Of a stretch of DNA of 64,000 nt, positions 1-64,000 are shown piece by piece. The number at the start of each line of letters is the position of its first letter. Within the stretch, counting starts at the first letter, position 1. A model generated the notes under the pieces. The model made no database searches and was not told where the DNA came from. It saw only the letters and a program-made list of their open reading frames with translations. Origin of the DNA: a virus. The translations under genes were made by a program, and so were the position numbers. The stretch spans positions 3,584 through 67,583 of the IMG/VR virus record IMGVR_UViG_3300009702_000785; one strand, given 5' to 3'.

Positions 1-46
1 TATGGTTCTGAATGTTCATACAGGGTTAGAGGATAAGGTATAATGA

Positions 47-502
47 ATTATTAAAAGTGGTGATGCTCAATTTTTAGGTGATTCAACAATAGTTGGTGAA
101 TGTGCTGGATTCAGTGAAAACGGTACATTTTCCGATGCTGGTGAATCTGTTCCTTCTTCTGGTTCATTACAAGTGGATATCAGCTTGAGCAAAGAAGGGC
201 ATACTTGGGGGACGATTTGGCTTACTAATGATACCACTTCTGGCCCCAATGCAAAGACAGGAGTGAGAGTTTTCTTTACAAACGCAGCCAGCAGTGCCTA
301 CGGTTATGATATAACAACCTATAGCAAAAGCATGGGGCATTCCCGACTTTCCCGACTTCAATTTAATACAGGTACAGCGCGGGTTTATTTGGCAGATGCT
401 CGACTTAATACTGCGGGTGACACCATAGAACTTACTTTTACAAACACTGTATTTACTGCACAGACTTTAGCTGCGGTTGGGGTATGGGCAGTGGCACAAT
501 GA
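47..502 (+). CDS. Small beta-rich protein, paralog 1 of a tandem trio (possible virion accessory); start uncertain
   Basis: Frame is open from 47 (IIKSGDAQFLGDSTIVG...), upstream of the track ORF at 173. ATG at 43 is one base out of frame. Shares ISLSK and L-x-x-A-x-I/L-D/N motifs with the next two ORFs. Confidence 0.6.
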   Translation: MIKSGDAQFLGDSTIVGECAGFSENGTFSDAGESVPSSGSLQVDISLSKEGHTWGTIWLTNDTTSGPNAKTGVRVFFTNAASSAYGYDITTYSKSMGHSRLSRLQFNTGTARVYLADARLNTAGDTIELTFTNTVFTAQTLAAVGVWAVAQ

Positions 503-524
503 GACAATGAGACAATGAGACAAT
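496..524 (+). repeat. 8-nt tandem repeat ACAATGAG x3.6 at a gene junction
   Basis: Units at 496, 504, 512 and a partial unit at 520; each contains ATGA. Confidence 0.9.
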
Positions 525-973
525 ATGGAGCCACAAATTTTAACGATACTCTAACAGTTGATGGGTCTGTTACAGGAGTTATTGAGACAGGTGTTGAGAC
601 CATTAGTGTAAGTGTACCAGGACTCGGTTCTACGGATGTAGGCATATCTCTATCCAAAGATAACTTTGAGACCGGATGTGGTATTTTAATTGTAGGAACG
701 TCTGGGACAGCCGGTGGGAACGATGGAGTATATGTTCAATTTATAACGGATAGTGCTGAAGGCGATGGATTAGAGCTTGTGAATAATTATGGTAGGCTGT
801 ATAGTAAGCATGCTGGAGCATCACTTTTAAGTGGGGCAATATATTCAGGTGTAAGATTAAACCAGGCATATATAGACAATACTGTTCCTGAAATAGTTCT
901 ACAATTCTATAATATTAATGGAACATCAACAACTATGCAGGGAAAATTTCATTGGGTGGTATTTCAGTCATGA
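515..973 (+). CDS. Small beta-rich protein, paralog 2
   Basis: 152 aa; GISLSK...RLNQAYIDN...IVLQFYN...HWVVFQS, similar to neighbours. Confidence 0.75.
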   Translation: MRQYGATNFNDTLTVDGSVTGVIETGVETISVSVPGLGSTDVGISLSKDNFETGCGILIVGTSGTAGGNDGVYVQFITDSAEGDGLELVNNYGRLYSKHAGASLLSGAIYSGVRLNQAYIDNTVPEIVLQFYNINGTSTTMQGKFHWVVFQS

Positions 974-1440
974 CCCGAGATATTGGATTAACTACAATTG
1001 TTGGAGATTCCCAGTTCGATGAAGGCGTCAATGGATATAGTGAACAGGGCACTGCCACAGTATCTACTGGATCGGTATCTACTTTATCTACCATTGAGTC
1101 AACTATTTCGATATCCAAAGGAGGGTGGAACGCAGGAAGGCTAGTTATGGACGGTATAGCCACACCATCATTCGGAGGGTCGGGAATTGTGGTATTCATT
1201 ACAGAGACATCTTCTGAAGCAGAGAGCACACAAGCACAGTATGGCGGGGGTAATTATTCAAAGAATGCGGGATCATACTTTTTGTCTAATCCTATATTCT
1301 CTACATTAAACTCTGACGTAGTACTGCAAGATGCATATATAGATAACGCAAATTCTCAGATAAAACTAACATTCTTCAATACTAGTGTGTCAACTAGAAC
1401 ATTAAGATACTGGGCCACTTGGCAGGTGTGGCAAACATGA
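970..1440 (+). CDS. Small beta-rich protein, paralog 3
   Basis: ATGA overlap at 970-973; TISISK...LQDAYIDN...IKLTFFN...WATWQVWQT. Confidence 0.75.
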   Translation: MTRDIGLTTIVGDSQFDEGVNGYSEQGTATVSTGSVSTLSTIESTISISKGGWNAGRLVMDGIATPSFGGSGIVVFITETSSEAESTQAQYGGGNYSKNAGSYFLSNPIFSTLNSDVVLQDAYIDNANSQIKLTFFNTSVSTRTLRYWATWQVWQT

Positions 1441-2036
1441 AACTATTATTTATCAGTCCAGAAGGATCAAGAGATTACGAAATACTTGGCGGCAGAGGTA
1501 TATGGCTTAAAAATATATTGCCTTTAATCGGAAGAACCCATGATGTCAAATTGCTAACTTGGGGCAATTCCGAAGATATGGGCAATTACCAAATTGTAGG
1601 AGTTGATTCAGATAGATTGAAGCCTACTCCTTGTGAAGTTATAGGAGAATTCAAGGAAGATAACTTCAAATTCTTACAGAGATGTATTGACTTATTCCAT
1701 AATTGGAAGCCAGACATAATTCATTTACAGGATGCCGATGTTGCAGAAATGGCTCTCTTCATAGCAAAGAGCTTCAAAATTCCTTTGTTGTATACGATAC
1801 ACTTATCTTCGATAGCATGCTTTATGAGTGGTATTTCTACGTCAAGGTATCAACAGTATTTATGCCAATGGGAACAAGTCGCCACCAAAGAGGCAGACCA
1901 TATTCATGTATGCTCAGAGTACTATGCCAGCAAATTTTACAAAGGAGAAGGCAATCCACTTAACTACTGGTATTACACCAGTGTCCCAGTGTCAATTGTT
2001 CCCAATGGAGTCAATGCGGAGGATTTCAATGAATAG
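1437..2036 (+). CDS. GT4 (GT-B) glycosyltransferase, N-terminal domain
   Basis: MKLLFIS, KPDIIHLQD, LLYTIH, ADHIHVCS, IVPNGVN; ATGA overlap with the upstream gene. Confidence 0.85.
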   Translation: MKLLFISPEGSRDYEILGGRGIWLKNILPLIGRTHDVKLLTWGNSEDMGNYQIVGVDSDRLKPTPCEVIGEFKEDNFKFLQRCIDLFHNWKPDIIHLQDADVAEMALFIAKSFKIPLLYTIHLSSIACFMSGISTSRYQQYLCQWEQVATKEADHIHVCSEYYASKFYKGEGNPLNYWYYTSVPVSIVPNGVNAEDFNE

Positions 2037-2604
2037 GAACGACATCCACTTCAATGTCTGCTTTGTTGGTAGGTTTTGTAAAGGCAAGGGCATTGAAACT
2101 ATCTGTGAAATTATAGAAGAGATGGATGATTGCCGATTCCACTTCATCGGACAATTCAATGGTACAGATAAGCAACGAGATGCTTATCCCACCACCAATG
2201 TTTTATATGACTTGGCCAAACAGTATCCTGATCGAGTTATATTAACGGGACACATTCCACAAACAGAGTTGGCACAATATGTTAAGGATATGGATGTATG
2301 GCTATGCCCCTCCTGGCATTGTCCTTTTGAATTAGTTGGGTTGGAAGCAATGGCAAGTAAAGTTCCAGTCATTTTGACAAAAACAGGAGCTTTCTTAGAA
2401 TATGGACAACATGAAGTTAACTCCTTGATGGTTGATACAAAAGATTCGCAGGGTCTCAAGGATGCTATTTATCGCATTAGAGATGATCACGAGCTTGCCC
2501 ATCGTTTGATTGATGGCGGTCTGAAAACTATTCAAAACCACACTTGGGATATTGCAGTAGATGGGCTAAATAAAGTATATGAGGGTATGAATAATGGCAA
2601 TTGA
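2029..2604 (+). CDS. GT4 glycosyltransferase, C-terminal (nucleotide-sugar binding) domain
   Basis: VCFVGRF.KGKG, PSWHCPFELVGLEAMASKVPVI (EX7E-like region). ATG at 2029 with GGAGG at 2018-2022. Confidence 0.85.
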   Translation: MNRNDIHFNVCFVGRFCKGKGIETICEIIEEMDDCRFHFIGQFNGTDKQRDAYPTTNVLYDLAKQYPDRVILTGHIPQTELAQYVKDMDVWLCPSWHCPFELVGLEAMASKVPVILTKTGAFLEYGQHEVNSLMVDTKDSQGLKDAIYRIRDDHELAHRLIDGGLKTIQNHTWDIAVDGLNKVYEGMNNGN

Positions 2605-3142
2605 ATACACACTACATACATATGGTCCTTGGTACAGGGGCCACCCGCCTTTGATTTACAATCAAGGGCAAGACCGATTTGAGTTCGAGTCTGTCAGAGT
2701 AGAGGATGCAGGTAGGGAGGAGGATTTGTACTTTGGAGCAAAAGGCACTGTATACAGTCTTATTGTTGATGCAGTTGACACAGAGCTTGCTGCTGTACAA
2801 AAAACATACAGGGATGAGATTATAGATGTTCTTTGTCAGGCGTGGCTGACTAAAGTTAACATGGTGGTATTCTCTCAGGAAAATAATCAAGTAGTCTGTA
2901 GTTTGCACATAGACCTGCCTCCTGGCGCTGGACTGGAAGTTAGAGAAGATGGAACGATCAACTATTGGATTAATGGGGTGGAAAAACGAGAAGTGACTAA
3001 CCTTCTGAAGATTGTCTTGCAGAAATTGATTGCCAAAGCATATGCTGCTACTGCTGGAATTGGAGATGCAGATCGCAGAGTTATTGTCACTAAAAACATG
3101 GTTTTAGATTTGGTTAATCAGTTTGGAATTATCGTTACATAA
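2594..3142 (+). CDS. Hypothetical protein
   Basis: 182-aa ORF overlapping the upstream stop; GAGG SD-like sequence. Confidence 0.7.
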   Translation: MAIEYTLHTYGPWYRGHPPLIYNQGQDRFEFESVRVEDAGREEDLYFGAKGTVYSLIVDAVDTELAAVQKTYRDEIIDVLCQAWLTKVNMVVFSQENNQVVCSLHIDLPPGAGLEVREDGTINYWINGVEKREVTNLLKIVLQKLIAKAYAATAGIGDADRRVIVTKNMVLDLVNQFGIIVT

Positions 3143-3165
3143 ATTGTCAGACTTCAGGAGAAATT

Positions 3166-3444
3166 ATGAAAAAGATAAACTTTTTTATTGGTGCAGTGAT
3201 TTTTATTACTGCCGTACTTGCGGGTTGTGGAGTGTTTGAAAACATAGTCGAGAGCCCTCCGGTTGTTGACGTTTTAGGGCTAGATTACAGTGCTTGCGTT
3301 GGCGATGGTTTTGACGTTTGCCTTGAATTTCTGTTGGATAATGACGAGGCTCTATTGGGCCAGGATGCCGGTGAATGGCTGTCTGATCTGTTAGAAAGCG
3401 TGAATTCAAATGGAATTGCTACAATATCCGCTGAAGACCTATGA
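3166..3444 (+). CDS. Predicted lipoprotein
   Basis: MKK + hydrophobic core + lipobox LAGC; AGGAG SD. Confidence 0.75.
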   Translation: MKKINFFIGAVIFITAVLAGCGVFENIVESPPVVDVLGLDYSACVGDGFDVCLEFLLDNDEALLGQDAGEWLSDLLESVNSNGIATISAEDL

Positions 3445-3446
3445 AA

Positions 3447-3476
3447 CCGTTCATTAAAACCTACGGAAATCTGGGA
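3447..3476 (+). repeat. IS607 right-end subterminal inverted repeat
   Basis: CCGTTCATTAAAACCTACGGAAATCTGGGA matches the reverse complement of 10735-10764 at 24/30 positions, with a perfect 13-nt core. Confidence 0.88.
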
Positions 3477-3620
3477 GACAAATAAAAATCTCCCACTTCC
3501 TGTTTAATTGACATTTCTACGACGCCCACCTGACTACTGTCATGAACCTTAGCATCTCCCTGCCCGTTTATTCCGATGGAACTCACCGTATCATATCTCA
3601 TCAAATTGATTGCAGCATTC
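3447..3620 (-). ncRNA. Predicted TnpB omegaRNA (right-end RNA) scaffold; 5' boundary approximate
   Basis: Position overlaps the tnpB 3' end and runs to the right end (...GAACGG), as established for TnpB systems. Hairpin GGGAGA...TCTCCC is present. Confidence 0.6.
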
Positions 3621-4677
3621 AAGTCTCTATCCAGAGACTCACCACAATTATAGCATTCATAAACTCTTTTGTCCAGTCCTAATTCAGACTTAACATGTCC
3701 ACACTTAGAACATGTCTTGCTAGACGGATAAAATCTATCCGCATACTCAACAGAACCACCAGACCATAACTGCTTATACTCCAAAGTGGTTCTAAACTGT
3801 CTCATGCAAGCATCATGGACAGATTTAGCCAAACAATGATTCTTACCATTCCCTTAACATTCAAATCCTCCAGAACCACAACTGATGGTCGCTTGGTTTT
3901 TACGATATCAGTCGTTGCTTTCTGTATTGAGTCTGTGCGAATGTTAGAAATCTTCATCCACAGTTTAGCTATCTTCTGTTGTGTAAGTTTTCTTCTGCGA
4001 CTGCCTTTCTGTTGACGTTTCATCATGTGCCTTTGCAGTCGTTTGATTTTCTTCTCATATTTATGGAGTGCCTTCGGATTATCATAACTCATCCCATCAC
4101 TGCATGTAGCCAGTGATTTCACACCCAAGTCGATTCCCAAAACTTCTCCACTGGTTTGTTGCGGTTCTACTTCTTCGTTGACCAGAACTGACACAAACCA
4201 TCTACCTGCCCTTTCAGAAACAGTAGCAGATAGAATATGTTTATCAGTTGGTAAATAATCTGCTTCTTTCAGTCTAATCCAACCAAGTCTCGGTAGACGC
4301 ATTCTACGACTCTCAACTTTGATTGTGCCTGTCAGTCTGAAACTACCAATGCCTTTGCTCTTTGATTTGAACTGAGGAAAGCCAACTTTCTTGCTCTCTT
4401 TGCAACCACGAAAAAAGTTCTTGAATGCCTTTTCCAAGTCTCTCAATGATTCTTGCATGGCACATTTAGAAACTTCATACATCCAAGGAAATTCTTCCTT
4501 CTTTCGGGCGTTCAATTCTCTATGGAGTTGCATAGCATTGGGTTTAGATGTTTTCTCTTGTACTTGATTGAGTCCCCAGTTATAAGCGAAACGTGCAGAC
4601 CCAGCGTGCTTCAACAAAGCGGTTCGTTGCTTGTTGTTAGGTTTGAGTTCAGTTTTGTAGGCACGCTGTATTGTCAA
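3461..4677 (-). pseudogene. tnpB: IS607-associated TnpB, frameshifted near 3843
   Basis: RAYKTELKPN, GIDLG (RuvC-I), VVLEDL (RuvC-II), CSKC/CYNC zinc finger, DRDLNAAINL (RuvC-III). One A is missing in ATG GTA A(A)G AAT CAT. Likely TTG start at 4677 after GGAGA. Confidence 0.85.
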
Positions 4678-5636
4678 AGATTGTCTCCATATTCTTTCTC
4701 TAAACATCTATCTCCGAGACGTATAGATGGAATGTGCTTCTCGGTTAGTTCTGGATGAGACTGAGCAAAATCATAAATCCATTGAGCGGTTTCCTTATTT
4801 TGTGCAAACACGAATCGTTCTGCATAACATAATTGCATAGAGTTTTCACGAACAATATTGTCTGCTGTTAGTGTCATCTGAAAACCATTAGACATAGATA
4901 GACACCCATAGGTTGTTGGGCAGCCGAATGATAAAACGCAACTTGGTGAAATGGGATAATTTATAACGATGCCTAAAGATGCCACTCCAAGACTACCAGT
5001 AGTTGGGTCTTCCATATAGCCACCATCTTCCAATGGGATTCTTTTAGGCTCAGTGTCATTTTGCTTAACAACTGGATTGTCGGATGTTACCAACCTGTTG
5101 TCTGATGATAAACCAATTAGCCATGTTTTGTTGAGAATGTAAGGACATAGACTCTCTGATAATGATAAGAGGTTTTTAATTGAGTGATCTTTGAGTTGTT
5201 CTTGATATTCACATTCATCGCTATTTAACATAAACTCTTGTAGATGTGGCGAATTATGGTCTCCCTCATCTTTCAGGAATCTATGCATTATCGTGCCTAT
5301 TTGCGACCAACCTTTTCTATGAGACCAAGTTCTTACTAATTGCAAAGATATAGCAAAAGCCAAACATTCCTCTTCATCTCTTGTAAGGTTTGCATATGTT
5401 TTTTGTTCACATATTTTGTTAATAACAGGACAGATATGTGCTTCAAGGATAGAAATCTTTTTCTCTAAATAATCTCCATCTGAGGCGAGATAGAAATAGC
5501 TTTCTGCCGCAACTTTACTTATAGGAGCCTTATACACTTTGTTTGATACTTTGTCATAACACCAAACAGAACGTCTGTCATTACTCCAATTACGAAGATA
5601 AAATTGAGGCACCGTATGATTATTTTTAACTACCAT
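4674..5636 (-). CDS. DUF4238-like protein
   Basis: N-terminal NHTVPQFYLRNW and LVTSDNPVV motifs; YPISP motif. Confidence 0.75.
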   Translation of the reverse strand: MVVKNNHTVPQFYLRNWSNDRRSVWCYDKVSNKVYKAPISKVAAESYFYLASDGDYLEKKISILEAHICPVINKICEQKTYANLTRDEEECLAFAISLQLVRTWSHRKGWSQIGTIMHRFLKDEGDHNSPHLQEFMLNSDECEYQEQLKDHSIKNLLSLSESLCPYILNKTWLIGLSSDNRLVTSDNPVVKQNDTEPKRIPLEDGGYMEDPTTGSLGVASLGIVINYPISPSCVLSFGCPTTYGCLSMSNGFQMTLTADNIVRENSMQLCYAERFVFAQNKETAQWIYDFAQSHPELTEKHIPSIRLGDRCLEKEYGDNL

Positions 5637-6283
5637 TATTTTTCTGCCTTGAGTTGTTCTTCCATGAGTTTGCGTGCTTTTCTATTTTCGGCTGAACGCC
5701 TCCCATATATTCTATTCGAGAACGATGACATCAAAGACAGAATATCTTCTACCAATTCCTGCTCATAGGAAGTGCCGATTATCTCACTCATCCACTCAAT
5801 CTCTACATCGTGACTGGAAAAGTAGTCTTTCAGAAAGCCAACCATAAAGCGTGAGAGTCTGTCCTTGTGCTCCACGATAACCTTGTCAATCTTCTTCTGT
5901 TCAATCAGTTTGAAAAGACGACGGAGTTTAGGTCTATCGTCCTTCATTCCTGAACCGACTTCTTCAAAGGTCTGAATGACGTTGTATTTCTTATCTACGC
6001 AGTATTTGAGAATGCGACCTGTCTGACGTTCAAGGTCTCCCTTCTGTTTTTGTTCGTGAGAAGAGACCCGTGCATATACTGCAACACGAGTGCGACCATC
6101 TTTCTCTTTCGAGTCGGAAGTCTCACCCACGAATTTATCTATATCACAGACTCGATAACGACGGTGGTTTCCACCAGTCTTGATGGGAGTGAGGATGCCT
6201 GATTTATCCCATTCTCGGAGTGTATCAATGCAGACACCTAAACGGTCTGCTGCTTTTCCTATACTAATCAGTTGCTTGCTCAT
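5636..6283 (-). CDS. tnpA: IS607 TnpA (MerR-type HTH + serine recombinase)
   Basis: IGKAADRLGV...TLREWD...T.GNHRRY HTH; YARVSS catalytic Ser; EHKDRLSRF; ELVEDILSLM.SFS.RIYG.RS. Confidence 0.93.
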   Translation of the reverse strand: MSKQLISIGKAADRLGVCIDTLREWDKSGILTPIKTGGNHRRYRVCDIDKFVGETSDSKEKDGRTRVAVYARVSSHEQKQKGDLERQTGRILKYCVDKKYNVIQTFEEVGSGMKDDRPKLRRLFKLIEQKKIDKVIVEHKDRLSRFMVGFLKDYFSSHDVEIEWMSEIIGTSYEQELVEDILSLMSSFSNRIYGRRSAENRKARKLMEEQLKAEK

Positions 6284-6533
6284 TCCCTGTTAACTCCATA
6301 TCTTCAAACAGGGCGAGCCAGCGGTCGTATTGCTTTTGAAATTCCTCTGGAGTAGGAATTTCGTCATCAGCGAAATCGAACAACATGGGGAAGACTCTTC
6401 CGTCATCGAGTTCAAATTCGGTTTTAGTAACTCTGACAACCATTGGTCGCTCCTTCTTGACTCTGGACTTTCGTGATGTCCTTTGAGTCTTATTCTCCGT
6501 GCGACCCGTAGATTCCTTCTTCTTTCTGGACAT
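6264..6533 (-). CDS. Small hypothetical protein upstream of tnpA
   Basis: 89 aa, basic N-terminus and acidic C-terminus; GGAGA SD; overlaps the tnpA start. Confidence 0.6.
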   Translation of the reverse strand: MSRKKKESTGRTENKTQRTSRKSRVKKERPMVVRVTKTEFELDDGRVFPMLFDFADDEIPTPEEFQKQYDRWLALFEDMELTGNEQATD

Positions 6534-6551
6534 TTTTCAAGATTTCTCCAC

Positions 6552-7115
6552 TTATTCAAAAATATACATGTTCTTGCCGAAAACTTCCTCATCCACAGGC
6601 AATTTCACTTCATCCAGAGTGCCACGTTTAACCAAATCCATCCATTCCTGCACATTGCGGTTATTTACCTTGTTCTTGAAAGAGAAGTCATATTGCAAGG
6701 AACCTTTGGGGTATTTCTTGGAGTTCAAGAATACAATATTCTGAAAAACAGCCTTGATATGATCCTCAGTAATCGGCTCAAAGATGCTGATAATCTTCAG
6801 TAGTCTCATCCGACATTCTCGGATATTGTCTCGCATGATATCGACACCATATATGCATCTGAGAGCTTCCAAAGGTTTGTGATTTCGTTTAATCTTACGA
6901 ATCAGCACCCAGACCAAAAAGTTACCGTTACCACAGGCAGGGTCACAGAATGTTTTTCCTTTTTTCCACACTTCTCGTGGTAATTTGGCGAGCATCTTAT
7001 TTACGAGAGCGTTTGGAGTGAAGACTTCGGCTGTTTGTTTTAGCCTGTCTTCCCTTCTTTCACCGTGTATTTCATGCTCTAACTGTGCTGTTTCCATTAT
7101 ACGAACTCTTTCCAA
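6552..7115 (-). CDS. DNA methyltransferase SAM-binding subunit (motifs X-I-II, no NPPY)
   Basis: EVFTP (motif X), FCDPACGNGNFL (motif I), IYGVDI; no motif IV seen. Confidence 0.8.
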   Translation of the reverse strand: MERVRIMETAQLEHEIHGERREDRLKQTAEVFTPNALVNKMLAKLPREVWKKGKTFCDPACGNGNFLVWVLIRKIKRNHKPLEALRCIYGVDIMRDNIRECRMRLLKIISIFEPITEDHIKAVFQNIVFLNSKKYPKGSLQYDFSFKNKVNNRNVQEWMDLVKRGTLDEVKLPVDEEVFGKNMYIFE

Positions 7116-8317
7116 AAGTCGGCTCTGAAGTATTTGAACATTCTCCAGTCAATACGAAATCCACTCCACCGCACAGTCTCCAGAAATTCATAGAAAGCAT
7201 CGGATTCAAGTGCTTTCTTTAAGTTTTGGGCTTCATTTTTGCTTTTCACAACGAGCCCCATCGCCTGTTGGGTGATGCCAAAATCTCCATCCATATCAAC
7301 AATAACTTGCCAAGGTCTTCTGGCTTCGCCAAAAATTACCTTCGGAGTTCCAAAAAACCGCCCCTTACGGGATGAATGCCAATATCTAATTTCCTCTTTG
7401 CTTGTAGCATGGACACATGGATGTTTGAATCTTCCGCTTTTTTCTTCTTTCATCCAAGATTTCCGAGTCTCATATTCCTTATAACTGAATAAAACTTCGC
7501 ACTTGTCTTCTCCATCTTTAGCCAATAATCCACATAAAAACTCGAACTTACTATTGGGGAGAAAAGGAAGATTCTGCAAATCTATTTCCCTCTTTTTCCC
7601 TGTAATATCTTTAACAGTAGTTGGGCAAGTCGAAGTTCCCTTGTGTAAAATGTACCAATCATAAGGTGTGGAAGCCTTGAATGTTTTCATGCCATCCGAT
7701 TCATTGTGAAGCTCAAGGTATTGCACATTGTGAGACGTAATAATGGGCCAGAGTTCATTATCTGGCTTTCGCCAAATAGATGGGTGTACATGACAAAGAT
7801 GACCATCTGTGTTAGATATTTTCAATGACAAGTCAACAAACTTATCCCATAACGTATTTCTCGATCCACTACCACCATTCTTTTTGTTAGTTTTAACAGG
7901 TGGCTGATATGGGGGGTTCATTACGACAACATCAAATTTCTTCTTCGGTTCAGGCATTATTTCCACTCCTCTTTTCTTCGAGTAGGTCACTGTCAGCGTC
8001 TTGCAGCCCATTGCTTTGGCTGCGTCAAGTTTTTTTTCGGCATCGGCAGCAAAGGTGATTTTGGTGGGCTTGACTCGGAAAGTGTCTAACAAAACATCTA
8101 CAAATTCCAAGTTGAACAGCACAAGTATATTACTATTTTTGAGATTTCTGAACTCAGAAACCTTCCTCAAAATATCTTCACACAACCAGAACGGTGTATG
8201 CACAACCTGCAACTGCCCATCATCTTTATAAGTGGCAAGTTTCTCAATGTACGGTCGAAGCCCATTCTGCTGAAAAGACTTGGAATTATGAATTTTGTCA
8301 GCAAATGCAAGTGTCAT
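7097..8317 (-). CDS. Amino-methyltransferase catalytic/TRD subunit (Eco57I-like)
   Basis: FDVVVMNPPY motif IV; motif I degenerate (NILVLFN); C-terminal TRD-like region. Confidence 0.8.
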   Translation of the reverse strand: MTLAFADKIHNSKSFQQNGLRPYIEKLATYKDDGQLQVVHTPFWLCEDILRKVSEFRNLKNSNILVLFNLEFVDVLLDTFRVKPTKITFAADAEKKLDAAKAMGCKTLTVTYSKKRGVEIMPEPKKKFDVVVMNPPYQPPVKTNKKNGGSGSRNTLWDKFVDLSLKISNTDGHLCHVHPSIWRKPDNELWPIITSHNVQYLELHNESDGMKTFKASTPYDWYILHKGTSTCPTTVKDITGKKREIDLQNLPFLPNSKFEFLCGLLAKDGEDKCEVLFSYKEYETRKSWMKEEKSGRFKHPCVHATSKEEIRYWHSSRKGRFFGTPKVIFGEARRPWQVIVDMDGDFGITQQAMGLVVKSKNEAQNLKKALESDAFYEFLETVRWSGFRIDWRMFKYFRADFWKEFV

Positions 8318-10002
8318 TTTGCCCTCCTAAAAAGGCTTTTGATAACGTCTTTGTTCCCAGTTTTCAGTTGTTTCACAAATTCGTCAGAGTAACAATGTTG
8401 TTCGTCTGATATTTCATCAATTTCTATGCGATGATAGAACTGTAAAACATCTTGCTGGGTGATCCCTCTCATGCTCGGCGGTAAAGAATCATCTGGATCA
8501 TCGGTAGGAGCAGGTTGCAAATTTGCTGGATTTACTAATTCTGATGGGTCAAACGCATAGTCACTGCGAAGATTTACGAGCCAGTCACGATATCGCTTGT
8601 AAAAATCTTCCTTATCCTCAAAACAATAAGGAACAATAACATCATATTTGGGCTTCACGTAGTTGACATAATCACCAACTTGTAGTTCTCCAGATTCTAT
8701 ACGCTCTCTGTCAAATGGGTGTAATCTCGCCCCTCTTCCAATGTTCTGCTGAAACTTAGTGAGATTACATGCTCGTAGAAACACAACGCCAGTCAGCATA
8801 GGAATATCTAATCCCACACCAATCATATCAACGTGAAAGATAATTGCTTCATCAGTGTCCTTCATGTCCCAAACAGAGTGTAAAAATTCTTCTTTGCGTC
8901 GATTGGAAACCAACTTGTAGTGATGACCATCAAACTCAATTCCCCAATCAACACATAACCCGTAAATCTTGATATTAGGGTTGGACTTTCTAAGTTTTTT
9001 GAACTGTCGAGATTCAAACAACCCCCTCATATTGCCTTGTCCATTACATACGACGAGCATTTTAGCACCAATCATATCTGGGTAATCTGACCGTCGCTTC
9101 ACGACTTCTCGGTGTTTTGTAAAAGCCTGATAAATCATATCTGCCTGAGCATTGAATGCTCTTGAATCGACATCTGGTGTGATATTAGAGAACTCAAATT
9201 CATCATCAATGTCGAGTATGCCGTCAATTTCTGGATTTGTTCCTACTATGTGCAGAACTGGACCAACAATGGCTCCTGCTTCGATTAGTTCTCTTGGGGA
9301 ACGTCTAAATACAACAGGTCCGTAAACATCCTCATTGTTCATTCCTTTGCCTTTAGAGGATGCTGTTATTCTGGGGGTAGCAGTTGCGAAGACTTTTTTG
9401 TCTGCATCCAACTCAGTCGCTGCGAAGAAATCATCTTCACAAACTAAAAGCTCCGACTTTCCAGTTGGAAGAAAGTGTGCTTCGTCATAAAAAGAAAAAT
9501 CAACGTGAAAGCCTGCTTGACGTACAGACTTGTTAGAATGATAAGTCGATATCACAAGAACGTTGTAATTAGAGCGAACCAAGAAGTCTACTCGATCCCG
9601 TAGTTTCTTGGGATTTGTTGTACTATAAGCAGGAATTGTGCCTTTAGTACCAGCCTTCTTATGGGCTTTTTCGTATTCAATTCCTGTCTTTCCAACAGGA
9701 TCAGAACCTACAAAAATCAGATGCCACTTTCTTTTACCTTTTCTGTTCTTATTTAGATGAGCATTGCAAGCCTTCGCCCACTGTTTGTTCAAAATAAGAC
9801 GTGGCGTGAAGAAAACAGAGACGAATGGAGTGCTCTTTATTTGAGCAAGCCGAAACGCTATTTCACGACCTATAACCCCCTTGCCGCCTGCTGTGGGTAA
9901 ATCCAGTCTACCTTTGACAATTTCATCGGGAAGAAAGGAGAAAACTGCTTCCTCCTCATAATCCCACAGTTGCTTGATGTCGTCTCTGATATCTCTACTC
10001 AT
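8314..10002 (-). CDS. SF2 helicase/translocase (restriction-type)
   Basis: LPTAGGKG Walker A, FYDEAH Walker B, FATATP motif III, GVGLDIP motif V, QNIGRGAR motif VI. Confidence 0.9.
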   Translation of the reverse strand: MSRDIRDDIKQLWDYEEEAVFSFLPDEIVKGRLDLPTAGGKGVIGREIAFRLAQIKSTPFVSVFFTPRLILNKQWAKACNAHLNKNRKGKRKWHLIFVGSDPVGKTGIEYEKAHKKAGTKGTIPAYSTTNPKKLRDRVDFLVRSNYNVLVISTYHSNKSVRQAGFHVDFSFYDEAHFLPTGKSELLVCEDDFFAATELDADKKVFATATPRITASSKGKGMNNEDVYGPVVFRRSPRELIEAGAIVGPVLHIVGTNPEIDGILDIDDEFEFSNITPDVDSRAFNAQADMIYQAFTKHREVVKRRSDYPDMIGAKMLVVCNGQGNMRGLFESRQFKKLRKSNPNIKIYGLCVDWGIEFDGHHYKLVSNRRKEEFLHSVWDMKDTDEAIIFHVDMIGVGLDIPMLTGVVFLRACNLTKFQQNIGRGARLHPFDRERIESGELQVGDYVNYVKPKYDVIVPYCFEDKEDFYKRYRDWLVNLRSDYAFDPSELVNPANLQPAPTDDPDDSLPPSMRGITQQDVLQFYHRIEIDEISDEQHCYSDEFVKQLKTGNKDVIKSLFRRAK

Positions 10003-10648
10003 TCGATTCTAATGCCTTCAACCAAGAGTCTCTGAATGTGTTCCAAAAATGAAGATTATTGTCAACTTTTCGTCGCAAATCTCGTCTGGTAATTTCGTGA
10101 ACTTCTGGCAACATAAAACCTGCCGCGTTCACACCTAAACATTTCCCAGAATGGATGACTGTCATATTACATTTTCCATTTTCATCAGGTATCGAGTCAA
10201 CTCCAAAGCCACCAATATCTGGATGGGAATAAGAATTTTTGGCAAAATTCCCCAGATGGTCGTTATTAGTGCTTAGTTCATGATTCGCTTGTCGATATTT
10301 GAATTGCACGGTGTGGATTTTGCCGTTTAGACCAAGACCGCTACCATCTACACCTCGGTCTTCTCCCTCTTCTATTACGTTATAGGATGTAGGTTCGATA
10401 CCAACTTTTTTGTCGGTGCCAAATACTCTTATGAAGCATTCGCCAAATAGCTCGAATCCATCCCCTTTGTATTGATTGAGAAGTTCTTCATCGGCAGGTC
10501 TAATCCATCCGTCATCTGGACCTGTAGCATAACGTTCTGCTTGTTTTTCAAGTCTGTTGGCAAAAGTGTTAAAAAGGGTACAATCTTGAAGCAGACCAAC
10601 TGGGTCAATGCATCGATGCAGAAACGGATGCGTTAATTGAACAATCAT
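9995..10648 (-). CDS. Mrr-like PD-(D/E)xK restriction endonuclease
   Basis: GDGFELF...DRGVDG...VQFKY (E...D...QxK pattern); GGAGA SD. Confidence 0.72.
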   Translation of the reverse strand: MIVQLTHPFLHRCIDPVGLLQDCTLFNTFANRLEKQAERYATGPDDGWIRPADEELLNQYKGDGFELFGECFIRVFGTDKKVGIEPTSYNVIEEGEDRGVDGSGLGLNGKIHTVQFKYRQANHELSTNNDHLGNFAKNSYSHPDIGGFGVDSIPDENGKCNMTVIHSGKCLGVNAAGFMLPEVHEITRRDLRRKVDNNLHFWNTFRDSWLKALESNE

Positions 10649-10689
10649 GTTTCGTCTCCAGAGTCATTCTCTTCACACACCACGCTCTC

Positions 10690-10719
10690 ATTATACCATT
10701 CAACTGCCAGAGAAAACAA
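10690..10719 (-). promoter_or_regulatory. Sigma70-like promoter for the cargo operon
   Basis: TGGTATAAT extended -10 (10690-10698), about 40 nt upstream of the 10648 start. Confidence 0.6.
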
Positions 10720-10734
10720 ATTTCTCCAACATAT

Positions 10735-10764
10735 TCTCAGATTTCCGTAGATTTTTCAGAACAG
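10735..10764 (-). repeat. IS607 left-end subterminal inverted repeat
   Basis: Minus strand CTGTTCTGAAAAATCTACGGAAATCTGAGA, 24/30 identical to the right end. Confidence 0.88.
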
Positions 10765-10772
10765 TTCTTTAA

Positions 10773-11126
10773 CCCCTTACTTCCGCAGAAGATGCGTTAA
10801 AATCAATCCTAGAGGCTCTGGGATACCTTGTAGTCCCATTTAATCACAGGACAAACGTTGATCCTGCAAATATTGTCTATATGCAGATGCCTGTGCACAG
10901 ATATGCTGTGGATTTTGCTCTGCCGTCTGCACATATTTGTTTAGAAGCAGACGGAGATTGGTGGCATCGAGCCGCCCAGAAGAAGTTGAGGGATCGCAAC
11001 CGTGACGTTAAAATACGCACACTGGGATGGCAGGTACTTCGGTTCCAAGCCAAGATACTAGAGAAATACCCCTCCATTGCTATTGAACAGGTCAGGCGAG
11101 GTATTGAAGGATTACAAACAGTCTAA
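10773..11126 (+). pseudogene. DUF559/Vsr-like endonuclease gene interrupted by IS607 (first codons at 3441-3448)
   Basis: Open frame from 10773: PLTSAEDALKSIL...YAVDFA...LEADGDWWH...RDRNRD...LGWQVLRF. Confidence 0.8.
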
Positions 11127-11153
11127 TGCTACGAGATTACGTTCATAGGTTTT

Positions 11154-11528
11154 GAGAGAAAGAAACCCCTTCCTTTATGGAAGGGGGAGGAGTATAATGC
11201 ACCACTGCTTTGCTCTTTGCTTTGCTCTTTCAAAAGTCAATAGGTATCTGGTTGTTCTGAAAAACAGTTCCTTCAGGACGTAAAACCTAGTAAGGTCGCC
11301 GTTTAAGTTCTCAGTTAATTCTCCTTAAGGCACTTCCTTTGGAAGAAAACGGTTTCACGGGAGTTATGAACTTAAACATTCTCAAAAGGCTATATGTTTT
11401 TTGAGAGGGCTGATTCAAGTCTATGGTTCTGTTAAGAATCATTGTAAAGCCTTACGCTCTCTACTTAATCCTTGCTTTGAGATTAAGAGATTGAGCAATC
11501 CCCTCCCTTTATGGGAGGGGTTCTTGAA
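11154..11528. mobile_element. Non-autonomous IS200/IS605-family element with a structured non-coding core (omega/HEARO-like)
   Basis: Twin subterminal hairpins (CCCCTTCC-TTTAT-GGAAGGGG, CCCCTCCC-TTTAT-GGGAGGGG) with the same architecture as the 18030-19771 element. Internal 10-bp inverted repeat GTTTAAGTTC/GAACTTAAAC. No ORF. Confidence 0.7.
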
Positions 11529-12288
11529 CTAAGGTCTTATCTTGCTTGAGAGCAGACCTGATCTTGGCAAGAGCGATGTTTTGAATCTGCCGCGCTCGCT
11601 CTTTAGTTACCTCATAGCAGTTGCCAATCTCAACCAGCTTCATGCCTTCAGAAAAACGCATATGGACTACTTCCTGTTCTTGATCTGTTAATCCACTGTA
11701 GTTCACGGCAACTTTTATACGGTCAACCAGGAAGTCGATTTTACCATCATTCTCCAGAGATTTATCTGGCACATCGATATCCGAAACATCCAGTATAGGC
11801 GAACGACTCAGCAAGGATGCAACGTGGTTGTACTGATGCAACAATGCCCTGTAAGCATAAGTCGAGAATCGATGGCCACGCCACGGATCAAAGCATTCAA
11901 CTGACCTGATTAGGGTCATGCTGCCAGCGCTGATGAATTCAGTTTTGTCTCGATATACTGCGGCACAAGTTGACTTACGCAGACATTCATAAACTAGACC
12001 CATATTCCCTGAGACCAGACGGTTTCGCAAGAGCATAAACATCTGATACCAGAACTTGATCCGCTTACTACCTTCATTCTGTGCCTTGTAAAGACGGAAC
12101 TTTACAAAGTGGAAAGCCTTGAAGTATGCCTGCTCATCTGGGATGGGTGAGGTATCCTTACTGAAAGCAGTTGTGATCGGCTTGTCGTACAGATCGATAG
12201 GGTTCAGGTATTTCTTTGCGGCTCCCTTTTGTTCTAGCTCTTTTACATGTTGTTTGTTGTATTGATTGCAGGTTGTAGAAATAGCCAT
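11509..12288 (-). CDS. RNA polymerase sigma-70 family factor
   Basis: Region 2 (RNRLVSGNMGLV...FDPWRGHRFSTYAY) and region 4 (LTDQEQEVV..RF...LVEIG....VTKERARQIQ). GGAGG SD before 12288. Confidence 0.9.
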   Translation of the reverse strand: MAISTTCNQYNKQHVKELEQKGAAKKYLNPIDLYDKPITTAFSKDTSPIPDEQAYFKAFHFVKFRLYKAQNEGSKRIKFWYQMFMLLRNRLVSGNMGLVYECLRKSTCAAVYRDKTEFISAGSMTLIRSVECFDPWRGHRFSTYAYRALLHQYNHVASLLSRSPILDVSDIDVPDKSLENDGKIDFLVDRIKVAVNYSGLTDQEQEVVHMRFSEGMKLVEIGNCYEVTKERARQIQNIALAKIRSALKQDKTLVQEPLP

Positions 12289-12391
12289 GCGGAAGCCTCC
12301 GAATTGGGTGTATCCTTTTGTACTTATAGGATACAACATTCTGGAGAAATGTCAAGAGGGACGGCAGAGAAATCTACCGTCCCTCTCAATT

Positions 12392-12769
12392 TTACCAATA
12401 GAGCCATCGAATGTTGTTTCGATAGCCAGGGAGGATCAAGTCCTCCCATTCGCCCGTCAGAAACGCTTTACGTATGGCTGCCTTTTCACGACTCCGCTGT
12501 TGGCGATTTTGATCCCGGCGAAATTCTGCTGGGACCGGCCCCATACCGCATTGCTCGTAGCAAACCCCGTAGTTCTCACGGACCCAACGATCACGCTTGT
12601 TGTGCCAGTGATCCCATTCGGGATTTTTGTTCCACCATACCGTGCCCGGCACGGAGTAAGGTGGTTCAGGGTGGGTTTTGTCGTACAAGTCGTAGGCTGT
12701 GAAGCTTTGACACTTCCGAGTAGCCTTACGCAAGTCACGACGTTTCCCGTCGTTGTTGCTGTCACGCAT
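12392..12769 (-). CDS. Hypothetical basic protein
   Basis: 125 aa, co-directional with neighbours, GGAGA SD. Confidence 0.55.
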   Translation of the reverse strand: MRDSNNDGKRRDLRKATRKCQSFTAYDLYDKTHPEPPYSVPGTVWWNKNPEWDHWHNKRDRWVRENYGVCYEQCGMGPVPAEFRRDQNRQQRSREKAAIRKAFLTGEWEDLILPGYRNNIRWLYW

Positions 12770-12854
12770 TTCAGGTCTCCTTTGTAAGTTACCTAAAGCA
12801 TAACAATCCTCCCCTTGCTACGAACCAGAACCATTTCATCATGACATTACCCCT

Positions 12855-12965
12855 TTAGCCGACGAATAGCGATGAGATGGCGTTGAAAATACCGCCAAAG
12901 GTCAAAGCCCATAGGCCGGTGGCGAATACTGCAAAGCCTTCACCAAAAAACTTGAAAAAGTCCAT
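12855..12965 (-). CDS. 36-aa hydrophobic peptide (MDFFKFFGEGFAVFATGLWALTFGGIFNAISSLFVG)
   Basis: Translated by hand; GAGGAG SD; one predicted membrane segment. Confidence 0.55.
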   Translation of the reverse strand: MDFFKFFGEGFAVFATGLWALTFGGIFNAISSLFVG

Positions 12966-13081
12966 CTGATTTCTCCTCTAAAGAACTCTACTCTTGGTCG
13001 TTGTGACCACTTGCACAGGTACAGCCTACGAGGCTGAATCCTGACATTACAAAGTACATTATAAGGCATCCTGCTCCGAAG

Positions 13082-13465
13082 TCAAGAAAAAAACTTGGAA
13101 ACGGCGTCCAACTCTTCAGAAGCCTTGGTGGGATCAGAAGTTGCGTGGGCGATGTTTTTGGGCAATTCGATAAAATTCACGAATCTACGTCTGAATGCCT
13201 CGACAATTTCCCTGCATTTGGGTACTGCGTCGTCGCCCTCAACTTCGATAAGTACTGCTGGACCACTTATGATATGTTCGATATTGCGTGCGAAGAAGTC
13301 TTTGCCTTTATGTTCAGCATAAAGTGCTTCCGCCTCAGTCTTGCTTAGTGTTTTGCAGGTCATTCGTGAAATCTTCAGGTCTGTGTATTCAATCTCACTA
13401 ATAACCAACCCGATTAACTTAAGTTCAACACCATCAGGCTTGACCATTACGAGCGTTTTTTCCAT
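13082..13465 (-). CDS. ndk: Nucleoside diphosphate kinase
   Basis: EKTLVMVKPDGV, HKGKDFF, ISGP, NIAHATS (catalytic His). Confidence 0.92.
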   Translation of the reverse strand: MEKTLVMVKPDGVELKLIGLVISEIEYTDLKISRMTCKTLSKTEAEALYAEHKGKDFFARNIEHIISGPAVLIEVEGDDAVPKCREIVEAFRRRFVNFIELPKNIAHATSDPTKASEELDAVSKFFS

Positions 13466-13485
13466 CTTCAATTTCCTTTCCGCAA

Positions 13486-13710
13486 TCAGGACACTTTGAT
13501 GGGTGGTTGGATTTTTCCACGATCTTTTTGAACCACAAGGTCTGGCCTATCAGGCGCGTGATGTCCCAAAGGACAATTAACCCGGCTACCTGTAATGCTC
13601 CCCACCATTCCATTATCTATACCCCATAAATCGTCGATAAGTGATGTTCTAAGTAATCGCCTTAAGAAAAGGTAGCCACCTTCATCGTCGCTGTCAGATG
13701 TGTCGTTCAT
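13486..13710 (-). CDS. Hypothetical protein
   Basis: 74 aa after an AGGA SD; co-directional. Confidence 0.45.
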   Translation of the reverse strand: MNDTSDSDDEGGYLFLRRLLRTSLIDDLWGIDNGMVGSITGSRVNCPLGHHAPDRPDLVVQKDRGKIQPPIKVS

Positions 13711-13753
13711 TTTTCCTTTCCTCAACAAACCACACGCACGATCAATTATGCGC

Positions 13754-14782
13754 CTATTTCTCACTGCTTTCCTTCATTTTCTGATCGAATTCTTGGAGCA
13801 GTTTTTGAGCATCTTCCGGTATATTGGTAGGTATATTGACTTTCACTTCGACCAACTGATCGCCTTGTGGTTTGCTCTGAATGGAAGGCATTCCTTTACC
13901 ACAGACTCTAAACGTTTGACCATACTGAGTACCTGCTGGAATGCGTAATTCAACAGTCTCATCGTACAAAGTTGGGACTTCAATCTTGGCTCCAAGACAA
14001 GCTTGAGTAACTGAAATAGCCTTGTTGACCAGGATGTTCTGTCCACGTCTATTGAACACAGGATCACGTAAAACTTGAATAAAGACGAATACATTGCCCC
14101 TTGGTAATTTCAAATCCTCTTGATGCCCTTGGGCTCCAATATGTGATCTGTCACCTGTATCTGCCCCCGGTGGTATCTCAATTGTAAAAGTAGGACGGTC
14201 TACGATTAGACCCTCGCCCTCGCAGATGGTACATGGATGAGTAATGTGGATGCCTGAACCTTTGCAAGTGGGACAAGTGGTAATAGCTCTCATCATAAAA
14301 CCACCACCTATTTGTCGTTCTACCTGCCCATACCCACCACAGGTTGCACAAGATAATCCTGTGCCGCCTTGTCCTTTACAATCCGAGCAGTAAGTATACC
14401 GTTCAAATGATATTTCTTTCTTGCAGCCTAGCGCGGCTTCTTTTAGTGAGATACGTACTCCCAGCTTGATACTGGAATTATGTCGTTCGACTCTCATTCC
14501 TCCCCACATATGCTGATGAATGTCCTCGGGACTGAATCCTCCCCCACCTGCAAACCCTTGAGGAATATCAGGTCCGAAGCGATCATACATTTCACGCTTT
14601 TCGGGATCGCTCAACACCTTATTCGCCTTGGCAACATCTTTGAACTTTTGTTCCGCGTCAGGATCATCGGGGTTGCAGTCGGGATGATATTTGAGTGCTA
14701 ACTTGCGATACGCTTTCTTGATTTCATCTGCCGTTGCAGTTTTCTCAACGCCTAGCAGTTCGTAGTAATTAGTCGTTGGCAT
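13754..14782 (-). CDS. dnaJ: Chaperone DnaJ
   Basis: J domain with HPD, G/F region, four CxxCxGxG repeats, C-terminal domain. Confidence 0.95.
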
Positions 14783-15233
14783 TATATTCCTTAATCTCTT
14801 GTGTGGCTATCTTATCACAAATGGTATTTTCAGGGTGGCCCGAGTGCCCCTTAACCAATTGGTATTCGACCGTTTCTAGCTTATCTAACTCGATCCTGAT
14901 GTGTTTCCAGAGGTCGAGATTCATAATGGCATCGCCGTTTTTCTTCTGCCAACCATACTTGCGCCAATTAAGACTCCAGAGCCTCATTCCTTCTAAGACA
15001 TAGAAGCTGTCTAATACGATCTTCAAGGGTTGGTCACCTACTTCACGGTTGAAGTATTCCAACCCCTTGAGGACTCCCATCAGTTCCATGCGGTTGTTAG
15101 TAGAATTAGGATCGCAGCCTGATTCAAGTGCAGTGGGCTCTGACTTATCGCTTTCGCGCAGTAAAAACGCCCACCCACCAACACCAGGGTTGGGTTGACA
15201 GGCTCCATCGGCGTATAGATCGTACATAGACAT
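14769..15233 (-). CDS. rnhA: Ribonuclease HI
   Basis: [38 protein letters not shown]. Confidence 0.95.
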
Positions 15234-15240
15234 CCACTAC

Positions 15241-15269
15241 ATTATACAAGAGAGGACTGCGACCGTCAA
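15241..15269 (-). promoter_or_regulatory. Sigma70 promoter of rnhA-dnaJ-ndk
   Basis: TTGACG-N17-TATAAT. Confidence 0.75.
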
Positions 15270-15305
15270 GTCACAATCCCCCTCTACCCTAAAAGGATCG
15301 TCTTT

Positions 15306-15635
15306 CTAATCGAATGTCTTGAGGATCGTTTGGAATTCGGACACGATCTTTCTGTATTTGGATGTCCTCCTGTCTAGAAATTTTGGTAGTACCTTCTCGC
15401 ACAATCTTATACGCTTGCGAATAAAATGCATCTCTTGTTGGCTGATACCATCTTTGCAAAGCGCAAAATCAATGCCGTCGAACAAACTCTCAAAGATTGT
15501 TCTCCAGTCTTCTCGGTGAATTTTACGGACAGGGGAAGTGCCGCTAATCTTGCTATTGGCATATCGTTTTTGCTTTCTCAGCCGGGTGCTGCATTCGATT
15601 TCTTCAATAATTTGTCGATTGCTTTTCCTTGACAT
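15306..15635 (-). CDS. Hypothetical protein
   Basis: 109 aa, GGGAGG SD. Confidence 0.65.
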   Translation of the reverse strand: MSRKSNRQIIEEIECSTRLRKQKRYANSKISGTSPVRKIHREDWRTIFESLFDGIDFALCKDGISQQEMHFIRKRIRLCEKVLPKFLDRRTSKYRKIVSEFQTILKTFD

Positions 15636-15693
15636 GATAACCCTCCCATAGAAAGGACAGGGTTATATACGGAAAAAAGCATTCAAGTTCCCG

Positions 15694-16098
15694 TCACAAC
15701 TTGGGCCAAACATAAGGAAGATTTGGTGTTTCTGACCAACCAAATTGGCCGTACCAAGAAGGGAGTTTGCGTAGCAAGTTAGACCGATGAGAAGCATGAA
15801 AATCTTCATCACCGAACCACGGTGGCATACGAACACATTTGATTGGAATAACTTCCATTGTATTATTGTACCCACGCCTGATCCATTCCAATATACACAG
15901 GTTCATATACCGGGTTAATGCGTTACTATATCCTTTCCACATTTTAGCGGCGGGATGATTAATCCATCCTTTCTTGTTGTAATCAGGTGAGATCACGTTC
16001 AGAAGCTGGCTAGCTTCAACGCGTTGTTTTCCTAATCGCCGCCAATCAAGGCAGGCGACAGACTGTTCAAAAGATGAGTATGGGAGAAATGTTTGCAT
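15694..16098 (-). CDS. Pyrimidine-dimer DNA glycosylase (DenV-like / MSMEG_6728 type)
   Basis: MQTFLPY...LD..RLGKQRVEA.Q...W.NHPAAKMW...FHASHRSNLLRK. Confidence 0.85.
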   Translation of the reverse strand: MQTFLPYSSFEQSVACLDWRRLGKQRVEASQLLNVISPDYNKKGWINHPAAKMWKGYSNALTRYMNLCILEWIRRGYNNTMEVIPIKCVRMPPWFGDEDFHASHRSNLLRKLPSWYGQFGWSETPNLPYVWPKL

Positions 16099-16394
16099 TA
16101 TCCTACAAAAAGCGTTTCAGTATCAAGGAAAACAGTTTTGCCACTTAACTCATCCCAGTGCAGATATTTACCGTGACAAGACCATATTTCACTATAATCA
16201 CCATCCACCTGTTTGATCTTGCCAGTTGGGGTTCCTTCAATATGGTTGGCTTTGACCTTCTCATCTTCTGTGAACTTGGTATCAATGGTTGTACCTAATG
16301 ACTTTGTATGTTTCGTCTCGATAGGACGAAATATATAACCACCAGCACGGAAGTAGAATCCATGTTTGTCTTTACAAACTTTCGTCTTTTGCAT
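16098..16394 (-). CDS. Hypothetical protein
   Basis: 98 aa, translationally coupled. Confidence 0.6.
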   Translation of the reverse strand: MQKTKVCKDKHGFYFRAGGYIFRPIETKHTKSLGTTIDTKFTEDEKVKANHIEGTPTGKIKQVDGDYSEIWSCHGKYLHWDELSGKTVFLDTETLFVG

Positions 16395-16851
16395 TCTTCC
16401 AACTCACTGTACAACCGACTTCCACCAAAGCTGCGGCAAATCGTTGCGCGCCTTCACTAGTCAAAAAGAATGTATAAGGAACTTCGTCTGTGATTGCTTT
16501 TGATTCTTTTAGTCCAAGATGTAAGTGTTCTCGGATCACTTTGATGGTTGCAATCTTTTTCGGAATTGTCTCCAAAACCAAACAGTGATCTAACGGGTGG
16601 TTGTCTCTGGCAGCAGACCATTCCATCTCATTCAATTCAAACGGACCATCTTTGTCAACCAGAAAATATTTGTCTGGCTCTACTTCCACTGCTTTTCGCG
16701 GGCGAACTTCTGCATCACCCCCACAATCTAAGGAGCCACAACCAATTGCATTTTGGAGGGCTTTAGATTCACTCTCGAATATACCTAAAGTGCGGCCATC
16801 ACCCACATTACCGTAATCGCCCCGCACTTCGTATACGTCAATAACTTTCAT
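16372..16851 (-). CDS. Protein with a C-terminal ribosomal L7/L12-like domain
   Basis: KKIATIKVIREHLHLGLKESKAITDEVP...AQRFAAALVEVGCTV. Confidence 0.75.
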   Translation of the reverse strand: MKVIDVYEVRGDYGNVGDGRTLGIFESESKALQNAIGCGSLDCGGDAEVRPRKAVEVEPDKYFLVDKDGPFELNEMEWSAARDNHPLDHCLVLETIPKKIATIKVIREHLHLGLKESKAITDEVPYTFFLTSEGAQRFAAALVEVGCTVSWKNAKDESL

Positions 16852-16911
16852 AACCGCCTCACAGTGTAATGGAAATAGTACCACTGAACAGTGTCCGTAT
16901 TATTCTTCAAA

Positions 16912-17014
16912 TGCGGGTGGTGGGAGTCGAACCCACACACCCTTTCGGGCAAGGGATTTTAGCGAGAGAATCTATTCTCGAAGTCCCTAGCGTCTGCCAT
17001 TCCGCCACACCCGC
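16912..17014 (-). tRNA. tRNA-Leu(UAA) with a 20-nt hairpin insertion in the anticodon loop
   Basis: Complete Leu body (GCGGGTG/CACCCGC, long variable arm, TTCGA). Stem AGGGA/TCCCT encloses 27 nt = CTTAAAA + 20 nt. Confidence 0.8.
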
Positions 17015-17063
17015 TATGGTGACGCCTTGCAGTTAGGTTTACAGGCGGCCCCTTCGAGTAGCC

Positions 17064-17267
17064 TCAACCCCTATCTACACCCGACTTCGCGGTATCGGGA
17101 TCGTCACCAAAAATCAGTTCTCCTGCTTCTCCCAACCTATCAGCAATGCGCCTAATTTCCTTGTGAGTATCGTCTTCGTTTAACGTACCGGCGCACGAGT
17201 TTGCAATCAGCCGATGCAGATCACCCTCAAGGCGACCTAAGATGTAGCAGACTTTATTCAGGTTCAT
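17064..17267 (-). CDS. Hypothetical protein
   Basis: GGAGG SD before MNLNKVCY. Confidence 0.6.
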   Translation of the reverse strand: MNLNKVCYILGRLEGDLHRLIANSCAGTLNEDDTHKEIRRIADRLGEAGELIFGDDPDTAKSGVDRG

Positions 17268-17844
17268 TGGGCCGCCTCCAGACTGCATTTTGTGACCAAA
17301 ACTCGACAGATCGATGATATACTTCACGATCCAGTGGTACTCCTGAACCACCTTCATCAACGCCAAGAGCATTCCGCATCATGGTGATCGGTGGCATTGG
17401 TTCCTCTTCGTTATGCATCTGACCCAGGATGGCAACAATGCCGTAGTCCGCATCCCCAATGTCAGTACCTTCTTTCTTCATTTGCTCTTTGTTGTACAAA
17501 ACGATGCAGAGGTATTTGGCAGTAGGCGCATTGATTCCCTCAAACCACCTGCCAAGGACGGGAAGTTCGTCATCGGTGCGAGCCTTGAAATCAGAGTGAA
17601 GAAACTGCTCGTTCTCAGGAGTGATTTCTAGAGTACCGGTGTGAACATCGTCCATCCAGTTCTCAACGAACAGTAGTTTACAGAAGGGAGCGTAGCCGTC
17701 TCTTATCAGACAGTGGCCTCGACCAAGGACAAACAATCTATTAACTGTGGCCTCAAATTTATCGGGATCAAGCGGAATCGTGGTTCCAGCGCGAGTTGAA
17801 TCGAAATGCCTATCTATCGCAAACTGACTAAGTGCAGCCTTCAT
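17254..17844 (-). CDS. DUF3228-like protein
   Basis: GYAPFCKLLFVEN, ARTDDELPVLGRWF, LYNKEQM, EPMPPITMMRNALG..EGGSGVPLDRE.Y..SVEFW. Confidence 0.75.
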   Translation of the reverse strand: MKAALSQFAIDRHFDSTRAGTTIPLDPDKFEATVNRLFVLGRGHCLIRDGYAPFCKLLFVENWMDDVHTGTLEITPENEQFLHSDFKARTDDELPVLGRWFEGINAPTAKYLCIVLYNKEQMKKEGTDIGDADYGIVAILGQMHNEEEPMPPITMMRNALGVDEGGSGVPLDREVYHRSVEFWSQNAVWRRPNEPE

Positions 17845-17870
17845 TTTGCAGCCTCCAACGGACAAAAATA

Positions 17871-17995
17871 GGTCGGCAGGCGTCCCATATCCGATACTGT
17901 CTCTCGGGCAACTTCCGCGGCCTCGGTACGTGACGCCGTAGGTTTGGACCCCACAGCCGGGAACGCGCCCGCGCCAAGCATAACTCTGCCGTCAA
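17871..17995 (-). ncRNA. Candidate structured RNA (leader or sRNA)
   Basis: GC-rich nested stems (GGCAG/CTGCC, GCGTTCC/GGGACGC, GCTGTGGG/CCTACGGC) downstream of a promoter, followed by TATTTTT. Confidence 0.5.
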
Positions 17996-17999
17996 CTAT

Positions 18000-18028
18000 A
18001 GTCTACAGCATTTCCGGTCGAAAGTCAA
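18000..18028 (-). promoter_or_regulatory. Sigma70 promoter
   Basis: TTGACT-N17-TAGACT. Confidence 0.7.
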
Positions 18029-18033
18029 ATGAA

Positions 18034-19227
18034 CTACCCAAGGGCTAAAGACCCTTGGGTTTCGTGTATCACAGACTTCTCCAATGAGAACGCCTCCTCA
18101 CGTTTTTGTTTAGACTCCGACTTAGTTCCTAAACCAGAGTATATCTTCAAACCTTGCTCTAATATGTTTTCAGCAGCATTAACATCCCTGTCTAACTCGA
18201 CAGAACAAGAAGGACAAATCCACTTCCTGTCCTCCAGAGTTAAATCATCTTTGATATATTTGCACTTATTGCAGGTCTTACTTGAAGGAAAAAATCTGTC
18301 AACCTGAATGAATGTTCTTTCGTTCCATTCACTTTTATATTGTATCTGACGTATGAGTTCTCCCCAAGAAGCATCTGCAATAGATTTTGCTAAACAGTGG
18401 TTCTTCATCATATTTGCTACGCCTAAACTCTCCATACATATCGTTTGATTTTCACGAACTATGTTTGAAGAGATTTGGTGCAAATGGTTATGACGAATGT
18501 TAGAAATTCTTTCATGAACTCTTGCAACCCTGACACGTTGCTTCCACCTGTTATTAGAGCCTTTGGTTTTCTTGCTTAACTGACGTTGTTCGTATGTTAG
18601 TTTCTTCTTGTGTTTGTATGTTGTTTTGATATTTGAGTGCTTCGTTCCATCAGAACAAATTGCTAAGTCTTTGATACCTAAGTCAACACCAACTTTTTTG
18701 TCTGTTGGAGCATAAGGAATGTGTTCTGTTTCTACAGTGATAGATACAAAATATTTACCAGATGGTTTCCTACTCAGAGTAGCAAACAGAATTTTCCCTG
18801 TTAGTGGTCTATCTTCGTTTACTTTGATAGGTTGTTTAAACTTAGGAAGTTTGAGTTCACCATCTGTATATTTTACAAACTGTGGAACACGAAAAGACTG
18901 CTGATTTCGTTTTGCTTTGAAACGAGGGAAACATGCTTGTTTTCTAAAGAACCTGTTGTACGCAGTATCTAAATCTCTGAGTGCTGCTTGAAGAGATTGA
19001 GAATTGATTTCATTTAACCACTCATATTGTTCGTCTTTCTTGAGAGCAGTGAGAGATTTGGCGTTATCATAGTAATTGAGAGTTTCTTGGTTTTTGAGGT
19101 ATAATGATTTGCGTTTGTTAAGGAAATAATTGTAGACGAACCGTTTAGAACCGAAGTGTTTAGCCAATAGAACTTGTTGTTCTTTGGTGGGATACATTCT
19201 GTAACGGAATGTCTTTGTGACAGTCAT
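18034..19227 (-). CDS. tnpB: TnpB RNA-guided endonuclease, apparently intact
   Basis: HTH start, GVDLG, CMESL, CNKC/CPSC, DRDVNAAENI. Confidence 0.95.
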   Translation of the reverse strand: MTVTKTFRYRMYPTKEQQVLLAKHFGSKRFVYNYFLNKRKSLYLKNQETLNYYDNAKSLTALKKDEQYEWLNEINSQSLQAALRDLDTAYNRFFRKQACFPRFKAKRNQQSFRVPQFVKYTDGELKLPKFKQPIKVNEDRPLTGKILFATLSRKPSGKYFVSITVETEHIPYAPTDKKVGVDLGIKDLAICSDGTKHSNIKTTYKHKKKLTYEQRQLSKKTKGSNNRWKQRVRVARVHERISNIRHNHLHQISSNIVRENQTICMESLGVANMMKNHCLAKSIADASWGELIRQIQYKSEWNERTFIQVDRFFPSSKTCNKCKYIKDDLTLEDRKWICPSCSVELDRDVNAAENILEQGLKIYSGLGTKSESKQKREEAFSLEKSVIHETQGSLALG

Positions 19228-19305
19228 GCACTATTATACAAGAATATTTACGAAGTTCCTTCTTTTTGGTAAAGGAAGTTCTGAGAATATTTTGAATATT
19301 AGTGT

Positions 19306-19716
19306 ATGGCTCAGAAGTATCACAGAAAGAACCACTGCAAGTATATGATTAAGTTACACATGATATTCGTGGTGAAGTATCGTAAACCTTTGTTGGCAGG
19401 AGACTTAGGCGAAGATATTAAGCAGATAATGTTCGATATAAGCAAGAAAGAGGACAGCAATTTTTCTGTAGACACGATGGAAGTGGACAAAGACCACTTA
19501 CATATGTTGCTTGATATTGAGCCTACGGTAAGTGCAGTTTCTATTGTTAATCGTTTGAAATCCATGTCTACACACAGAATATGGGAATTACGCAAGAATG
19601 AGTTGAAGAAGGATTTCTGGAAAGAACAGACATTTTGGAGTGATGGGTATTTTGTTTGTTCAACTGGTGATGCGTGTATGGAAACGATTAGGAAATATAT
19701 TGAAGAGCAGGGGTGA
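19306..19716 (+). CDS. tnpA: IS200-type Y1 HUH transposase
   Basis: HMIFVVKYRK, DKDHLHML (HUH), FWSDGYFVCS, IRKYIEEQ. Confidence 0.95.
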   Translation: MAQKYHRKNHCKYMIKLHMIFVVKYRKPLLAGDLGEDIKQIMFDISKKEDSNFSVDTMEVDKDHLHMLLDIEPTVSAVSIVNRLKSMSTHRIWELRKNELKKDFWKEQTFWSDGYFVCSTGDACMETIRKYIEEQG

Positions 19717-19840
19717 TGGAGAGTGCGTCAATTCATCCCCTTGGCTAAAGACCAAGGGGTTTTCTTGGCGCATAAAATAAAAAAATGTGAATGCCCCAGG
19801 CAGGATTTAAGAATACCTAGATTTCTGTTCTTTTGTCCAA

Positions 19841-19914
19841 TACCGATGGTGGGAGTCGAACCCACAACTACTTGATTTTAAGTCAAGCTCCTCTGCCAAT
19901 TGGGATACACCGGC
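19841..19914 (-). tRNA. tRNA with UAA anticodon (Leu), short variable loop
   Basis: 74-nt cloverleaf; CTTGA-CTTAAAA-TCAAG; A73. Confidence 0.85.
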
Positions 19915-19932
19915 AAATTTTTACAGATGTCG

Positions 19933-20091
19933 CTAACAGTGTGACGTGGTATATTGTTCGTTGAGTAGATTATCATGGCCGCCTTCCACCGATACTTCGG
20001 AGAGTATTTTGTCTGCTTGTTCAAACTTGCCTTCCCAGAAAAGATCGTCGATAACATCGAAAATCTTGTCTAGCTGTTGGTCAACACTCAT
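19933..20091 (-). CDS. 52-aa acidic hypothetical peptide
   Basis: MSVDQQLDKIFDVIDDLFWEGKFEQADKIL..., translated by hand. Confidence 0.45.
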   Translation of the reverse strand: MSVDQQLDKIFDVIDDLFWEGKFEQADKILSEVSVEGGHDNLLNEQYTTSHC

Positions 20092-20093
20092 AC

Positions 20094-20120
20094 TACCCCT
20101 GACAGGAGTCGAACCTGCAC
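20094..20120 (-). pseudogene. 3' tRNA fragment (T-arm + acceptor strand)
   Basis: GCAGGTTCGACTCCTGTCAGGGGTA, directly downstream of tRNA-Leu(UAG). Confidence 0.7.
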
Positions 20121-20126
20121 ACGCAA

Positions 20127-20209
20127 TGCCCCCGACAGGATTCGAACCTGTACGCCCTTTCAGGCACGGCGTCCTAAACGCCGCGTGTCTGCCGTTTCAC
20201 CACGGAGGC
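20127..20209 (-). tRNA. tRNA-Leu(UAG)
   Basis: CGGCG-TTTAGGA-CGCCG, long variable arm. Confidence 0.92.
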
Positions 20210-20668
20210 TTTTAATTGCCGACCCCTAAATGTAGGAGTCTGGGAATGACAATTTGGGCAGAGAATCCTCAAATTGCCGATTTTGTTATTACAGTTATCT
20301 CCATCTATGTGGTCAAGTTCCAAAACAATTGATTTTCCATTCCATTCATTCCCCAACCCACACTCGGAACATATTTCATCTAATAGACCGGCTTTGAACA
20401 ATTTTTGCTTTAGATTGACAGACTTGAAGTAAGTCCCTTTTTTCAATATTTTCTCAAGTGGTATGGCATTAAGAGCAGTTCCATTCAAATTCCATCCTTG
20501 ACCAAGAAAATGATCCCATTCAATACCATTATTTGTGGCTATTTTTTTGAGATTGGAGATGTTGCCACCGGCATATTTAAGCCCGATTTTCTTTGTCACT
20601 TGTCTCCACGACTCTGACGTTTTGATAGCAGTTCGTAAATCGTCTACGGAATATCGTTTTGATGCCAT
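20174..20668 (-). CDS. HNH endonuclease
   Basis: CSECG...LELDHIDGDNCNN...NLRILCPNCHSQT. Confidence 0.9.
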   Translation of the reverse strand: MASKRYSVDDLRTAIKTSESWRQVTKKIGLKYAGGNISNLKKIATNNGIEWDHFLGQGWNLNGTALNAIPLEKILKKGTYFKSVNLKQKLFKAGLLDEICSECGLGNEWNGKSIVLELDHIDGDNCNNKIGNLRILCPNCHSQTPTFRGRQLKASVVKRQTRGV

Positions 20669-20720
20669 AATAGTCTCCTGTATTACACATTCGACTTTTC
20701 TGGCATACTTCCTTCTTTAT

Positions 20721-20752
20721 TCTTGCGCGTCTGCCAATTCCGCCACGAGCCC
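20721..20752 (-). pseudogene. 5' half of a tRNA-Leu
   Basis: GGGCTCGTGGCGGAATTGGCAGACGCGCAAGA with no matching 3' half. Confidence 0.7.
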
Positions 20753-20781
20753 GTTGGCCCGACCTGGCCGGGCCTTGCGGG

Positions 20782-20976
20782 TTACGAAACCCGAACTCTG
20801 CGCTTGTCGCCGGTATCTGTCTTTTCAACAACAAATTCATCGTTGTTAAAGATTACCCACCAATCCAACTCATCGTTGCTGTCGGAGAAGACTTCGTGCC
20901 ACTTTTCTCCATCATAATCGAGAAAATTAGGGTCTGGGTCTCCGGGTAATGCTTTCTTGTATACTTTTAATGCCAT
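20782..20976 (-). CDS. Hypothetical protein
   Basis: AGGAG SD and an upstream TATAAT. Confidence 0.55.
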   Translation of the reverse strand: MALKVYKKALPGDPDPNFLDYDGEKWHEVFSDSNDELDWWVIFNNDEFVVEKTDTGDKRRVRVS

Positions 20977-21065
20977 TGGATTCATCTCCTTTTGTATGAT
21001 GTGTAGTTGTATTATACTAGAATACCTAAGCGATTTCCTTCATTTTTTGAGAGTTTACACGTTGA

Positions 21066-21138
21066 AGAGTGCGGTGGGACTCGAACCCACGGTATCGTGC
21101 TTTGCAGGCACGCGCCTTCGCCACTCGGCCACGCACTC
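21066..21138 (-). tRNA. tRNA-Cys(GCA)
   Basis: CGTGC-CTGCAAA-GCACG; U73. Confidence 0.93.
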
Positions 21139-21185
21139 ATATTTTTGCAGCCTCGCGCCTATCCTCTTGGCTACTCAGTCATTTA

Positions 21186-21256
21186 CGACCCCAGCGGGAG
21201 TTGAACCCGCCCCTCAAGATCGACAGTCTCACGTGCTACCGAAACACCTTGGGGCC
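21186..21256 (-). tRNA. tRNA-Asp(GUC)
   Basis: TGAGA-CTGTCGA-TCTTG; G73. Confidence 0.88.
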
Positions 21257-21291
21257 TATTACACTCGCAAACGTAAATCTACAAGGGTTAA

Positions 21292-21348
21292 TCGACTCGC
21301 ATAACCCGCATCGACAGTGCGGTGCATTCGCCATTATGCTACGCCTCT
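21292..21348 (-). pseudogene. Truncated tRNA-Asp(GUC)
   Basis: D-arm and CCGCA-CTGTCGA-TGCGG are intact; T-arm and 3' strand are disrupted. Confidence 0.65.
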
Positions 21349-21355
21349 ATTGTTT

Positions 21356-21694
21356 TTACCGTATGTATCTGTCTGGATACCTACGACAATCTTTTGCTAA
21401 TTGTATTAACATCTCTCCGATTTTTTCTGCTTCTTCTGGTGTTAGATCAACCGTATGTGTACATGACTGCATCGACAAAAGAAACTTCTGTGTTTTAGTC
21501 ATTGGATCATATTCTTTAGGGTCTACATATCCAAATGCCTGAAGTACCACATGCGGCAATCCACTTCGTCTGTCAAGATTTACTCTACCACCATATCTAC
21601 CACCATGCCGACCATTTTCATCACAATTTTGCGTGATCGTTTCTTCGATTTCCAATTCAAAATGTGGGCATTCATCCGATTGTTCGATTATCAT
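21356..21694 (-). CDS. Hypothetical protein within the tRNA array
   Basis: 112-aa ORF between tRNAs. Confidence 0.65.
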   Translation of the reverse strand: MIIEQSDECPHFELEIEETITQNCDENGRHGGRYGGRVNLDRRSGLPHVVLQAFGYVDPKEYDPMTKTQKFLLSMQSCTHTVDLTPEEAEKIGEMLIQLAKDCRRYPDRYIR

Positions 21695-21750
21695 GTCTTT
21701 TTCCTATAAAATGCGGGCGTACAGATACCCTAGTAATTATAAGAGAAAAC

Positions 21751-21824
21751 TGCGGAAGGTGGGAATCGAACCCACAACTCACTAGCTCTGAACCAGCGTC
21801 CTCTGCCGATTGGGATACTCCCGC
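21751..21824 (-). tRNA. tRNA with CAG anticodon (Leu), short variable loop
   Basis: 74 nt; GCTGG-TTCAGAG-CTAGT; D- and T-arm nearly identical to the 19841 tRNA. Confidence 0.85.
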
Positions 21825-21830
21825 TCTAAC

Positions 21831-21901
21831 TCAGGAGATGGAATCGAACCCATGTCATCGAGCAAACAACTCGACTGCTCTATCCAGTTAATCTACTCCC
21901 A
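21831..21901 (-). pseudogene. Degenerate tRNA (Asn-like, GUU)
   Basis: TCGAG-TTGTTTG-CTCGA; weak D-stem, T-stem and acceptor pairing. Confidence 0.5.
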
Positions 21902-21929
21902 CAATATGGTTCCAATTCCTCGAAAATAA

Positions 21930-21998
21930 CAGGGGCGAAGAGTGTCGATCTCTTTCCACCGAGTTTTGGAGACTCAGGGCCAGGCCGCTGGCACCCCT
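21930..21998 (-). tRNA. tRNA-Trp(CCA), short D-arm
   Basis: AGGGGTG/CGCCCCT; TGAGT-CTCCAAA-ACTCG; atypical T-loop ATCGACA. Confidence 0.75.
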
Positions 21999-22052
21999 AA
22001 AGTTGAGAGCAAAAGTTTTCATTGCTGTACATTTTCTCCCCCGTTTTCAAAG

Positions 22053-22127
22053 TGGCGGGGGACGTAGGAATCGAACCTACAATGACCAATTTGGACTCAG
22101 TCATGTATCCAGTTTGTATGCAACGAC
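22053..22127 (-). pseudogene. Degenerate tRNA (Trp-like) ending in CCA
   Basis: Good T-arm and encoded CCA; 5' acceptor strand does not pair. Confidence 0.45.
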
Positions 22128-22143
22128 AGTAGGTTGCTCTCAA

Positions 22144-22227
22144 TGGCCTCGGTGGGACTCGAACCCACAACCCGGTTGAGGGACCAGATTTTGAATCTGG
22201 CGCGTATGCCAATTTCGCCACGCGGCC
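22144..22227 (-). tRNA. tRNA-Leu(CAA)
   Basis: CCAGA-TTCAAAA-TCTGG, long variable arm. Confidence 0.9.
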
Positions 22228-22273
22228 GTCTACCTTTGTGTTTGTATGCGACAGAATTTAGGTCGCAGTCCAA

Positions 22274-22357
22274 TGGGGGCGATAGGAATCGAACCTATTC
22301 AGGCTTTCGCCAACGGGTTTACAGCCCGTCCCAACTCTCCAACTTTGGCGCACCCCC
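22274..22357 (-). tRNA. tRNA-Tyr(GUA)
   Basis: ACGGG-CTGTAAA-CCCGT, long variable arm. Confidence 0.92.
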
Positions 22358-22477
22358 TTATTTTAACCATAATATAATTCTTTCCAATATTTTCCCACCT
22401 GTTCTTCGGGAGAAGGATTCGAACCTTCAATCGTTGTTTGTATGCAATAACGAGTAGGTCGCATCCGATTTCCTAAA

Positions 22478-22562
22478 TGCGGTCGGAGGGATTCGAACCC
22501 TCACGGGCTTATTGCCCACGGCACTCTCAACGCCGCTCGTCTACCAATTCCGACACGACCGC
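22478..22562 (-). tRNA. tRNA-Leu(GAG)
   Basis: CGGCG-TTGAGAG-TGCCG, long variable arm. Confidence 0.93.
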
Positions 22563-22810
22563 TTAAGTGAGTCTGAACTTGTCAAAGAGCAATCCTGCAA
22601 CTGATCCAAAGACCTAACATCAATTAGTCGTCTCAATTGCGGAACAAATCTGTGACTTCTGCTTTTGTCTGCCGACAGATGCATTGTCACATAACCGCCT
22701 GCTGCTGATATATATTCAACTCTCGCACCTAGTCTATTACATAGGAACAGTATCTTAGGTAACGCTCCCATAGTGCGTATATTCAGAGTCAGTATAATCT
22801 GTTTTCTCAT
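22541..22810 (-). CDS. Stand-alone ACT-domain protein (IlvN/IlvM-like)
   Basis: IILTL....GALPKIL.L..RLGARVEYIS...L..QLRRLIDV pattern. Confidence 0.7.
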   Translation of the reverse strand: MRKQIILTLNIRTMGALPKILFLCNRLGARVEYISAAGGYVTMHLSADKSRSHRFVPQLRRLIDVRSLDQLQDCSLTSSDSLKRSCRNW

Positions 22811-22847
22811 GCTCTTAGAATACTCGGATACCCTCACATTGATCTCC

Positions 22848-22884
22848 AAAAAAAATCCCAGTAACCTTGTCAGGCTACCGGGAC
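22848..22884 (-). terminator. Intrinsic terminator (attenuator)
   Basis: TCCCGGTAGCC-TGACAA-GGTTACTGGGA 11-bp stem followed by T8. Confidence 0.9.
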
Positions 22885-22911
22885 TTGCTGAAGATCATTT
22901 CAACGCGAAGT

Positions 22912-22977
22912 CTAGGTAGCCGTGGCCTCCCACAGATAATCAAGGTCGTGCGATAAACTAACTAGACAAAAGAGCAT
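22912..22977 (-). CDS. Candidate attenuator leader peptide MLFCLVSLSHDLDYLWEATAT
   Basis: 21 codons between promoter and terminator. Its 3' end GGCTACC is complementary to GGTAGCC in the terminator stem. Confidence 0.6.
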   Translation of the reverse strand: MLFCLVSLSHDLDYLWEATAT

Positions 22978-23023
22978 TGGTCTGTTTCCCAGTGAAAACG
23001 GGACAATTCCCGTCACTGCCATC

Positions 23024-23052
23024 ATTATACCCGCTTATACGCCAAAGGTCAA
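23024..23052 (-). promoter_or_regulatory. Sigma70 promoter heading the ACT/tRNA array
   Basis: TTGACC-N17-TATAAT, followed by a 5' hairpin (CAGTGA-CGGGA/TCCCG-TCACTG). Confidence 0.85.
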
Positions 23053-23063
23053 GGGAAATCCTT

Positions 23064-24017
23064 CTAAAAAACAGATTTTTCTTCCCTCGATGGTATACCC
23101 TGTTTAATCGCAGAAATCAAGCGAAAATCTTTGTCAGGGAGATTTTTTGGCATCGGCAATTTGCAGAGGTCGATATACCACCCTAAGTTCATAGGTATGT
23201 TCATTTCGTCCACCTCTTGCAAAAACTCGAAACCTGCCTCATAGATCGACAGGTCATCGCAGACGCATATTTCTCTAAAGAACGAATAGTACTTCTCGAT
23301 AGAGTCTTTCTGCGTACCAATGAAGTGGATGGTTTCGGCTGTTTCGTAGGTAAAAGGCTTCCACCAGCTGTAGATTTCAATCGGAATGCGGGTGATACAA
23401 AAGTCGGTGGCCCTTTCTAGGTCATATAGAGCCAGATTGGATGTGCCCTGCTCGTTGATATGGTAAGATCGCTCAGAATCCAGAGAAAGTTGGTCAGCGT
23501 GCTTTTTGAACAAGTTTCTCCAGATGTTATCCTTCAAACCGACAATACCTACATTGACGATGCCGTCATAGCCCCGCAACCGACTTTTGAAGTCTCCGAC
23601 ATTTTGGGCTATCCAATTGCCCATAAAGTCTCTACCAGCAATCATATTGGATGGAGAGTTGAGCCAATCTACCAGAGTTTGCGGCTTGCGTATAAAGAAA
23701 ACATCTGTATCAATGAAAACCTCAATAGGTTTGATGTTCAAATTGAATGGTGCCCACTTCCACCAAGCTCCGCCGATCACGTCGAAAGCAAAAGCCCAAT
23801 CTTTATCAGTCTGTTTACGCAAGATCAAGTTGTTGAAGTCGATGATGTTGTCATACGATTGAATTGCCCTACAGAATTTCGGGAAGTCAGCCCCGTTGTA
23901 TGAAACACAGTAAGATGCTTCAGGAAAGAACCGCTGTAATGATGCTACTGCGAGGTTGGTTCTGTATACCGAACTATCGCTGTCACCTGTAGCCCACCTG
24001 AATAATACGTTGTTCAT
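23064..24017 (-). CDS. GT-A-like nucleotide-diphospho-sugar transferase
   Basis: VFIDTDVFF (DxD), IVNVGIV, INEQG, IHFIG. Confidence 0.65.
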   Translation of the reverse strand: MNNVLFRWATGDSDSSVYRTNLAVASLQRFFPEASYCVSYNGADFPKFCRAIQSYDNIIDFNNLILRKQTDKDWAFAFDVIGGAWWKWAPFNLNIKPIEVFIDTDVFFIRKPQTLVDWLNSPSNMIAGRDFMGNWIAQNVGDFKSRLRGYDGIVNVGIVGLKDNIWRNLFKKHADQLSLDSERSYHINEQGTSNLALYDLERATDFCITRIPIEIYSWWKPFTYETAETIHFIGTQKDSIEKYYSFFREICVCDDLSIYEAGFEFLQEVDEMNIPMNLGWYIDLCKLPMPKNLPDKDFRLISAIKQGIPSREEKSVF

Positions 24018-24814
24018 TCAAACAATAACCTCAGAGACCCGGATATATCTTCCTCGGCCTCGGTACTAAACCGGCTGCATTTAGGAAATCCCTCTTCAGA
24101 TTTCAGATACAATGGTTCTTTGTCTGGAAACATATCTTGTATGATTAGAGATAAGCATAACTGTCCTGCGATAGAACAAGCGCAGTATAAGTTCGCAAAA
24201 TGGTCGCCATAGAAATCAAGAATCCATTGCAGCATCAAGAGATATCTTGGCTGGACTTCCTCGACGTGCTGCTTGGGTATGTATAGAAAATCGGCATTCC
24301 TTAATGGTTTATTTAGGATATCATCAACATTACCATTTAACAAACCAGATGATTGGCAGTATTCCACAAACTGCGTGGCCTCATCTTTGTCTAAGAATCC
24401 CCAGCTAACATTATACCATATATTGTCTTTGCACCAGAAGTAGATTTCGTCGGGATTAATGACAGGCATCCGATGGAAGTGGATGTTATGATTCACATGG
24501 CATATTGGTTCGTCTATTTTGCTGGCTATTTGCAGATAAGGCGCATGTCGTTTATGATACCAGCCAGGATATATGGTAACATCTTCTAGCTTATTACCGA
24601 AGCAGACAATTTCCAGTTTATCAAATATCTCTTCATTTCTGAGGGCAGCCAGATCATAGGCGGGGTTGCGACCTATGGACCTGATGTAGTGCAACCATAT
24701 TTGATCATTGGTCTGATCTTTCTGAATGGCGGCTCGCATATTGAGTGCAGAATACTTCATGAGATTCAAAAAGTTAGTTGCGCCAAAATCCATATACACG
24801 AATTGGTAGATCAT
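24014..24814 (-). CDS. Degenerate GT-A-like protein
   Basis: MKYSALN...ICHVNHNIHF...NADFLYIP; parallels its neighbours. Confidence 0.5.
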   Translation of the reverse strand: MIYQFVYMDFGATNFLNLMKYSALNMRAAIQKDQTNDQIWLHYIRSIGRNPAYDLAALRNEEIFDKLEIVCFGNKLEDVTIYPGWYHKRHAPYLQIASKIDEPICHVNHNIHFHRMPVINPDEIYFWCKDNIWYNVSWGFLDKDEATQFVEYCQSSGLLNGNVDDILNKPLRNADFLYIPKQHVEEVQPRYLLMLQWILDFYGDHFANLYCACSIAGQLCLSLIIQDMFPDKEPLYLKSEEGFPKCSRFSTEAEEDISGSLRLLFE

Positions 24815-24815
24815 A

Positions 24816-25505
24816 TCATACTCCTGCTATCGAAGAGACCTTGCCAGACAAATACTGTCCAATTGAATCACTGCATTCTATGAAGTCATTCGGGTCCAGG
24901 GTTTTGATAGGTATTCCATGCACGATGGCATGAGTTTGAATCACGTACTGGCAGATATTGTTGATGAAAGTTTCGTTGTATTGAAACGAATTCCTAATAC
25001 GATCCAAGTCTTTAAGAACTCCAGAAACTATGCTCTTAGGTATAATCATAACTCTGTCATCGTATACTGCATCATAAATACCAAGATTAAAATATGCCTT
25101 AGCAAACTTACTCTCTTGAGATTCAGATTTCTGCAAGAAGTAAACCGAGTCGTTATCCACGTTGAAATATCGATGCACTGCAACGTCTGTGGATAAAAAC
25201 ATCATCGGGATATTAGTTGATGACATAACCTTACTCAAGTATGCCAATCGACTGCCGTGATATTTAACTTCATCCTCTAACTTGAAGTCGAAGTCGAACA
25301 CACATTCAAACACTTGATCGTAATACGCACTCATATTTACTGCATTAATTGCCTTGGCAGGATAGACGAGGTTAAAGTAGACCCGCCATGCTTGGTAAGA
25401 CATCAAAAACAGGTTGTGAATCGAAAATTTAACAAACGACCACTCTACTTCATCGCCTTCGTGTATGTATCTCACGTAAACATTAAGAGGCTGTAATGGT
25501 ATCAT
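24816..25505 (-). CDS. Degenerate GT-A-like protein
   Basis: VKFSIHNL...MFLSTDVAV...DRVMIIP. Confidence 0.5.
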   Translation of the reverse strand: MIPLQPLNVYVRYIHEGDEVEWSFVKFSIHNLFLMSYQAWRVYFNLVYPAKAINAVNMSAYYDQVFECVFDFDFKLEDEVKYHGSRLAYLSKVMSSTNIPMMFLSTDVAVHRYFNVDNDSVYFLQKSESQESKFAKAYFNLGIYDAVYDDRVMIIPKSIVSGVLKDLDRIRNSFQYNETFINNICQYVIQTHAIVHGIPIKTLDPNDFIECSDSIGQYLSGKVSSIAGV

Positions 25506-26452
25506 AGATCAAGTATCCCTTCAATGTATATCTGGAACTGACTGTGGATATCGTGGACAAGATCAACCACATCGGGGTCAAATCGTCTGAGTATGGTATT
25601 CTCCATCACAGCTAACCTAGAGATTGCATAATTGGTAGCAAACATCTCTGCCGTCCAGAAGGGCCATGGCCACTGTAATAAATTCTCATCACATTTTTCC
25701 AAATCCTGCAAGTAAGTGTAGTACATGTCAAAAAATGCTTTTGTCTGGATGTGTGGTATATGCATTACTCCATTGTTGAAGAGTTGGCATTCCATTGGTA
25801 TTTTTAGATTCTTCTCATGTTTCTTATATTCTTCAATATCATCTAGCTTACGTTGTCCCAGATGAGAGAATACCTCGATACCTTTGCTGAAGTTCAAAAA
25901 TGATAGCAAGGGGTTGAATTCTAGACCACACATATAAATAGATTTAGGGTCTATTCCATATCGCACTTTGTAGTAGATGATATCAACATCTGACAAAACA
26001 AAGCTACGACTCTGATCTGAGTTAACAGAATGATACAGGATGGCAGCCGCTTTGAGCCCTGGAATGTATATACCGTTTTCTCTAAAGACATTCACGGGAC
26101 ATAGATCAATAATAGGTTGTAGGTCATGGACAATAACTTTTGCGTTCCCGATATCATTCAAAGGTATAGAAGAGTATATATGAATATCAGGAAGACTCTC
26201 TATCTCACCACCCCAGAAACTCGTGCCACAACTGGCGGTGTAATCAAAACCTCGTGGTCTTTTGATCTCTAGCAAATACCGTCTGAGATGAGCATTAATG
26301 TATGATGCAGCGGAATGCTTCATATAATTCTTGTATTCATAGCCAGCAGATTTTTTACGAGCCTCATCTTCATCAGAATCCGACGGCTGATACAGCAAGT
26401 ACACTATATCTGGGTGTACTGGTATCTTATATGGCATTCCCGATTCGATCAT
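25502..26452 (-). CDS. GT-A-like protein
   Basis: MKHSAASY...VLSDVDII (DxD)...FNNGVMHIP...AEMFA. Confidence 0.6.
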   Translation of the reverse strand: MIESGMPYKIPVHPDIVYLLYQPSDSDEDEARKKSAGYEYKNYMKHSAASYINAHLRRYLLEIKRPRGFDYTASCGTSFWGGEIESLPDIHIYSSIPLNDIGNAKVIVHDLQPIIDLCPVNVFRENGIYIPGLKAAAILYHSVNSDQSRSFVLSDVDIIYYKVRYGIDPKSIYMCGLEFNPLLSFLNFSKGIEVFSHLGQRKLDDIEEYKKHEKNLKIPMECQLFNNGVMHIPHIQTKAFFDMYYTYLQDLEKCDENLLQWPWPFWTAEMFATNYAISRLAVMENTILRRFDPDVVDLVHDIHSQFQIYIEGILDL

Positions 26453-27189
26453 TAGATTATCGAGTAAAAGTGTTCCACATTACTTTGATCTATGATTAGC
26501 GGCTGCTTGTCCATAGATTCCACTCGCAGATCAGTGAACTCTTCTTTGATCTGAGATACAAGCAGAGTCAACAGAATATTGGTTTCGGCTTGATTGAGGT
26601 ATCTGATGACTTCTGTCTTATTTATCTGGTCGGCCAGTTGCATTTTCTCTAAGATGTCTGATAGCTTCATATACAGACTCTTCTTGCATCTTGAACTTAA
26701 GTAACAACAGGAGAAATCATAACAATCGGGCTCATCAACATCTATCTCATAACCGATATTGTTTAGGAACTCCATAATGGAGTATTGAGTTGCACTGATG
26801 TTTTCTAGCTCTGCTTCTTTGCAGTACATAACGTCAACAGCTTCCCAATCAATACCTCTGTCATTCAAGAATGGGAATACCAATCCTTGTGAGATCAAAA
26901 CGCTTCTACTCTGATCCAAGTCCATGCTGGTCGTGTAGTGGGCATATCTGATGAGGTTACGGCTGTTCCAGAATGTTCGGCTTTCCGGCAAGTACCTCTG
27001 TATAGATACTTCATCGTAGGCTTCGCGATAATTGCGAGTCCTGTCAACGCTGTATATTTGTGGCAAGCAAAGAGTGACATGTGATTTACAGCTATTCATC
27101 GTCTGATTAAATAGGATGGTTAACTTATCAGTAAGTATATCACGAATGTTTTCGTTGAAAAACATCACGTAGTGTAATTTCAAAGTCAT
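26452..27189 (-). CDS. Degenerate GT-A-like protein
   Basis: Same length and position class; DFSCCYL; weakest similarity. Confidence 0.45.
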   Translation of the reverse strand: MTLKLHYVMFFNENIRDILTDKLTILFNQTMNSCKSHVTLCLPQIYSVDRTRNYREAYDEVSIQRYLPESRTFWNSRNLIRYAHYTTSMDLDQSRSVLISQGLVFPFLNDRGIDWEAVDVMYCKEAELENISATQYSIMEFLNNIGYEIDVDEPDCYDFSCCYLSSRCKKSLYMKLSDILEKMQLADQINKTEVIRYLNQAETNILLTLLVSQIKEEFTDLRVESMDKQPLIIDQSNVEHFYSII

Positions 27190-27614
27190 TACTTTTTCTC
27201 CTTAGATTTCTGTATTGCATCCTGGGCCACCTTAATCATCACGGGGTCTTTAGCAGCGGCTTGTATAAATTCTTTTTTATCAACTTCCTTTTCTTGTCCA
27301 GCTAGGGTGCGTCCCCTTTTAACGATATGCATCGGATCGGGCTGGTCTACTGGGTCACCTACAGCATCGTGTCCGAACTCTCGTTTGCGTGATCTAACGG
27401 CCCTTTCCTTGTCCTTTACTTGCTTATGATGTTCGGATTCGCGAAAATCGGCACGAGTTGGTTTGAATCCCTTGGTGGCAAGGTAGCCGACACCTATTTG
27501 CTTTACCATTGGGCAATCACATTCAGGACAAGGGCGAGGTGTTTCATCACTCATCATATGCATTATTTCGTCTATGTGTCCGCAGTTTTCACACAAGTAG
27601 TTATACGTTGGCAT
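27189..27614 (-). CDS. FmdB-family zinc-ribbon protein
   Basis: MPTYNYLCENCGH...CPEC; GGAG SD. Confidence 0.85.
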   Translation of the reverse strand: MPTYNYLCENCGHIDEIMHMMSDETPRPCPECDCPMVKQIGVGYLATKGFKPTRADFRESEHHKQVKDKERAVRSRKREFGHDAVGDPVDQPDPMHIVKRGRTLAGQEKEVDKKEFIQAAAKDPVMIKVAQDAIQKSKEKK

Positions 27615-27690
27615 TTTGAGTCTCCATGAATGTTGCATTATACCAGAAAATCGAACTGGAATTGAGTATAATTGCTCTGAGGAGATGTCA

Positions 27691-28125
27691 ATGTTACCAC
27701 ATGAAAAGAAGAGACGAAAGCTTGGGGCTATTGGGCAACCGGATGGACCCACACCAGAAGAGATTGAAGAACGACGCAAGCCCCAATTTTTTATTGATCC
27801 CAAAGAGGTTTCTGCGAACGATGACGCAAGGGTTCGTAAATGGTCTCACTCTAAAATGATTGTACACGAATCAAAGTTCACACGGGATCGCAAGGAAAAT
27901 CAGATTATCGCATCAGGGGATGTTGAGCCTGAAGACCTTGACATAAGGAGCATTTACAACTTTGATGACATGCATTGGATTATCTTCAGAAGGGATGGGA
28001 TTCTATACCGAGGTGGACCAAAAGAGATGTTGTTCCATATTGTACTGATAGCTAGAATACCTAGAGAGCGTGGCGGGTCTCCGAATCATTCCATACTATT
28101 CCAAACATCATTCGCTTCAATTTAG
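27691..28125 (+). CDS. Hypothetical protein
   Basis: GAGGAG SD and an upstream TATAAT. Confidence 0.6.
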   Translation: MLPHEKKRRKLGAIGQPDGPTPEEIEERRKPQFFIDPKEVSANDDARVRKWSHSKMIVHESKFTRDRKENQIIASGDVEPEDLDIRSIYNFDDMHWIIFRRDGILYRGGPKEMLFHIVLIARIPRERGGSPNHSILFQTSFASI

Positions 28126-28136
28126 GATAAAAGACA

Positions 28137-28355
28137 ATGGCTAAGATAGACGCAATTATTACCAAGAACGATGCCCAGTCAATTGTTGAGGAAGTTCGTC
28201 AACTGCTCAACAAGGGAATACAAGGGCAACCCTTGAAGGACATACGATTAGTGGATTGCTCAGATGGCGAAGCTGTGATCCTTGCTAGTGTTGAACAGAT
28301 GACCCAGGAAGTAGCCGAAGCATTCTGGCTCGGATATAAGAAGGCTCTCGAATGA
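28137..28355 (+). CDS. Hypothetical protein
   Basis: 72 aa, in operon. Confidence 0.65.
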   Translation: MAKIDAIITKNDAQSIVEEVRQLLNKGIQGQPLKDIRLVDCSDGEAVILASVEQMTQEVAEAFWLGYKKALE

Positions 28356-28714
28356 ATAGCAAAGAGTTAAATGAACTACTCAAAGATTCGGACATACAGC
28401 AAGTGGGTCAGTACATGAAGCAATTTGATCGCATGTTGTTATACACCATCGCTGTAAACTCCATGCCTAAGACCGCTGTTAATAAAACCATCGCCCTATG
28501 GGAGAAGGTTGTCAAGCGTAACATCGACTCGGACGCTAAGAATCGGACTCTGTTTCTAGAGTCCACCATCGAAGGCCGACGAGCCAAATACAACGATGAA
28601 CCTGATGGAGAAACACTGCGAATTCATTGTCTAAAACAACTTGACATTGCTAAGGAAGTTGTTTCATCGAATTTATTCCAACAGATAGATGGCGAGACAG
28701 AGGAAGAAGATTAG
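28352..28714 (+). CDS. Hypothetical protein
   Basis: 120 aa, ATGA overlap. Confidence 0.7.
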   Translation: MNSKELNELLKDSDIQQVGQYMKQFDRMLLYTIAVNSMPKTAVNKTIALWEKVVKRNIDSDAKNRTLFLESTIEGRRAKYNDEPDGETLRIHCLKQLDIAKEVVSSNLFQQIDGETEEED

Positions 28715-29703
28715 CCATTCATTTTTTCTAGATTAATCATGATTTCGTCCTCTGCGTTGTTTTCTCCTCTTAAATACCTTTGGATAAGCACTCCACTATG
28801 AGTGGTGGCAAAGATTTGCTGTTGCTCGAAAACATCCTTCAGACATTCAATCATTTGTATATGCCTGTCGTAATAGACGTGCATTACTATATTATCCAGC
28901 AGTAATAACCGAGGCCATCCGACCATTGATGTCTCGCCCGTAGAAGGGTACGATAATGCTTGCATATTGTTGAAGACTTCGCTGAATGATTTGCATATCT
29001 TGCGCTCACCTGCTGACATTCGTTTGAAGTGTATCTTGTGAGCCCTCTTTTCAATAGTTACATCAGTACAATAGGTTCGTTCATCTCCTGTAAATCCAGA
29101 TGGCTTGGTCACCACGGCGGGGTAACGCATAATGGTCGAGATGATTCTCTCAAATTTTTCTTTCTGAGCAAAATGCAATTGGAATTTGTGCATTGATAGG
29201 TCTGAGTCGGACTTCAAGAAGTGGGCGATACGCTGTCTGTATTTCAGATGATCTTTCCCCCAAGGTCCACTTTGGATGATAGCACTGAAGTCTTCTTTAT
29301 CTAAGTCATCTGGAGGAATCGGGGCAAAGTCATTTCGGACATAACCGTCTTCGGTCAGTTGAACGGTATATTCATCACCACCCATGACGTAGACACCTTC
29401 AATCATCATGCCTTTGGCTGCTGTTTCTGCTGCCTTCTTCTCATCTAGAATGCGTTGCCACGTCGGATCGTAGTCTGCGTTGCGGACGTACTTCTGTAGA
29501 GATTGCTTAATGAAGGCTTCGCCACGTCCTGACCAGTTGGCAGTAAGCATAGAAATGGCTTCGAGCAAAGTCGATTTGCCGATACCGTTTGGACCAAAGA
29601 AGCATACAAACTTGTATGGCTCACCAGTTGGCTTGAGGAATTCAAATGTGTGTGATTCAAAGTTGCAGTAGTTGACCAACTTCAAACTTTTCAAAAACAG
29701 CAT
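28711..29703 (-). CDS. ABC/SMC-type ATPase
   Basis: LKSLKLVNY, GPNGIGKS Walker A, MSAGE signature, LLLLDN Walker B, ATTHS H-loop. Confidence 0.85.
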   Translation of the reverse strand: MLFLKSLKLVNYCNFESHTFEFLKPTGEPYKFVCFFGPNGIGKSTLLEAISMLTANWSGRGEAFIKQSLQKYVRNADYDPTWQRILDEKKAAETAAKGMMIEGVYVMGGDEYTVQLTEDGYVRNDFAPIPPDDLDKEDFSAIIQSGPWGKDHLKYRQRIAHFLKSDSDLSMHKFQLHFAQKEKFERIISTIMRYPAVVTKPSGFTGDERTYCTDVTIEKRAHKIHFKRMSAGERKICKSFSEVFNNMQALSYPSTGETSMVGWPRLLLLDNIVMHVYYDRHIQMIECLKDVFEQQQIFATTHSGVLIQRYLRGENNAEDEIMINLEKMNG

Positions 29704-29742
29704 ATCATATCTCCTTGTTGTGCATTATACAAGGAAATGATA

Positions 29743-31593
29743 TTACATTCTGTAGTCTTCAAGTTCTCCATCTTCTATCATTTGATGAACGATCTGCTTG
29801 GCCTGATCTTCAGTGAGAGCAGGATTAGCAACACGTAATGCTTTTAGCCTGTCACGAATCATCTGAGGCCATGATTGTCTACCAGCAGGCGGCTGGCCTG
29901 GACGCAGACCAATACGTTGATAGACGATATCCTGAATCCTGCGCCTATCGAGAGGATCAGGAACAAATGAGAGGGCTATCTGCTTTGCCTCTTCTTTTTG
30001 CTGCTCAGGTGAAGTCATCTCAGGCAGTATCATATTCGTGTACTGCTTCTTCCGAATTGCCTTTAGAATCTCTCCAATCACTGGGCCGGGTTGTAATCCG
30101 GTGATCTCCATGATCTCGTTGCCCGTTAATAATATCGGCAATTCAATTTGCTCGACCCTGTCGATCATGTCCGCATACGGCACACCTTTGTCCGGCTCAG
30201 GCTTGGGGCCTTTCGACATTGAGTCTGCCATTGCGTGCATGTAAATAAACTTCCACCGAGGATTCAAATCTTTGAATTCCGCCAGAGTGGAGGGCTTCAT
30301 TTTTTCAACGTGATCGTGTGGCTTCATATGCTGTATAACTACATCGCGTACAAAATCCCTCACTTGATTCGGGAGTTTCATCCGCTTTGCAAAATCAAGC
30401 CACAGAGCCATACTTGATTGCTGGTGCGTTAATTTGTCTTTGCGATTGGGATTGCCGTAGTATCCCAGCGTTCCATCAGGCTTCACCTTCTGAGCACGAG
30501 GGTCTAGCTTACCGAGGTCGTGGAACAATGACGACAGATTCAGCATCATCCTTTCGGGCTCTGCCAGTTTATACTTGAGGCTCAGGTCATTCATATTACC
30601 TAAGACTGCCAGTGTATGCTCGATCACAGTCTGATCGTGCCACTTGTTGCGCTGATCCATATCAAGCGGAGAAAAATCTTCTGGCAAGTTTAGTAGGCTT
30701 CCTAGAAGTCCAGTTCTCCACATTACACGGACTGCTTCGGCAGGTCTACTACCGCCAAGTATTTTCAGGAACTCTTTTGAGTTCTTCTCTGCAACGATTC
30801 CTTTGGCTGAGGGATCGCGCAATTTGTCTGTGAGCAACTGCTGGACCATCGGATTTCTCATGGCGTGAACGATAGGCCCATCTTTACCTTTTTCGGGCTT
30901 GTACCCAAATAGGTGCGACTGAGGGTATCGACTGTAGAACCGCAAAACTCGCAAAAGCCGCACAGGGTCTTCGGTAAATACACGCATAGCCTCAGTGTAT
31001 TGCCATTCCATCGGATCGACGTTCTCTGGTTTGCCACCTTCATATCCTTCCGGTATGGCAGGAGTGCGAAGAGTCATCGACACAAGGTCCGAATAACCAC
31101 CGGCAAAATCTTCGATCACTTCATCATTAATCCTATAAAACATACTGTTAATAGTCAAGTCTCTGCGGAACGCATCCTCTGCGGGTGTGCCTTCTACTAT
31201 TATGGGATTTCTCACCAACTTCTCTCCAGTAGTTGGGTTCGTCCAAGACTCTTTGCGTAGGCTCACTACGTCTATTTGCTGGCCGTATATTGAAATCTGT
31301 CCGGCTGCAATCCTTTTCACCTGCTCATCGCTTGTCTCAAAATCAGCGTTTAAGATGCGTACAGGTGAGTTGTTCCCGAATCGGTGCTTAGCGATCACAT
31401 CCAAAAACTGGACGAAATCTGCGCCACTCATCTGGTCGATGGTGATATCAATATCATCCGACTCGATTCCTAGCAACTTATCCCTGACCCAGCCACCAGC
31501 CACTCGGGCAGTGGGCCGCTGCGGCATCTCATCTATGGCATCCTGTATGAACCCAAAGATTTTGCGCTCAAGCGTGTTGAGTTGCAGTGTCAC
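29743..31593 (-). CDS. cca: tRNA nucleotidyltransferase (CCA-adding/poly(A) polymerase family) with HD domain
   Basis: VAGGWVRDKLLG.ESDDIDI, DAFRRDLTINSMFY, EDPVRLLRVLRF, HDLGK; likely GTG start at 31593. Confidence 0.9.
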   Translation of the reverse strand: MTLQLNTLERKIFGFIQDAIDEMPQRPTARVAGGWVRDKLLGIESDDIDITIDQMSGADFVQFLDVIAKHRFGNNSPVRILNADFETSDEQVKRIAAGQISIYGQQIDVVSLRKESWTNPTTGEKLVRNPIIVEGTPAEDAFRRDLTINSMFYRINDEVIEDFAGGYSDLVSMTLRTPAIPEGYEGGKPENVDPMEWQYTEAMRVFTEDPVRLLRVLRFYSRYPQSHLFGYKPEKGKDGPIVHAMRNPMVQQLLTDKLRDPSAKGIVAEKNSKEFLKILGGSRPAEAVRVMWRTGLLGSLLNLPEDFSPLDMDQRNKWHDQTVIEHTLAVLGNMNDLSLKYKLAEPERMMLNLSSLFHDLGKLDPRAQKVKPDGTLGYYGNPNRKDKLTHQQSSMALWLDFAKRMKLPNQVRDFVRDVVIQHMKPHDHVEKMKPSTLAEFKDLNPRWKFIYMHAMADSMSKGPKPEPDKGVPYADMIDRVEQIELPILLTGNEIMEITGLQPGPVIGEILKAIRKKQYTNMILPEMTSPEQQKEEAKQIALSFVPDPLDRRRIQDIVYQRIGLRPGQPPAGRQSWPQMIRDRLKALRVANPALTEDQAKQIVHQMIEDGELEDYRM

Positions 31594-31733
31594 ACCTGCT
31601 AAGACGGCTCTGTTTTGATCAAATTTCGTACTCATCACATGAAGCATACCCTATTATACGGAAATGTCAAGGAATATCCCCTCATTTTGTCCAAGAGATA
31701 CTAGAACAAACTCATAACGGTGGAGTAGACCCT

Positions 31734-32237
31734 ATGCCAAAAGACGAAGACGCTAACGCATTGCACTTAATCTCAGATATTTTGGGTAAGTTAATTGATA
31801 GCCAGCAGTCTAATGCTGAGACCAACGCAGCCTTAAAGAAAACTGTAGAAGAATCTGTTCGAGGACTAGACAATATCAATCGACATTTCTCTAATGGTTT
31901 CAAATCAGAACTAAAGCAGTATGTAGACCAGTCTTTAGATAAACATCTCCCTGTACTTCAGGAACACTTCGACGTTCTGCTTGCTAATAAGTTCAATGCA
32001 CTGGATAAAGATGTGAAGGATCACTTCCAGAAGATGTTCAAAACAATCGGTGAAGATACATTACTTTCGACAATTAACAACATTAAAGAAGATGTAGAAG
32101 ACATCAAAACTTCTCAACATAGTTGGTGGTTTTGGATTAAGCACTCAGGATTATTCATAATAGGATTCGGTACCGTAATGGGATTCATTATTAAGATTGC
32201 CCTCTGGCTACATGAGGGAGGGATGGGAAACTTGTAA
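31734..32237 (+). CDS. Coiled-coil protein with a C-terminal transmembrane segment
   Basis: GGAG SD before MPKDED; hydrophobic C-terminus. Confidence 0.65.
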   Translation: MPKDEDANALHLISDILGKLIDSQQSNAETNAALKKTVEESVRGLDNINRHFSNGFKSELKQYVDQSLDKHLPVLQEHFDVLLANKFNALDKDVKDHFQKMFKTIGEDTLLSTINNIKEDVEDIKTSQHSWWFWIKHSGLFIIGFGTVMGFIIKIALWLHEGGMGNL

Positions 32238-32650
32238 TGAACGCTATTTTTGAAAAAGTCGCCGAGATTAACCTGGCATCTGTTGTGGTAACTAACGCTG
32301 ATGCAAACATTATATACGTTAACGGGGCTTTCACTGAAAATACCGGATACACTCCCAACGAGGTTTTAGGAAAGAATCCTAGTATCCTCAAGGGTGACAA
32401 TGCTGATGATATGATCGACTACAAAGACATGTGGGAGACTTTAGCAGCAGGTAATGAATGGAATGGTGAATTCTACAATAAAGACAAATATGGTGAGCAC
32501 TTTTGGGAGTTTGCTCGCATTTCGCCAGTGACTCAAGATGGCACGTTATACTATGTGGCTGTCAAACAGAACATCACACGCATCAAAGTTCTAGAAGAAA
32601 AGTTAGCATACCTTTACAATAAAGCAGAGACATTGCCCGGCAATACATAA
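32237..32650 (+). CDS. Stand-alone PAS/PAC domain protein
   Basis: VVVTNADANIIYVNGAFTENTGYTPNEVLGKNPSIL...MWETL..G.EW.GEF.NK.K.GE.FW. Confidence 0.9.
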   Translation: MNAIFEKVAEINLASVVVTNADANIIYVNGAFTENTGYTPNEVLGKNPSILKGDNADDMIDYKDMWETLAAGNEWNGEFYNKDKYGEHFWEFARISPVTQDGTLYYVAVKQNITRIKVLEEKLAYLYNKAETLPGNT

Positions 32651-32701
32651 GGCCCGCCAGACAAGTCCAGCAGGGCCTCACATGGTGTGGAGTTAGATGT
32701 A

Positions 32702-33814
32702 TTATTTGGCGAGCGGTACTTGTACGCCGCCTATTTGTCCTGAATGGATAAACTTATCCTTCTTGTTTGCATCCTGGCGCTTGCCTTGACTAATAATGTG
32801 CTTAAACTGTCCCGGTAGCGACAAGTATATTGGAAGTACCAAAGCTGGCTTCTCTTGGTAGTATTCCACAGTATTCGGGTCTGTCTCGATCTCTTGATCT
32901 ATACGACCACCGGCTGCCATTGATGCCTTGTCAAAGTGCTGTCGTTGATCTTGTTCCAACATGTCAATAGAAGCAGTGTCAATACTGTGTATATCTTCTG
33001 TTAAGGTTGGGTCCAGCAGGTTAACCGAGGATTCTTCGCAAGCTGCTTCGCCACCACCCATTGCTGCACCAGCAACACTACTGCATTTGACTTCACCGTT
33101 GGTAAGGCCCTTTGTTACTACATTCGAGTAAAATTGACCCCCAGAGTTGTCAACCAGTCCGTCACTTGTGGTGGTATCAACTACACCGCGAGTCATACTT
33201 CCGGCAGAGACATACTTCCGCATACGAGCGATTTTCCAATTTTGCGGAGTATGAGTGGGGCTGAACCAAATTGGATTGAGGTGAGGATTGCCGAAAACAT
33301 CTCTGGGTCTTCGATAGGGCTGCTCGACCACCTTCGGATACTTAGGCAGATAGAAAGCTAATCCGATAGCGTGGGAGTCTTGCATCTCTTTGGGCAAGAC
33401 AAACTCATTGACTGCCAAGCCTTCGCCAGCCTTAGTGACAACAAACTGGTACACCTTGCCTTCTTTGGTATATCCGTCAATCCATTGCTGGGCTGGCAGG
33501 ATCATATAGTTTTGTACTGGGTCTTTCTTCAAGCCATCATTGAGGTTGGCTGACTCGTTGGATACTGGGTTGAACCGCTGTACAGAAAGGACGACAGCAC
33601 ATTCAGTATTGAATCTTAGGTCAATCCAGAGCGGCATTCCCTCTTCAGCGGATACGAAGTAGCCATCCTTTGACCATTCGGCAGGGCAGTTGAAATCAGC
33701 TACTTTGAATTCATCAAACGGCCCCCAGTCGGGCGGTAGTTGGTGAGCTTCAGGATCGATCTCTACCTTCTTGGTGTGTCGCAGTGACACATAGAAGTCA
33801 TTTACTTTCATCAT
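32702..33814 (-). CDS. Conserved-looking hypothetical protein
   Basis: ~370 aa; LPP.WG.F, QNYM.LP.Q.WIDG, AAGGRI.Q motifs. Confidence 0.7.
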   Translation of the reverse strand: MMKVNDFYVSLRHTKKVEIDPEAHQLPPDWGPFDEFKVADFNCPAEWSKDGYFVSAEEGMPLWIDLRFNTECAVVLSVQRFNPVSNESANLNDGLKKDPVQNYMILPAQQWIDGYTKEGKVYQFVVTKAGEGLAVNEFVLPKEMQDSHAIGLAFYLPKYPKVVEQPYRRPRDVFGNPHLNPIWFSPTHTPQNWKIARMRKYVSAGSMTRGVVDTTTSDGLVDNSGGQFYSNVVTKGLTNGEVKCSSVAGAAMGGGEAACEESSVNLLDPTLTEDIHSIDTASIDMLEQDQRQHFDKASMAAGGRIDQEIETDPNTVEYYQEKPALVLPIYLSLPGQFKHIISQGKRQDANKKDKFIHSGQIGGVQVPLAK

Positions 33815-33831
33815 TATCTCCCAATAAACAC

Positions 33832-33866
33832 AGCGGGGGCGCAATGGCCCCCGCCACTGTTTTGTT
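33832..33866 (-). terminator. GC hairpin, probable terminator
   Basis: GCGGGGGC-CATTGC-GCCCCCGC followed by TGTGTTTATT. Confidence 0.6.
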
Positions 33867-33867
33867 A

Positions 33868-34776
33868 TTAGAATCCCGTGTCACGGGATGTATTAGAATT
33901 GCCTTGACGAACCTTCAGGTCTGGCAACGTGCCTTGAGCATCCTTCTCATCGTACAGAAGCGCTGCCTCAGTGTAGTTGAGTCGGAAGTCAGCCGCCGAC
34001 ATCACCTTGGCATCTTTGCAAACGTCTCTCATCGACTTCTTGCTGAGTGGTCCATCAGTTTCAGCAACCAGGCGGGCAAGCACTCTAAGATCATGAGTGA
34101 TTCCGTCCCAGTTGGTGTTACTCTCCGCGCAGAAACCTTCGAGCAAAGCCTTTCCAGGGAAGAATGGGCTTTCTTCCAGAGGGATTGCGGGAAAGTCACC
34201 AGCGCGACGGACCTTCACAAGAGAGCCCGTCACTTCAAACTTGTCAGGGGTGACCTGTTTGCGAGCCGAGCGAATCAACTTGAGGGAAACTTCTTTGTTG
34301 ACCGATTGATCCTTGTTGTAGACAATGCAGAATCTACCATGAGTTCTCTCACGGAGAATCTTCCAGACTTCAGTGGATGTGTCATCGTACCTCTCGATCA
34401 ACTCGCCGTCAGTAAGCGAAGTCAACGGACGCTGCGAAGCAATCATATCCTTCAGGTCAGTCATTACTGAGCCGTTGGTTGCTTCCTCTGCTTGACCGAG
34501 ATGGGTGCTGCCTCGCAGGTGTGGCATGCCGACCCGCAGCTTGGATTTGGCAGTAATCTTGCTGTCTACGAAAGCCTCGAACAAATCTGCCATCGGCAGG
34601 AATTCGGCGCTCTCTATAATGGTGAGACTTTGCTCAGACTTGCCATCGACCCCGAGATTGCTAAGGATTTCTCGCACCTTAACTTCGTCTACACCTATAG
34701 TTATAGCGAAAGCCTTGATACGATTGTCGAACTCGGATTGCCATGTGGGAACGTTAGGTGTGGTTTGGTTATTCAT
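33868..34776 (-). CDS. Hypothetical protein
   Basis: 302 aa; AGGAG SD. Confidence 0.75.
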   Translation of the reverse strand: MNNQTTPNVPTWQSEFDNRIKAFAITIGVDEVKVREILSNLGVDGKSEQSLTIIESAEFLPMADLFEAFVDSKITAKSKLRVGMPHLRGSTHLGQAEEATNGSVMTDLKDMIASQRPLTSLTDGELIERYDDTSTEVWKILRERTHGRFCIVYNKDQSVNKEVSLKLIRSARKQVTPDKFEVTGSLVKVRRAGDFPAIPLEESPFFPGKALLEGFCAESNTNWDGITHDLRVLARLVAETDGPLSKKSMRDVCKDAKVMSAADFRLNYTEAALLYDEKDAQGTLPDLKVRQGNSNTSRDTGF

Positions 34777-34867
34777 TTCTACTCTCCTAAATCACGCAAC
34801 TCACTTCACTCTGCCACTTCTAAATCGCCGCAGGAGGCGAAGGGCAACGCTGCCCATTGCAGACCCA

Positions 34868-35260
34868 TTATACAGCTTTTCGATTTGCTTCTAGGAATTT
34901 TTTCAAAACTTCTATAAACTCTTTGCTGGACAGCTTTTCCAGAAAGTATCCGAATTGGAAAAGAGTGTTTTCTGCACAATGTATCAGCCAATTCAGACCA
35001 AATACCATCAGCGCTGCCCAATACCACGCATAGCCGACTGCTTCAAAGTAACAAAGTGGGACTGCCACCCAGGCTCCAAGACACATTGGGCACGTCCACC
35101 ACGCATACCAAACTGAATGTACTAGAGAAGGTTTTTGTCCATCCAGTTTTGAGATTTTATATCGCATCTCAACGAACTCTCTCTTGCCACCAACAACTTT
35201 GCTCTTGGTGACCAGTAGAGTAATAGCTAATACGATGAGAGTAAGTTCTATAATTCCCAT
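34868..35260 (-). CDS. DUF1360-like membrane protein
   Basis: WWTCPMCLGAWVA plus flanking TM segments; AGGAG SD. Confidence 0.7.
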   Translation of the reverse strand: MGIIELTLIVLAITLLVTKSKVVGGKREFVEMRYKISKLDGQKPSLVHSVWYAWWTCPMCLGAWVAVPLCYFEAVGYAWYWAALMVFGLNWLIHCAENTLFQFGYFLEKLSSKEFIEVLKKFLEANRKAV

Positions 35261-35355
35261 ATCATCTCCTGCAACATGCATCGAAGTCGTCGGGTGAGTA
35301 CATCCAGAAGTCATGTACGTAATGCCAGAACGATTCTAGATTGAATAGAATTGAG

Positions 35356-36372
35356 TCAATCAGATTTTCCATCATCAACCTTTCCTGCAATCATATCGGT
35401 CTTGTAATTTTTCTGGTTCAAAATTAAGTGATCGCCTGTTTGACGCATCTTGTACACCCCACTTGCCTTGCTGTAATGAGCAGATTGTCCTAAGTCTAAG
35501 TTGACAAGGGCAAAATGGTCGCCAACCTGCATTGCAAGAACATTGAAAACTTCTTCGCCTGAGACACCTTTCACGATGATGCTTTCGAGTATCTTATTAG
35601 AACCAACTATCTCCCACAACAACTTCTTCTCAGTTAATGAGTATGAACCAACATTAGTGAAATCTTCACTTGTAAAGATGATATTGTCGTTGATACATGC
35701 CAGAATGCTTGAAATGCGTGACAAAGGAACGTTAATATTCTCTACAGATGATTCCAGTTTACGAATCAAGCCTTGACAAGAATATAGAATGCTGTTGTTG
35801 TAAGGCACAAGGTAGGGGTTGATTTGTCCTGGTTCAAACCGACTCCATTTGGTTTCACAGGTGTCTGTATCACATGCCACCAGGAATGATGAATCAAGTA
35901 GCACATATGCTGTTCCATCCTTGACGATGATGTCGGATAGTTGCCTGACTTTCCATGACGAAGACTGTGATACTCTTTTGTGGCTTAAGAAATCGTAGTT
36001 AACTAACTGAATATTGTTGTTACGTCTCGTGCCAAACAATAGGCAGTTTTCGTCTGTTGTGTGGTATGGACGAGTTATGATGCGACCCATTTTTTCCGTA
36101 TCCACTCGATGGGTTATTGGTGCATTGCCCATCTTATCGAATACTATGATCACCTTACCAGATAATATGAGTAACACTGCGTCTCCTAAATCAATGAATT
36201 CAAAATGCCTATGATCTCTGGGACAAGGTGCAGTAGCCATCACATCACCCTGGCAGTCAGCCATAATAATCGTTGACATATCTTTATAAATGATAAAGCC
36301 ATGAGTGGCAAAGAATACCTGCTTATCTCTGGTCTCAAACTGAATATTTTTAAGGTCGAGCACGCAATCCAT
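35356..36372 (-). CDS. PQQ-type beta-propeller protein
   Basis: LVACDTDTCETKWS, YSLTEKKLLWE blade motifs. Confidence 0.65.
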   Translation of the reverse strand: MDCVLDLKNIQFETRDKQVFFATHGFIIYKDMSTIIMADCQGDVMATAPCPRDHRHFEFIDLGDAVLLILSGKVIIVFDKMGNAPITHRVDTEKMGRIITRPYHTTDENCLLFGTRRNNNIQLVNYDFLSHKRVSQSSSWKVRQLSDIIVKDGTAYVLLDSSFLVACDTDTCETKWSRFEPGQINPYLVPYNNSILYSCQGLIRKLESSVENINVPLSRISSILACINDNIIFTSEDFTNVGSYSLTEKKLLWEIVGSNKILESIIVKGVSGEEVFNVLAMQVGDHFALVNLDLGQSAHYSKASGVYKMRQTGDHLILNQKNYKTDMIAGKVDDGKSD

Positions 36373-36374
36373 AT

Positions 36375-37358
36375 CTAATCCTCAATCTGATGCAGCGAAC
36401 CATGCGAGGCAACGAATATATTACCGCTGGATGTCATAACTGGCTTCCAAAGTGATATATCGTCTTCAACTGGAAGCAACTCGTACTTATGGGTCGGTAT
36501 ATCGAATTTAATGAAGTTGCCTTTGATATCACCAAAGTAAAGGGAGTCGTCATGCAAAAGGGGAGTCGAAACAACATCGTTTTCAAGCTGGCATATGGTA
36601 TCATACTTCGAGAGTTGAACGTCAACCTTCTGCAATTCTTTACCGGTCAGCCAATACAGACGACCTTCGTGAACCATTGGTGGGGAATAATTCTTTTCCA
36701 CGAGTATCTTGGAAATTGGCTTGCCGGAATTCCTGTCAAAAAATTCTATAGTCCCCAGATCAGATGCCACCCCTACCCAATCATTGATGAAGACGGGGTC
36801 AAAGCCTGCGTCCGATTGTAGGTGTATCTCAATCTCTAGCTCGCAGTCATACGAGTACTTGTATAGTATATTTCCGACTATTAACCAAATCCCATCATTT
36901 ACAATAGGGGCGAATGGTGAGCCGGACATATTTTGAGACTGGAGTAACTTTTTGCCTGTTTCTTTGTCGTGCACGGTAATGCAGACGCTATCGGTGTCTA
37001 TGGATCGACCTGAGACGAGCGGAATGCCACACATTAGGAACAGCTTTTCCCCGTGGGAACACATTTTAAGAGGGACTAACGATCCGGTATCGAAGGTGAT
37101 TAGTTTTTCTCCGGTGAAGGAATCATAGCCGATGACTCCGCTATGCGTAATCAGGTACATACAGTCATCTTCAACATATTGTGAGGTTTGAAAAACCTGC
37201 TCCTCTGAGTGAAAAGTGCCTAGAGTCTCAAACTTCTCTGAATCGAAGGCTACAATCTGAGTGGCCGCCCTTGCAGGCATCAATAGATAGAAAGTGGCTC
37301 CATCATCGAAATAATCGAGTGGAGCGGTTGGCAACGGCAATGTTTTTCGTATTTGCAT
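36375..37358 (-). CDS. PQQ-type beta-propeller protein
   Basis: GYDSFTGEK, HDKETGKKL, FDRNSGKP, STPLLHDDSLYFG. Confidence 0.7.
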   Translation of the reverse strand: MQIRKTLPLPTAPLDYFDDGATFYLLMPARAATQIVAFDSEKFETLGTFHSEEQVFQTSQYVEDDCMYLITHSGVIGYDSFTGEKLITFDTGSLVPLKMCSHGEKLFLMCGIPLVSGRSIDTDSVCITVHDKETGKKLLQSQNMSGSPFAPIVNDGIWLIVGNILYKYSYDCELEIEIHLQSDAGFDPVFINDWVGVASDLGTIEFFDRNSGKPISKILVEKNYSPPMVHEGRLYWLTGKELQKVDVQLSKYDTICQLENDVVSTPLLHDDSLYFGDIKGNFIKFDIPTHKYELLPVEDDISLWKPVMTSSGNIFVASHGSLHQIED

Positions 37359-37394
37359 GGGAACCCCGTATAATTATCTCGAAGATTATACACC

Positions 37395-38057
37395 ATGAAT
37401 TGGCTACGAAAGATAGAACCTGCGATCCTAGAGCAATCATCGGATGTCCCGTATGTCATCCTAGCAGACGGTGTTCATCTATGCTTTGACAACCTTTACT
37501 ATGAGACTGCCGACAAAACAGAGCATCACATTCGATTTACTGCTCACAAACAAGACCTGATCCGCAGGTCTGCCAACTGCTTTCGATTCAAGCAATTTCC
37601 TGTAGTGTTGCCTTTCAAAGATGTATTATCACTCGATGATTCCATTGTGAATGGCAGGATCATCAAAACCGCTTCTGAGCCACCTACAGAGTCCAAGGAA
37701 ATCATTGTCATACGATCTAAGGTTCTAGAACAACTTGAGGAGGAAGAATTTCAAGAAGTCGTGGATTCAGTGGACAAGTATGATGCTGCATTCTTGCTCA
37801 CAGGGAACAACATCGGGCCTTACGACAGGCTGCTCGAAGATTCCGTCCAAATGATTCAGCATCGTGGTTGGCATCATTCGTGCACTGCTATTGCTCATCA
37901 TCTTTGTGACGGTACTCATCGAAAATATTGCTGGACTTACCGCCTGCCAGGAATAAGTATGAAGATGTATGGCATTCACAATGCCGATGACCTTGATCGT
38001 ATTGCTAGTTGTTTTGAAGATATTGGCATTACTGATAAGGAGATTATCTGGGGCTAG
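37395..38057 (+). CDS. Hypothetical protein (N-terminal MNWLRK motif)
   Basis: 220-aa ORF. Confidence 0.7.
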   Translation: MNWLRKIEPAILEQSSDVPYVILADGVHLCFDNLYYETADKTEHHIRFTAHKQDLIRRSANCFRFKQFPVVLPFKDVLSLDDSIVNGRIIKTASEPPTESKEIIVIRSKVLEQLEEEEFQEVVDSVDKYDAAFLLTGNNIGPYDRLLEDSVQMIQHRGWHHSCTAIAHHLCDGTHRKYCWTYRLPGISMKMYGIHNADDLDRIASCFEDIGITDKEIIWG

Positions 38058-38743
38058 TCAATTTTCGACAACTCCACGCCGTCTCCCATTGTCCTAATCG
38101 TGAAACACCATATCCCTTCTCTTCTTAGTTCATTAATGCTCCACGGATCGAATCCATTACCGATAACCACGCCCTGAATTTCTTTATACAGACTGTATCG
38201 CAGCTTGCGGTAGAAATAGTAGCAGTATTTGATGCATTGAGAAACTACGGCGTGGTTTGTCTGACCTATCTTCAATTCGATTGGGTAGAATTTCTTGCCT
38301 TCTGCGACGATGTCACATCTATAACTATGTCCCACATCTACTTCTATGCCGGTCACTCGGACATTTTCTCCAAGTGCTCTAGATAAAATTTCAGGATGAG
38401 TCTGCAAATATCCTTGTAATTCTGCTTCTTTGACAAAAGGAAGCCTTACAGGGTCGATGGAACGTCGTATTTCAATGGATTTGCTGTTTTTAGGGACGAA
38501 ATCTGCAAACAGCTCGTAAGATAACTCTTGTAACCTTTTTCTGTGCACAGGCTTCAAACCCAAGGACACAAGTTTGGGATTGTACTTTGCGGCGTACAAA
38601 AGGATGGAGAATAGGTTGCGCGCTTTCTCTTGGTTGCCTTTGAATGCCGCATCTTCCACCGTCCAGTATAGTGGTTCCATTTCTGTATAGAACATATATT
38701 CTGCTTGGCGAATCATTCTTGCATTGTTCAGTGTTGTCTCCAT
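38054..38743 (-). CDS. NucS/DUF91-like PD-(D/E)xK nuclease
   Basis: EAELQGYL..HPEIL...RCDIVA...IELK...VSQCIKY. Confidence 0.75.
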   Translation of the reverse strand: METTLNNARMIRQAEYMFYTEMEPLYWTVEDAAFKGNQEKARNLFSILLYAAKYNPKLVSLGLKPVHRKRLQELSYELFADFVPKNSKSIEIRRSIDPVRLPFVKEAELQGYLQTHPEILSRALGENVRVTGIEVDVGHSYRCDIVAEGKKFYPIELKIGQTNHAVVSQCIKYCYYFYRKLRYSLYKEIQGVVIGNGFDPWSINELRREGIWCFTIRTMGDGVELSKID

Positions 38744-38819
38744 ATTAGATTATACACTTAGATTGTTGACCAAATGAGTATAATGAACCCGTGAATGGCT
38801 TGATCTTGAATTTGATACG

Positions 38820-40265
38820 ATGATAATACTAAACGATAGCAAAAATACAATCCATCTTGAGGATGTCGATGAGTATATCTCTCCTAGCGACCAGCCTGAA
38901 GAAATCAGTCCCGACCGACTGAAGAAATCTCGCTCGTTAAGAAACTGTATTCTAAACGGCACCATCAAGGTGGTAGAGTTTGATCCCAAAGAGCGCATTG
39001 AAAGTTCTTTGATGTATCTATTGAATAAGATGGCTTCTGCCAAAAGTGAAACTGTTGTTACAACTGAACCAGAATCTGAAACTGAACCAGATGTTGTAGA
39101 GGCCACTCTAAAAGAAGTTTCCGACGATATTGAGGTACGCATACATGGTCTCTTCTATGATGCCAGTGGTTATGCCAAAGTCAATCGCAACCTGGCTCTT
39201 TGCTTGCATAAAAGTGGCATCAAAGTGAAGGTTGATCCCAAGAAGGGTCAGAATCAACTCAACGAAGATGAACTTCGTAATTTAGTGGTTCTGGAGCGTA
39301 CTCCTATCTCTAAGCGAAATCATATTGTCATCGACAGTATTATTCCCTCCTTCAGTGAATTCAGCAGCGCCAAGTACAAGATTCTATATACAACTATAGA
39401 ATCTTACACCGTGCAAGATCAATTCCTGGCTGCTTGTCAGAATTACGAGGAGATTTGGCTTACCAGTGAATGGTCTGCGTCTATCTTACGGAAGTATTTA
39501 CCTGATCGACCTATCTATGCTATTTGCACTGGTGCTGATCCAAATATTTATACTGAGGAAGGTGATCGGTTTGATTTCAAGCCAAACATCAAGAGCTTCG
39601 TATTTTTGTCTGTCTTTGCTTGGAATTATCGCAAAGGGCCTGATGTGCTCTGTAAAGCATACTTCGATGAATTCTCTCAAGACGATGATGTATCACTATT
39701 GATTATGAGTAGATATCAATCAGGTCGCACTCGTCATCATAGAGAGAAGATTCGACTCGACATCGACAAATATATGGAAGGCTTTCCCAACAAGGATATG
39801 CCCCACATAGTTCGGTTCAACCAGATGCTGCCAGAGAATGACATGCCTAAGCTATATCGCGCAGCCGATGCGTTTATTTTGACTACTCGTGGCGAGGGAG
39901 GGAATCTTCCAGCACTAGAAGCATCCTTATGCGGGCTACCTCTCATAATGACCAACTGTTCAGGCCAACAGGGTTATTTGAGGCCAGATAATTCGTATTT
40001 GATTGATGTTGATCGTATTGCACCCGTTCAACCGGGTCAGATGCATCTGCATTATTGGGATGGGCATGAATTTCCTCAACTGACTTCGCAAGGTGTTCAC
40101 GATCAGGTGAAACAGCATATGAGACATGTATATGAGAACTATGATGAAGCCAAAAAGAGGAATCGCAAAATGCAGCAACTCATCCATCAAGATTTTACGT
40201 GGACCCATACTGCGAATGCTGCAATTGAAAGACTGAAAGAGATTAACAAGAAGTTGAAGGGATGA
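38820..40265 (+). CDS. GT4 glycosyltransferase with an extra N-terminal domain
   Basis: SGYAKVNR, YTTIES, FLSVFAWNYRKGPD, TRGEGGNLPALEA. Confidence 0.9.
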   Translation: MIILNDSKNTIHLEDVDEYISPSDQPEEISPDRLKKSRSLRNCILNGTIKVVEFDPKERIESSLMYLLNKMASAKSETVVTTEPESETEPDVVEATLKEVSDDIEVRIHGLFYDASGYAKVNRNLALCLHKSGIKVKVDPKKGQNQLNEDELRNLVVLERTPISKRNHIVIDSIIPSFSEFSSAKYKILYTTIESYTVQDQFLAACQNYEEIWLTSEWSASILRKYLPDRPIYAICTGADPNIYTEEGDRFDFKPNIKSFVFLSVFAWNYRKGPDVLCKAYFDEFSQDDDVSLLIMSRYQSGRTRHHREKIRLDIDKYMEGFPNKDMPHIVRFNQMLPENDMPKLYRAADAFILTTRGEGGNLPALEASLCGLPLIMTNCSGQQGYLRPDNSYLIDVDRIAPVQPGQMHLHYWDGHEFPQLTSQGVHDQVKQHMRHVYENYDEAKKRNRKMQQLIHQDFTWTHTANAAIERLKEINKKLKG

Positions 40266-40268
40266 ATC

Positions 40269-40985
40269 ATGGTTATTATTCTATACGACCAAAATGCTGA
40301 TCGCATTTACATATGTATTCCCAACGAGAAAACTCGTGTTGTAAGTGTGGATGATCCAAGTTTAATGGAGTATATCCACAGTGATGATATTCTATATGTA
40401 ACCAATGGACACTATTTCACTAAGCAACAGTTTGCTGACTATCTGTCGGGAAAAATGGTTCCTACACAGAGTGGGACACTAGACTCAGTAATGTCTACAG
40501 AGAACCGATACGAAGGTTTCTTAGAAGAAAATCTGGACGGAAAGCAACCTATGCGGGATCAAGCACATCGTCAACTTGGGCCTGCACCGGTATACAGTAA
40601 CAAAAAGTATATTCATCCCGTTAGAAACGGTACTGTACTGATTGAAGACATACAGACTTCAAAATATCCCGCAGGAGTTGCTTTGCAAGGCAAATATCAT
40701 TTCATTTCAGTGGATGATATAGGCGAGGCAGAGTTAGCAAACAGCAAGTTTTTTGAACTTCTGGTGAAGCGAGGGAAGGTAGAAGTAGTAGATGAATCGT
40801 ATGTCAAACAGCACGCTCATAAGTTTCAACACAAGAAGTCTCCAGCCGAGGCTGCTTTGGACAAAATTTTAATTCCCGCTGGACCACCCGGAACTGCTGA
40901 GAATGTGGCAGCAGCAGGCGGGATAGGTGCATTTGGTAGTGGTGAAAGTGATGATGGTGCTGCAATACCAATTTATGTAGATTAG
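40269..40985 (+). CDS. Hypothetical protein
   Basis: 238 aa. Confidence 0.75.
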   Translation: MVIILYDQNADRIYICIPNEKTRVVSVDDPSLMEYIHSDDILYVTNGHYFTKQQFADYLSGKMVPTQSGTLDSVMSTENRYEGFLEENLDGKQPMRDQAHRQLGPAPVYSNKKYIHPVRNGTVLIEDIQTSKYPAGVALQGKYHFISVDDIGEAELANSKFFELLVKRGKVEVVDESYVKQHAHKFQHKKSPAEAALDKILIPAGPPGTAENVAAAGGIGAFGSGESDDGAAIPIYVD

Positions 40986-40995
40986 GAGATTTAAG

Positions 40996-41337
40996 ATGAC
41001 TGATATTGATCGTGATAAGCAGTTGGCTCGACTTATATATCACAAGTGGATGTCCAGCATGAAATTTACCCTTGATCTTGAGGAGTTCTCATATAAGGAT
41101 AAGGGACGTAACGATCCTAGATACAAGTTTTTCAAGAAGCAACTAATGGCTAACACATACGATAGCCTCAGAGAACTCTTCCAAATAATGCAAGATATGG
41201 GCGTTATCCAAGCCACCGATTATGACGAAGATGTGAAAGACGGTTATCAGGACACAGATAGTGGCGGTTCAGGATACTTAAATGGCGACCGATTCAATGG
41301 TTGGTTGAAAAGGGAAATAGCCGTTCGTAAAGAATGA
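40996..41337 (+). CDS. Hypothetical protein
   Basis: 113 aa; AGGAG SD. Confidence 0.75.
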   Translation: MTDIDRDKQLARLIYHKWMSSMKFTLDLEEFSYKDKGRNDPRYKFFKKQLMANTYDSLRELFQIMQDMGVIQATDYDEDVKDGYQDTDSGGSGYLNGDRFNGWLKREIAVRKE

Positions 41338-42017
41338 AGATAGTGCTGATTCATAATGGGACTGATTATGAAGCTCTCTTGTTGACAAGTCTGGCGATTG
41401 GGCTGAAGAAGAAGTACGCGAACGCAAAAATTCTTTGGGCTGGTCGCCCTGAATACTTCCCTCTGGTTAAATTCAATAAGAGAGTCAAGAAGTGCCTCAA
41501 CATTAACAACGTCTATGATCTAGCTAGCTTGACTCATTTCTACAAGAGCGATGTTTGTATCAACCCATATCCCGACAAGATAGCCATCAAATTCACCGAA
41601 ATTTGTGCCGCAGAAAAATACTACGGCTTCACTAAAGATGGAGCCATAGATCATAATGCAGAGTTGTTCAAAAACGTTATCTATGGCGATCTGACAACCA
41701 ACAAGACCGTGCTGGATTTGTACTATGGTTTAGTTGATATGAAGTGGAGAGGCGAAGGCTACGGATTGAGTTATTACCCTCGTCATAAGCAGTCTAAAGA
41801 TGTAGGCATTTACATGCAAAATCACCCCGATATTGAAGGTGATCACATCAAGATGCCATCGAATCTCTTTGCTAAATTCGATATTCTGAACGAGTACCAA
41901 CATGTTGTTACAGATGATATGTTTGCCCTGCACGCATCCCTAGCACTCCGAAAAAAAGCAACTTTTTACGGATCACTTCCTTATAGTCTAAATTTTGGTG
42001 GCCAGAAGTCTAACTGA
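41334..42017 (+). CDS. GT9 (heptosyltransferase-like) protein, short
   Basis: ALLLTSLAIGLKKKYANAKILW...PLVKFNKRV; TDDMFALHASLAL. Confidence 0.7.
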   Translation: MKIVLIHNGTDYEALLLTSLAIGLKKKYANAKILWAGRPEYFPLVKFNKRVKKCLNINNVYDLASLTHFYKSDVCINPYPDKIAIKFTEICAAEKYYGFTKDGAIDHNAELFKNVIYGDLTTNKTVLDLYYGLVDMKWRGEGYGLSYYPRHKQSKDVGIYMQNHPDIEGDHIKMPSNLFAKFDILNEYQHVVTDDMFALHASLALRKKATFYGSLPYSLNFGGQKSN

Positions 42018-42065
42018 TTTGTTTTCCATCAAGGACTAACAGGTGTTTTCGCCTAAAGTTTAGGT

Positions 42066-43142
42066 ATGGAAAACAGGAACAAATTTCAACTCGAAGTACC
42101 GACTCTGAAGCCTGAGTTTGTGCTCCAGACAATGTCAGAGATGTACGATTGGGGACTCAGAGACATGAATATCCCCGATATTCATGTTCAGACAATGGGT
42201 GAGGGCGTTACTGTTGCCATTCTTGACACTGGCAAAAGCAACCACTTTGAAGTAGAGAATAATACTATTGGAGCCAAGAACTTCTCAGATACTTCAAATG
42301 TCGATGACAAGCAGGGGCATTCAACTTTTGTATCTGGTATTATCGCAGCTGAGAAGAATAATGAAGGAATAATAGGTGTAGCGCCAAAAAGTAGAATTTA
42401 TTTCGGCAAAGCGATGGACGATTCTGGTCGTGGAGGCCCCGCACAGCTTGTGGAGTCTATTTTGTGGGCAACTCATCTGGACGTAGATATTATATCCATC
42501 TCGGCTGGAATGTTTGTCGATTTTAAGCCCTTACATGAGGCAGTAAAGAGAGCGTATGCAAAAGATATTATAATTGTGTCTGCTACTGGCAATTCAGGGA
42601 CGAGACATTATGACGTTGCCTTTCCTGCCAGATATCCCGAAGTAATTGGAGTGGCAGCTTATGACAAAAAACATAGCATAGCTCCATTTTCATCTCGTGG
42701 TATCAACGTATCGTTTGCAATGCCGGGCGTAGATATATATTCAACTTGGTTGAACCAGCAATTTGCCAAGCATAGTGGGACTTCATTTTCGGCTCCGATG
42801 TTGTCTGGCATATGTGCTCTTATTCTTTCCAAGCACAGACAACTCGGATCAAACAGCAAGACACCATGTGACACTCCGAAACAAATGCTTGAACATTTGA
42901 TAAAGTATGCAGTTAAGCTTGACAATGGAAGAAAAGCCGCTGGGTTTGGTACTATCGATACCAAGTCAATGTTTGCATTAGGTGAGCCAGACTTGCCGAT
43001 GCCAGTCGTAAAAAAACCAACAACCCGATCTTCTCCGTTTACTTCAGTGAAGCGGGTGCGACGACCGAGTACAAGATGGTGGATAGAGTATAGACGTAGA
43101 ATGAGAATGCGTAGACGTAAAATGAGAATTCGTAGACGATGA
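42066..43142 (+). CDS. Subtilisin-like S8 serine peptidase with an Arg-rich C-terminal tail
   Basis: VAILDTG (Asp), GHSTFVSG (His), SGTSFSAP (Ser). Confidence 0.92.
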   Translation: MENRNKFQLEVPTLKPEFVLQTMSEMYDWGLRDMNIPDIHVQTMGEGVTVAILDTGKSNHFEVENNTIGAKNFSDTSNVDDKQGHSTFVSGIIAAEKNNEGIIGVAPKSRIYFGKAMDDSGRGGPAQLVESILWATHLDVDIISISAGMFVDFKPLHEAVKRAYAKDIIIVSATGNSGTRHYDVAFPARYPEVIGVAAYDKKHSIAPFSSRGINVSFAMPGVDIYSTWLNQQFAKHSGTSFSAPMLSGICALILSKHRQLGSNSKTPCDTPKQMLEHLIKYAVKLDNGRKAAGFGTIDTKSMFALGEPDLPMPVVKKPTTRSSPFTSVKRVRRPSTRWWIEYRRRMRMRRRKMRIRRR

Positions 43143-43780
43143 TTAAGTGGCTCGTGAAAACTTGTCAATCCAAACCTATGCCACTCCCACGTCAAGAGGA
43201 AGTTCCAATGGAAATGGGTGGGCCAGGAGCGATACGCATTGATAATCGAATGACCGAGGAAACGGCTCGAAGACAGGAAGAACAAAATAACGACATGAAA
43301 TATCTAGGTCACGGTTGGCAGGGGCTAGCCTATGACCTTGGAGACAAAGTACTTAAGTATACTTATGACTCAGAAGAAGTAGACAGAGCAATACGACTGC
43401 AACAAGAACCGTTGCCTTGTACTATAAGGGTATTAAACATCAAGCTGGTGCAGAACAAAGAACCGTTCATCTGGTCGATTTTGGCAGAAAAAGCAAGGCC
43501 ACTGGATCGTGAAGAAGCCAACTTGGTAAATGTGATGTCCGAGGATTTGGCAGGCTGGATGCAGGTGCGGTGGCGGAATCAGTATGAAAATTTTCCATAC
43601 TTGTTTGCTGCTTTTCAGGACATGGTTGAATGTTTGCAGAAAAACAACTTCAGCACATTTGAAGTCCGTGCTGATAATATTGGATGGGTCGGAGGTCGTC
43701 TGGTCTTATTTGATTTAGGAACACATCCTATAGAGAGAGGTGAATTTGAAGAAGAAGAAGACGACTATATACCGTATTAA
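43139..43780 (+). CDS. Protein-kinase-like fold protein
   Basis: LGHGWQGLAY Gly-loop, VLKYT, RADNIG, VLFDLG. Confidence 0.7.
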   Translation: MIKWLVKTCQSKPMPLPRQEEVPMEMGGPGAIRIDNRMTEETARRQEEQNNDMKYLGHGWQGLAYDLGDKVLKYTYDSEEVDRAIRLQQEPLPCTIRVLNIKLVQNKEPFIWSILAEKARPLDREEANLVNVMSEDLAGWMQVRWRNQYENFPYLFAAFQDMVECLQKNNFSTFEVRADNIGWVGGRLVLFDLGTHPIERGEFEEEEDDYIPY

Positions 43781-43792
43781 TGGAGATTAGAA

Positions 43793-44839
43793 ATGGCAAT
43801 ACCAGGCGGAATGACAAGACCAGTAGAAGGGAGCGCAACTCCTAACGTTACAGGTAGTGGATCGTTCATTGTTGGAACGAGCGCGGTCTTCTACTTTACA
43901 TTTGTTAATCTTAGGGGAATGCATTATGATCCATCAGCGTTTACTATAGAGATTTTCGACCCTGATGGTGTAAGCATAGGTACTGATGATTACTTAGATA
44001 AGATTATCACTGGAGAGTTTGCATACGTTTGGACCATACCTTCTACCTATGCTTCAGGTACGTATACCCTAACGCTCACATATACTGTAGAGACAGAGAG
44101 TGGACCAACTGATGAAATTCATTCCGAATCTTTTGTCGTTGTAGAGCGTGGTACGAGTAGTAACAACCTAACTTTCATGAGACTTACCTACCGGGCTTTT
44201 CTGGAGAGTATGATTGGTTATATTCAGCGTATACCTGTGTGGCATGAGATCATCCGGTTTAATGATAGAGCCAAAACACAAGGCTACCTTTCATTTCCGA
44301 GATGGAATCAAAGTGCTGGTACAAGAATATGGCTCAATGGCGAAATGATGGAAAGTGGATATACAATAGATTATATAAATGGCAGGGTAACCTTCGAGCA
44401 CGACATCTCTGACGAAGATGAGTTGATATGTAACTACAACTTTTGGTGGTTTAGTGATCTAGAATTATATGATTTCATAGAGCAAGGCATCAACTATACC
44501 AATATCTGGCCCCCGCAGCAAGGCTGGAACATTACCAATATCCCCGACCCTTGGATACTGACTGCCGAGCTGGCTGCCGCTGTATTCGTGTTACAAAGAT
44601 GGATGTTGGATATTCTTTTTCAAGAGCCTGCCAAGATATTTGGCGGTCTTGAGAGAGCAAATGAGATATTCAACCATATGAACGAGTTGAAGAAGAATTA
44701 CGAAGATAGGCTGGACAAAATGCTTGATCACAAGAAGAACTTCCCGTATCTGGGATTAACCCATACGGTCACCATACCAGAATTTACCCTGCCTGGGGGC
44801 AGGTCACGCTGGTTTAGGTATCTATTTAAGGGCTCGTAA
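43793..44839 (+). CDS. Probable virion structural protein
   Basis: Ig-like N-terminus, YTIDYINGRVTF motif, location in the morphogenesis region. Confidence 0.65.
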   Translation: MAIPGGMTRPVEGSATPNVTGSGSFIVGTSAVFYFTFVNLRGMHYDPSAFTIEIFDPDGVSIGTDDYLDKIITGEFAYVWTIPSTYASGTYTLTLTYTVETESGPTDEIHSESFVVVERGTSSNNLTFMRLTYRAFLESMIGYIQRIPVWHEIIRFNDRAKTQGYLSFPRWNQSAGTRIWLNGEMMESGYTIDYINGRVTFEHDISDEDELICNYNFWWFSDLELYDFIEQGINYTNIWPPQQGWNITNIPDPWILTAELAAAVFVLQRWMLDILFQEPAKIFGGLERANEIFNHMNELKKNYEDRLDKMLDHKKNFPYLGLTHTVTIPEFTLPGGRSRWFRYLFKGS

Positions 44840-44843
44840 GTCC

Positions 44844-44906
44844 TTTATTAACAAAAACTTATGGCAACATAAGTTTTATGTGGTTTCGATATTATTTTTC
44901 GAGGTT
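44844..44906 (+). repeat. 63-bp direct repeat, copy 1 (hairpin)
   Basis: 50/63 identical to 46106-46168; AAAACTTATG-GCAA-CATAAGTTTT. Confidence 0.8.
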
Positions 44907-44948
44907 ACGTCATATCAAATGGTATAATAGAGTGAAAGGATACACTCT

Positions 44949-45911
44949 ATGAACCGGCATTACGAAAACATTCATCGTTATGACTTCCTCACGAAAGAGC
45001 TTCTTGAGGAAGAATATGTCACCAATGGTCTGTCTGACGGGAAAATAGCCAAGAAATTTGGCATGCCCTCCAAAGCAGTCGTGTGGCGTAAGCGCAAGAA
45101 GTTTGGCATAGCGAATAGGTATGCAGCAAAATCGAACCGCCACGCTGCTACAAACCGTAAATTCAATATCACCCAAGATAAAGCTGTGAGTCTGCTTTCT
45201 GATGGTGCAACCTTCGAGGAAATAGCCCAGTATATGGGTTGTAGCATAATGGTTGCGAAGCGTCGTTTCAAAGAGATGGGGCTTACCAATTTGCAAGAGC
45301 ATTCTGAGAAATACAAGTACTGGGGTGTAGAGTTGACTAACTCACAGAAGCAGATGATTATTGGCAGTCTTTTGGGAGATGGGACTATAGCCAAGCAGGG
45401 GGCATATTCTTGTTCTCATTCTATCAAACAGAAAGAGTATCACGAGCATAAACGCATAGCCCTGTCATCCATTCATTCGGGTAAATTTCAACATTCCGTT
45501 CATAAAGACCAGGGAGTGAATGGGGTACACCATGAGTCCTTGCATTTTACAACAGGATGCAACTCATTTTGTGCTGAATTGCGAAAAGTATACTATCCGA
45601 ATGGTGAGAAGATTTTCCCCTATGTTTATTTGATGAACAATATTACTGCCGAAGCACTTGCATATTGGTATATGGATGATGGAACAAATTCTTCTAACAA
45701 AACACGACTTTGTACCTACGGATATACAGTATTAGAACAGTTGCTTGTTAAGGATTTGTTATTGTAAAAATTTGGGGTTGTGTCACATATCCGTCCTCGC
45801 CCAGAGCGTGGCGATTATTTCCAATACATCTTCGTGAAAGATGCTCCTAAGCTTTTCGACCTTATTCGGTCACATATTGTGCCGAGCATGATGTACAAAC
45901 TGGTATATTGA
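44949..45911 (+). pseudogene. LAGLIDADG homing endonuclease with HTH repeats; premature TAA at 45765
   Basis: IIGSLLGDG and LAYWYMDDG. The frame continues after TAA with KFG...IVPSMMYKL to TGA at 45909. Confidence 0.82.
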
Positions 45912-46105
45912 AAGGAGAATGCGATGAAAACAAACATGGAGTTCTTAATACTTTAAGCTTTTTGACAATCAAGGCATCAATAATGCAAACAAGGAGATGA
46001 ATGGAATTTAGAGCAATTTGAAAATAAGACGCCCAGAATTGCTAGTGTGGTGGATGTCCTAAAATACATTCCGATCCAGACAAGTCGTTCACGGGGGATA
46101 AACCA

Positions 46106-46168
46106 TTTACTAACAAAAACTTACGAGAGTCCAAGTTTTATCTGGTTTCGTTACGATTTTTAGAGGTT
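46106..46168 (+). repeat. 63-bp direct repeat, copy 2
   Basis: AAAACTT...GAGA...AAGTTTT; ungapped alignment to copy 1. Confidence 0.8.
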
Positions 46169-46195
46169 TATGACGGCATAAAATTAAGATACCAA

Positions 46196-46726
46196 TTGGT
46201 TAGACAGAAATTCGGAGGATTTATCCCCGATTTAGACGAAAATTCACTTCAGGATTACAGACAGATACCAGAAGATGAGAAGATGATCGTGATGCTTAGA
46301 GTTGTTAGTTCTCAATTTGATGAGCCATCCCATGACTACGATCCTATTTGGGATTATGAACCAGACGAGGATGTAGATGCTGGTATTCGTAACGATATTG
46401 ACCAATATATTTCTAAATTAGAATCTGAACTATTACCGCAGTTGGGTCTCTTCAAAAAGATCGCCATCCATTTTACGGCATCTTTTGATGAACTTGGCAG
46501 GTACGTAGACGGGACTTATACTCAACCCGTAATTATGTTGAATCTGGCGCGTATTGTCGCAGCTTGTCGCGAATATAATCTCGACTGCCCATTAGGTGTT
46601 CAGACGACAATCTTGCATGAGTTGGGTCACGCTATTCAGGAAGCAACGGGCAAGCCGATGGATGAGGACACGGCTGAGCGCTTTGCAAAGGAGTATTACG
46701 AGACTGGAAGGATCGTCTTGCCGTGA
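46196..46726 (+). CDS. HExxH zinc metallopeptidase-like protein
   Basis: TILHELGHA...EDTAERFA; start uncertain. Confidence 0.65.
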   Translation: MVRQKFGGFIPDLDENSLQDYRQIPEDEKMIVMLRVVSSQFDEPSHDYDPIWDYEPDEDVDAGIRNDIDQYISKLESELLPQLGLFKKIAIHFTASFDELGRYVDGTYTQPVIMLNLARIVAACREYNLDCPLGVQTTILHELGHAIQEATGKPMDEDTAERFAKEYYETGRIVLP

Positions 46727-47775
46727 GTTGGTTACAGAAGATATCTCAAATACCTGCTGCCAGTCTACCTTTTCAATTGTGGTATCATGGCACAGATTCA
46801 ATAACTGCCTATCGGCTAATGGAAAATATGCTGGTAAAACCCAGAAGTGACACTGGTGAATCTTCTTACATGGGTAGTCTATCGTCTATTCCTACCAACG
46901 TTTATCTTACCCTCAATCCTGGCAAAGCAGCAAAACATGCGATAGAAAGAGCAGAGCAGCAAAAAACTCAACCTGTTATTCTTGTTATACGCCCAGAAAG
47001 TCTTGGAATGGTACATATAGATGAAGATATGGTTCACATGTTACTAAACGGTCATAGTTTCTTTGAGACTTCGGATTGGTATCCCTCTCCGCTACTGGAA
47101 AGGGAAATTTTCGATCTCGCTGCTGACTACTTTGGAATCAGTGATTTTGATACTGAACAAAGCATCAAAAAACAAGTTCTGGAGCATTTGCGGTATCAAC
47201 AAGAATATGGGAGTGGGGAAGATATCGATGATGAGTTTTTACAGGAAGAGGGGATTATACCTGATTCGGGAGGCTTGTTTGAATATGATCCTTCAATGCA
47301 TGCTGCTAAGGATATAGCTCGCACTTTGAATACTATACACCAAAAAGAGGCGATTACGAACTTCCAAAGTCTTGCTCATGAGGGCCAGGTTCAAGCATCG
47401 GAAATTTATATCATTCCTTGGAATATAGAAAGACAATTGGATGACGGTGTTACATGGGAAGATTCTCCGACCAGTATGAGAAGTTATGAGGATTTACATC
47501 AATTTGGAACAAAGATAAACCCGCAGCAATTGCTTATGCCGTTTATGTATGAAAAGAATGCCATATCTAATAACTGGTTGACGAAAATAGCTGTCTGGAT
47601 TTATACTTCGACAGATGGGACTAAAACGCCATGCAGACGGTCTCCGTCCTGCGATGCTACAGACAGATCGAGAAATTGGTTAATGAGATTTCCTGATGGT
47701 GACTTTTCAATCCCCAGAAGCAGATTATCCTGGGAAGACACATCTGTTCCTCGTGGGCAACTGTTGCTATTTTGA
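46723..47775 (+). CDS. Protein with an ADP-ribosyltransferase-like N-terminal domain
   Basis: LWYHGT...VYLT...A pattern; MSWLQK start. Confidence 0.55.
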   Translation: MSWLQKISQIPAASLPFQLWYHGTDSITAYRLMENMLVKPRSDTGESSYMGSLSSIPTNVYLTLNPGKAAKHAIERAEQQKTQPVILVIRPESLGMVHIDEDMVHMLLNGHSFFETSDWYPSPLLEREIFDLAADYFGISDFDTEQSIKKQVLEHLRYQQEYGSGEDIDDEFLQEEGIIPDSGGLFEYDPSMHAAKDIARTLNTIHQKEAITNFQSLAHEGQVQASEIYIIPWNIERQLDDGVTWEDSPTSMRSYEDLHQFGTKINPQQLLMPFMYEKNAISNNWLTKIAVWIYTSTDGTKTPCRRSPSCDATDRSRNWLMRFPDGDFSIPRSRLSWEDTSVPRGQLLLF

Positions 47776-47844
47776 TTTCCGTATAGGAATACACTATAGT
47801 AATATAGTATACGGATGTAGACGACGATAGGAGGTATAATCCAT

Positions 47845-48099
47845 ATGATTAAGTGGTTAATTAATTTGATGGAAAAGGAAGCAAGGCGATTCCGTCCTGA
47901 AGATGAAGTGCGCTATTTTACCCAGCCACGTAAGGGCAAAGGGCGAGGAATTGTCATGACCCCTTCTTTCCGGCCTGGGAAGGTGGTTGATTACGATAAC
48001 GTGCTCAGACGATATAAAGTTCGTGATTTTCAAAATGAGGATGAGGTGCTGGTTCATCCAAGAAACCTCATACCAAATATTGTGTCCAGAAATCCGTAA
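47845..48099 (+). CDS. Small SH3-like hypothetical protein
   Basis: 84 aa; GGAGG SD. Confidence 0.7.
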   Translation: MIKWLINLMEKEARRFRPEDEVRYFTQPRKGKGRGIVMTPSFRPGKVVDYDNVLRRYKVRDFQNEDEVLVHPRNLIPNIVSRNP

Positions 48100-48219
48100 T
48101 CTAAGCCTATGGCATCCCCTTCCATAGAAAATACTGAGATGACGGAAACCCCGGAGGTTCCGGTAGAGACTCCAGTACAAACGATGGTCGCACAGATAAA
48201 ATAATCAGGGGTACTAAAA

Positions 48220-48666
48220 GTGACAGATAGCCTTATTTGCGAGGAGATTGCTCGCAGGGCCGGGTTTGCTGTTTCGGTTGGTAATTGGATAACCCCAGAT
48301 GGCATACTAATCCTGGGTCATGATTACCAAAGCCATCACTGGGAAACATTATTACGATATTGGGGTGAGTCTGTTCATCAAAAAATATGCAAGGATTGTG
48401 ACGATCACTTGCAATGCATGAACATGGCTGTAGATAGAGGGTACATCCGTCTAGTGTTTCGAGCGGATGTTTTGTTTCAGGTGGGAGCCGAAAATATAGA
48501 TGACCTGTGGTCGGATTCTCCGAATTATCATATGATGATGGATATTCTGAAGTTACTTAATGATGTTGATGTGCACGTCTTTAGCAGCAATTTTTACGTT
48601 ATCGGCATAGCACAATATATCATTAAGAAGGAGATCGACAAGTTACAGATCAAGGAAAAGAAATGA
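48220..48666 (+). CDS. Hypothetical protein
   Basis: WITPDG...HWE...GYIRLV. Confidence 0.7.
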   Translation: MTDSLICEEIARRAGFAVSVGNWITPDGILILGHDYQSHHWETLLRYWGESVHQKICKDCDDHLQCMNMAVDRGYIRLVFRADVLFQVGAENIDDLWSDSPNYHMMMDILKLLNDVDVHVFSSNFYVIGIAQYIIKKEIDKLQIKEKK

Positions 48667-49370
48667 ATCTCTACCCTCACAACATACCATCTTCTCACAT
48701 GAATCAGCCGAGGGTCAAGACTGCCCTAACCATTCCGCAGCAGATGATTACGGAGCAAGTCAGTATTTACGAAGAAGCATTGCCGATTATCGAATGCAAG
48801 ATGAGAAATACCATCAGGCATGAAGCGAGGCATAGAGAAGATGAGGAGCAAGGAAGACCGGAGGGGATGAGTTTTGAGGAATGGTCAAGCGAAGGGCGTG
48901 TTGAACCAATTGCTGAAGGGGCTGAGACGGAGGATTGTGAAGCTTTGGAACCACCTAAAGTTTCCAATGTAATCTCTGTGTCCGTAGACGAAGTATTCCA
49001 GAGAGCAAAGAGCGAATCAGGTATTAACCCTTCATATCTCCAAGATGTCAAGGGAGCCATTCTGCCAGACGATATTTTGGGTCTGTATGGAATGCAGGAC
49101 AACCCAGAAACCGCTTCTAATGTTGGCATGGGGTGGGATGGATCACAGTATATTAATGTTGCAGCATTCTTCAAGCCGTGGGTAGCAGAGCAGGCAAAAC
49201 AGACTTTTCCTGCCAATGTTCAGGACGACGGAATAGAGACTGATCCTGATATATATAGGACTCCCAGTGGAGTAGTTCCGCATACACCGCATATACCGCC
49301 TGCTCCATCAGGGTATCCATCACAGGCAATGCCCACTTGGGATGCATCACCCGGAGTAACTGCACGATGA
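48663..49370 (+). CDS. Acidic hypothetical protein
   Basis: 235 aa, ATGA overlaps. Confidence 0.7.
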   Translation: MNLYPHNIPSSHMNQPRVKTALTIPQQMITEQVSIYEEALPIIECKMRNTIRHEARHREDEEQGRPEGMSFEEWSSEGRVEPIAEGAETEDCEALEPPKVSNVISVSVDEVFQRAKSESGINPSYLQDVKGAILPDDILGLYGMQDNPETASNVGMGWDGSQYINVAAFFKPWVAEQAKQTFPANVQDDGIETDPDIYRTPSGVVPHTPHIPPAPSGYPSQAMPTWDASPGVTAR

Positions 49371-49537
49371 AAGTAAGCGCACAGCAAATGGAAGAAGTTA
49401 AGAAGGTGGCTCAGACTATTGAACAGCGTCTTGAGAAACCATTGACCAAAGAAGATTTAGATGAGATGGATCGCAAGATTACCGAAGTCCTAGCTGAGCT
49501 AGGGCATTACAAACGATTCTTTAAGAGACTGTCATGA
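49367..49537 (+). CDS. Small hypothetical protein
   Basis: ATGA overlaps at both ends. Confidence 0.6.
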   Translation: MKVSAQQMEEVKKVAQTIEQRLEKPLTKEDLDEMDRKITEVLAELGHYKRFFKRLS

Positions 49538-50319
49538 GTTGGTTAGTCAAAGCATTTACGACTTGTCAAATGAAAGATGGAGAATATCTACTCCTGCTTG
49601 ACCCGGTCGGATTTTATGAGATGCGACATACCAAGATTATTCCTGAAGGCACAAGATTATCACAAACTCTGCCTCCGAGTGACACTTTTACTAACGATAT
49701 CGTTTTAGCCTCAGCCACATTGCCTTCATCACTTGTTGTTGATGGACGACTTGAGAGGGATGTTAAGTCTGTGATCGTACTTAAGATAGGCAGTTTACGA
49801 TCACCACATGAACTATACCAAAGATATGCTAGACTAGATGATACTCTGAAGAGAAATATGAAATCATTCAAAGATACCAGTCTATCTCAACAGTACATAG
49901 TCTCTCGTAACGATGAGCCAAAGCTTTATCGGATCACGGAATCTTTTAATGGCTCGGCAAATCTAGAGTGTTTTGGTTCTCTCAAAGATATTACTAAGCA
50001 GTCCAATGAGATGCGTCAGGCTCTTAATGAATTAGCTTCAAAGAAAACAGGGCGCAGCTATGAGGCGGCAGACCTACTACGTATAGAGAATATTTATACG
50101 TATATGAAAAACGATTTGTTACCTATTGATCCTGCTAAAATCGCATTCATACTGCGAAAAGCGGGCATCAAACCAGTATCCCACACTGAAGAAAAATGGT
50201 CAGAATGTTTCGCAGCCTTGAACGACGATGCAAAAGCAATGCGCGACGACATTAGGGCATTTCGTTCTATGAAATGGGTTCAAGAGTTTCTTAACCCCTA
50301 CAGCCGGATACTACTTTGA
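49534..50319 (+). CDS. Hypothetical protein (MSWLVK start)
   Basis: 261 aa. Confidence 0.7.
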   Translation: MSWLVKAFTTCQMKDGEYLLLLDPVGFYEMRHTKIIPEGTRLSQTLPPSDTFTNDIVLASATLPSSLVVDGRLERDVKSVIVLKIGSLRSPHELYQRYARLDDTLKRNMKSFKDTSLSQQYIVSRNDEPKLYRITESFNGSANLECFGSLKDITKQSNEMRQALNELASKKTGRSYEAADLLRIENIYTYMKNDLLPIDPAKIAFILRKAGIKPVSHTEEKWSECFAALNDDAKAMRDDIRAFRSMKWVQEFLNPYSRILL

Positions 50320-50365
50320 CGAAGGACTTGTCATTATTTTTGCCAAAGAAATACGTGGGCAAATA

Positions 50366-50773
50366 TTGATGATAAGTTTGTTCAAAATATATTGGGAAGA
50401 GTACTCAGCCAAAACCATCGAGGAACGGCGTGAGTATTTCGACGCCTTGTCTCCTCTTGCTAGAAAAGAGTTAATCCAATCTTTCTTTGAGGAGGGGTGG
50501 ATCGAAATCTTCATGCAAAATCTTCTTGACCACATCGTAGACCGCATCAAGCGGAAATACAAAATTGATCTCATTGATCTACGTATCAAAGCAGTCAAGT
50601 ATAAAAGAATATTTCTGATTGAGAAACCCGTCTGGGATGAAATTGAATCAGAACTGCATAAGTACGTAAACCATTGTAACTTAGATGTATATTTTGGAGG
50701 CTTGCTCGTTGAATCTTGGGGTCGCAAAAAGCAGTATTACAAGATTAGAGCACGCCATAATAAATGGAGGTAA
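50366..50773 (+). CDS. Hypothetical protein
   Basis: 135 aa. Confidence 0.65.
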   Translation: MMISLFKIYWEEYSAKTIEERREYFDALSPLARKELIQSFFEEGWIEIFMQNLLDHIVDRIKRKYKIDLIDLRIKAVKYKRIFLIEKPVWDEIESELHKYVNHCNLDVYFGGLLVESWGRKKQYYKIRARHNKWR

Positions 50774-50776
50774 TGA

Positions 50777-51454
50777 ATGCCAAAGGCGATTATATCGGTT
50801 ACCGCTAAAAATCCTGAGCAAAAGGACATGCTAAGGACAATAGCGAGCAATAATATTACATTCGTTAAGGGGGTCGCAGGGACAGGAAAGACTTATGTCT
50901 CGGTTGGATATGCACTTCAAGAACTACTGAAAGACAACTATGAGCATATGATTTTGAGCCGCCCTGTCGTAGAAGCCGGGGAGAAACTGGGATTTTTGCC
51001 GGGCGATCTAGAGGACAAAATCAACCCATATATGACCCCGATTTTCTACTCTATGGAGCAATTACTTGGGGATCACAAGGGGCTTTTGAAGAAATTGACC
51101 CTCAAAAACGGAGAACAGCCTAGGGTTCGTGTCCTTCCGTTGGCTTATATGAGAGGAGTGACATGCAATAATTCCGTAATCATATGTGACGAAATGCAGA
51201 ATTCCACTCCTGCACAGATGAGAATGGTTCTAACACGATTTGGTGAAGGATCAAAGATGATTGTCTGTGGCGATATTAAGCAGTCGGATATCAGTATGCA
51301 TAACGGATTGGAGGATGCTTTCGGATTATTATCAGATGTGAAGGGAGTCGGCTTTGTAACGCTCTCCAGGGCTGCTGTAGTACGACACCCTATAATAAGG
51401 CATATTGATGAGAAATATGAAAACCGTGAGAAAGCAATTAGACAGGAGACATAA
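50777..51454 (+). CDS. phoH: PhoH-family ATPase
   Basis: GVAGTGKT, RPVVEAGEKLGFLPGDL, LAYMRG, DEMQN, GDIKQSD. Confidence 0.95.
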   Translation: MPKAIISVTAKNPEQKDMLRTIASNNITFVKGVAGTGKTYVSVGYALQELLKDNYEHMILSRPVVEAGEKLGFLPGDLEDKINPYMTPIFYSMEQLLGDHKGLLKKLTLKNGEQPRVRVLPLAYMRGVTCNNSVIICDEMQNSTPAQMRMVLTRFGEGSKMIVCGDIKQSDISMHNGLEDAFGLLSDVKGVGFVTLSRAAVVRHPIIRHIDEKYENREKAIRQET

Positions 51455-53538
51455 TGTCAATCAAAGTAGCAATACAAGCAGCTAAGAAGAACCAAGATTC
51501 CTTACTGGATAAAACTAATGTAGTCTCGGTAGGGGTTGGGCTTAAGAACATGCTCAACAAAAAAGGAAAGGTCAAGAGACAAACCCCATGCGTGGTTGTA
51601 GGTGTTTCTAAGAAACTACCTGAAGTGGGTATTATGTCAGCCGATCTAGTTCCTCAAGATGTGGATGATGTACCAATATCAGTCCAAGAAATGGGGGTGA
51701 TTAGGGCACATGAAGTCGATACCACGGCCAAGCATCGACCAATTTTTCCTGGCATATCCATAGGGCATTACCAGATTACTGCCGGAACATTTGGATGTGT
51801 TGTTGTGAAGGACGGTCAAGAGATGGTCCTAAGTAATAATCACGTTCTGGCTGCGTGTTTTGATGACGAGACTGAGGTTCTTGTAGAAAACGGGTTTAAG
51901 AAATGGTCTGATATTTCTATGGATGATAAATTTGCCACCCTAAACACTACAAATGGGAAACTGGAATATCAAATTGCAGAAAAAATTCATAAGTATTATT
52001 ACAACGGCGACTTAATCCACTTCAAAGGTAAGAGCATAGATTGTGTGGTCACTCCAAATCATAGGATGTGGGCCAAAAGGACATATAAATCTGGATTGCC
52101 CGATCATTGTACTGAAAGAAGTTTTGATTTTATAACAGCAGGAGAAATATCGGCTGCAATGAAGTTAAAAAAATCACTTTCGTTTGAATTTACTGACAAA
52201 GCAAAATGGAATTGTCTCACATTAGATGCAGTGACAATACCAAAGGTTGCATATGATAAAGGACGAGATAGAAATATAGGTTCTTTTGATGCGAACAAGT
52301 GGTTCGAGTTTTTAGGGTGGTATTTAGCTGATGGATCATATACTCGAAATAAGTCAAATGGTGCCTATATCATAAGTATTCGTTCAACTAAAACGGAGAA
52401 TATCAACTACTTATCTTCTCTCTTATCTGATTTGGGTCTGACCCCTCAAATTTTGAAATGTGGTGCAGTGCAGGTTAACTCAAAACAACTCTTTTTATAT
52501 CTGAAACAAATAGGCAGATCAGGTACAAAACATATTCCTAGTGATGTCAAGCAACTTCACCCAGACAACTTACAAAAACTGCTTGATGGATATATTAGGG
52601 GAGATGGTTTTTCTACTCAGGCTAACCAAATTGGAGCTGTGTCTAAATCCAAACAACTATCTGATGACATGCAGGAGATAATGTTCAAATTGGGAATGAG
52701 TGTTCGTCAAAGCACTATTTATGGCAGTCCATATAATCCAGATGGTATCTATTATCGAGTGGATTCTCGTAAACGCAGTAGCCTTAGACTCCAGTCATCT
52801 CCCGAGACAATACCATATTCGGGATACGTATACTGTGCGACAGTTCCTAATGGCACTTTGTTAACACGAAGAAATGGATATTTAATTTGGAGTGGTAACT
52901 CTAATGATGCGTCAGTCGGAGATGCAATCTACCAGCCTGGAACATATGATGGCGGTAGCTCGGCGGACCAAATCGGCACGTTGTACGATTTTGTACCCAT
53001 CACTATGTCAGGCGCAGGCGGAGGTGGAGGTGATCCGCCAGCCCCGCCAGCCCCGCCGACTTGTGGTATTGCCAAGAAAGCTGCCGGGGCAGCCAACTTG
53101 GTTGCTAAAGGCTTAGGCAGGAAGCACAGGCTAATGGCCTACAATTCTCAGGCATCGCCCAACTACTTTGATGCTGCTTTGGCCACTATGAACGTAGAGT
53201 ATAAAAGAGATATCCCACACATCGGAGTCCCATCTGCTGTAGGGACGCCAACGCTGGGTATGGATGTGCAGAAATTTGGGCGCACGACCCTGTATACGAC
53301 AGGTGTAATCAACCAAATCAGTGTAACCGTCAACGTAAGCTACGGTGGTTCCAAGATTGCTCGTTTCGAGGATCAGTTGGTCATGGGTCCAATGAGTGCC
53401 GGTGGAGACTCTGGATCGACGGTCTACGATATGGATGGAAATCTGGTTGCACTGCTATTTGCTGGTTCAGACCAGACAACCATTTGTAGCCCGATTTCTA
53501 GAGTGTTTGAAGCTTTGAACATCAAATTGCCTACGTAA
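51454..53538 (+). CDS. Trypsin-like (S1) serine protease containing an intein
   Basis: GTFGCVV, LSNNHVL (His), YFDAAL (Asp), GGDSGS (Ser). Confidence 0.88.
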   Translation: MSIKVAIQAAKKNQDSLLDKTNVVSVGVGLKNMLNKKGKVKRQTPCVVVGVSKKLPEVGIMSADLVPQDVDDVPISVQEMGVIRAHEVDTTAKHRPIFPGISIGHYQITAGTFGCVVVKDGQEMVLSNNHVLAACFDDETEVLVENGFKKWSDISMDDKFATLNTTNGKLEYQIAEKIHKYYYNGDLIHFKGKSIDCVVTPNHRMWAKRTYKSGLPDHCTERSFDFITAGEISAAMKLKKSLSFEFTDKAKWNCLTLDAVTIPKVAYDKGRDRNIGSFDANKWFEFLGWYLADGSYTRNKSNGAYIISIRSTKTENINYLSSLLSDLGLTPQILKCGAVQVNSKQLFLYLKQIGRSGTKHIPSDVKQLHPDNLQKLLDGYIRGDGFSTQANQIGAVSKSKQLSDDMQEIMFKLGMSVRQSTIYGSPYNPDGIYYRVDSRKRSSLRLQSSPETIPYSGYVYCATVPNGTLLTRRNGYLIWSGNSNDASVGDAIYQPGTYDGGSSADQIGTLYDFVPITMSGAGGGGGDPPAPPAPPTCGIAKKAAGAANLVAKGLGRKHRLMAYNSQASPNYFDAALATMNVEYKRDIPHIGVPSAVGTPTLGMDVQKFGRTTLYTTGVINQISVTVNVSYGGSKIARFEDQLVMGPMSAGGDSGSTVYDMDGNLVALLFAGSDQTTICSPISRVFEALNIKLPT
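51856..52899 (+). mobile_element. Intein with LAGLIDADG endonuclease (348 aa)
   Basis: Begins CFDDETEVL, ends VYCATVPNGTLLTRRNG.LIWSGN|S; FLGWYLADG and LLDGYIRGDG. Confidence 0.92.
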
Positions 53539-53554
53539 ATGGTATAATAGAACC

Positions 53555-53785
53555 ATGAGCGTTGGAAAGATTAAAATCGAAGGAACAGCCCAGTTCTCGG
53601 CTCCCTCGATAAGTTGTATTTGTGAAAAATGTGGCGAACCGAGTGACGAAAACTCTACAATAGTGTTCGATTTCAAGCAGAAGAAAATCATTTATCTATG
53701 CAGTACACCTAAGTGTAAGAAAATGAACGAGATAAGCATGAATGCGGAGCCGATTCCTTACCCTAGAGCGAGATTTGGCAGATAA
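53555..53785 (+). CDS. Small zinc-finger protein
   Basis: CEKC...CSTPKC. Confidence 0.7.
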   Translation: MSVGKIKIEGTAQFSAPSISCICEKCGEPSDENSTIVFDFKQKKIIYLCSTPKCKKMNEISMNAEPIPYPRARFGR

Positions 53786-53819
53786 TGTATGCTGGATATA
53801 AATTTCCGGGGGTACAACT

Positions 53820-54413
53820 GTGTACGTAGTACACAACGTCACAAACAGAACGGTGATGCTGTCTGATCTGCGAGCCGAAATCAAACCAAGGGGTCTCTTG
53901 GATTTGGAGCGGGTGGCGAATCGTATATCTATCGAAGGCAGCAAAGACCTGCAAGCAGCTTTGCGGGCCAAGATATTACATCTAGGCAGGCATAGTATTA
54001 TACGATCAAAACAGGATGCCACAACTATACACACTGAGTCTACAGTCAAAGTGGTGGAGAAAGAGAGGGACTTGGACGAAGATAAGCTCGCTCAAATGAT
54101 ACGAACGGCACTAAAAGAAAATGAAACACCTGTTTCTGAAGTGGATGTACAATCTCAAGTAAAGGAAGCCGTCAAAGAAGGAGTCGATGGTTTATTATCA
54201 TCGATCCGAGATCAACTCAACTCAATTCAACCCGTCATCCAATCTCAACCTCAAGATCGAAGTGATGACTTGGCGATTGATCCAGAGAAATTTGCGGAGA
54301 TTTCTCAGAATGCCGTAGAGAAAATTTCCCAGGAAATTGAAACAGGCAGAACCAAGTTGGGAAAAAAGTACAAGATCAACAGGAATCTGCGAGATTTAGC
54401 TGATGATTTGTAA
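53820..54413 (+). CDS. Hypothetical protein
   Basis: 197 aa; N-terminal domain resembles that of 38820. Confidence 0.7.
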   Translation: MYVVHNVTNRTVMLSDLRAEIKPRGLLDLERVANRISIEGSKDLQAALRAKILHLGRHSIIRSKQDATTIHTESTVKVVEKERDLDEDKLAQMIRTALKENETPVSEVDVQSQVKEAVKEGVDGLLSSIRDQLNSIQPVIQSQPQDRSDDLAIDPEKFAEISQNAVEKISQEIETGRTKLGKKYKINRNLRDLADDL

Positions 54414-54575
54414 CAAGGAGAATGTAATGAAAAGAACATTCAGAACGTTTAAGCATTAGGTGATAAGCATCTGAAGATATCTGCGATAGAATTTTGTAAA
54501 CAAGATGTTCTTGTTGACAAAGTTGATATTAATCCGATGGACTTTTATTTTTGATCTTGAATTGGAGGTTTAGTT

Positions 54576-56795
54576 ATGGCAAAATCATTGGATATAGGAA
54601 CAATGTTTTTGGTAAAAGGACAGGAAGACGAGTTAGTTGATAACATTAACTTCACTGTGGAAAGAAACGTATTTCTAAAAGCATCTACCACCGAGGATAC
54701 AGAGGACACCCTCAAAGAAAATAACTGGGCGTATGTCAAGCACGATGATAACTTTTACATCTTAGGAGAAGATGCCCTGAAACTTAAGAACCTTCTGACT
54801 GTTAATGTTAAGAAGGGGGCTGATGATATCGTGATGACTAAGGTGGGTGAGTTGCGCCGTCCAATGCGTAAGGGTATTCTGAATACCTCCGAAGAGAAGC
54901 TTAGTATTGCTATTATCCAGAAGCTCATTCAAAACCTAGTGGGGCCGCCGTCCTATCCTGGTGAAGTCTTATGCTTCTGCGTACCCGGTGACCCAGTAGA
55001 CAGTAATCTGTCAGTACTGTTTCACCAGTCAATGCTCAATTCTTTTTTGAAGAGTCTTGGTTATACAGTTGAGCATATCCCAGAAGCCTTGGCAATCATC
55101 TTTAGCGAGGTGCCGACTGTTGATAGCGAGGATGGCGAAGAGCCCTTCAGTGGCATATCCTTCTCGTTTGGGGCAGGCATGTGTAATATTTGTTTTGCCT
55201 ACAAGAAGCTGCCCCTGATTGCATTCTCAGTAGCTCGGTGCATACCCCCTGGTAATAAGGTTATCACTCAAAGCGGTCTATTAAATATAGAAGATGTTAC
55301 TACAAAATCGCTAGTACTTAATCGAGTTGGTAATTGGGTTGCAGTTGATGATACACAATCTAAAGAATTCCGAGGAGATATTTATAATTTTGAAGCAATT
55401 GGACAAGGGCGATGGTCAACAACAGGGGACCACAGATTATGGATAAAACCCAAAGATCAAACTGCTTGGCAATGGACCAAAGCAAGCGAAGTATGCGTTG
55501 GTGACAAAGTTATGCAACCGTGGTTAGATACTTATGAAACAAAGCACACTATCGGATGGACACGAGAAAATACAAAAAAATATATGAATGCTGAAATGTT
55601 TTCTAACCAGTATTATTTTATGGGAAGATTTCTGGGTGATGGAAATGTGTTTAAGGACAAAAAATCTGATAGGGGCATAAAAATAGCCCTAAACGCTAAT
55701 AGTCCGATTCGACAGGATTTTTTGAAATCGGTAATGGAATCAACTTTCCAAAGAAAAGTTGAAATATGTAATGATGGAAGTGTTGTTTTGTTGAAACTTC
55801 ATGATTCGGGACTGGCGAAATGGTTTAGAAAAAACTGCTACAGCCAAAATCTACATGGCGATTGGAAAGATAAGGTATTCCCCTGGGATTTATCCCACTT
55901 GAAAGAAAATTATTTAAGATTTTTTATAGCAGGGTTGTTAGACAGTGATGGCTACGTTGATGAATCTAAAAACCAAATATATTTAGGAATTACCAGTCAT
56001 AACTTGGCCCAAAACTTTTATCTTGCACTTATGAAAATTGGGTTGAAACCCACAATAAGCTGGAGAACTAGAGACGGATCACATGAATATGATGGGAAAA
56101 TAATTCGACATGTTAGAGAAGTTTTTGAAGTGACAGCGTCTGGTTCTCGATGTCGAGAGTTTATAGGATGGCTTAGGTCTAATCATTTAGAAGTGTTTTT
56201 TGACAAGAGTGAAACTCATGGATGCAATGTCTCTAAAATTTCATCTATAACCAAAGAACATTACAATGGTTATGTGTATGATATATCAATTGGTGATGAA
56301 TTTAATAGTTTTTGCCTTCCAGGTTGCGTAGTTCATAATAGTGGTGACTGGATTGATATTGAGTCTGCCAAGGTTGCAGGCATTGATGTATCTGCTATGA
56401 CTCGATACAAAGAAGCCAAGTTTGATCTAGATGACGTAGATCACAGCAATATGAAAGATGCTGCTCTAGACATCTTCTACAACAATATGATTGAGCACGC
56501 TCTCGACAAGTTTTCCGAGAAATTCAGTCAGTTGGATGTTGAAGATCAGATCAACGCTCCACTGGAGATCGTTGTTGCCGGTGGTACGTCGATTGTACCT
56601 GGATTTTTGAACAGATTCAAAACCATCTTGAAAGGCAAGGATTTGACTTTCAGAGTTAAGGGGGTGCGTCATGCAGAAGAACCATTGTACGCTGTCTCCA
56701 GTGGTTGTCTTATGAAGGCTATCTCAGTAGAGAAAAAAATCAACAAGGAGAAAGAGGCTAAGGCACCGAAAGTTAAAGAGATCAAAACCGAGTGA
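54576..56795 (+). CDS. Actin-like ATPase (MreB/FtsA/ParM fold) containing an intein
   Basis: SLDIGT phosphate-1, PEALA connect-1, SFGAGMCN phosphate-2, VVAGGTS adenosine motif. Confidence 0.85.
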   Translation: MAKSLDIGTMFLVKGQEDELVDNINFTVERNVFLKASTTEDTEDTLKENNWAYVKHDDNFYILGEDALKLKNLLTVNVKKGADDIVMTKVGELRRPMRKGILNTSEEKLSIAIIQKLIQNLVGPPSYPGEVLCFCVPGDPVDSNLSVLFHQSMLNSFLKSLGYTVEHIPEALAIIFSEVPTVDSEDGEEPFSGISFSFGAGMCNICFAYKKLPLIAFSVARCIPPGNKVITQSGLLNIEDVTTKSLVLNRVGNWVAVDDTQSKEFRGDIYNFEAIGQGRWSTTGDHRLWIKPKDQTAWQWTKASEVCVGDKVMQPWLDTYETKHTIGWTRENTKKYMNAEMFSNQYYFMGRFLGDGNVFKDKKSDRGIKIALNANSPIRQDFLKSVMESTFQRKVEICNDGSVVLLKLHDSGLAKWFRKNCYSQNLHGDWKDKVFPWDLSHLKENYLRFFIAGLLDSDGYVDESKNQIYLGITSHNLAQNFYLALMKIGLKPTISWRTRDGSHEYDGKIIRHVREVFEVTASGSRCREFIGWLRSNHLEVFFDKSETHGCNVSKISSITKEHYNGYVYDISIGDEFNSFCLPGCVVHNSGDWIDIESAKVAGIDVSAMTRYKEAKFDLDDVDHSNMKDAALDIFYNNMIEHALDKFSEKFSQLDVEDQINAPLEIVVAGGTSIVPGFLNRFKTILKGKDLTFRVKGVRHAEEPLYAVSSGCLMKAISVEKKINKEKEAKAPKVKEIKTE
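55239..56339 (+). mobile_element. Intein with LAGLIDADG endonuclease (367 aa)
   Basis: Begins CIPPGNKVIT, TTGDHRL block B, ends VYDISI...GCVVHN|S; MGRFLGDG and IAGLLDSDG. Confidence 0.93.
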
Positions 56796-56804
56796 GGTGT
56801 CTAA

Positions 56805-57542
56805 ATGGGATATTGCAATGTAGTCGAGGTAGATTATGTGCTTGGGCAGTCTCTCACGAATGCCCGAGCCGAGAATGCAGAGTTCGGTGTACAGCAGAAT
56901 TTATGGGAAATAGGTCACGTCAGGGACAAAAATAGAATTCCCGATGACGTGGTGTACCTGTATATCTCCTTTGCTGACAACCAAATCGACGGCATCCTAT
57001 CTCAACAATACTATACTCCTTTGAAGAAATGTGTCAACGGACAGTGGGATTTGGATGCTGATATCAATGAGTACAACCAAATTGTTGAAATGCCAGATTC
57101 CCGCAACTTGGTTATTGGTGATACAATTCAGATTGTCAACCTAAATACTGGGGAAAAAGAAAATCATATTGTGGCCTCGATAGTGGATCAGTATTCCTTC
57201 ACAGTCTTGGACCCAATTGAGACATCTTTTGAGGGCGACAATATTGTAGTCAAACGGGTTCAGTACCCACCTCCAATCAACCAGATTTCAGCCCGGTATG
57301 CGGCTTCATTTATCTACGACAAATACTTTGCAGCGCAAAATGCACCTAACGTATCCGACTATGGCCAAGAGATGCGCCGAAAGGCGATGGGCCAACTGAA
57401 TGATATTCTGAACGGCAAAGTCATCCTGAAGAATCAGCTACGAGTCGGTGACCGATTTGGCAATCCCTGGCTATGTGACAATTACAGTTTAAGAGATAGA
57501 GGGTTTGATACGAGTAGTCGTGATATGTCTCAACCTCAATAA
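56805..57542 (+). CDS. Head-tail connector-like virion protein (Mu gp36/DUF1320-like, with an inserted domain)
   Basis: MGYCNVVEV...ADNQIDGIL...ISARYAASFIY...AMGQLNDILNGKVIL. Confidence 0.65.
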   Translation: MGYCNVVEVDYVLGQSLTNARAENAEFGVQQNLWEIGHVRDKNRIPDDVVYLYISFADNQIDGILSQQYYTPLKKCVNGQWDLDADINEYNQIVEMPDSRNLVIGDTIQIVNLNTGEKENHIVASIVDQYSFTVLDPIETSFEGDNIVVKRVQYPPPINQISARYAASFIYDKYFAAQNAPNVSDYGQEMRRKAMGQLNDILNGKVILKNQLRVGDRFGNPWLCDNYSLRDRGFDTSSRDMSQPQ

Positions 57543-57577
57543 AGGACTTTGACGTGATAAGATTGAATACCCTTAGT

Positions 57578-58438
57578 ATGGAAACCAAGATTTGTCCTAA
57601 TTGTGGTGTGGAATTTTCTCGTAAACCCTCCGAAATGAAGAGATGCACGTTTTGTTCTGTATCTTGTAGAATGCAATCAGTCAGAAAGCATAGACGGACA
57701 GAATGCAAGGTTTGCGGCAAAGTGTTTTATCCAGAAAAACGTGCTAATAGAAAGAACGCTCAGTTTTGTAGCCAGAAGTGTATGGGAGAATCATATGCTG
57801 TCCTTGATTACAAAACATCGTTTCTTGGCAAAACAACTGATTTTATAGATGGTTTTTTGTTAGGGGATGGGCATATCTCCGCAAAAAATTGTCATATTTC
57901 CTGGTCGCTGAAATATCAGGAATTTTCGGATTACATCAAAGCAAACCTTAAATTGTACAATCCCAAAGATAGCCGACGATTCCAAAAAGACGTGAGATGC
58001 AAACAAGGCGGTTACCACACAACAAGAGGTAATACTAAATGCCACCCTGACTTTGCACTTCAAAGACAGAGGTGGTATAAAGATAAGAAAATAGTTCCTA
58101 AAGATGTTGTTATATCACCCAAATCTTTGATGATTTGGTATTTAGGAGATGGAACTTTGACCGATTATGGCTTGGTCTTATGTACTGATAATTTCAGCGA
58201 AAGTGATGTAGATTTTCTAATTGCAAAACTCAAACAAATCGGGATAACAAGTAACAAGCGTTTTCACGCTGGATTACCTGAAATTGCTGTTACATCTTCC
58301 GGGCGGAAAGTATTTTTCGATTATATTGGATGGAAGTCGCCAGTTAAGTGTTACAACTATAAATTTCCAGATGATACTTATCAACACAGAGATCGAGGTT
58401 ACTCTGCAAGTGACCGAGATATGAGTACACCGCAATGA
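57578..58438 (+). CDS. LAGLIDADG homing endonuclease with zinc-ribbon repeats
   Basis: CPNC/CSVSC/CKVC/CSQKC; IDGFLLGDG; LMIWYLGDG. Confidence 0.88.
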   Translation: METKICPNCGVEFSRKPSEMKRCTFCSVSCRMQSVRKHRRTECKVCGKVFYPEKRANRKNAQFCSQKCMGESYAVLDYKTSFLGKTTDFIDGFLLGDGHISAKNCHISWSLKYQEFSDYIKANLKLYNPKDSRRFQKDVRCKQGGYHTTRGNTKCHPDFALQRQRWYKDKKIVPKDVVISPKSLMIWYLGDGTLTDYGLVLCTDNFSESDVDFLIAKLKQIGITSNKRFHAGLPEIAVTSSGRKVFFDYIGWKSPVKCYNYKFPDDTYQHRDRGYSASDRDMSTPQ

Positions 58439-58695
58439 GTAAGAAAAAAAATGGCATCTCTGGTATAGACGAACTTAGCCGACTGCAAAGTAAAGTCGAA
58501 CAACGGTATCAGTATATTGCATCACTGAATGGTAGTAAAGTTAATCTCGATGAGATCGGATTAGCACCAGGACCGGTGCTGCATCAGGATGGGGAAACAA
58601 TGAGCGAAGAGGAAAGTGCACTATTTGAAAAAGACAATCCAAAGGTCGTGGCTTTTCTGCAACACCTGAAACTCAGGTTAGATGATATACTATAG
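58435..58695 (+). CDS. Hypothetical protein
   Basis: 86 aa, ATGA overlap. Confidence 0.65.
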   Translation: MSKKKNGISGIDELSRLQSKVEQRYQYIASLNGSKVNLDEIGLAPGPVLHQDGETMSEEESALFEKDNPKVVAFLQHLKLRLDDIL

Positions 58696-58703
58696 GATCA
58701 ACA

Positions 58704-59636
58704 ATGGACGCCCTTTCAATACTGAAAGCCTACCGCAAGATTATCGGGCGGTTTATTATCAACAACAGAGAGTTGATTTCACCTACCGTGACTGGCAGCC
58801 GTACTATCGAAGTGGAAAGTACGCGCCGCTTTCAGCTGGGTGATAAGATTGCACTGCTGAATCAATCGACTTGGGATGTGGAATTCCATTTGATCGCTGA
58901 CATACCAGATAGCATAACCATCACCACAACGCACGACATATCTGCTGTATATCCAGTAACAGGTGATTCATCAACCACTAGTGTTGTCCGCAAAGCAATT
59001 GGTGACGGAATGGGGACCGATGCTTTTATTCAGGCTATTTATCTTGGTGATCCTACGGTTATATCCCACTATCCTGCAATCACGATAGATATGAAGAACA
59101 GATCATCAGAATGGATGACTCTAGAATCTACTAAAGAAAGCTACAACATTGACATCTCGATTTACATAGAGGCGTCACAATACGAAGCACAATTCGAGTT
59201 GATGCATGCTTATGTCCACGCAATCGAGACTGCCCTGTTTAGGTCGTTCTATCCTTTGGTTGATCCATACAACTCTTCTGATCTAACCCAGACTGTGGTT
59301 GAGAACGATACGATATTTCGGATAGAAAACGAGACTGATGGGTTTTTATGTGGAGGAAGCTGGATATGGTTTGAGAGCCTAGATTATCTTGCTTATAACC
59401 GTATAAAACAGTATCAAGGCAACGGTGTGTATGAGACTCTTTTCCCGATTGGGCAACTATTCGATGTAGGAGATGTGGTTATTAGACCTGCTCGCCACAT
59501 CTTTAATACCTTGGCACATCAAACTCAGTATGGTACGGTGATGAAAGAGACCATGCTGAAGGCTGCGGTAATTTCTCTGAGAGCAGACGAGGAAGTCTGG
59601 AGATATACCCCATTCCTCGATCCATTAACGTTTTGA
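58704..59636 (+). CDS. Probable tail-completion/terminator protein with inserted domains
   Basis: YPAITID...YNIDISIY core; location upstream of the tail tube gene. Confidence 0.55.
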   Translation: MDALSILKAYRKIIGRFIINNRELISPTVTGSRTIEVESTRRFQLGDKIALLNQSTWDVEFHLIADIPDSITITTTHDISAVYPVTGDSSTTSVVRKAIGDGMGTDAFIQAIYLGDPTVISHYPAITIDMKNRSSEWMTLESTKESYNIDISIYIEASQYEAQFELMHAYVHAIETALFRSFYPLVDPYNSSDLTQTVVENDTIFRIENETDGFLCGGSWIWFESLDYLAYNRIKQYQGNGVYETLFPIGQLFDVGDVVIRPARHIFNTLAHQTQYGTVMKETMLKAAVISLRADEEVWRYTPFLDPLTF

Positions 59637-59658
59637 TGAGTTTGATTAGGAGATTGAA

Positions 59659-60885
59659 ATGAAAGTACTTGTAATTGGTTTGTCGCCGTATCTGACAACA
59701 TCACGTAGTAAGGTAGCAGCTCTGGTAATGAGGTATCTATATGTAAAAGGTGTTGAAGTTGCTGGTGCAGCGTGGGCACACGATACATCCTTCTTCATAC
59801 CTGATGAGGAAGGCCATCTGACATATGAATTCGACATTAAGGATCATGGAACTCACAACATTCCGTTGAAGACATTTAGCCGTGGAGACAAAGAATCTGT
59901 CGAGATATATGAGATTATGGAGCAACTTCATCCTGATCTGGTCATCACTGTAGGAGATTATGGTGACTTTGCCTATATGAAAGCAGTCAAGATGTTTTAT
60001 AACAAGCCATTCAAATGGCTGTTCCTATTGATGAACTATTCTGCCCCAATTAATGAAAATGAACACGAGCTTATTGAAAACGCCGATGGAGTTATGTGCA
60101 CAAGTCAGTTTGGATACGATACGGTCAAAAATTTGTATGTAAAAGAACTGATAGATATAACTTATCTGGGTTGTAACCGCAAAACATTCCATTTAATGGA
60201 CGAAGGTAAAGAAAATGACGACAAGTTCAGAGTTATGGCTAGTGGCAAGTGCCATCAGGTTGATAATCTGCCGATAGTGATGGAAGCAGTTGCTCAGGCA
60301 AGACAAAAGAATCCTGACATCGAATTATACGTCTATACCAACTTGCACGACCGTGGAGACTACGATCTAGAGCTTATTAAGAGCCGTTTTGACCCACAGG
60401 ATGAGTTTATTAGGTTCCCAGATAAATTTGTGTCCCTGTATGAAGGAGTCACCGATCAGGAGTTGGCTAATGAAATGCGAAGGGCGGATTTGTATATTTC
60501 TGTACCTTTGGTATCTGCGACTTCGATGGCTTCCTTCGATGCTATCTCTTGTGGATGCTTGCCTCTTCTAAGCGATTGTGGTTCTAATAGTAATTTAGCA
60601 GGTATTCTAGCAGAATGTTCGGAAGGATATACAGCAGAGGACTTTCTAGTTCCCTGTGTGAAGCTAATGTCTGCGGCTAGCTCGTACTTGTACGTTTGCG
60701 ATCCGTGCCAGATGTCTGAAAAGATTTTGGCTGCATCCAAAACGTATAAAAAGGTTGCAGGAAGGAAGCCGAATTTTGAGGAATTTACAAAGGGATATAA
60801 CCGTGAAGGATTCCTCAAGAAGCTGTCGCAAATGATTGATAGCGTGGAGGAATCAGATCACGTTGTCTGTTTAGAAACAGTTTAG
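59659..60885 (+). CDS. GT4-like glycosyltransferase
   Basis: MKVLVIG, HPDLVITVGD, ADLYISV...SFDAISCGCLPL. Confidence 0.8.
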   Translation: MKVLVIGLSPYLTTSRSKVAALVMRYLYVKGVEVAGAAWAHDTSFFIPDEEGHLTYEFDIKDHGTHNIPLKTFSRGDKESVEIYEIMEQLHPDLVITVGDYGDFAYMKAVKMFYNKPFKWLFLLMNYSAPINENEHELIENADGVMCTSQFGYDTVKNLYVKELIDITYLGCNRKTFHLMDEGKENDDKFRVMASGKCHQVDNLPIVMEAVAQARQKNPDIELYVYTNLHDRGDYDLELIKSRFDPQDEFIRFPDKFVSLYEGVTDQELANEMRRADLYISVPLVSATSMASFDAISCGCLPLLSDCGSNSNLAGILAECSEGYTAEDFLVPCVKLMSAASSYLYVCDPCQMSEKILAASKTYKKVAGRKPNFEEFTKGYNREGFLKKLSQMIDSVEESDHVVCLETV

Positions 60886-60894
60886 GAGAAGATA

Positions 60895-61341
60895 ATGGCA
60901 GCAATACTGGTGGAAAATTACCAAAATATAACTGCATTCTACGCCGTGGCACAGACGCAGACGGTTGGACTTGCAGATTACTACTATAATGCGGCAGTCG
61001 AGATTCTGTTACTCAACGACTTTGAGCCGGAGCTGGACTTGCTGGAGCCGTTTTACAATGCGTACATTGCTGCTCAATCAGCTTTCGTTACGCCTCCGAC
61101 GGCGATTATTAACGCAGTTGGATCGTTACAACGTCACGTCCTGAATAGGGCACGTACCACATTGGAAGTGGCTTTCACAAATATCAACGCGTGGATCGAT
61201 GCTGACGGCACTAACACCTACTTGACCGCACCCGGCGTCGGACGATCCGGTGATGTAAACACTGCGTTCCAGGTAGAAAGTGATTTTGCAAGCCTGTCCG
61301 GCCAGGCCGGGTTTACAATTGATCCGTTGAATATCGCGTAA
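60895..61341 (+). CDS. Hypothetical (probable virion) protein
   Basis: 148 aa; AGGAG SD. Confidence 0.65.
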   Translation: MAAILVENYQNITAFYAVAQTQTVGLADYYYNAAVEILLLNDFEPELDLLEPFYNAYIAAQSAFVTPPTAIINAVGSLQRHVLNRARTTLEVAFTNINAWIDADGTNTYLTAPGVGRSGDVNTAFQVESDFASLSGQAGFTIDPLNIA

Positions 61342-61364
61342 TTCGATTTGGAGGAGGACGATAA

Positions 61365-62549
61365 ATGCCAGTTGTAGCAGACACTATTTGCACCAGCACG
61401 CAAGAGACCAATACTGGTCGCGCTAACTTAATTGCCCCAGACCCCACCGGTCATTTTGCAAATATGGGTTGGGTCGGCTATGTCTGGTTTCAAAGCAACA
61501 AGCTGGGAGCCAACAACATTCTACGTGTTACCGGAGCAGATGTTAATCTGGCTCAAGAGGTAACCAAGCCGGATGTTATTGATGGACGTATTGATCCGTC
61601 TGTCTACCAGTTGGGGCCAAAGATTGTTGAAGGTACTCTTAATATGCCTTTGATCGCAGATACGCAAGACCCCGAAAACTGGACAGGTCGTGATTGTCCA
61701 GAGATTGAAGACCTTACAGGTCTTGCCGCTTCGGTACTGAACAATGTTTGGTGCTGGGCAACTGCTCGTGGTAGTCAGGGTCGCCTTCTGTATGACGATG
61801 CGAAGTTGCTTATTCGTTATGCGAACCATGCAGGTTTCTCTTTTGATAGCTGTGTTATCAATACATACGATTTGAACGTAGCTCAGTCTGATATGGTAAC
61901 AACTGACATTAATGTCATTGGTCGTGGTCGTGAGCAGTCGCAAACAACAACTGGAAATATTCAGTATGCCGAAGAGCCGATCATTACAGATTTCTTGGCT
62001 CCTGCTCGTGTCCTGACGTGGAACGACGTAACCGTTAACGGTATTCGTGGTTGCCGTCTGAATGGGCAGAACTTGTTCTTCTCAAATCAGGTCAGAGAAT
62101 TCAGCATGTCGATCAACAACAATGCTGACCGATTCTACACCCTATGTGGATCACTCTTCCCAGTTGATGTTAACGTAGGAAAGCGGGAGATTACTGGCTC
62201 GCTGACCCTAATGGGTTTGCAAGACAGATTGCGTGACCTGGCTGAGACCAACCCTGAGCGTTTCACAGAAAAGAACGAAATACGTTTGGCTTTCTATCTG
62301 GGTAATGACCGCTTCGCCGGTGATGCAGGGTTCACTCCTCGTGATTGGACCGAAGATACGGACGATGCATCTAGCTTGGGAGCCATTTGGTCTAAGAGAA
62401 TTCAAGGTGTCGTGTTCCAGATCGAAGAGATGAGCATGACCAATGAATTATTTGAAACAACGGTTGCCTGGCACGCCATGGCAGATGATCAGTCCGGCTA
62501 CGAGGCATTTACGCCTCAAACCAGTCCGTCTTTCCCAGCATGGTCGTAA
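61365..62549 (+). CDS. Major tail tube protein
   Basis: GPKIVEGTLNM, FSMSINNN, GKREITGSL; strong SD; followed by a terminator and chaperone-like genes. Confidence 0.75.
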   Translation: MPVVADTICTSTQETNTGRANLIAPDPTGHFANMGWVGYVWFQSNKLGANNILRVTGADVNLAQEVTKPDVIDGRIDPSVYQLGPKIVEGTLNMPLIADTQDPENWTGRDCPEIEDLTGLAASVLNNVWCWATARGSQGRLLYDDAKLLIRYANHAGFSFDSCVINTYDLNVAQSDMVTTDINVIGRGREQSQTTTGNIQYAEEPIITDFLAPARVLTWNDVTVNGIRGCRLNGQNLFFSNQVREFSMSINNNADRFYTLCGSLFPVDVNVGKREITGSLTLMGLQDRLRDLAETNPERFTEKNEIRLAFYLGNDRFAGDAGFTPRDWTEDTDDASSLGAIWSKRIQGVVFQIEEMSMTNELFETTVAWHAMADDQSGYEAFTPQTSPSFPAWS

Positions 62550-62556
62550 TGAATAC

Positions 62557-62597
62557 CAAGAGAGGGCGGGAATAATCCCACCCTCTCTTGTTTTTCT
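62557..62597 (+). terminator. Intrinsic terminator
   Basis: AAGAGAGGG(C)GGGA-ATAA-TCCC(A)CCCTCTCTT followed by GTTTTTCT. Confidence 0.8.
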
Positions 62598-62664
62598 ATA
62601 TACGTTCACATTTACATCCCACAAGTGTATAATATGACACCGAATTTGCAATGAGGAATGTACT

Positions 62665-63168
62665 ATGTCTATTATTCTAGACCCGAACAAACAGTTGATT
62701 GCTATCGACTCGTATTATATCCAGAAGAAAAAGATTCACGGAAACTCAATCTTTCACTTCATCAAAAGTAAGGATGAATTGGAATATTGGCAGGACAAGG
62801 AATATATTCTTGAGAGCAACGTCCCGAAAGACGAAAATGGGAAACCTACCGTCCCAGCAGACAAAATAATCAACATCTTGCAGACGCATTGGAAGCCATT
62901 ATCCTGGCGAGATCAGAATACAGTTTTTACCAAGTCTGTGAGACAAGTCCAGAGGCCAGATGGTTCTTTTTCAGCAGAGATAGATACCATCGCCTATAGG
63001 GACCAAAAGCTCAAGACTTGTCTCAAGAAGTGGAATGAGAAGAGTGAAGATGGACAAGTATTAGAAGTATCTGACGGTCTCATTGACAACCTTAACCCTG
63101 TGGTCGCTCAAGAATTATTGTCAGCCTTTGAAAAGGTTACTGAGCCTAGTGAGGATGACTTAAAATAG
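62665..63168 (+). CDS. Tail assembly chaperone-like protein 1
   Basis: Follows the tail tube gene; WKPLSW...YRDQKLKTCLKKW...PSEDDLK. Confidence 0.65.
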   Translation: MSIILDPNKQLIAIDSYYIQKKKIHGNSIFHFIKSKDELEYWQDKEYILESNVPKDENGKPTVPADKIINILQTHWKPLSWRDQNTVFTKSVRQVQRPDGSFSAEIDTIAYRDQKLKTCLKKWNEKSEDGQVLEVSDGLIDNLNPVVAQELLSAFEKVTEPSEDDLK

Positions 63169-63182
63169 AACTTGATACTTAG

Positions 63183-63788
63183 ATGATTATCCTGAATCCA
63201 ACTCAACTAATTAGTATACCACTGGAATATACTGACACTACAACCAAAGAATCATACGATGTTATTGGATACTGGAAAGAACTATCATGGTCAGAACACA
63301 ACAGAGTGTACAGTAGAAGTATTCAAGGAGATAAGCTTGATGGCATCTCATATAGAGATGGGAAATTAAAAACCTGTCTTAAGAAGCTAATAGTTGGTGA
63401 TGAACATGTTGATCTCGATGATGATGTGATTGATAATTTGCCTTCTAAATTGGCAGGTGATTTATTAAATTCTTTTGAGAGACACTTTGATCCATCAGAA
63501 GATGATTTGAAACAATTAGAATCGGTATCATATGCCTTCTTCAAAGGACAGCATATCCAAGGGATGATACCGCAATACTTGTATGAACATCTACTGGCCC
63601 ATCACTACGGTTGGTCGTTGTCCGAAATACGGTCAATGAGCAATTACGATTTCCAGGTGCATCTAAGAGTATGTCTTGTAAGGGAACGGATAGAGAACGA
63701 GTTCAGAGTAAACCTGGCTGGCGGAAAGCCAGGTGGAGGTAGTACCGTCAACAAAAGGTTTGACCCACTTAAGGGTGACTTTGTTTAG
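63183..63788 (+). CDS. Tail assembly chaperone-like protein 2, with a C-terminal extension
   Basis: WKELSW...YRDGKLKTCLKKL...PSEDDLKQ + YGWSLSEIRSM. Confidence 0.65.
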   Translation: MIILNPTQLISIPLEYTDTTTKESYDVIGYWKELSWSEHNRVYSRSIQGDKLDGISYRDGKLKTCLKKLIVGDEHVDLDDDVIDNLPSKLAGDLLNSFERHFDPSEDDLKQLESVSYAFFKGQHIQGMIPQYLYEHLLAHHYGWSLSEIRSMSNYDFQVHLRVCLVRERIENEFRVNLAGGKPGGGSTVNKRFDPLKGDFV

Positions 63789-63797
63789 GAGTGAATC

Positions 63798-64000
63798 ATG
63801 GATATTTTTGTAAGAGAATCGGATACCGTAAACGTCAGCGTTTACGCCTGGGACAACCCAGAAACCAAGGACATTGCTGCCAGCATCGATGAAGCAGATG
63901 TACCCGCAGGACTAGATGCTCAGATAATCAAGTGTGTATTTAGAAGACCCACATACCAAGATACTAACGGTATCTTGCGTAGTGCTAGTATAACTGGTGA
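63798..64000 (+). CDS. Partial CDS running off the window (possible third chaperone paralog)
   Basis: AGGAG SD; MDIFVRESD...FRRPTYQD..I. Confidence 0.6.
   Translation, partial: MDIFVRESDTVNVSVYAWDNPETKDIAASIDEADVPAGLDAQIIKCVFRRPTYQDTNGILRSASITG

What the first reader, a model, noticed from the sequence alone, without database searches (positions are those of the whole stretch)
3441..10790. 7.3-kb cargo-carrying IS607 transposon with exactly reconstructable ends
Seen: 3447-3476 and 10735-10764 are 24/30 inverted repeats. Both junctions carry CC (GG on the element strand). Joining the flanks through one CC gives ATG AAA CCC CTT ACT TCC GCA GAA..., an in-frame DUF559 gene (MKPLTSAEDALKSILEALGY...) whose ATG overlaps the lipoprotein stop. 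All seven internal genes are co-directional, mostly with overlapping stops and starts. Known: IS607 serine transposases recombine at a GG core, and typical elements are about 2 kb (tnpA + tnpB). Inference: an IS607/OMEGA element moving a whole restriction-modification-like operon plus DUF4238 as one unit, into a phage.
Basis: partly seen in the sequence, partly recalled or inferred. Interest (0 to 1): 0.9.

Follow-up and report, generated by a model that had tools for sequence, protein, structure and literature searches.

The report
Cargo-carrying IS607 transposon in huge phage
A 7.3-kb IS607-type jumping gene carrying a restriction-modification-like gene set and a second defence gene sits in a giant phage genome, and the same sample still holds phage copies without it, so the whole block behaves as one insertion/deletion unit.

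Summary
The observation and the interpretation both hold. Window 3449-10774 is a 7,326-bp IS607-family element on the minus strand: LE, Mrr-like nuclease, Type ISP-like SF2 helicase, split N6-adenine methyltransferase (NPPY part first, AdoMet part second), a conserved small ORF, tnpA, DUF4238, tnpB, RE.

Contigs of the only public run that holds this phage include a piece joining 3444 to 10771. It skips 7,326 bases with 4 shared letters, which is exactly the predicted empty site, and it restores a 119-aa DUF559 gene.

The same two ends, each next to a GG core, bound canonical 2.1-2.5 kb relatives. They also bound three further 7.4-7.5 kb elements (L003, L020, L035) that carry the same four-gene cassette in other positions. 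The cassette also occurs without IS607 in other huge-phage contigs. Its identities disagree with those of TnpA, which suggests repeated capture or exchange.

The tnpB frameshift in the record is absent from the run's contig. Target sites read RAG|GG, like published IS607 TAMs.

Rare cargo in IS607 elements was noted in one 2023 survey, so this is a new variant, not a new kind. Earlier scan notes concern this window only.

The parts
3166..3444 (+). Left flank: 92-aa lipobox (LAGC) protein gene. Its last bases are what the TnpB guide would match.
   Evidence: no Pfam family
3441..3448 (+). Stub of the interrupted DUF559 gene (ATG AAA CC). 3447-3448 is the RE-side GG core (CC on +). 3445-3448 (AACC) is the 4-letter stretch shared with 10771-10774.
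3449..3676 (-). Right end (RE) and omega-RNA-like scaffold. The terminal motif is AGATTTCCGTAGGTTTTAATGAAC, followed by GG. The structure is conserved and overlaps the tnpB 3' end.
   Evidence: RE motif conserved in 13 of 14 related loci tabulated (L035 has TAAC for GAAC) and in 49 metagenome loci. 15 of 30 predicted pairs keep pairing through double changes. No Rfam family matched.
3461..4707 (-). tnpB. In the record it is split by a 1-nt frameshift near 3844. The run's contig has one extra base there, giving one 415-aa ORF with D193, E280, two CxxC and D360.
4674..5636 (-). DUF4238 protein (320 aa), cargo in the slot between tnpA and tnpB.
   Evidence: Pfam PF14022, 129 bits. A DUF4238 protein protected E. 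coli against T7 (bioRxiv 10.1101/2021.01.21.427644).
5636..6283 (-). tnpA: IS607-type serine transposase (MerR HTH at 7-43, resolvase domain at 67-207, YARVSS motif).
6264..6533 (-). Conserved small ORF (89 aa, core VVRVTKTEFELDDG) just upstream of tnpA and overlapping it. It is present in all close relatives.
   Evidence: no Pfam family
6552..7115 (-). Methyltransferase part with AdoMet motif I (DPACGNGNF), 187 aa.
   Evidence: Pfam N6_Mtase profile 23-98; motif
7097..8317 (-). Methyltransferase part with catalytic NPPY motif (Eco57I-type), 406 aa. It is the most divergent cassette protein, so it probably holds the target-recognition region.
8314..10002 (-). SF2 helicase-like ATPase (562 aa) with invariant motifs I, II (DEAH), III and VI. 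Best structural matches are the Type ISP enzymes LlaBIII and LlaGI.
9995..10648 (-). 217-aa PD-(D/E)xK nuclease of the Mrr/MspJI type (invariant D101, Q115-x-K117).
6532..10662 (-). Extent of the four-gene cassette, defined by 75-82% DNA identity to a copy in another huge-phage contig (L033) that has no IS607 genes beside it.
10663..10772 (-). Left end (LE). It reads TTAAAGAACTGTTCTGAAAAATCTACGGAAATCTG on the element strand and ends with a TGGTATAAT extended -10-like box facing inward.
   Evidence: The promoter is inference only and was not listed.
10773..10774 (.). LE-side GG core (CC on +).
10775..11126 (+). Rest of the interrupted DUF559 gene (right flank).

Best explanation
Window 3449-10774 is one mobile unit: a 7,326-bp IS607-family transposon. 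It has a TnpA serine recombinase, a TnpB nuclease with an omega-RNA-like scaffold, and conserved asymmetric ends next to a GG core. It sits in codon 3 of a DUF559 gene of a huge phage. Two cargo slots are filled.

- Between LE and the small-ORF/tnpA pair lies a four-gene Type ISP-like restriction-modification cassette: Mrr-like nuclease, LlaBIII-like helicase, and an N6-adenine methyltransferase split into an NPPY/recognition part and an AdoMet part.
- Between tnpA and tnpB lies a DUF4238 defence-type gene.

Shown: the anatomy, the shared ends in relatives, and the coexistence of occupied and exactly empty alleles in one sample.

Inferred from published IS607 work: TnpA excises the unit as a circle by crossover at GG and inserts it at RAG|GG sites. 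The TnpB-omega-RNA has a guide that reads into the flank (TTTCATAGGTCTTCAG... on the element strand). It would cut the empty allele, which carries AGGGG in front of that target, but not the occupied one, which carries GAACGG there. In co-infected cells, repair from an occupied genome would then copy the whole unit, cargo included.

Also inferred: the cargo methylates the phage's own DNA and cuts unmethylated competitor DNA.
For: Empty site: a contig in run X1 joins 3444 to 10771 and skips 7,326 bases, with 4 letters fitting both sides. The left-flank contig ends exactly at 3448. Word depth is about 10 on the flanks, 4.5-7 over most of the element and 3.2 for the joined form. The join restores a 119-aa DUF559 ORF with an ATGA overlap to the upstream gene.

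Family: TnpA scores 183.7 bits on NCBIfam IS607 (cut-off 110) and has MerR plus Resolvase domains and YARVSS. TnpB is intact once the extra base seen in the run is read.

Ends: LE is GG|TT-nnn(n)-AAC-n-GTT...AAATCT (GAACTGTTC in WIN, L003, L035) and RE is AGATTTCCGTAGGTTT-nnnn-GAAC|GG. They are conserved in L003-L009, L020, L022 and L035 with unrelated flanks. Element sizes are 2.10-2.46 kb (L005, L006, L008, L009), 4.59 kb (L004), 7.37 kb (L003), 7.50 kb (L020) and 7.41 kb (L035). No LE-like motif lies near tnpA in the window.

Cargo inside the ends elsewhere: L003, L020 and L035 hold the same cassette between tnpA and tnpB.

Target logic: nine LE flanks read (R)AG before GG, and RE reads AC (GAAC or TAAC) before GG. 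This parallels the TGGG target/TAM against TCGG in RE shown for the Clostridium IStron (10.1101/2023.11.20.567912) and the GAGGG TAM of some IS607 TnpBs (PMC11061315).

Omega-RNA: the 3' 230 nt has a conserved structure with compensatory changes.

Cargo identity. DUF4238 as a defence gene.
Against: No second copy of this exact element was found, and no circle junction was seen. Only assembled contigs of a single run, probably the source sample, could be laid. The joined contig has only 26 letters on its shorter side and depth 3.2. The empty allele could be an ancestral strain that never had the insertion, so active excision is not shown. No relative of this phage was found for an independent empty site. 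The deposited record carries a tnpB frameshift. The restriction and methylation activities, the guide, the TAM and the LE promoter are all inferred. The nuclease fold match is weak (E 2e-3) and the helicase model is of moderate confidence (pLDDT 68.5).
Confidence: 0.88

Rival explanations
1. Composite reading. The mobile IS607 is only the tnpA-DUF4238-tnpB part (about 3449-6600). The nuclease-helicase-methylase cassette is resident phage DNA, and the repeat at 10735-10766 is chance or a stray solo end.
For: The cassette does occur as ordinary resident genes without tnpA or tnpB in other huge-phage contigs (L033, L036, L037). As a bare repeat, the 26/32 pair is not above chance.
Against: The empty allele lacks all 7,326 bases, cassette included. 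No LE motif lies within 6283-6650. The distal LE matches the LEs of relatives base for base and sits next to GG. Three other elements enclose the same cassette within the same ends. All eight genes run against the flanking phage genes.
Confidence: 0.03
2. Fossil or passive polymorphism. The unit was inserted once by IS607 transposition but no longer moves by TnpA. The two alleles are two coexisting phage strains, and the block spreads or is lost only by homologous recombination between co-infecting genomes.
For: There is a single copy in the 133-kb record. No circle junction or second site was seen. Other strain-level differences exist nearby at 11260-11479. The deposited record has a tnpB frameshift.
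Against: TnpA, both ends and, in the run's contig, tnpB are all intact. The family is clearly active over evolutionary time: there are many insertion sites, miniature derivatives and cargo variants. This rival differs from the best explanation only in present-day activity.
Confidence: 0.2
3. The joined contig is an assembly artefact: a chimeric unitig formed through the 4-base AACC overlap, or a deletion made during assembly.
For: The shorter side has only 26 letters and depth is 3.2. The tool warns that such joints in metagenomes can come from repeats.
Against: A 4-base overlap cannot create a k=31 path. The joint falls exactly on the GG cores predicted beforehand from IS607 biology, and it restores an intact ORF. 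The flank contig ends exactly at 3448, as expected for a real branch. Depths add up, about 3 plus 5-7 against about 10.
Confidence: 0.03
4. The cargo is not a restriction-modification system. It could be a phage DNA-modification or host-takeover module, in which the methylase protects phage DNA from host enzymes and the nuclease plus helicase degrade host DNA.
For: All copies found are on viral or huge-phage contigs. PADLOC gives only weak partial matches. No activity data exist.
Against: The domain complement equals that of Type ISP enzymes, and the helicase's best folds are LlaBIII and LlaGI by five orders of magnitude in E-value (PMC4666363). The NPPY part diverges faster than its partners, as specificity subunits do. 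A DUF4238 defence-type gene sits beside the cassette in two settings. The two readings are not exclusive.
Confidence: 0.3

Closest known systems
IS607 / IS1535 (classical IS607 family)
   Same: The serine transposase has an N-terminal MerR-type HTH before the resolvase domain. tnpB lies downstream. There is a GG core at both junctions, no target duplication and no long terminal inverted repeats. Empty sites are scarless (PMC13565253).
   Different: This element is 7.3 kb, against 2.10-2.46 kb in the four canonical relatives measured here (L005, L006, L008, L009). It has five extra genes in two separate cargo slots plus a conserved small ORF before tnpA, and its host replicon is a huge phage.
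Clostridium botulinum IStron (IS607-type TnpA_S plus TnpB; Zedaveinyte et al., 10.1101/2023.11.20.567912)
   Same: The self/non-self logic is the same. There the target and TAM are TGGG and the RE ends TCGG. Here the targets read (R)AGGG and the RE ends ACGG. That paper shows a circular intermediate, a precise donor joint and TnpB cutting of the donor joint; all three are inferred here.
   Different: There is no group I intron here (no Rfam match). The extra content is protein-coding cargo rather than an intron. Nothing was tested experimentally here.
TnpB 'Ser-3' branch elements with rare cargo (Altae-Tran et al. 2023, PMC10691335)
   Same: [quoted passage not shown] This matches the small ORF, the helicase cassette and the LAGLIDADG cargo of L004.
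   Different: It is only a one-sentence observation. It does not identify the cargo as a Type ISP-like R-M set, and it gives no ends, empty sites, phage setting or cargo slots. Whether this family is Ser-3 was not tested.
[quoted passage not shown]
   Same: The complement is Mrr-family nuclease, SF2 helicase-like ATPase and gamma-type N6-adenine methyltransferase, in the order nuclease-helicase-methylase (PMC4666363). The helicase's top PDB folds are 4xqk and 5ffj.
   Different: There are four separate genes instead of one polypeptide. The methyltransferase is split, with the NPPY part encoded before the AdoMet part. In some relatives the nuclease gene comes last (L003, L037). There is no detectable sequence match to the solved enzymes. 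The cassette is carried by phages.
Tn7-like transposons with defence cargo (PMC8649781)
   Same: A transposon serves as a vehicle for defence systems.
   Different: The transposition chemistry is unrelated, the elements are far larger, and their targeting machinery is different. They were listed by the paper search and not examined further.

Membership tests
IS607 family | Serine recombinase transposase with an N-terminal HTH followed by the catalytic domain, with the catalytic serine present | tested here: met
   MerR at 7-43 and Resolvase at 67-207. NCBIfam transpos_IS607 scores 183.7 bits against a cut-off of 110. YARVSS motif present.
IS607 family | Identical GG core dinucleotide at both junctions, with no target-site duplication | tested here: met
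   CC at 3447-3448 and at 10773-10774 on the + strand. The joint shares only 4 letters. The same holds in nine related elements.
IS607 family | Asymmetric ends with subterminal repeat motifs rather than long terminal inverted repeats | tested here: met
   The shared core (CTACGGAAATCT) lies 12 nt from the core in RE and 22 nt from it in LE. The ends are otherwise unlike each other.
IS607 family | Scarless empty site (donor joint) | tested here: met
   A contig joins 3444 to 10771 and restores an intact ORF. Whether this arose by excision or is ancestral cannot be told.
IS607 family | Circular double-stranded intermediate made by TnpA | not testable with these tools
   No back-joint appeared among the contigs. 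Raw reads or an excision assay are needed.
IS607 family | Compact insertion sequence of about 2 kb holding only tnpA and tnpB | tested here: not met
   The element is 7,326 bp with eight genes. It is filed as a cargo-carrying variant.
TnpB / OMEGA nuclease | RuvC D-E-D triad and zinc finger in one reading frame | tested here: met
   D193, E280, two CxxC and D360 lie in a 415-aa ORF once the extra base of the run's contig is read. The deposited record itself is frameshifted.
TnpB / OMEGA nuclease | Structured guide RNA scaffold ending at the right end | tested here: inconclusive
   A conserved fold with 15 of 30 pairs compensated was found in nine relatives. There is no Rfam family and no RNA data.
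TnpB / OMEGA nuclease | The TAM equals the transposase's target motif and differs from the RE | tested here: inconclusive
   LE flanks read (R)AG|GG against AC|GG at RE. No cleavage was tested.
Type ISP restriction-modification | Mrr-family PD-(D/E)xK nuclease | tested here: inconclusive
   Invariant D101 and Q115-x-K117. AF2 pLDDT is 92. Best folds are MspJI, EcoO109I, Card1 and AspBHI at E of 2e-3 or weaker. The Atlas gives an Mrr_cat lead. There is no Pfam hit.
Type ISP restriction-modification | SF2 helicase-like ATPase of the LlaGI/LlaBIII type | tested here: met
   Motifs I, II (DEAH), III and VI are invariant. Foldseek ranks 4xqk (E 1.6e-15) and 5ffj first. Model pLDDT is 68.5.
Type ISP restriction-modification | Gamma-class N6-adenine methyltransferase with motif I and NPPY | tested here: met
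   NPPY at residue 134 of the 406-aa protein and DPACGNGNF in the 187-aa protein. Pfam Eco57I and N6_Mtase match.
Type ISP restriction-modification | All domains in a single polypeptide | tested here: not met
   There are four genes, and the split is conserved in seven loci. The cassette is Type ISP-like, not a member.
DUF4238 defence proteins | Full-length PF14022 domain | tested here: met
   129.3 bits over profile positions 1-280 of 281. Anti-phage activity is known only for an E. coli P2-hotspot member and was not tested here. There is no PADLOC model hit.

The most novel reading that the evidence does not exclude
In huge phages this IS607 lineage acts as a modular carrier with two cargo slots, LE-proximal and between tnpA and tnpB. 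It repeatedly picks up or exchanges resident phage defence cassettes: split Type ISP-like R-M, DUF4238, LAGLIDADG and Dam-like methylase. Its TnpB guide is aimed at the empty allele, so it would work as a natural RNA-guided gene drive. That drive would push a restriction-modification weapon through a phage population during co-infection. The occupied and empty alleles seen together in this one sample would be such a drive caught in progress.
Probability: 0.3. Interest if true: 0.8.

Novelty: new variant of a known kind. Interest (0 to 1): 0.62.

Why it matters
IS607 and IS605 elements are treated as minimal insertion sequences, and their TnpB as a device that only preserves the element itself. 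Here the same ends carry 4-5 kb of defence-type cargo, and both alleles are present in one natural phage population. The element's guide would target the empty allele. This makes an open question testable: do OMEGA systems drive linked cargo, as engineered gene drives do, and do they do so among viruses? It also gives a defined small system for moving cargo of several kilobases: a 112-bp LE, an RE of about 230 bp, a 215-aa recombinase and a 415-aa nuclease. Finally, it points to a split, phage-borne relative of Type ISP restriction enzymes.

Tried and rejected
- The exact empty-site 20-mer was not found in viral contigs.
- The two flanking proteins have no relatives in viral contigs, so no independent empty site from a sister phage could be obtained.
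- A second copy of either end was sought in the phage's own 133-kb record; there is none.
- An LE pattern that allows for L003 was searched. Viral contigs returned only L003 itself and metagenome contigs returned nothing.
- The RE pattern in genome contigs matched a single MAG contig, which gives no host clue.
- The RE pattern in metagenome contigs gave 49 loci, none with the cassette in the DNA held. Many of these loci are short.
- Rfam found no family anywhere in 3300-11000. In particular, no RAGATH-18-type RNA, which other IS607 TnpBs use, was detected (PMC11061315).
- Sequence searches of the cassette proteins against PDB chains gave nothing useful. Only fold comparison linked the cassette to Type ISP.
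- PADLOC gave only weak partial hits.
- The sigma-70 scan did not list a promoter in LE. The extended -10 box there is my reading only.
- The 100-aa ORF at 6290-6592, which I first used as a query, is an out-of-frame shadow of the real 89-aa ORF.
- A weak DUF4238-like match of the gene interrupted in L035 (E 0.003, below cut-off) was not pursued.

Full report
**What is there**

The window is part of a 133-kb IMG/VR virus record that CheckV rates about 30% complete, so it comes from a huge phage. Genes 515-3444 and 10773-11126 run on the + strand. Everything from 3461 to 10648 runs on the minus strand. In element orientation, the genes are:

| Gene | Coordinates | Product |
|---|---|---|
| p217 | 9995-10648 | 217-aa protein |
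| helicase | 8314-10002 | 562-aa helicase-like protein |
| mtC | 7097-8317 | 406-aa Eco57I-type methylase part |
| mtN | 6552-7115 | 187-aa N6_Mtase N-terminal part |
| small ORF | 6264-6533 | 89 aa |
| tnpA | 5636-6283 | MerR HTH plus Resolvase; NCBIfam IS607 183.7 bits, cut-off 110 |
| DUF4238 | 4674-5636 | Pfam 129 bits |
| tnpB | 3461-4707 | split by a frameshift in the record |

**The observation**

The 24/30 repeat is as described, and it extends to 26/32. On its own it is not above chance: a 32-nt, 78% pair lies elsewhere in the same region. However, its 13-nt core occurs exactly twice in 64 kb, inverted, at these two places. CC stands at 3447-3448 and at 10773-10774.

The downstream ORF is a DUF559 protein whose Pfam match starts at profile position 38 and residue 38. 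It has a TAA just upstream and no start codon. Joining the flanks gives a 119-aa ORF, and its ATG overlaps the stop of the lipobox protein gene.

**Direct evidence that the whole block is one insertion/deletion unit**

Only one public run holds this phage. It is a subsurface metagenome and probably the source sample. Laying its contigs on 2600-11600 gave the following.

- One contig joins 3444 to 10771. It skips 7,326 bases, and 4 letters fit both sides. This is exactly the predicted empty site.
- The left-flank contig ends at 3448, as expected at a branch in the assembly graph.
- Word depths are about 10 on the flanks, mostly 4.5-7 inside the element and 3.2 for the joined form.
- The shorter side of the joint has only 26 letters, so raw reads should confirm it.
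- No back-joint (circle junction) was listed.

The same output shows one extra base after 3844 in the run's contig. With it, tnpB is a single 415-aa ORF with D193, E280, two CxxC motifs and D360. This matches the 415-aa TnpB of L035. The frameshift in the record is therefore an assembly error or a minor variant.

**Relatives**

TnpA relatives at 46-73% identity lie on 30 viral contigs, many of them 200-530 kb long. The metagenome scan with the RE motif and the survey of its loci extended the family further.

Both ends are conserved next to a GG:

- LE reads flank-GG|TT-nnn(n)-AAC-n-GTT...AAATCT (GAACTGTTC in WIN, L003 and L035).
- RE reads AGATTTCCGTAGGTTT-nnnn-GAAC|GG-flank.

Measured between the GG cores, with gene order, the elements compare as follows.

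| Element | Size | Gene order between LE and RE |
|---|---|---|
| L005, L006, L008, L009 | 2.10-2.46 kb | canonical |
| L004 | 4.59 kb | small ORF, tnpA, LAGLIDADG protein, ORF, tnpB |
| L003 | 7.37 kb | small ORF, tnpA, helicase, mtC, mtN, nuclease, two ORFs, tnpB |
| L020 | 7.50 kb | small ORF, tnpA, nuclease, helicase, mtC, ORF, mtN, tnpB |
| L035 | 7.41 kb | 269-aa ORF, small ORF, tnpA, nuclease, helicase, mtC, mtN, tnpB |
| this window | 7,326 bp | cassette, small ORF, tnpA, DUF4238, tnpB |

So there are two cargo slots. The same cassette lies inside the same kind of ends in four elements with unrelated flanks.

**Where the cassette comes from**

The cassette also occurs as ordinary co-oriented phage genes with no tnpA or tnpB nearby:

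- L033 is a 252-kb contig. It shares 75-82% DNA identity with window 6532-10662, and the homology stops 14 nt before the nuclease ATG and about 20 nt after the mtN stop.
- L036 is a 548-kb contig, and there a DUF4238 gene lies next to the cassette.
- L037 is a 668-kb contig with the order helicase, mtC, mtN, nuclease.

Identities are incongruent:

- The window's TnpA is closest to L035 (84%) and then L003 (73%).
- The window's nuclease and mtN are closest to the IS-free L033 (82% and 85%), against 67% and 71% for L035 and 44% and 64% for L003.
- L003's cassette is closest to the IS-free L037.

This points to repeated capture or exchange with resident copies rather than a single ancient capture. 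It is an inference from pairwise identities; no tree test was done.

**What the cargo is**

- p217 has invariant D101 and Q115-x-K117. Its model is confident (pLDDT 92). Its best folds are PD-(D/E)xK restriction nucleases such as MspJI, EcoO109I, AspBHI and Card1, though weakly (E 2e-3). The Atlas gave an Mrr_cat lead.
- The helicase has invariant SF2 motifs. Its model (pLDDT 68.5) matches the Type ISP enzymes LlaBIII and LlaGI first (E 1.6e-15 to 5.5e-12). Generic SF2 helicases and HsdR follow at 1e-9 or weaker.
- The 406-aa protein carries NPPY and the 187-aa protein carries DPACGNGNF. The methyltransferase is therefore split, and its catalytic/recognition part is encoded first. This split is conserved in seven loci.
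- Type ISP enzymes are single chains of Mrr nuclease, SF2 ATPase, coupler, methyltransferase and recognition domain (PMC4666363). The cassette is a four-gene, permuted analogue of this, not a member.
- A DUF4238 protein from a P2 hotspot protected E. coli against T7 (10.1101/2021.01.21.427644).

**How it most likely works**

Shown: the anatomy, the intact catalytic motifs, the conserved ends, and the occupied and empty alleles.

Inferred from experiments on other IS607 elements: TnpA excises a circle and rejoins the donor precisely at GG, and it inserts at GG with upstream preference. TnpB's TAM equals that target, and the RE differs from it at position -3 (10.1101/2023.11.20.567912). GAGGG is a TAM of some IS607 TnpBs (PMC11061315).

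Here, nine independent LE flanks read (R)AG before GG, and every RE reads AC (GAAC, or TAAC in L035) before GG. The last 230 nt fold into a conserved structure with compensatory changes. The guide would therefore match the 3' end of the lipoprotein gene. The empty allele offers AGGGG in front of it, while the occupied allele offers GAACGG. In co-infection this would convert empty genomes and copy the cargo with the element.

**What is known already**

[quoted passage not shown] This probably refers to the same lineage. My paper searches found no description of an IS607 element carrying R-M-type or DUF4238 cargo, of two cargo slots, of huge-phage carriage, or of coexisting alleles. Absence from that library is not proof of absence.

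Earlier notes of this scan on the same window had proposed the Type ISP-like reading and the DUF4238 passenger. I tested the first by fold comparison and the second by Pfam and the literature.

**Verdict**

It is a cargo-carrying variant of IS607 rather than a new kind of element. Its main interest is the natural two-allele state combined with a guide aimed at the empty allele.

Noticed in passing
window 11184-11445: The same run holds a contig that skips 260 bases (11184 to 11445, depth 3.9 against about 15-17). A second small segment, just after the DUF559 gene and near the sigma-factor gene's end, is therefore also present/absent in the population. It lies inside the stretch that another first-stage note (e1-5349140) calls a protein-less IS200/605 derivative.
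   Followed up: partly
window 6264-6533 (-); L003 5327-5515; L004 9820-10023; L020 9763-10002; L035 8075-8326: A small ORF of 62-89 aa (core VVRVTKTEFELDDG..P..FD....P..EEFQ..Y) precedes and overlaps tnpA in every close relative. It has no Pfam family. It may be the 'additional HTH protein' mentioned in PMC10691335, or a transposition accessory.
   Followed up: partly
L065 1075-3793 and L062 401-3119: A 2,718-bp element is bounded by the same LE and RE motifs. It has no tnpA and only a TnpB remnant, and it carries a D12-class (Dam-like) adenine methyltransferase and a 213-aa unknown protein. It is a non-autonomous cargo carrier of the same family.
   Followed up: partly
L050, L054, L056, L067, L070 (about 1.33 kb); L060, L087 (about 220 bp): LE and RE motifs lie 1.33 kb or only 220 bp apart, with no match to any query protein in the 1.33-kb ones and only a short TnpB C-terminal remnant in the 220-bp ones. 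These are miniature, MITE-like derivatives of this IS607 lineage in several metagenomes.
   Followed up: no
L004 10675-12666; L059 544-2532: A 663-aa LAGLIDADG-type protein plus a 146-aa ORF fill the tnpA-tnpB slot of a 4.59-kb relative. This places a homing-endonuclease-like gene inside an element that already has an RNA-guided nuclease.
   Followed up: no
L036 7866-13213: In a 548-kb contig a DUF4238 gene lies directly upstream of the nuclease-helicase-methylase cassette, with no IS607 genes nearby. The same two cargo types as in the window are neighbours there as well.
   Followed up: no
L035 6350-7072: The gene interrupted by the L035 element has a weak, sub-threshold DUF4238-like N-terminus (E 0.003).
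   Followed up: no
window 1419-2604: Two overlapping + strand ORFs in different frames carry the N-terminal (Glyco_transf_4, 1419-2036) and C-terminal (Glycos_transf_1, 1828-2604) halves of a GT4 glycosyltransferase. This may be another single-base assembly error like the one in tnpB.
   Followed up: no
window 11260-11479: A cluster of single-letter differences appears at about 4-5 of 15-17 depth in the run's contigs. At least two strains of this phage therefore coexist in the sample.
   Followed up: no
L033 9395-9964: In the IS-free copy, the gene just upstream of the cassette encodes a 189-aa Hint/PT-HINT domain protein.
   Followed up: no

Follow-up and report, generated by a model that had tools for sequence, protein, structure and literature searches.

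A putative leader-peptide attenuator gating the tRNA operon of a giant uncultured phage

For decades, opinion has been divided on the purpose of phage tRNA genes, with codon compensation, replacement after host shut-off, and escape from tRNA-cleaving defences under discussion. The locus described here, in which a tRNA array of a giant uncultured phage is preceded by a promoter, a short reading frame, and a terminator, raises the question of whether such arrays are expressed only when they are needed. We analyzed a stretch of 64,000 nt (hereafter, the window) of the 133-kb record IMGVR_UViG_3300009702_000785 (positions 3,584-67,583); its sequence occurred in one sequencing run only, the source DNA metagenome (subsurface), and in no RNA run. 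A preliminary description had placed a promoter, a 5' hairpin, a 21-codon leader, a terminator with a U8 tract, an ACT gene, and a tRNA array in this order on the minus strand, and all of these elements were present (Table 1). Judged from the sequence and its conservation, the unit is likely to be a ribosome-mediated (leader-peptide) transcription attenuator gating the phage tRNA operon.

Table 1. Features of the leader locus, in positions of the window.
Feature	Position	Strand	Remarks
Sigma-70-type promoter, TTGACC-N17-TATAAT	23024..23052	-	11/12 match; relatives TTGACT-N17-TATAAT
Promoter boxes	TTGACC 23052-23047, TATAAT 23029-23024	-	Spacer N17
5' hairpin, transcript start	22998..23014	-	Dispensable; in L014 and L011, mostly deleted in the L008 clade
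Weak Shine-Dalgarno (SD) GGGA	22987..22990	-	9 nt ahead of leader ATG
Leader ORF, 21 codons + TAG, MLFCLVSLSHDLDYLWEATAT	22912..22977	-	Sole open frame there; ATG at 22977, TAG at 22914-22912
Region 1, leader codons 4-8	22955..22967	-	Pairs with region 2 in full-length MFE
Region 2, antiterminator 5' strand, GGCTACC-TAG-ACTT	22908..22921	-	Leader stop codon within internal loop
Mini-hairpin inside antiterminator	22887..22904	-	Folding
Region 3, shared strand (terminator 5' arm = antiterminator 3' strand)	22872..22886	-	Most conserved segment
Region 4, terminator 3' arm and U8 tract	22848..22867	-	Arm 22867-22853, U8 22855-22848; scan, folding, covariation
First regulated gene, IlvN-like ACT	22541..22847	-	GGAG SD 22847-22844, GTG 22837, 98 aa, ends 22541
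tRNA array	19840..22562	-	Leu(GAG), Tyr, Leu(CAA), Leu(CAG), Asp, Cys, Leu(UAG), Leu(UAA)

The promoter was the sole match of at least 11/12 found by a consensus scan within 19.5-24.5 kb. Sites of this kind numbered 11 genome-wide against 4 expected. The array opens with tRNA-Leu(GAG) at 22562-22478, followed by seven further tRNAs; small ORFs, a gene for an HNH endonuclease, and fragments resembling tRNAs lie among them. The consensus scan detected neither a terminator-like site on the minus strand nor any promoter-like site scoring above 10/12 within the array.

The leader ORF, which has a start codon and a ribosome-binding site near the promoter, contains five Leu codons (CTC, CTA, TTA, CTT, and CTG), together with codons for Cys, Asp (two), Tyr, and Trp. 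The Leu codons were verified to be all different, as had been claimed. The claim that ten leader codons are read by tRNAs encoded downstream held for nine, but not for Trp, since no tRNA-Trp gene was detectable in the window or in the 133-kb record, where only a degenerate fragment was found; intact tRNA-Trp genes were present in relatives. Conversely, TTG was absent from the leader although the array encodes tRNA-Leu(CAA). Because of these two exceptions, the match between leader and array in the window is good, not exact: 9-10 of 20 codons matched (P = 0.005-0.01), an enrichment noticed post hoc. In contrast to the trp, his, and leu leaders, the regulatory codons do not stand in tandem but are scattered, which we counted against the attenuator reading.

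Folding of the transcript revealed two mutually exclusive structures. The leader is separated from the first regulated gene by an intrinsic terminator; its stem (22886-22853), first described as 11 bp long, comprises 15 bp counting G-U pairs and is followed by U8 to 22848. The GGCUACC:GGUAGCC pairing proposed for the antiterminator proved real, extending to 12 bp with an enclosed mini-hairpin, and was predicted to be as stable as the terminator (-23.1 versus -22.9 kcal/mol). Folding of the nascent transcript gave the antiterminator as the MFE structure. When a ribosome was modelled on codons 1-15, the antiterminator remained intact, and at codon 16 or beyond it was abolished; region 2 holds the TAG, so that a ribosome finishing the ORF would block it. 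An equivalent pairing of regions 1 and 2 was also predicted in the full-length MFE structures of two relatives (L013 and L014) and was not the MFE in three others (L008, L009, and L011). The RNA from promoter to terminator had a stable fold (z = -3.9). For the window alone, the antiterminator was not exceptional against shuffles (p about 0.07-0.10), as 7-10% of random upstream sequences equalled it. Therefore, the strength of the case rests on conservation in relatives, the features of the window being only moderately unlikely by themselves.

Relatives were located via a large protein database and a DNA pattern search of metagenomes, and eight distinct leaders homologous to that of the window were obtained from related giant phages (L014, L008, L009/L010/L015, L013, L011, L021/L022, L023, and L018/L019). 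The related contigs are not assembly variants of one genome, given their protein divergence of 40-60%. The ACT protein and an upstream 317-aa protein gave no match when used as queries in viral_contigs. One pattern match in that set (L012) was located inside a polymerase-like coding gene and was rejected as a chance match of the 18 specified bases.

All relatives kept the promoter and the position of the stop codon within the antiterminator loop. The leader SD of the window was correctly described as weak; at the same place and spacing, the relatives have stronger ones, namely AGGA in L014 and AAGGA or AAGGAG in L008, L011, L013, L018, and L023, and one of these three motifs occurred in seven relatives. 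Their leader ORFs have 19-22 codons, each being the sole open frame, and indels of 3 and 9 nt stay in frame. Such in-frame indels, the conserved start, SD, and stop, and the single open frame indicate translation, and we infer that the leader is translated. Upstream of region 2, the RNA sequence diverges freely among clades with retention of the reading frame and codon set. All homologous leaders retained Leu, Cys, Asp, Tyr, and Trp codons, even those of L018 and L023, in which the residues of the peptide are scrambled in order. In two relatives (L014 and L013), all six Leu codons are used once each in differing order (P about 0.012 each), implying sensing at the level of isoacceptors rather than amino acids.

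Both helices were supported by compensatory changes across eight sequences. For the antiterminator, 90 of 96 cells were paired and four pairs had both sides changed, compared with 20-54 of 96 cells in shifted controls; for the terminator, the corresponding figures were 107 of 116 cells and seven pairs. Within region 3, single positions covary with both partners. Taken together, the conserved ORF, the covariation of both helices, and the codon set in eight relatives largely support the attenuator interpretation of the preliminary description.

The gene between the leader and the tRNAs varies, whereas a Leu-centred tRNA array follows the homologous leader in every case, regardless of this cargo. 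In the window it is the ACT gene; in the relatives it is an RNA ligase gene (L014/L011/L021/L023), a remnant of one (L008/L013/L015), or nothing (L018). The predicted ACT protein (AF2 pLDDT 84.7) has a beta-alpha-beta-beta-alpha-beta fold, with E. coli IlvN (5ypp, 5ypp_E) as its best PDB match, and its match to Pfam ACT_5 (E = 0.066) was below threshold. Its homologs are encoded between the gene for the acetolactate synthase large subunit (a TPP-enzyme gene) and ilvC; in cells they belong to ilvB-ACT-ilvC-leuABCD operons, in which the large-subunit gene overlaps the ACT gene, and the latter lacks a leader of its own. On the modelled fold, the structural match, and this neighbourhood, the identification of the downstream gene product as a predicted IlvN/IlvM-like ACT-domain small (regulatory) subunit of acetolactate synthase was confirmed. 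The gene following the leader in L011 and L014 encodes an RNA ligase (PF09414); its identification with the DUF3228 protein of the window was ruled out, as the two are unrelated. No PF09414 ligase was found in the 133-kb record. The ACT gene shares its SD, start position, and first nine codons with the RNA ligase gene (junction homology to L014 and L011), which indicates that it is a late, lineage-specific insertion retaining these parts of the ligase gene that it replaced. The replacement of an RNA ligase by an IlvN-like regulator under one switch suggests that the controlled slot accepts other cargo. Furthermore, the tRNA genes are clustered with RNA ligase (PF09414) and CCA-adding enzyme genes, which fits a module for replacing or repairing host tRNAs.

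These features suggest the following mechanism. The consensus promoter would start the transcript, and a ribosome would then translate the 21-codon leader. With prompt decoding, it would reach codons 16-21 and the TAG, which fall in region 2, the 5' strand of the antiterminator; with region 2 covered, regions 3 and 4 would pair, and RNA polymerase would halt about 170 nt into the transcript, at the U8 tract. A ribosome stalled within codons 2-15, which include five kinds of Leu codon as well as Cys, Asp, Tyr, and Trp codons, would leave region 2 free to pair with region 3 once transcribed, so that no terminator forms and readthrough reaches the IlvN-like ACT gene and the tRNAs for Leu (all five anticodons), Tyr, Asp, and Cys. 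We infer that stalling controls readthrough, and the tRNAs are probably made only when the matching codons are slowly decoded. Since the test codons are decoded by the very tRNAs that the operon supplies, this arrangement would act as a negative-feedback sensor of decoding capacity for these codons.

The preliminary description had also suggested asking whether leader codons follow tRNA content in related phages, and the two do co-vary, including in non-homologous leaders with other codon sets. The relatives' leaders matched their own arrays at 10-13 of 18-21 codons (P = 5e-5 to 7e-4), an enrichment in codons tied to the operon products such as attenuators of this kind have. Non-homologous leaders from other, more distant giant phages likewise matched their own arrays: those of L082 and L059 with Phe, Asn, Ser (AGY only), Cys, and Thr codons; L091 and L087 with Phe, Glu, Asp, and Ala; L027 with Trp and Cys (WCNWC); and L077 with Glu (EREREEE). 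Across families, the leader-array pairing gave a Fisher combined P of 2e-10, and the true pairing ranked 1 of 720 permutations, with some leader families having been chosen by eye from ORFs adjoining terminators; the L077 Asp unit was not significant by itself (P = 0.14). A covariance model of the element (R1) gave good E-values for known homologs only. Of its four weak matches, three were examined (L035 was left out): L091 and L082 were real analogous leaders, and L090 proved to be a plain terminator with a promoter behind it. Terminators just 5' of tRNAs in L032, L038, L061, L085, and L090 had no credible leader ORF and were assigned as ordinary gene-end terminators; L062, under the energy cut-off, was left out of this survey. 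Array heads without a leader exist among phages.

Other explanations for the unit were considered. The preliminary description had raised the possibility that the element was captured, together with its ACT gene, from a bacterial ilv/leu operon, in which case it would sense ordinary starvation for leucine or other amino acids; we regard this as quite unlikely. The leader is Leu-rich, the first gene past the terminator encodes an IlvN-like protein whose cellular homologs are in ilv-leu operons, and the L004 operon has a classical leader peptide (LLLLLLVII) and terminator 5' of ilvB. However, the homologous leaders of relatives stand before an RNA ligase gene or directly before tRNAs without any ACT gene, which refutes capture from an ilv operon as the origin, and the ACT gene entered the ligase slot late. 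Joint inheritance of leader and ACT gene, or homology of the leader to an ilv or leu leader, was not found: the cellular ACT genes have no leader of their own, and the L004 ilv leader, the only one examined, bore no obvious resemblance in a comparison by eye. Moreover, Leu, Cys, Asp, Tyr, and Trp have no common biosynthetic pathway, yet they equal the tRNA set. In an attenuator of the tRNA operon, a shortage of these amino acids would likewise set off the switch, and starvation may thus be one physiological input.

The same promoter and strong intrinsic terminator 170 nt apart are the usual signature of a small RNA gene, and the stable fold is compatible with a structured RNA acting in trans, for which the ORF and its codons would be incidental. 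A report on rnTrpL describes that a terminated attenuator RNA can act in trans (PMC6614838), and the terminated leader could do so additionally. As the sole function, this is very unlikely, because the in-frame indels, kept start, SD, and stop, and single open frame indicate translation, codon composition is kept in L018 and L023 despite scrambled peptides, unrelated leaders fit unrelated arrays, and a simple small RNA has no need of an alternative structure of equal energy with three-way covariation. A pair of equally stable helices that exclude each other would also serve a switch worked by T-box-like tRNA contact, a metabolite, or an RNA-binding protein, and direct sensing of tRNAs is conceivable where tRNAs are the regulated genes. 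We consider such an input highly improbable: no Rfam family, T-box included, matched the window at the gathering threshold or the region at E up to 10 (only tRNAs and noise were returned), nothing resembling Stem I, a specifier loop, or the T-box bulge caught the eye, one clade lacks the 5' hairpin, and the RNA 5' of region 2 diverges while frame and codon set persist. Finally, the modest antiterminator and post hoc codon statistics of the window alone would allow that a spurious short ORF and a sequence resembling a promoter stand by chance next to the ordinary terminator of the operon upstream, a coincidence that is scarcely credible given the conservation of the whole unit with covariation in eight distinct relatives and the recurrence of the phenomenon in other phages with other codon sets.

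More broadly, and with less than even confidence, we propose that giant-phage tRNA arrays might be inducible, self-limiting operons whose leaders are written in the codons of the array down to the synonymous level. These would sense the loss of host isoacceptors, for example through anticodon-nuclease cleavage or host shut-off, and answer with replacement tRNAs and, in the relatives, repair by RNA ligase, forming a sensor-coupled circuit for counter-defence and translation homeostasis. If so, the array would be switched on only under slow decoding of its own codons, making tRNA supply a regulated, conditional need, and the leader would spell the tRNAs that the phage expects to lose, here all leucine isoacceptors together with Cys, Asp, Tyr, and Trp. 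Attenuation in the style of the trp operon would thereby be extended from enzymes to tRNAs and into viruses. The leaders might offer compact, programmable, codon-specific sensors of decoding capacity, and the purpose of phage tRNAs would become testable by simple reporters.

Several known systems resemble parts of this unit. T4 Pnkp/Rnl1 tRNA repair counters PrrC, and the tRNA genes beside RNA ligase and CCA-adding enzyme genes recall this system as well as phage tRNA replacement. Phage tRNAs have been reported to evade anticodon nucleases (PMC10264068). The leader-tRNA module may be linked to defence in a similar way; no description of inducible control by a decoding sensor was found for these repair and replacement systems, nor was a published account of leader-peptide attenuation controlling tRNA genes found in the literature.

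The enterobacterial attenuators (ilvGMEDA, ilvBN, and thr; trpL, hisL, leuL, and pheL) have the same layout of promoter, short codon-enriched ORF, and 1:2/2:3/3:4 segments, with the stop codon sited so that a ribosome finishing the ORF blocks the antiterminator, and those of ilv and thr likewise sense several amino acids together. In contrast, the phage unit is viral, would regulate tRNA genes (with an RNA ligase or ACT protein) rather than biosynthetic enzymes, has dispersed regulatory codons that sample synonymous ones, and shows no sequence homology to known leaders and no Rfam match. T-box riboswitches, which control aminoacyl-tRNA synthetase and amino-acid genes in Firmicutes, similarly sense the state of one particular tRNA pool and switch between terminator and antiterminator to adjust genes of translation supply; however, they bind uncharged tRNA directly, without translation, whereas the phage unit has a conserved ORF and no T-box match. 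Attenuators of the pheST type place a gene of the decoding machinery under a leader peptide with many cognate codons and thereby provide feedback on the supply of charged tRNA. There, the target is a synthetase, the amino acid is a single one, and the setting is cellular, whereas the phage unit would control the tRNAs themselves, with a sensed set that varies by array.

All elements of the preliminary description (promoter, 5' hairpin, leader ORF, terminator, downstream gene, and tRNA array) were located on the minus strand in the listed order, and the leader SD was weak, as described there. The reported U8 tract was also found, whereas the terminator stem was longer than the 11 bp originally assigned to it.

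Features of the leader unit and its surroundings in the window
Feature	Position	Strand	Remark
Promoter TTGACC-N17-TATAAT	23052-23047, 23029-23024	minus	11/12 match, sole one of such quality in 5 kb scanned
5' hairpin	23014-22998	minus	
Weak SD-like GGGA	22990-22987	minus	
21-codon leader ORF	ATG 22977 to TAG 22914-22912	minus	peptide MLFCLVSLSHDLDYLWEATAT
Small hairpin	22904-22887	minus	
Terminator, 15-bp stem	22886-22853	minus	U8 tract up to 22848
98-aa ORF (ACT gene)	GTG 22837 to 22541	minus	GGAG; overlaps tRNA-Leu(GAG)
tRNA-Leu(GAG)	22562-22478	minus	first tRNA of array
GCGACCTA...GTCGCATACAAAC elements	~22040-22143, 22400-22470, 22230-22270	minus	
HNH endonuclease gene	20174-20668		between tRNAs
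IS200/IS605 pair	18034-19716		within tRNA region; TnpB on minus strand
136-aa ORF of the pair	19306-19716	plus	putative TnpA
Promoter TTGACT-N17-TAGACT and GC-rich segment	17866-18028	minus	TATTTTT end; upstream of DUF3228 gene
Insert-bearing tRNA-Leu(UAA)	16912-17014		Rfam detection only

The leader stop codon lies in the segment GGCUACC-UAG-ACUU (22921-22908), whose pairing partner is AAGU-CCC-GGUAGCC, the terminator 5' arm. The previously proposed GGCTACC:GGTAGCC pairing is therefore present, within a 12-bp antiterminator around the small hairpin (-23.1 kcal/mol; terminator hairpin, -22.9 kcal/mol). This antiterminator was the MFE structure of the nascent transcript prior to synthesis of the 3' arm. 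With a modelled 30-nt ribosome footprint, it survived for A-site codons 1-15 and was lost from codon 16 on; for the ribosome-free full-length transcript, the predicted fold pairs the antiterminator 5' strand (region 2) with leader codons 4-8 and includes the terminator. The 5' arm was stabilized equally well by 7-10% of upstream segments that were shuffled or drawn at random from the genome, and the evidence from the window by itself is modest.

Syntenic contigs encoded homologs of the upstream neighbor, a 317-aa protein, with identities of 44-47%, and more relatives were obtained by a DNA pattern search and through RNA-ligase homologs. Eight distinct homologous leaders were identified (window, L014, L008, L009, L013, L011, L021, L023, and L018, as listed). 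The L009 leader was identical to those of L010 and L015, L022 scored 127 bits against the covariance model of the leader and was grouped with L021, and L019 equaled L018 in tRNA layout and terminator coordinates. The promoter was kept as TTGACT-N17-TATAAT, with an SD of AGGA, AAGGA, or AAGGAG 8-10 nt ahead of the start codon. The leader ORF (19-22 codons) was the sole open frame, its length differed by multiples of three (indels of 3 and 9 nt), and its stop codon (TAG; TAA in L018) lay within the antiterminator internal loop. Predicted energies were -17 to -25 kcal/mol for the terminator and -19 to -25 kcal/mol for the antiterminator (computed for six of the eight). Across the eight sequences, 107 of 116 terminator cells were paired, with seven pairs changed on both sides, and 90 of 96 antiterminator cells were paired, with four such pairs; register-shifted antiterminator controls gave 20-54 of 96. 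Furthermore, single bases of the strand shared by both structures covaried with both partners, e.g., leader alignment column 202 (U/C) with columns 174 (antiterminator) and 229 (terminator), as would be predicted for a two-state switch.

The leader peptides of the relatives were MLFCLGLLHDLDYLWEATAT (L014), MILCSLLLDLDYLWEDRAT (L008 and L013), MIVRDLCSLLLDLDYLWEDKAA (L011), MIFSVLCSLLDLDYLWENRAT (L021), MFVDLDSLYYLDDCLWGGGAA (L023), and MKRELDRLYCLLDWYLRKEVAA (L018). Codon usage of the phage itself (Leu, 7.3%; Leu+Cys+Asp+Tyr+Trp, 21.8%) served as the reference for enrichment in the window leader, a comparison proposed in the preliminary description: 9-10 of 20 codons fall in the tRNA set (P = 0.005-0.01), at least five Leu codons in 20 have P = 0.012, and five distinct Leu codons have P = 0.08. 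All six Leu codons occur once each, in differing order, in L014 and L013, which belong to separate clades (P ~0.012 for six draws), and every other leader lacks one, except L023, which has four Leu codons of three kinds. In L018 and L023 the sequence is scrambled, yet Leu, Asp, Tyr, Cys, and Trp are retained, and L018 uses both Asp and both Tyr codons, indicating that selection acts on the codons present and not on the RNA sequence or peptide.

In the window, tRNA-Leu(GAG) is followed by seven more tRNAs (Tyr, Leu-CAA, Leu-CAG, Asp, Cys, Leu-UAG, and Leu-UAA), so that the array covers all five Leu anticodons, and these eight together with the insert-bearing Leu-UAA make up the complete tRNA content of the 133-kb record. 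No tRNA-Trp was detectable in the window or the record, the sole trace being a degenerate fragment near 22050-22140 whose loop reads CCA; the claim that ten of leader codons 2-16 are read by downstream tRNAs thus holds for Leu, Asp, Cys, and Tyr, but not for Trp. The arrays behind homologous leaders contained tRNA-Leu (several anticodons), Tyr, Asp, and Cys, with genuine tRNA-Trp in L008 and L021. Several tRNAs are trailed by a conserved element, GCGACCTA...GTCGCATACAAAC, behind which lie a stem resembling a T arm and a CCCC/GGGG hairpin (also L008:9500-9600, 9750-9860, and 9990-10070). By appearance, these elements may be relics of tRNA 3' halves or signals for processing, and the window copy with the CCA anticodon-like loop is the "Trp" of the preliminary description. 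The tRNA-Leu(GAG) 5' acceptor segment GGACGTGGC forms tandem repeats of variable copy number among near-identical contigs (L008:9404-9430, two; L015:4665-4725, ~6; L013:14390-14434, at least five).

The ACT gene matched Pfam ACT_5 at E = 0.066 only. An exhaustive search yielded 14 distant homologs, and those with known context sit between the acetolactate synthase large subunit gene and ilvC, as in the cellular contig L004 (ilvB-ACT-ilvC-leuA-leuCD-leuB). The AlphaFold model (pLDDT 84.7) had ACT topology with E. coli IlvN as its best PDB match, and together with the homologs' context this indicates that the product is an IlvN/IlvM-like regulatory subunit. Since L004 also carries a textbook leader peptide ending in LLLLLLVII and a hairpin with a T run upstream of ilvB (5718-5960), the earlier suggestion of a captured ilv/leu attenuator with its ACT gene was worth testing. 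However, relatives lack an ACT gene behind the homologous leader: the slot from the leader to the tRNAs holds an RNA ligase gene (PF09414) in L014, L011, L021, and L023, a remnant of it in L008, L013, and L015, and no gene in L018, whose U tract directly adjoins tRNA-Leu(CAA); the window has the ACT gene in this slot. On comparison of window 22541-22847 (minus strand) with L014:985-1640 and L011:9210-9832, the ACT ORF still carried the SD and start position of the ligase gene, whose first nine codons it retains as an N-terminal extension, and the other junction was marked by CTTTGACAAGTTCAGA, a conserved motif close to the tRNAs. It follows that the ACT gene replaced the ligase gene late, which rules out capture; no PF09414 copy was found in the 133-kb record.

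CheckV completeness of ~30% at 133 kb indicates that the record covers part of a giant phage genome, consistent with the neighboring genes (CCA-adding enzyme homolog, helicase, L7/L12-like protein, HNH, and IS200/IS605 genes). A subsurface metagenome was the sole sequencing run containing the window DNA. The DNA of 22541-23100, queried against the 133-kb record, hit itself alone. At some genes of this phage (e.g., window 13085, 15269, and several gene starts), a consensus -10 box lies just 5-6 nt ahead of the ATG, which suggests leaderless mRNAs.

Additionally, we gathered 71 giant-phage loci by RNA ligase alignment and scanned the DNA ahead of their tRNAs for terminators adjoining short ORFs. 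Non-homologous leaders were found in L082 and L059 (MRITTSTFNNNTYSCCFNSNSKLVEFV and its homolog; tRNAs Phe(GAA), Asn(GUU), Ser(GCU), Cys, and Thr(CGU)), L091 and L087 (...FEFNFDAAEAD...; Asp, Phe, Glu, and Ala), L027 (...FWCNWC...; Trp and Cys), and L077 (...LEREREEER...; Glu), with a weak second L077 case of three Asp in 18 codons before three tRNA-Asp. In L082 and L059, all Ser codons are AGY and both codons are used for Asn, Phe, and Cys; in these two and L027, the terminator 5' arm also pairs with the ORF end. Per-family binomial P values were 5e-3, 2e-2, 4e-6, 4e-3, 0.14, and 2e-3 (Fisher combined over leader families, P = 2e-10), and the true leader-to-array assignment scored best among 720 permutations, bearing out the proposed covariation of leader codons with tRNA content. 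The array heads of L032, L038, L061, L085, and L090 had ordinary gene-end terminators only and no leader; the device is therefore common, not universal. The single-amino-acid units of L077 (Asp, 4960-5180; Glu, 11440-11670) are separate, each with a TTGAC(A/G)-N17-TATAAA promoter, a short ORF enriched in its own amino acid, and terminators; the Asp unit has two successive hairpin-plus-T-run elements, and in the Glu unit one terminator comes after a T-poor hairpin. In L036, L046, L048, L050, L092, and others of these giant phages, tRNA arrays are often grouped by amino acid; for instance, all four Ser anticodons may be adjacent, and L092 has the five Leu anticodons side by side.

Judged from sequence, the unit is likely a ribosome-mediated attenuator gating tRNA genes behind a codon-matched leader, which upholds the interpretation in the preliminary description, except for its caveat on ACT capture and its Trp tRNA. 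An sRNA gene, a switch operated without the ribosome, and a chance arrangement each fit poorly with the conserved reading frame, the codon sets kept although scrambled, and the codon-array matching across families. As an attenuator, the leader would measure the decoding speed of a codon set and gate the genes of the tRNAs reading those codons, a negative feedback on decoding capacity. The window unit would also gate the IlvN-like protein, which could modulate host branched-chain amino-acid synthesis, and the relatives' unit the RNA ligase, suggesting tRNA repair. The natural trigger could be starvation, host shut-off, or the cleavage of tRNAs by host defences, among which the sequence does not discriminate.

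We found no publication in which tRNA genes are controlled by leader-peptide attenuation, be it in phages or in cells, within an incomplete coverage of the literature that makes this absence of evidence only. The 1:2, 2:3, and 3:4 pairing of the window leader RNA follows the classical attenuator design, and by gating tRNA genes the proposed mechanism would depart from classical attenuation as a candidate new form.
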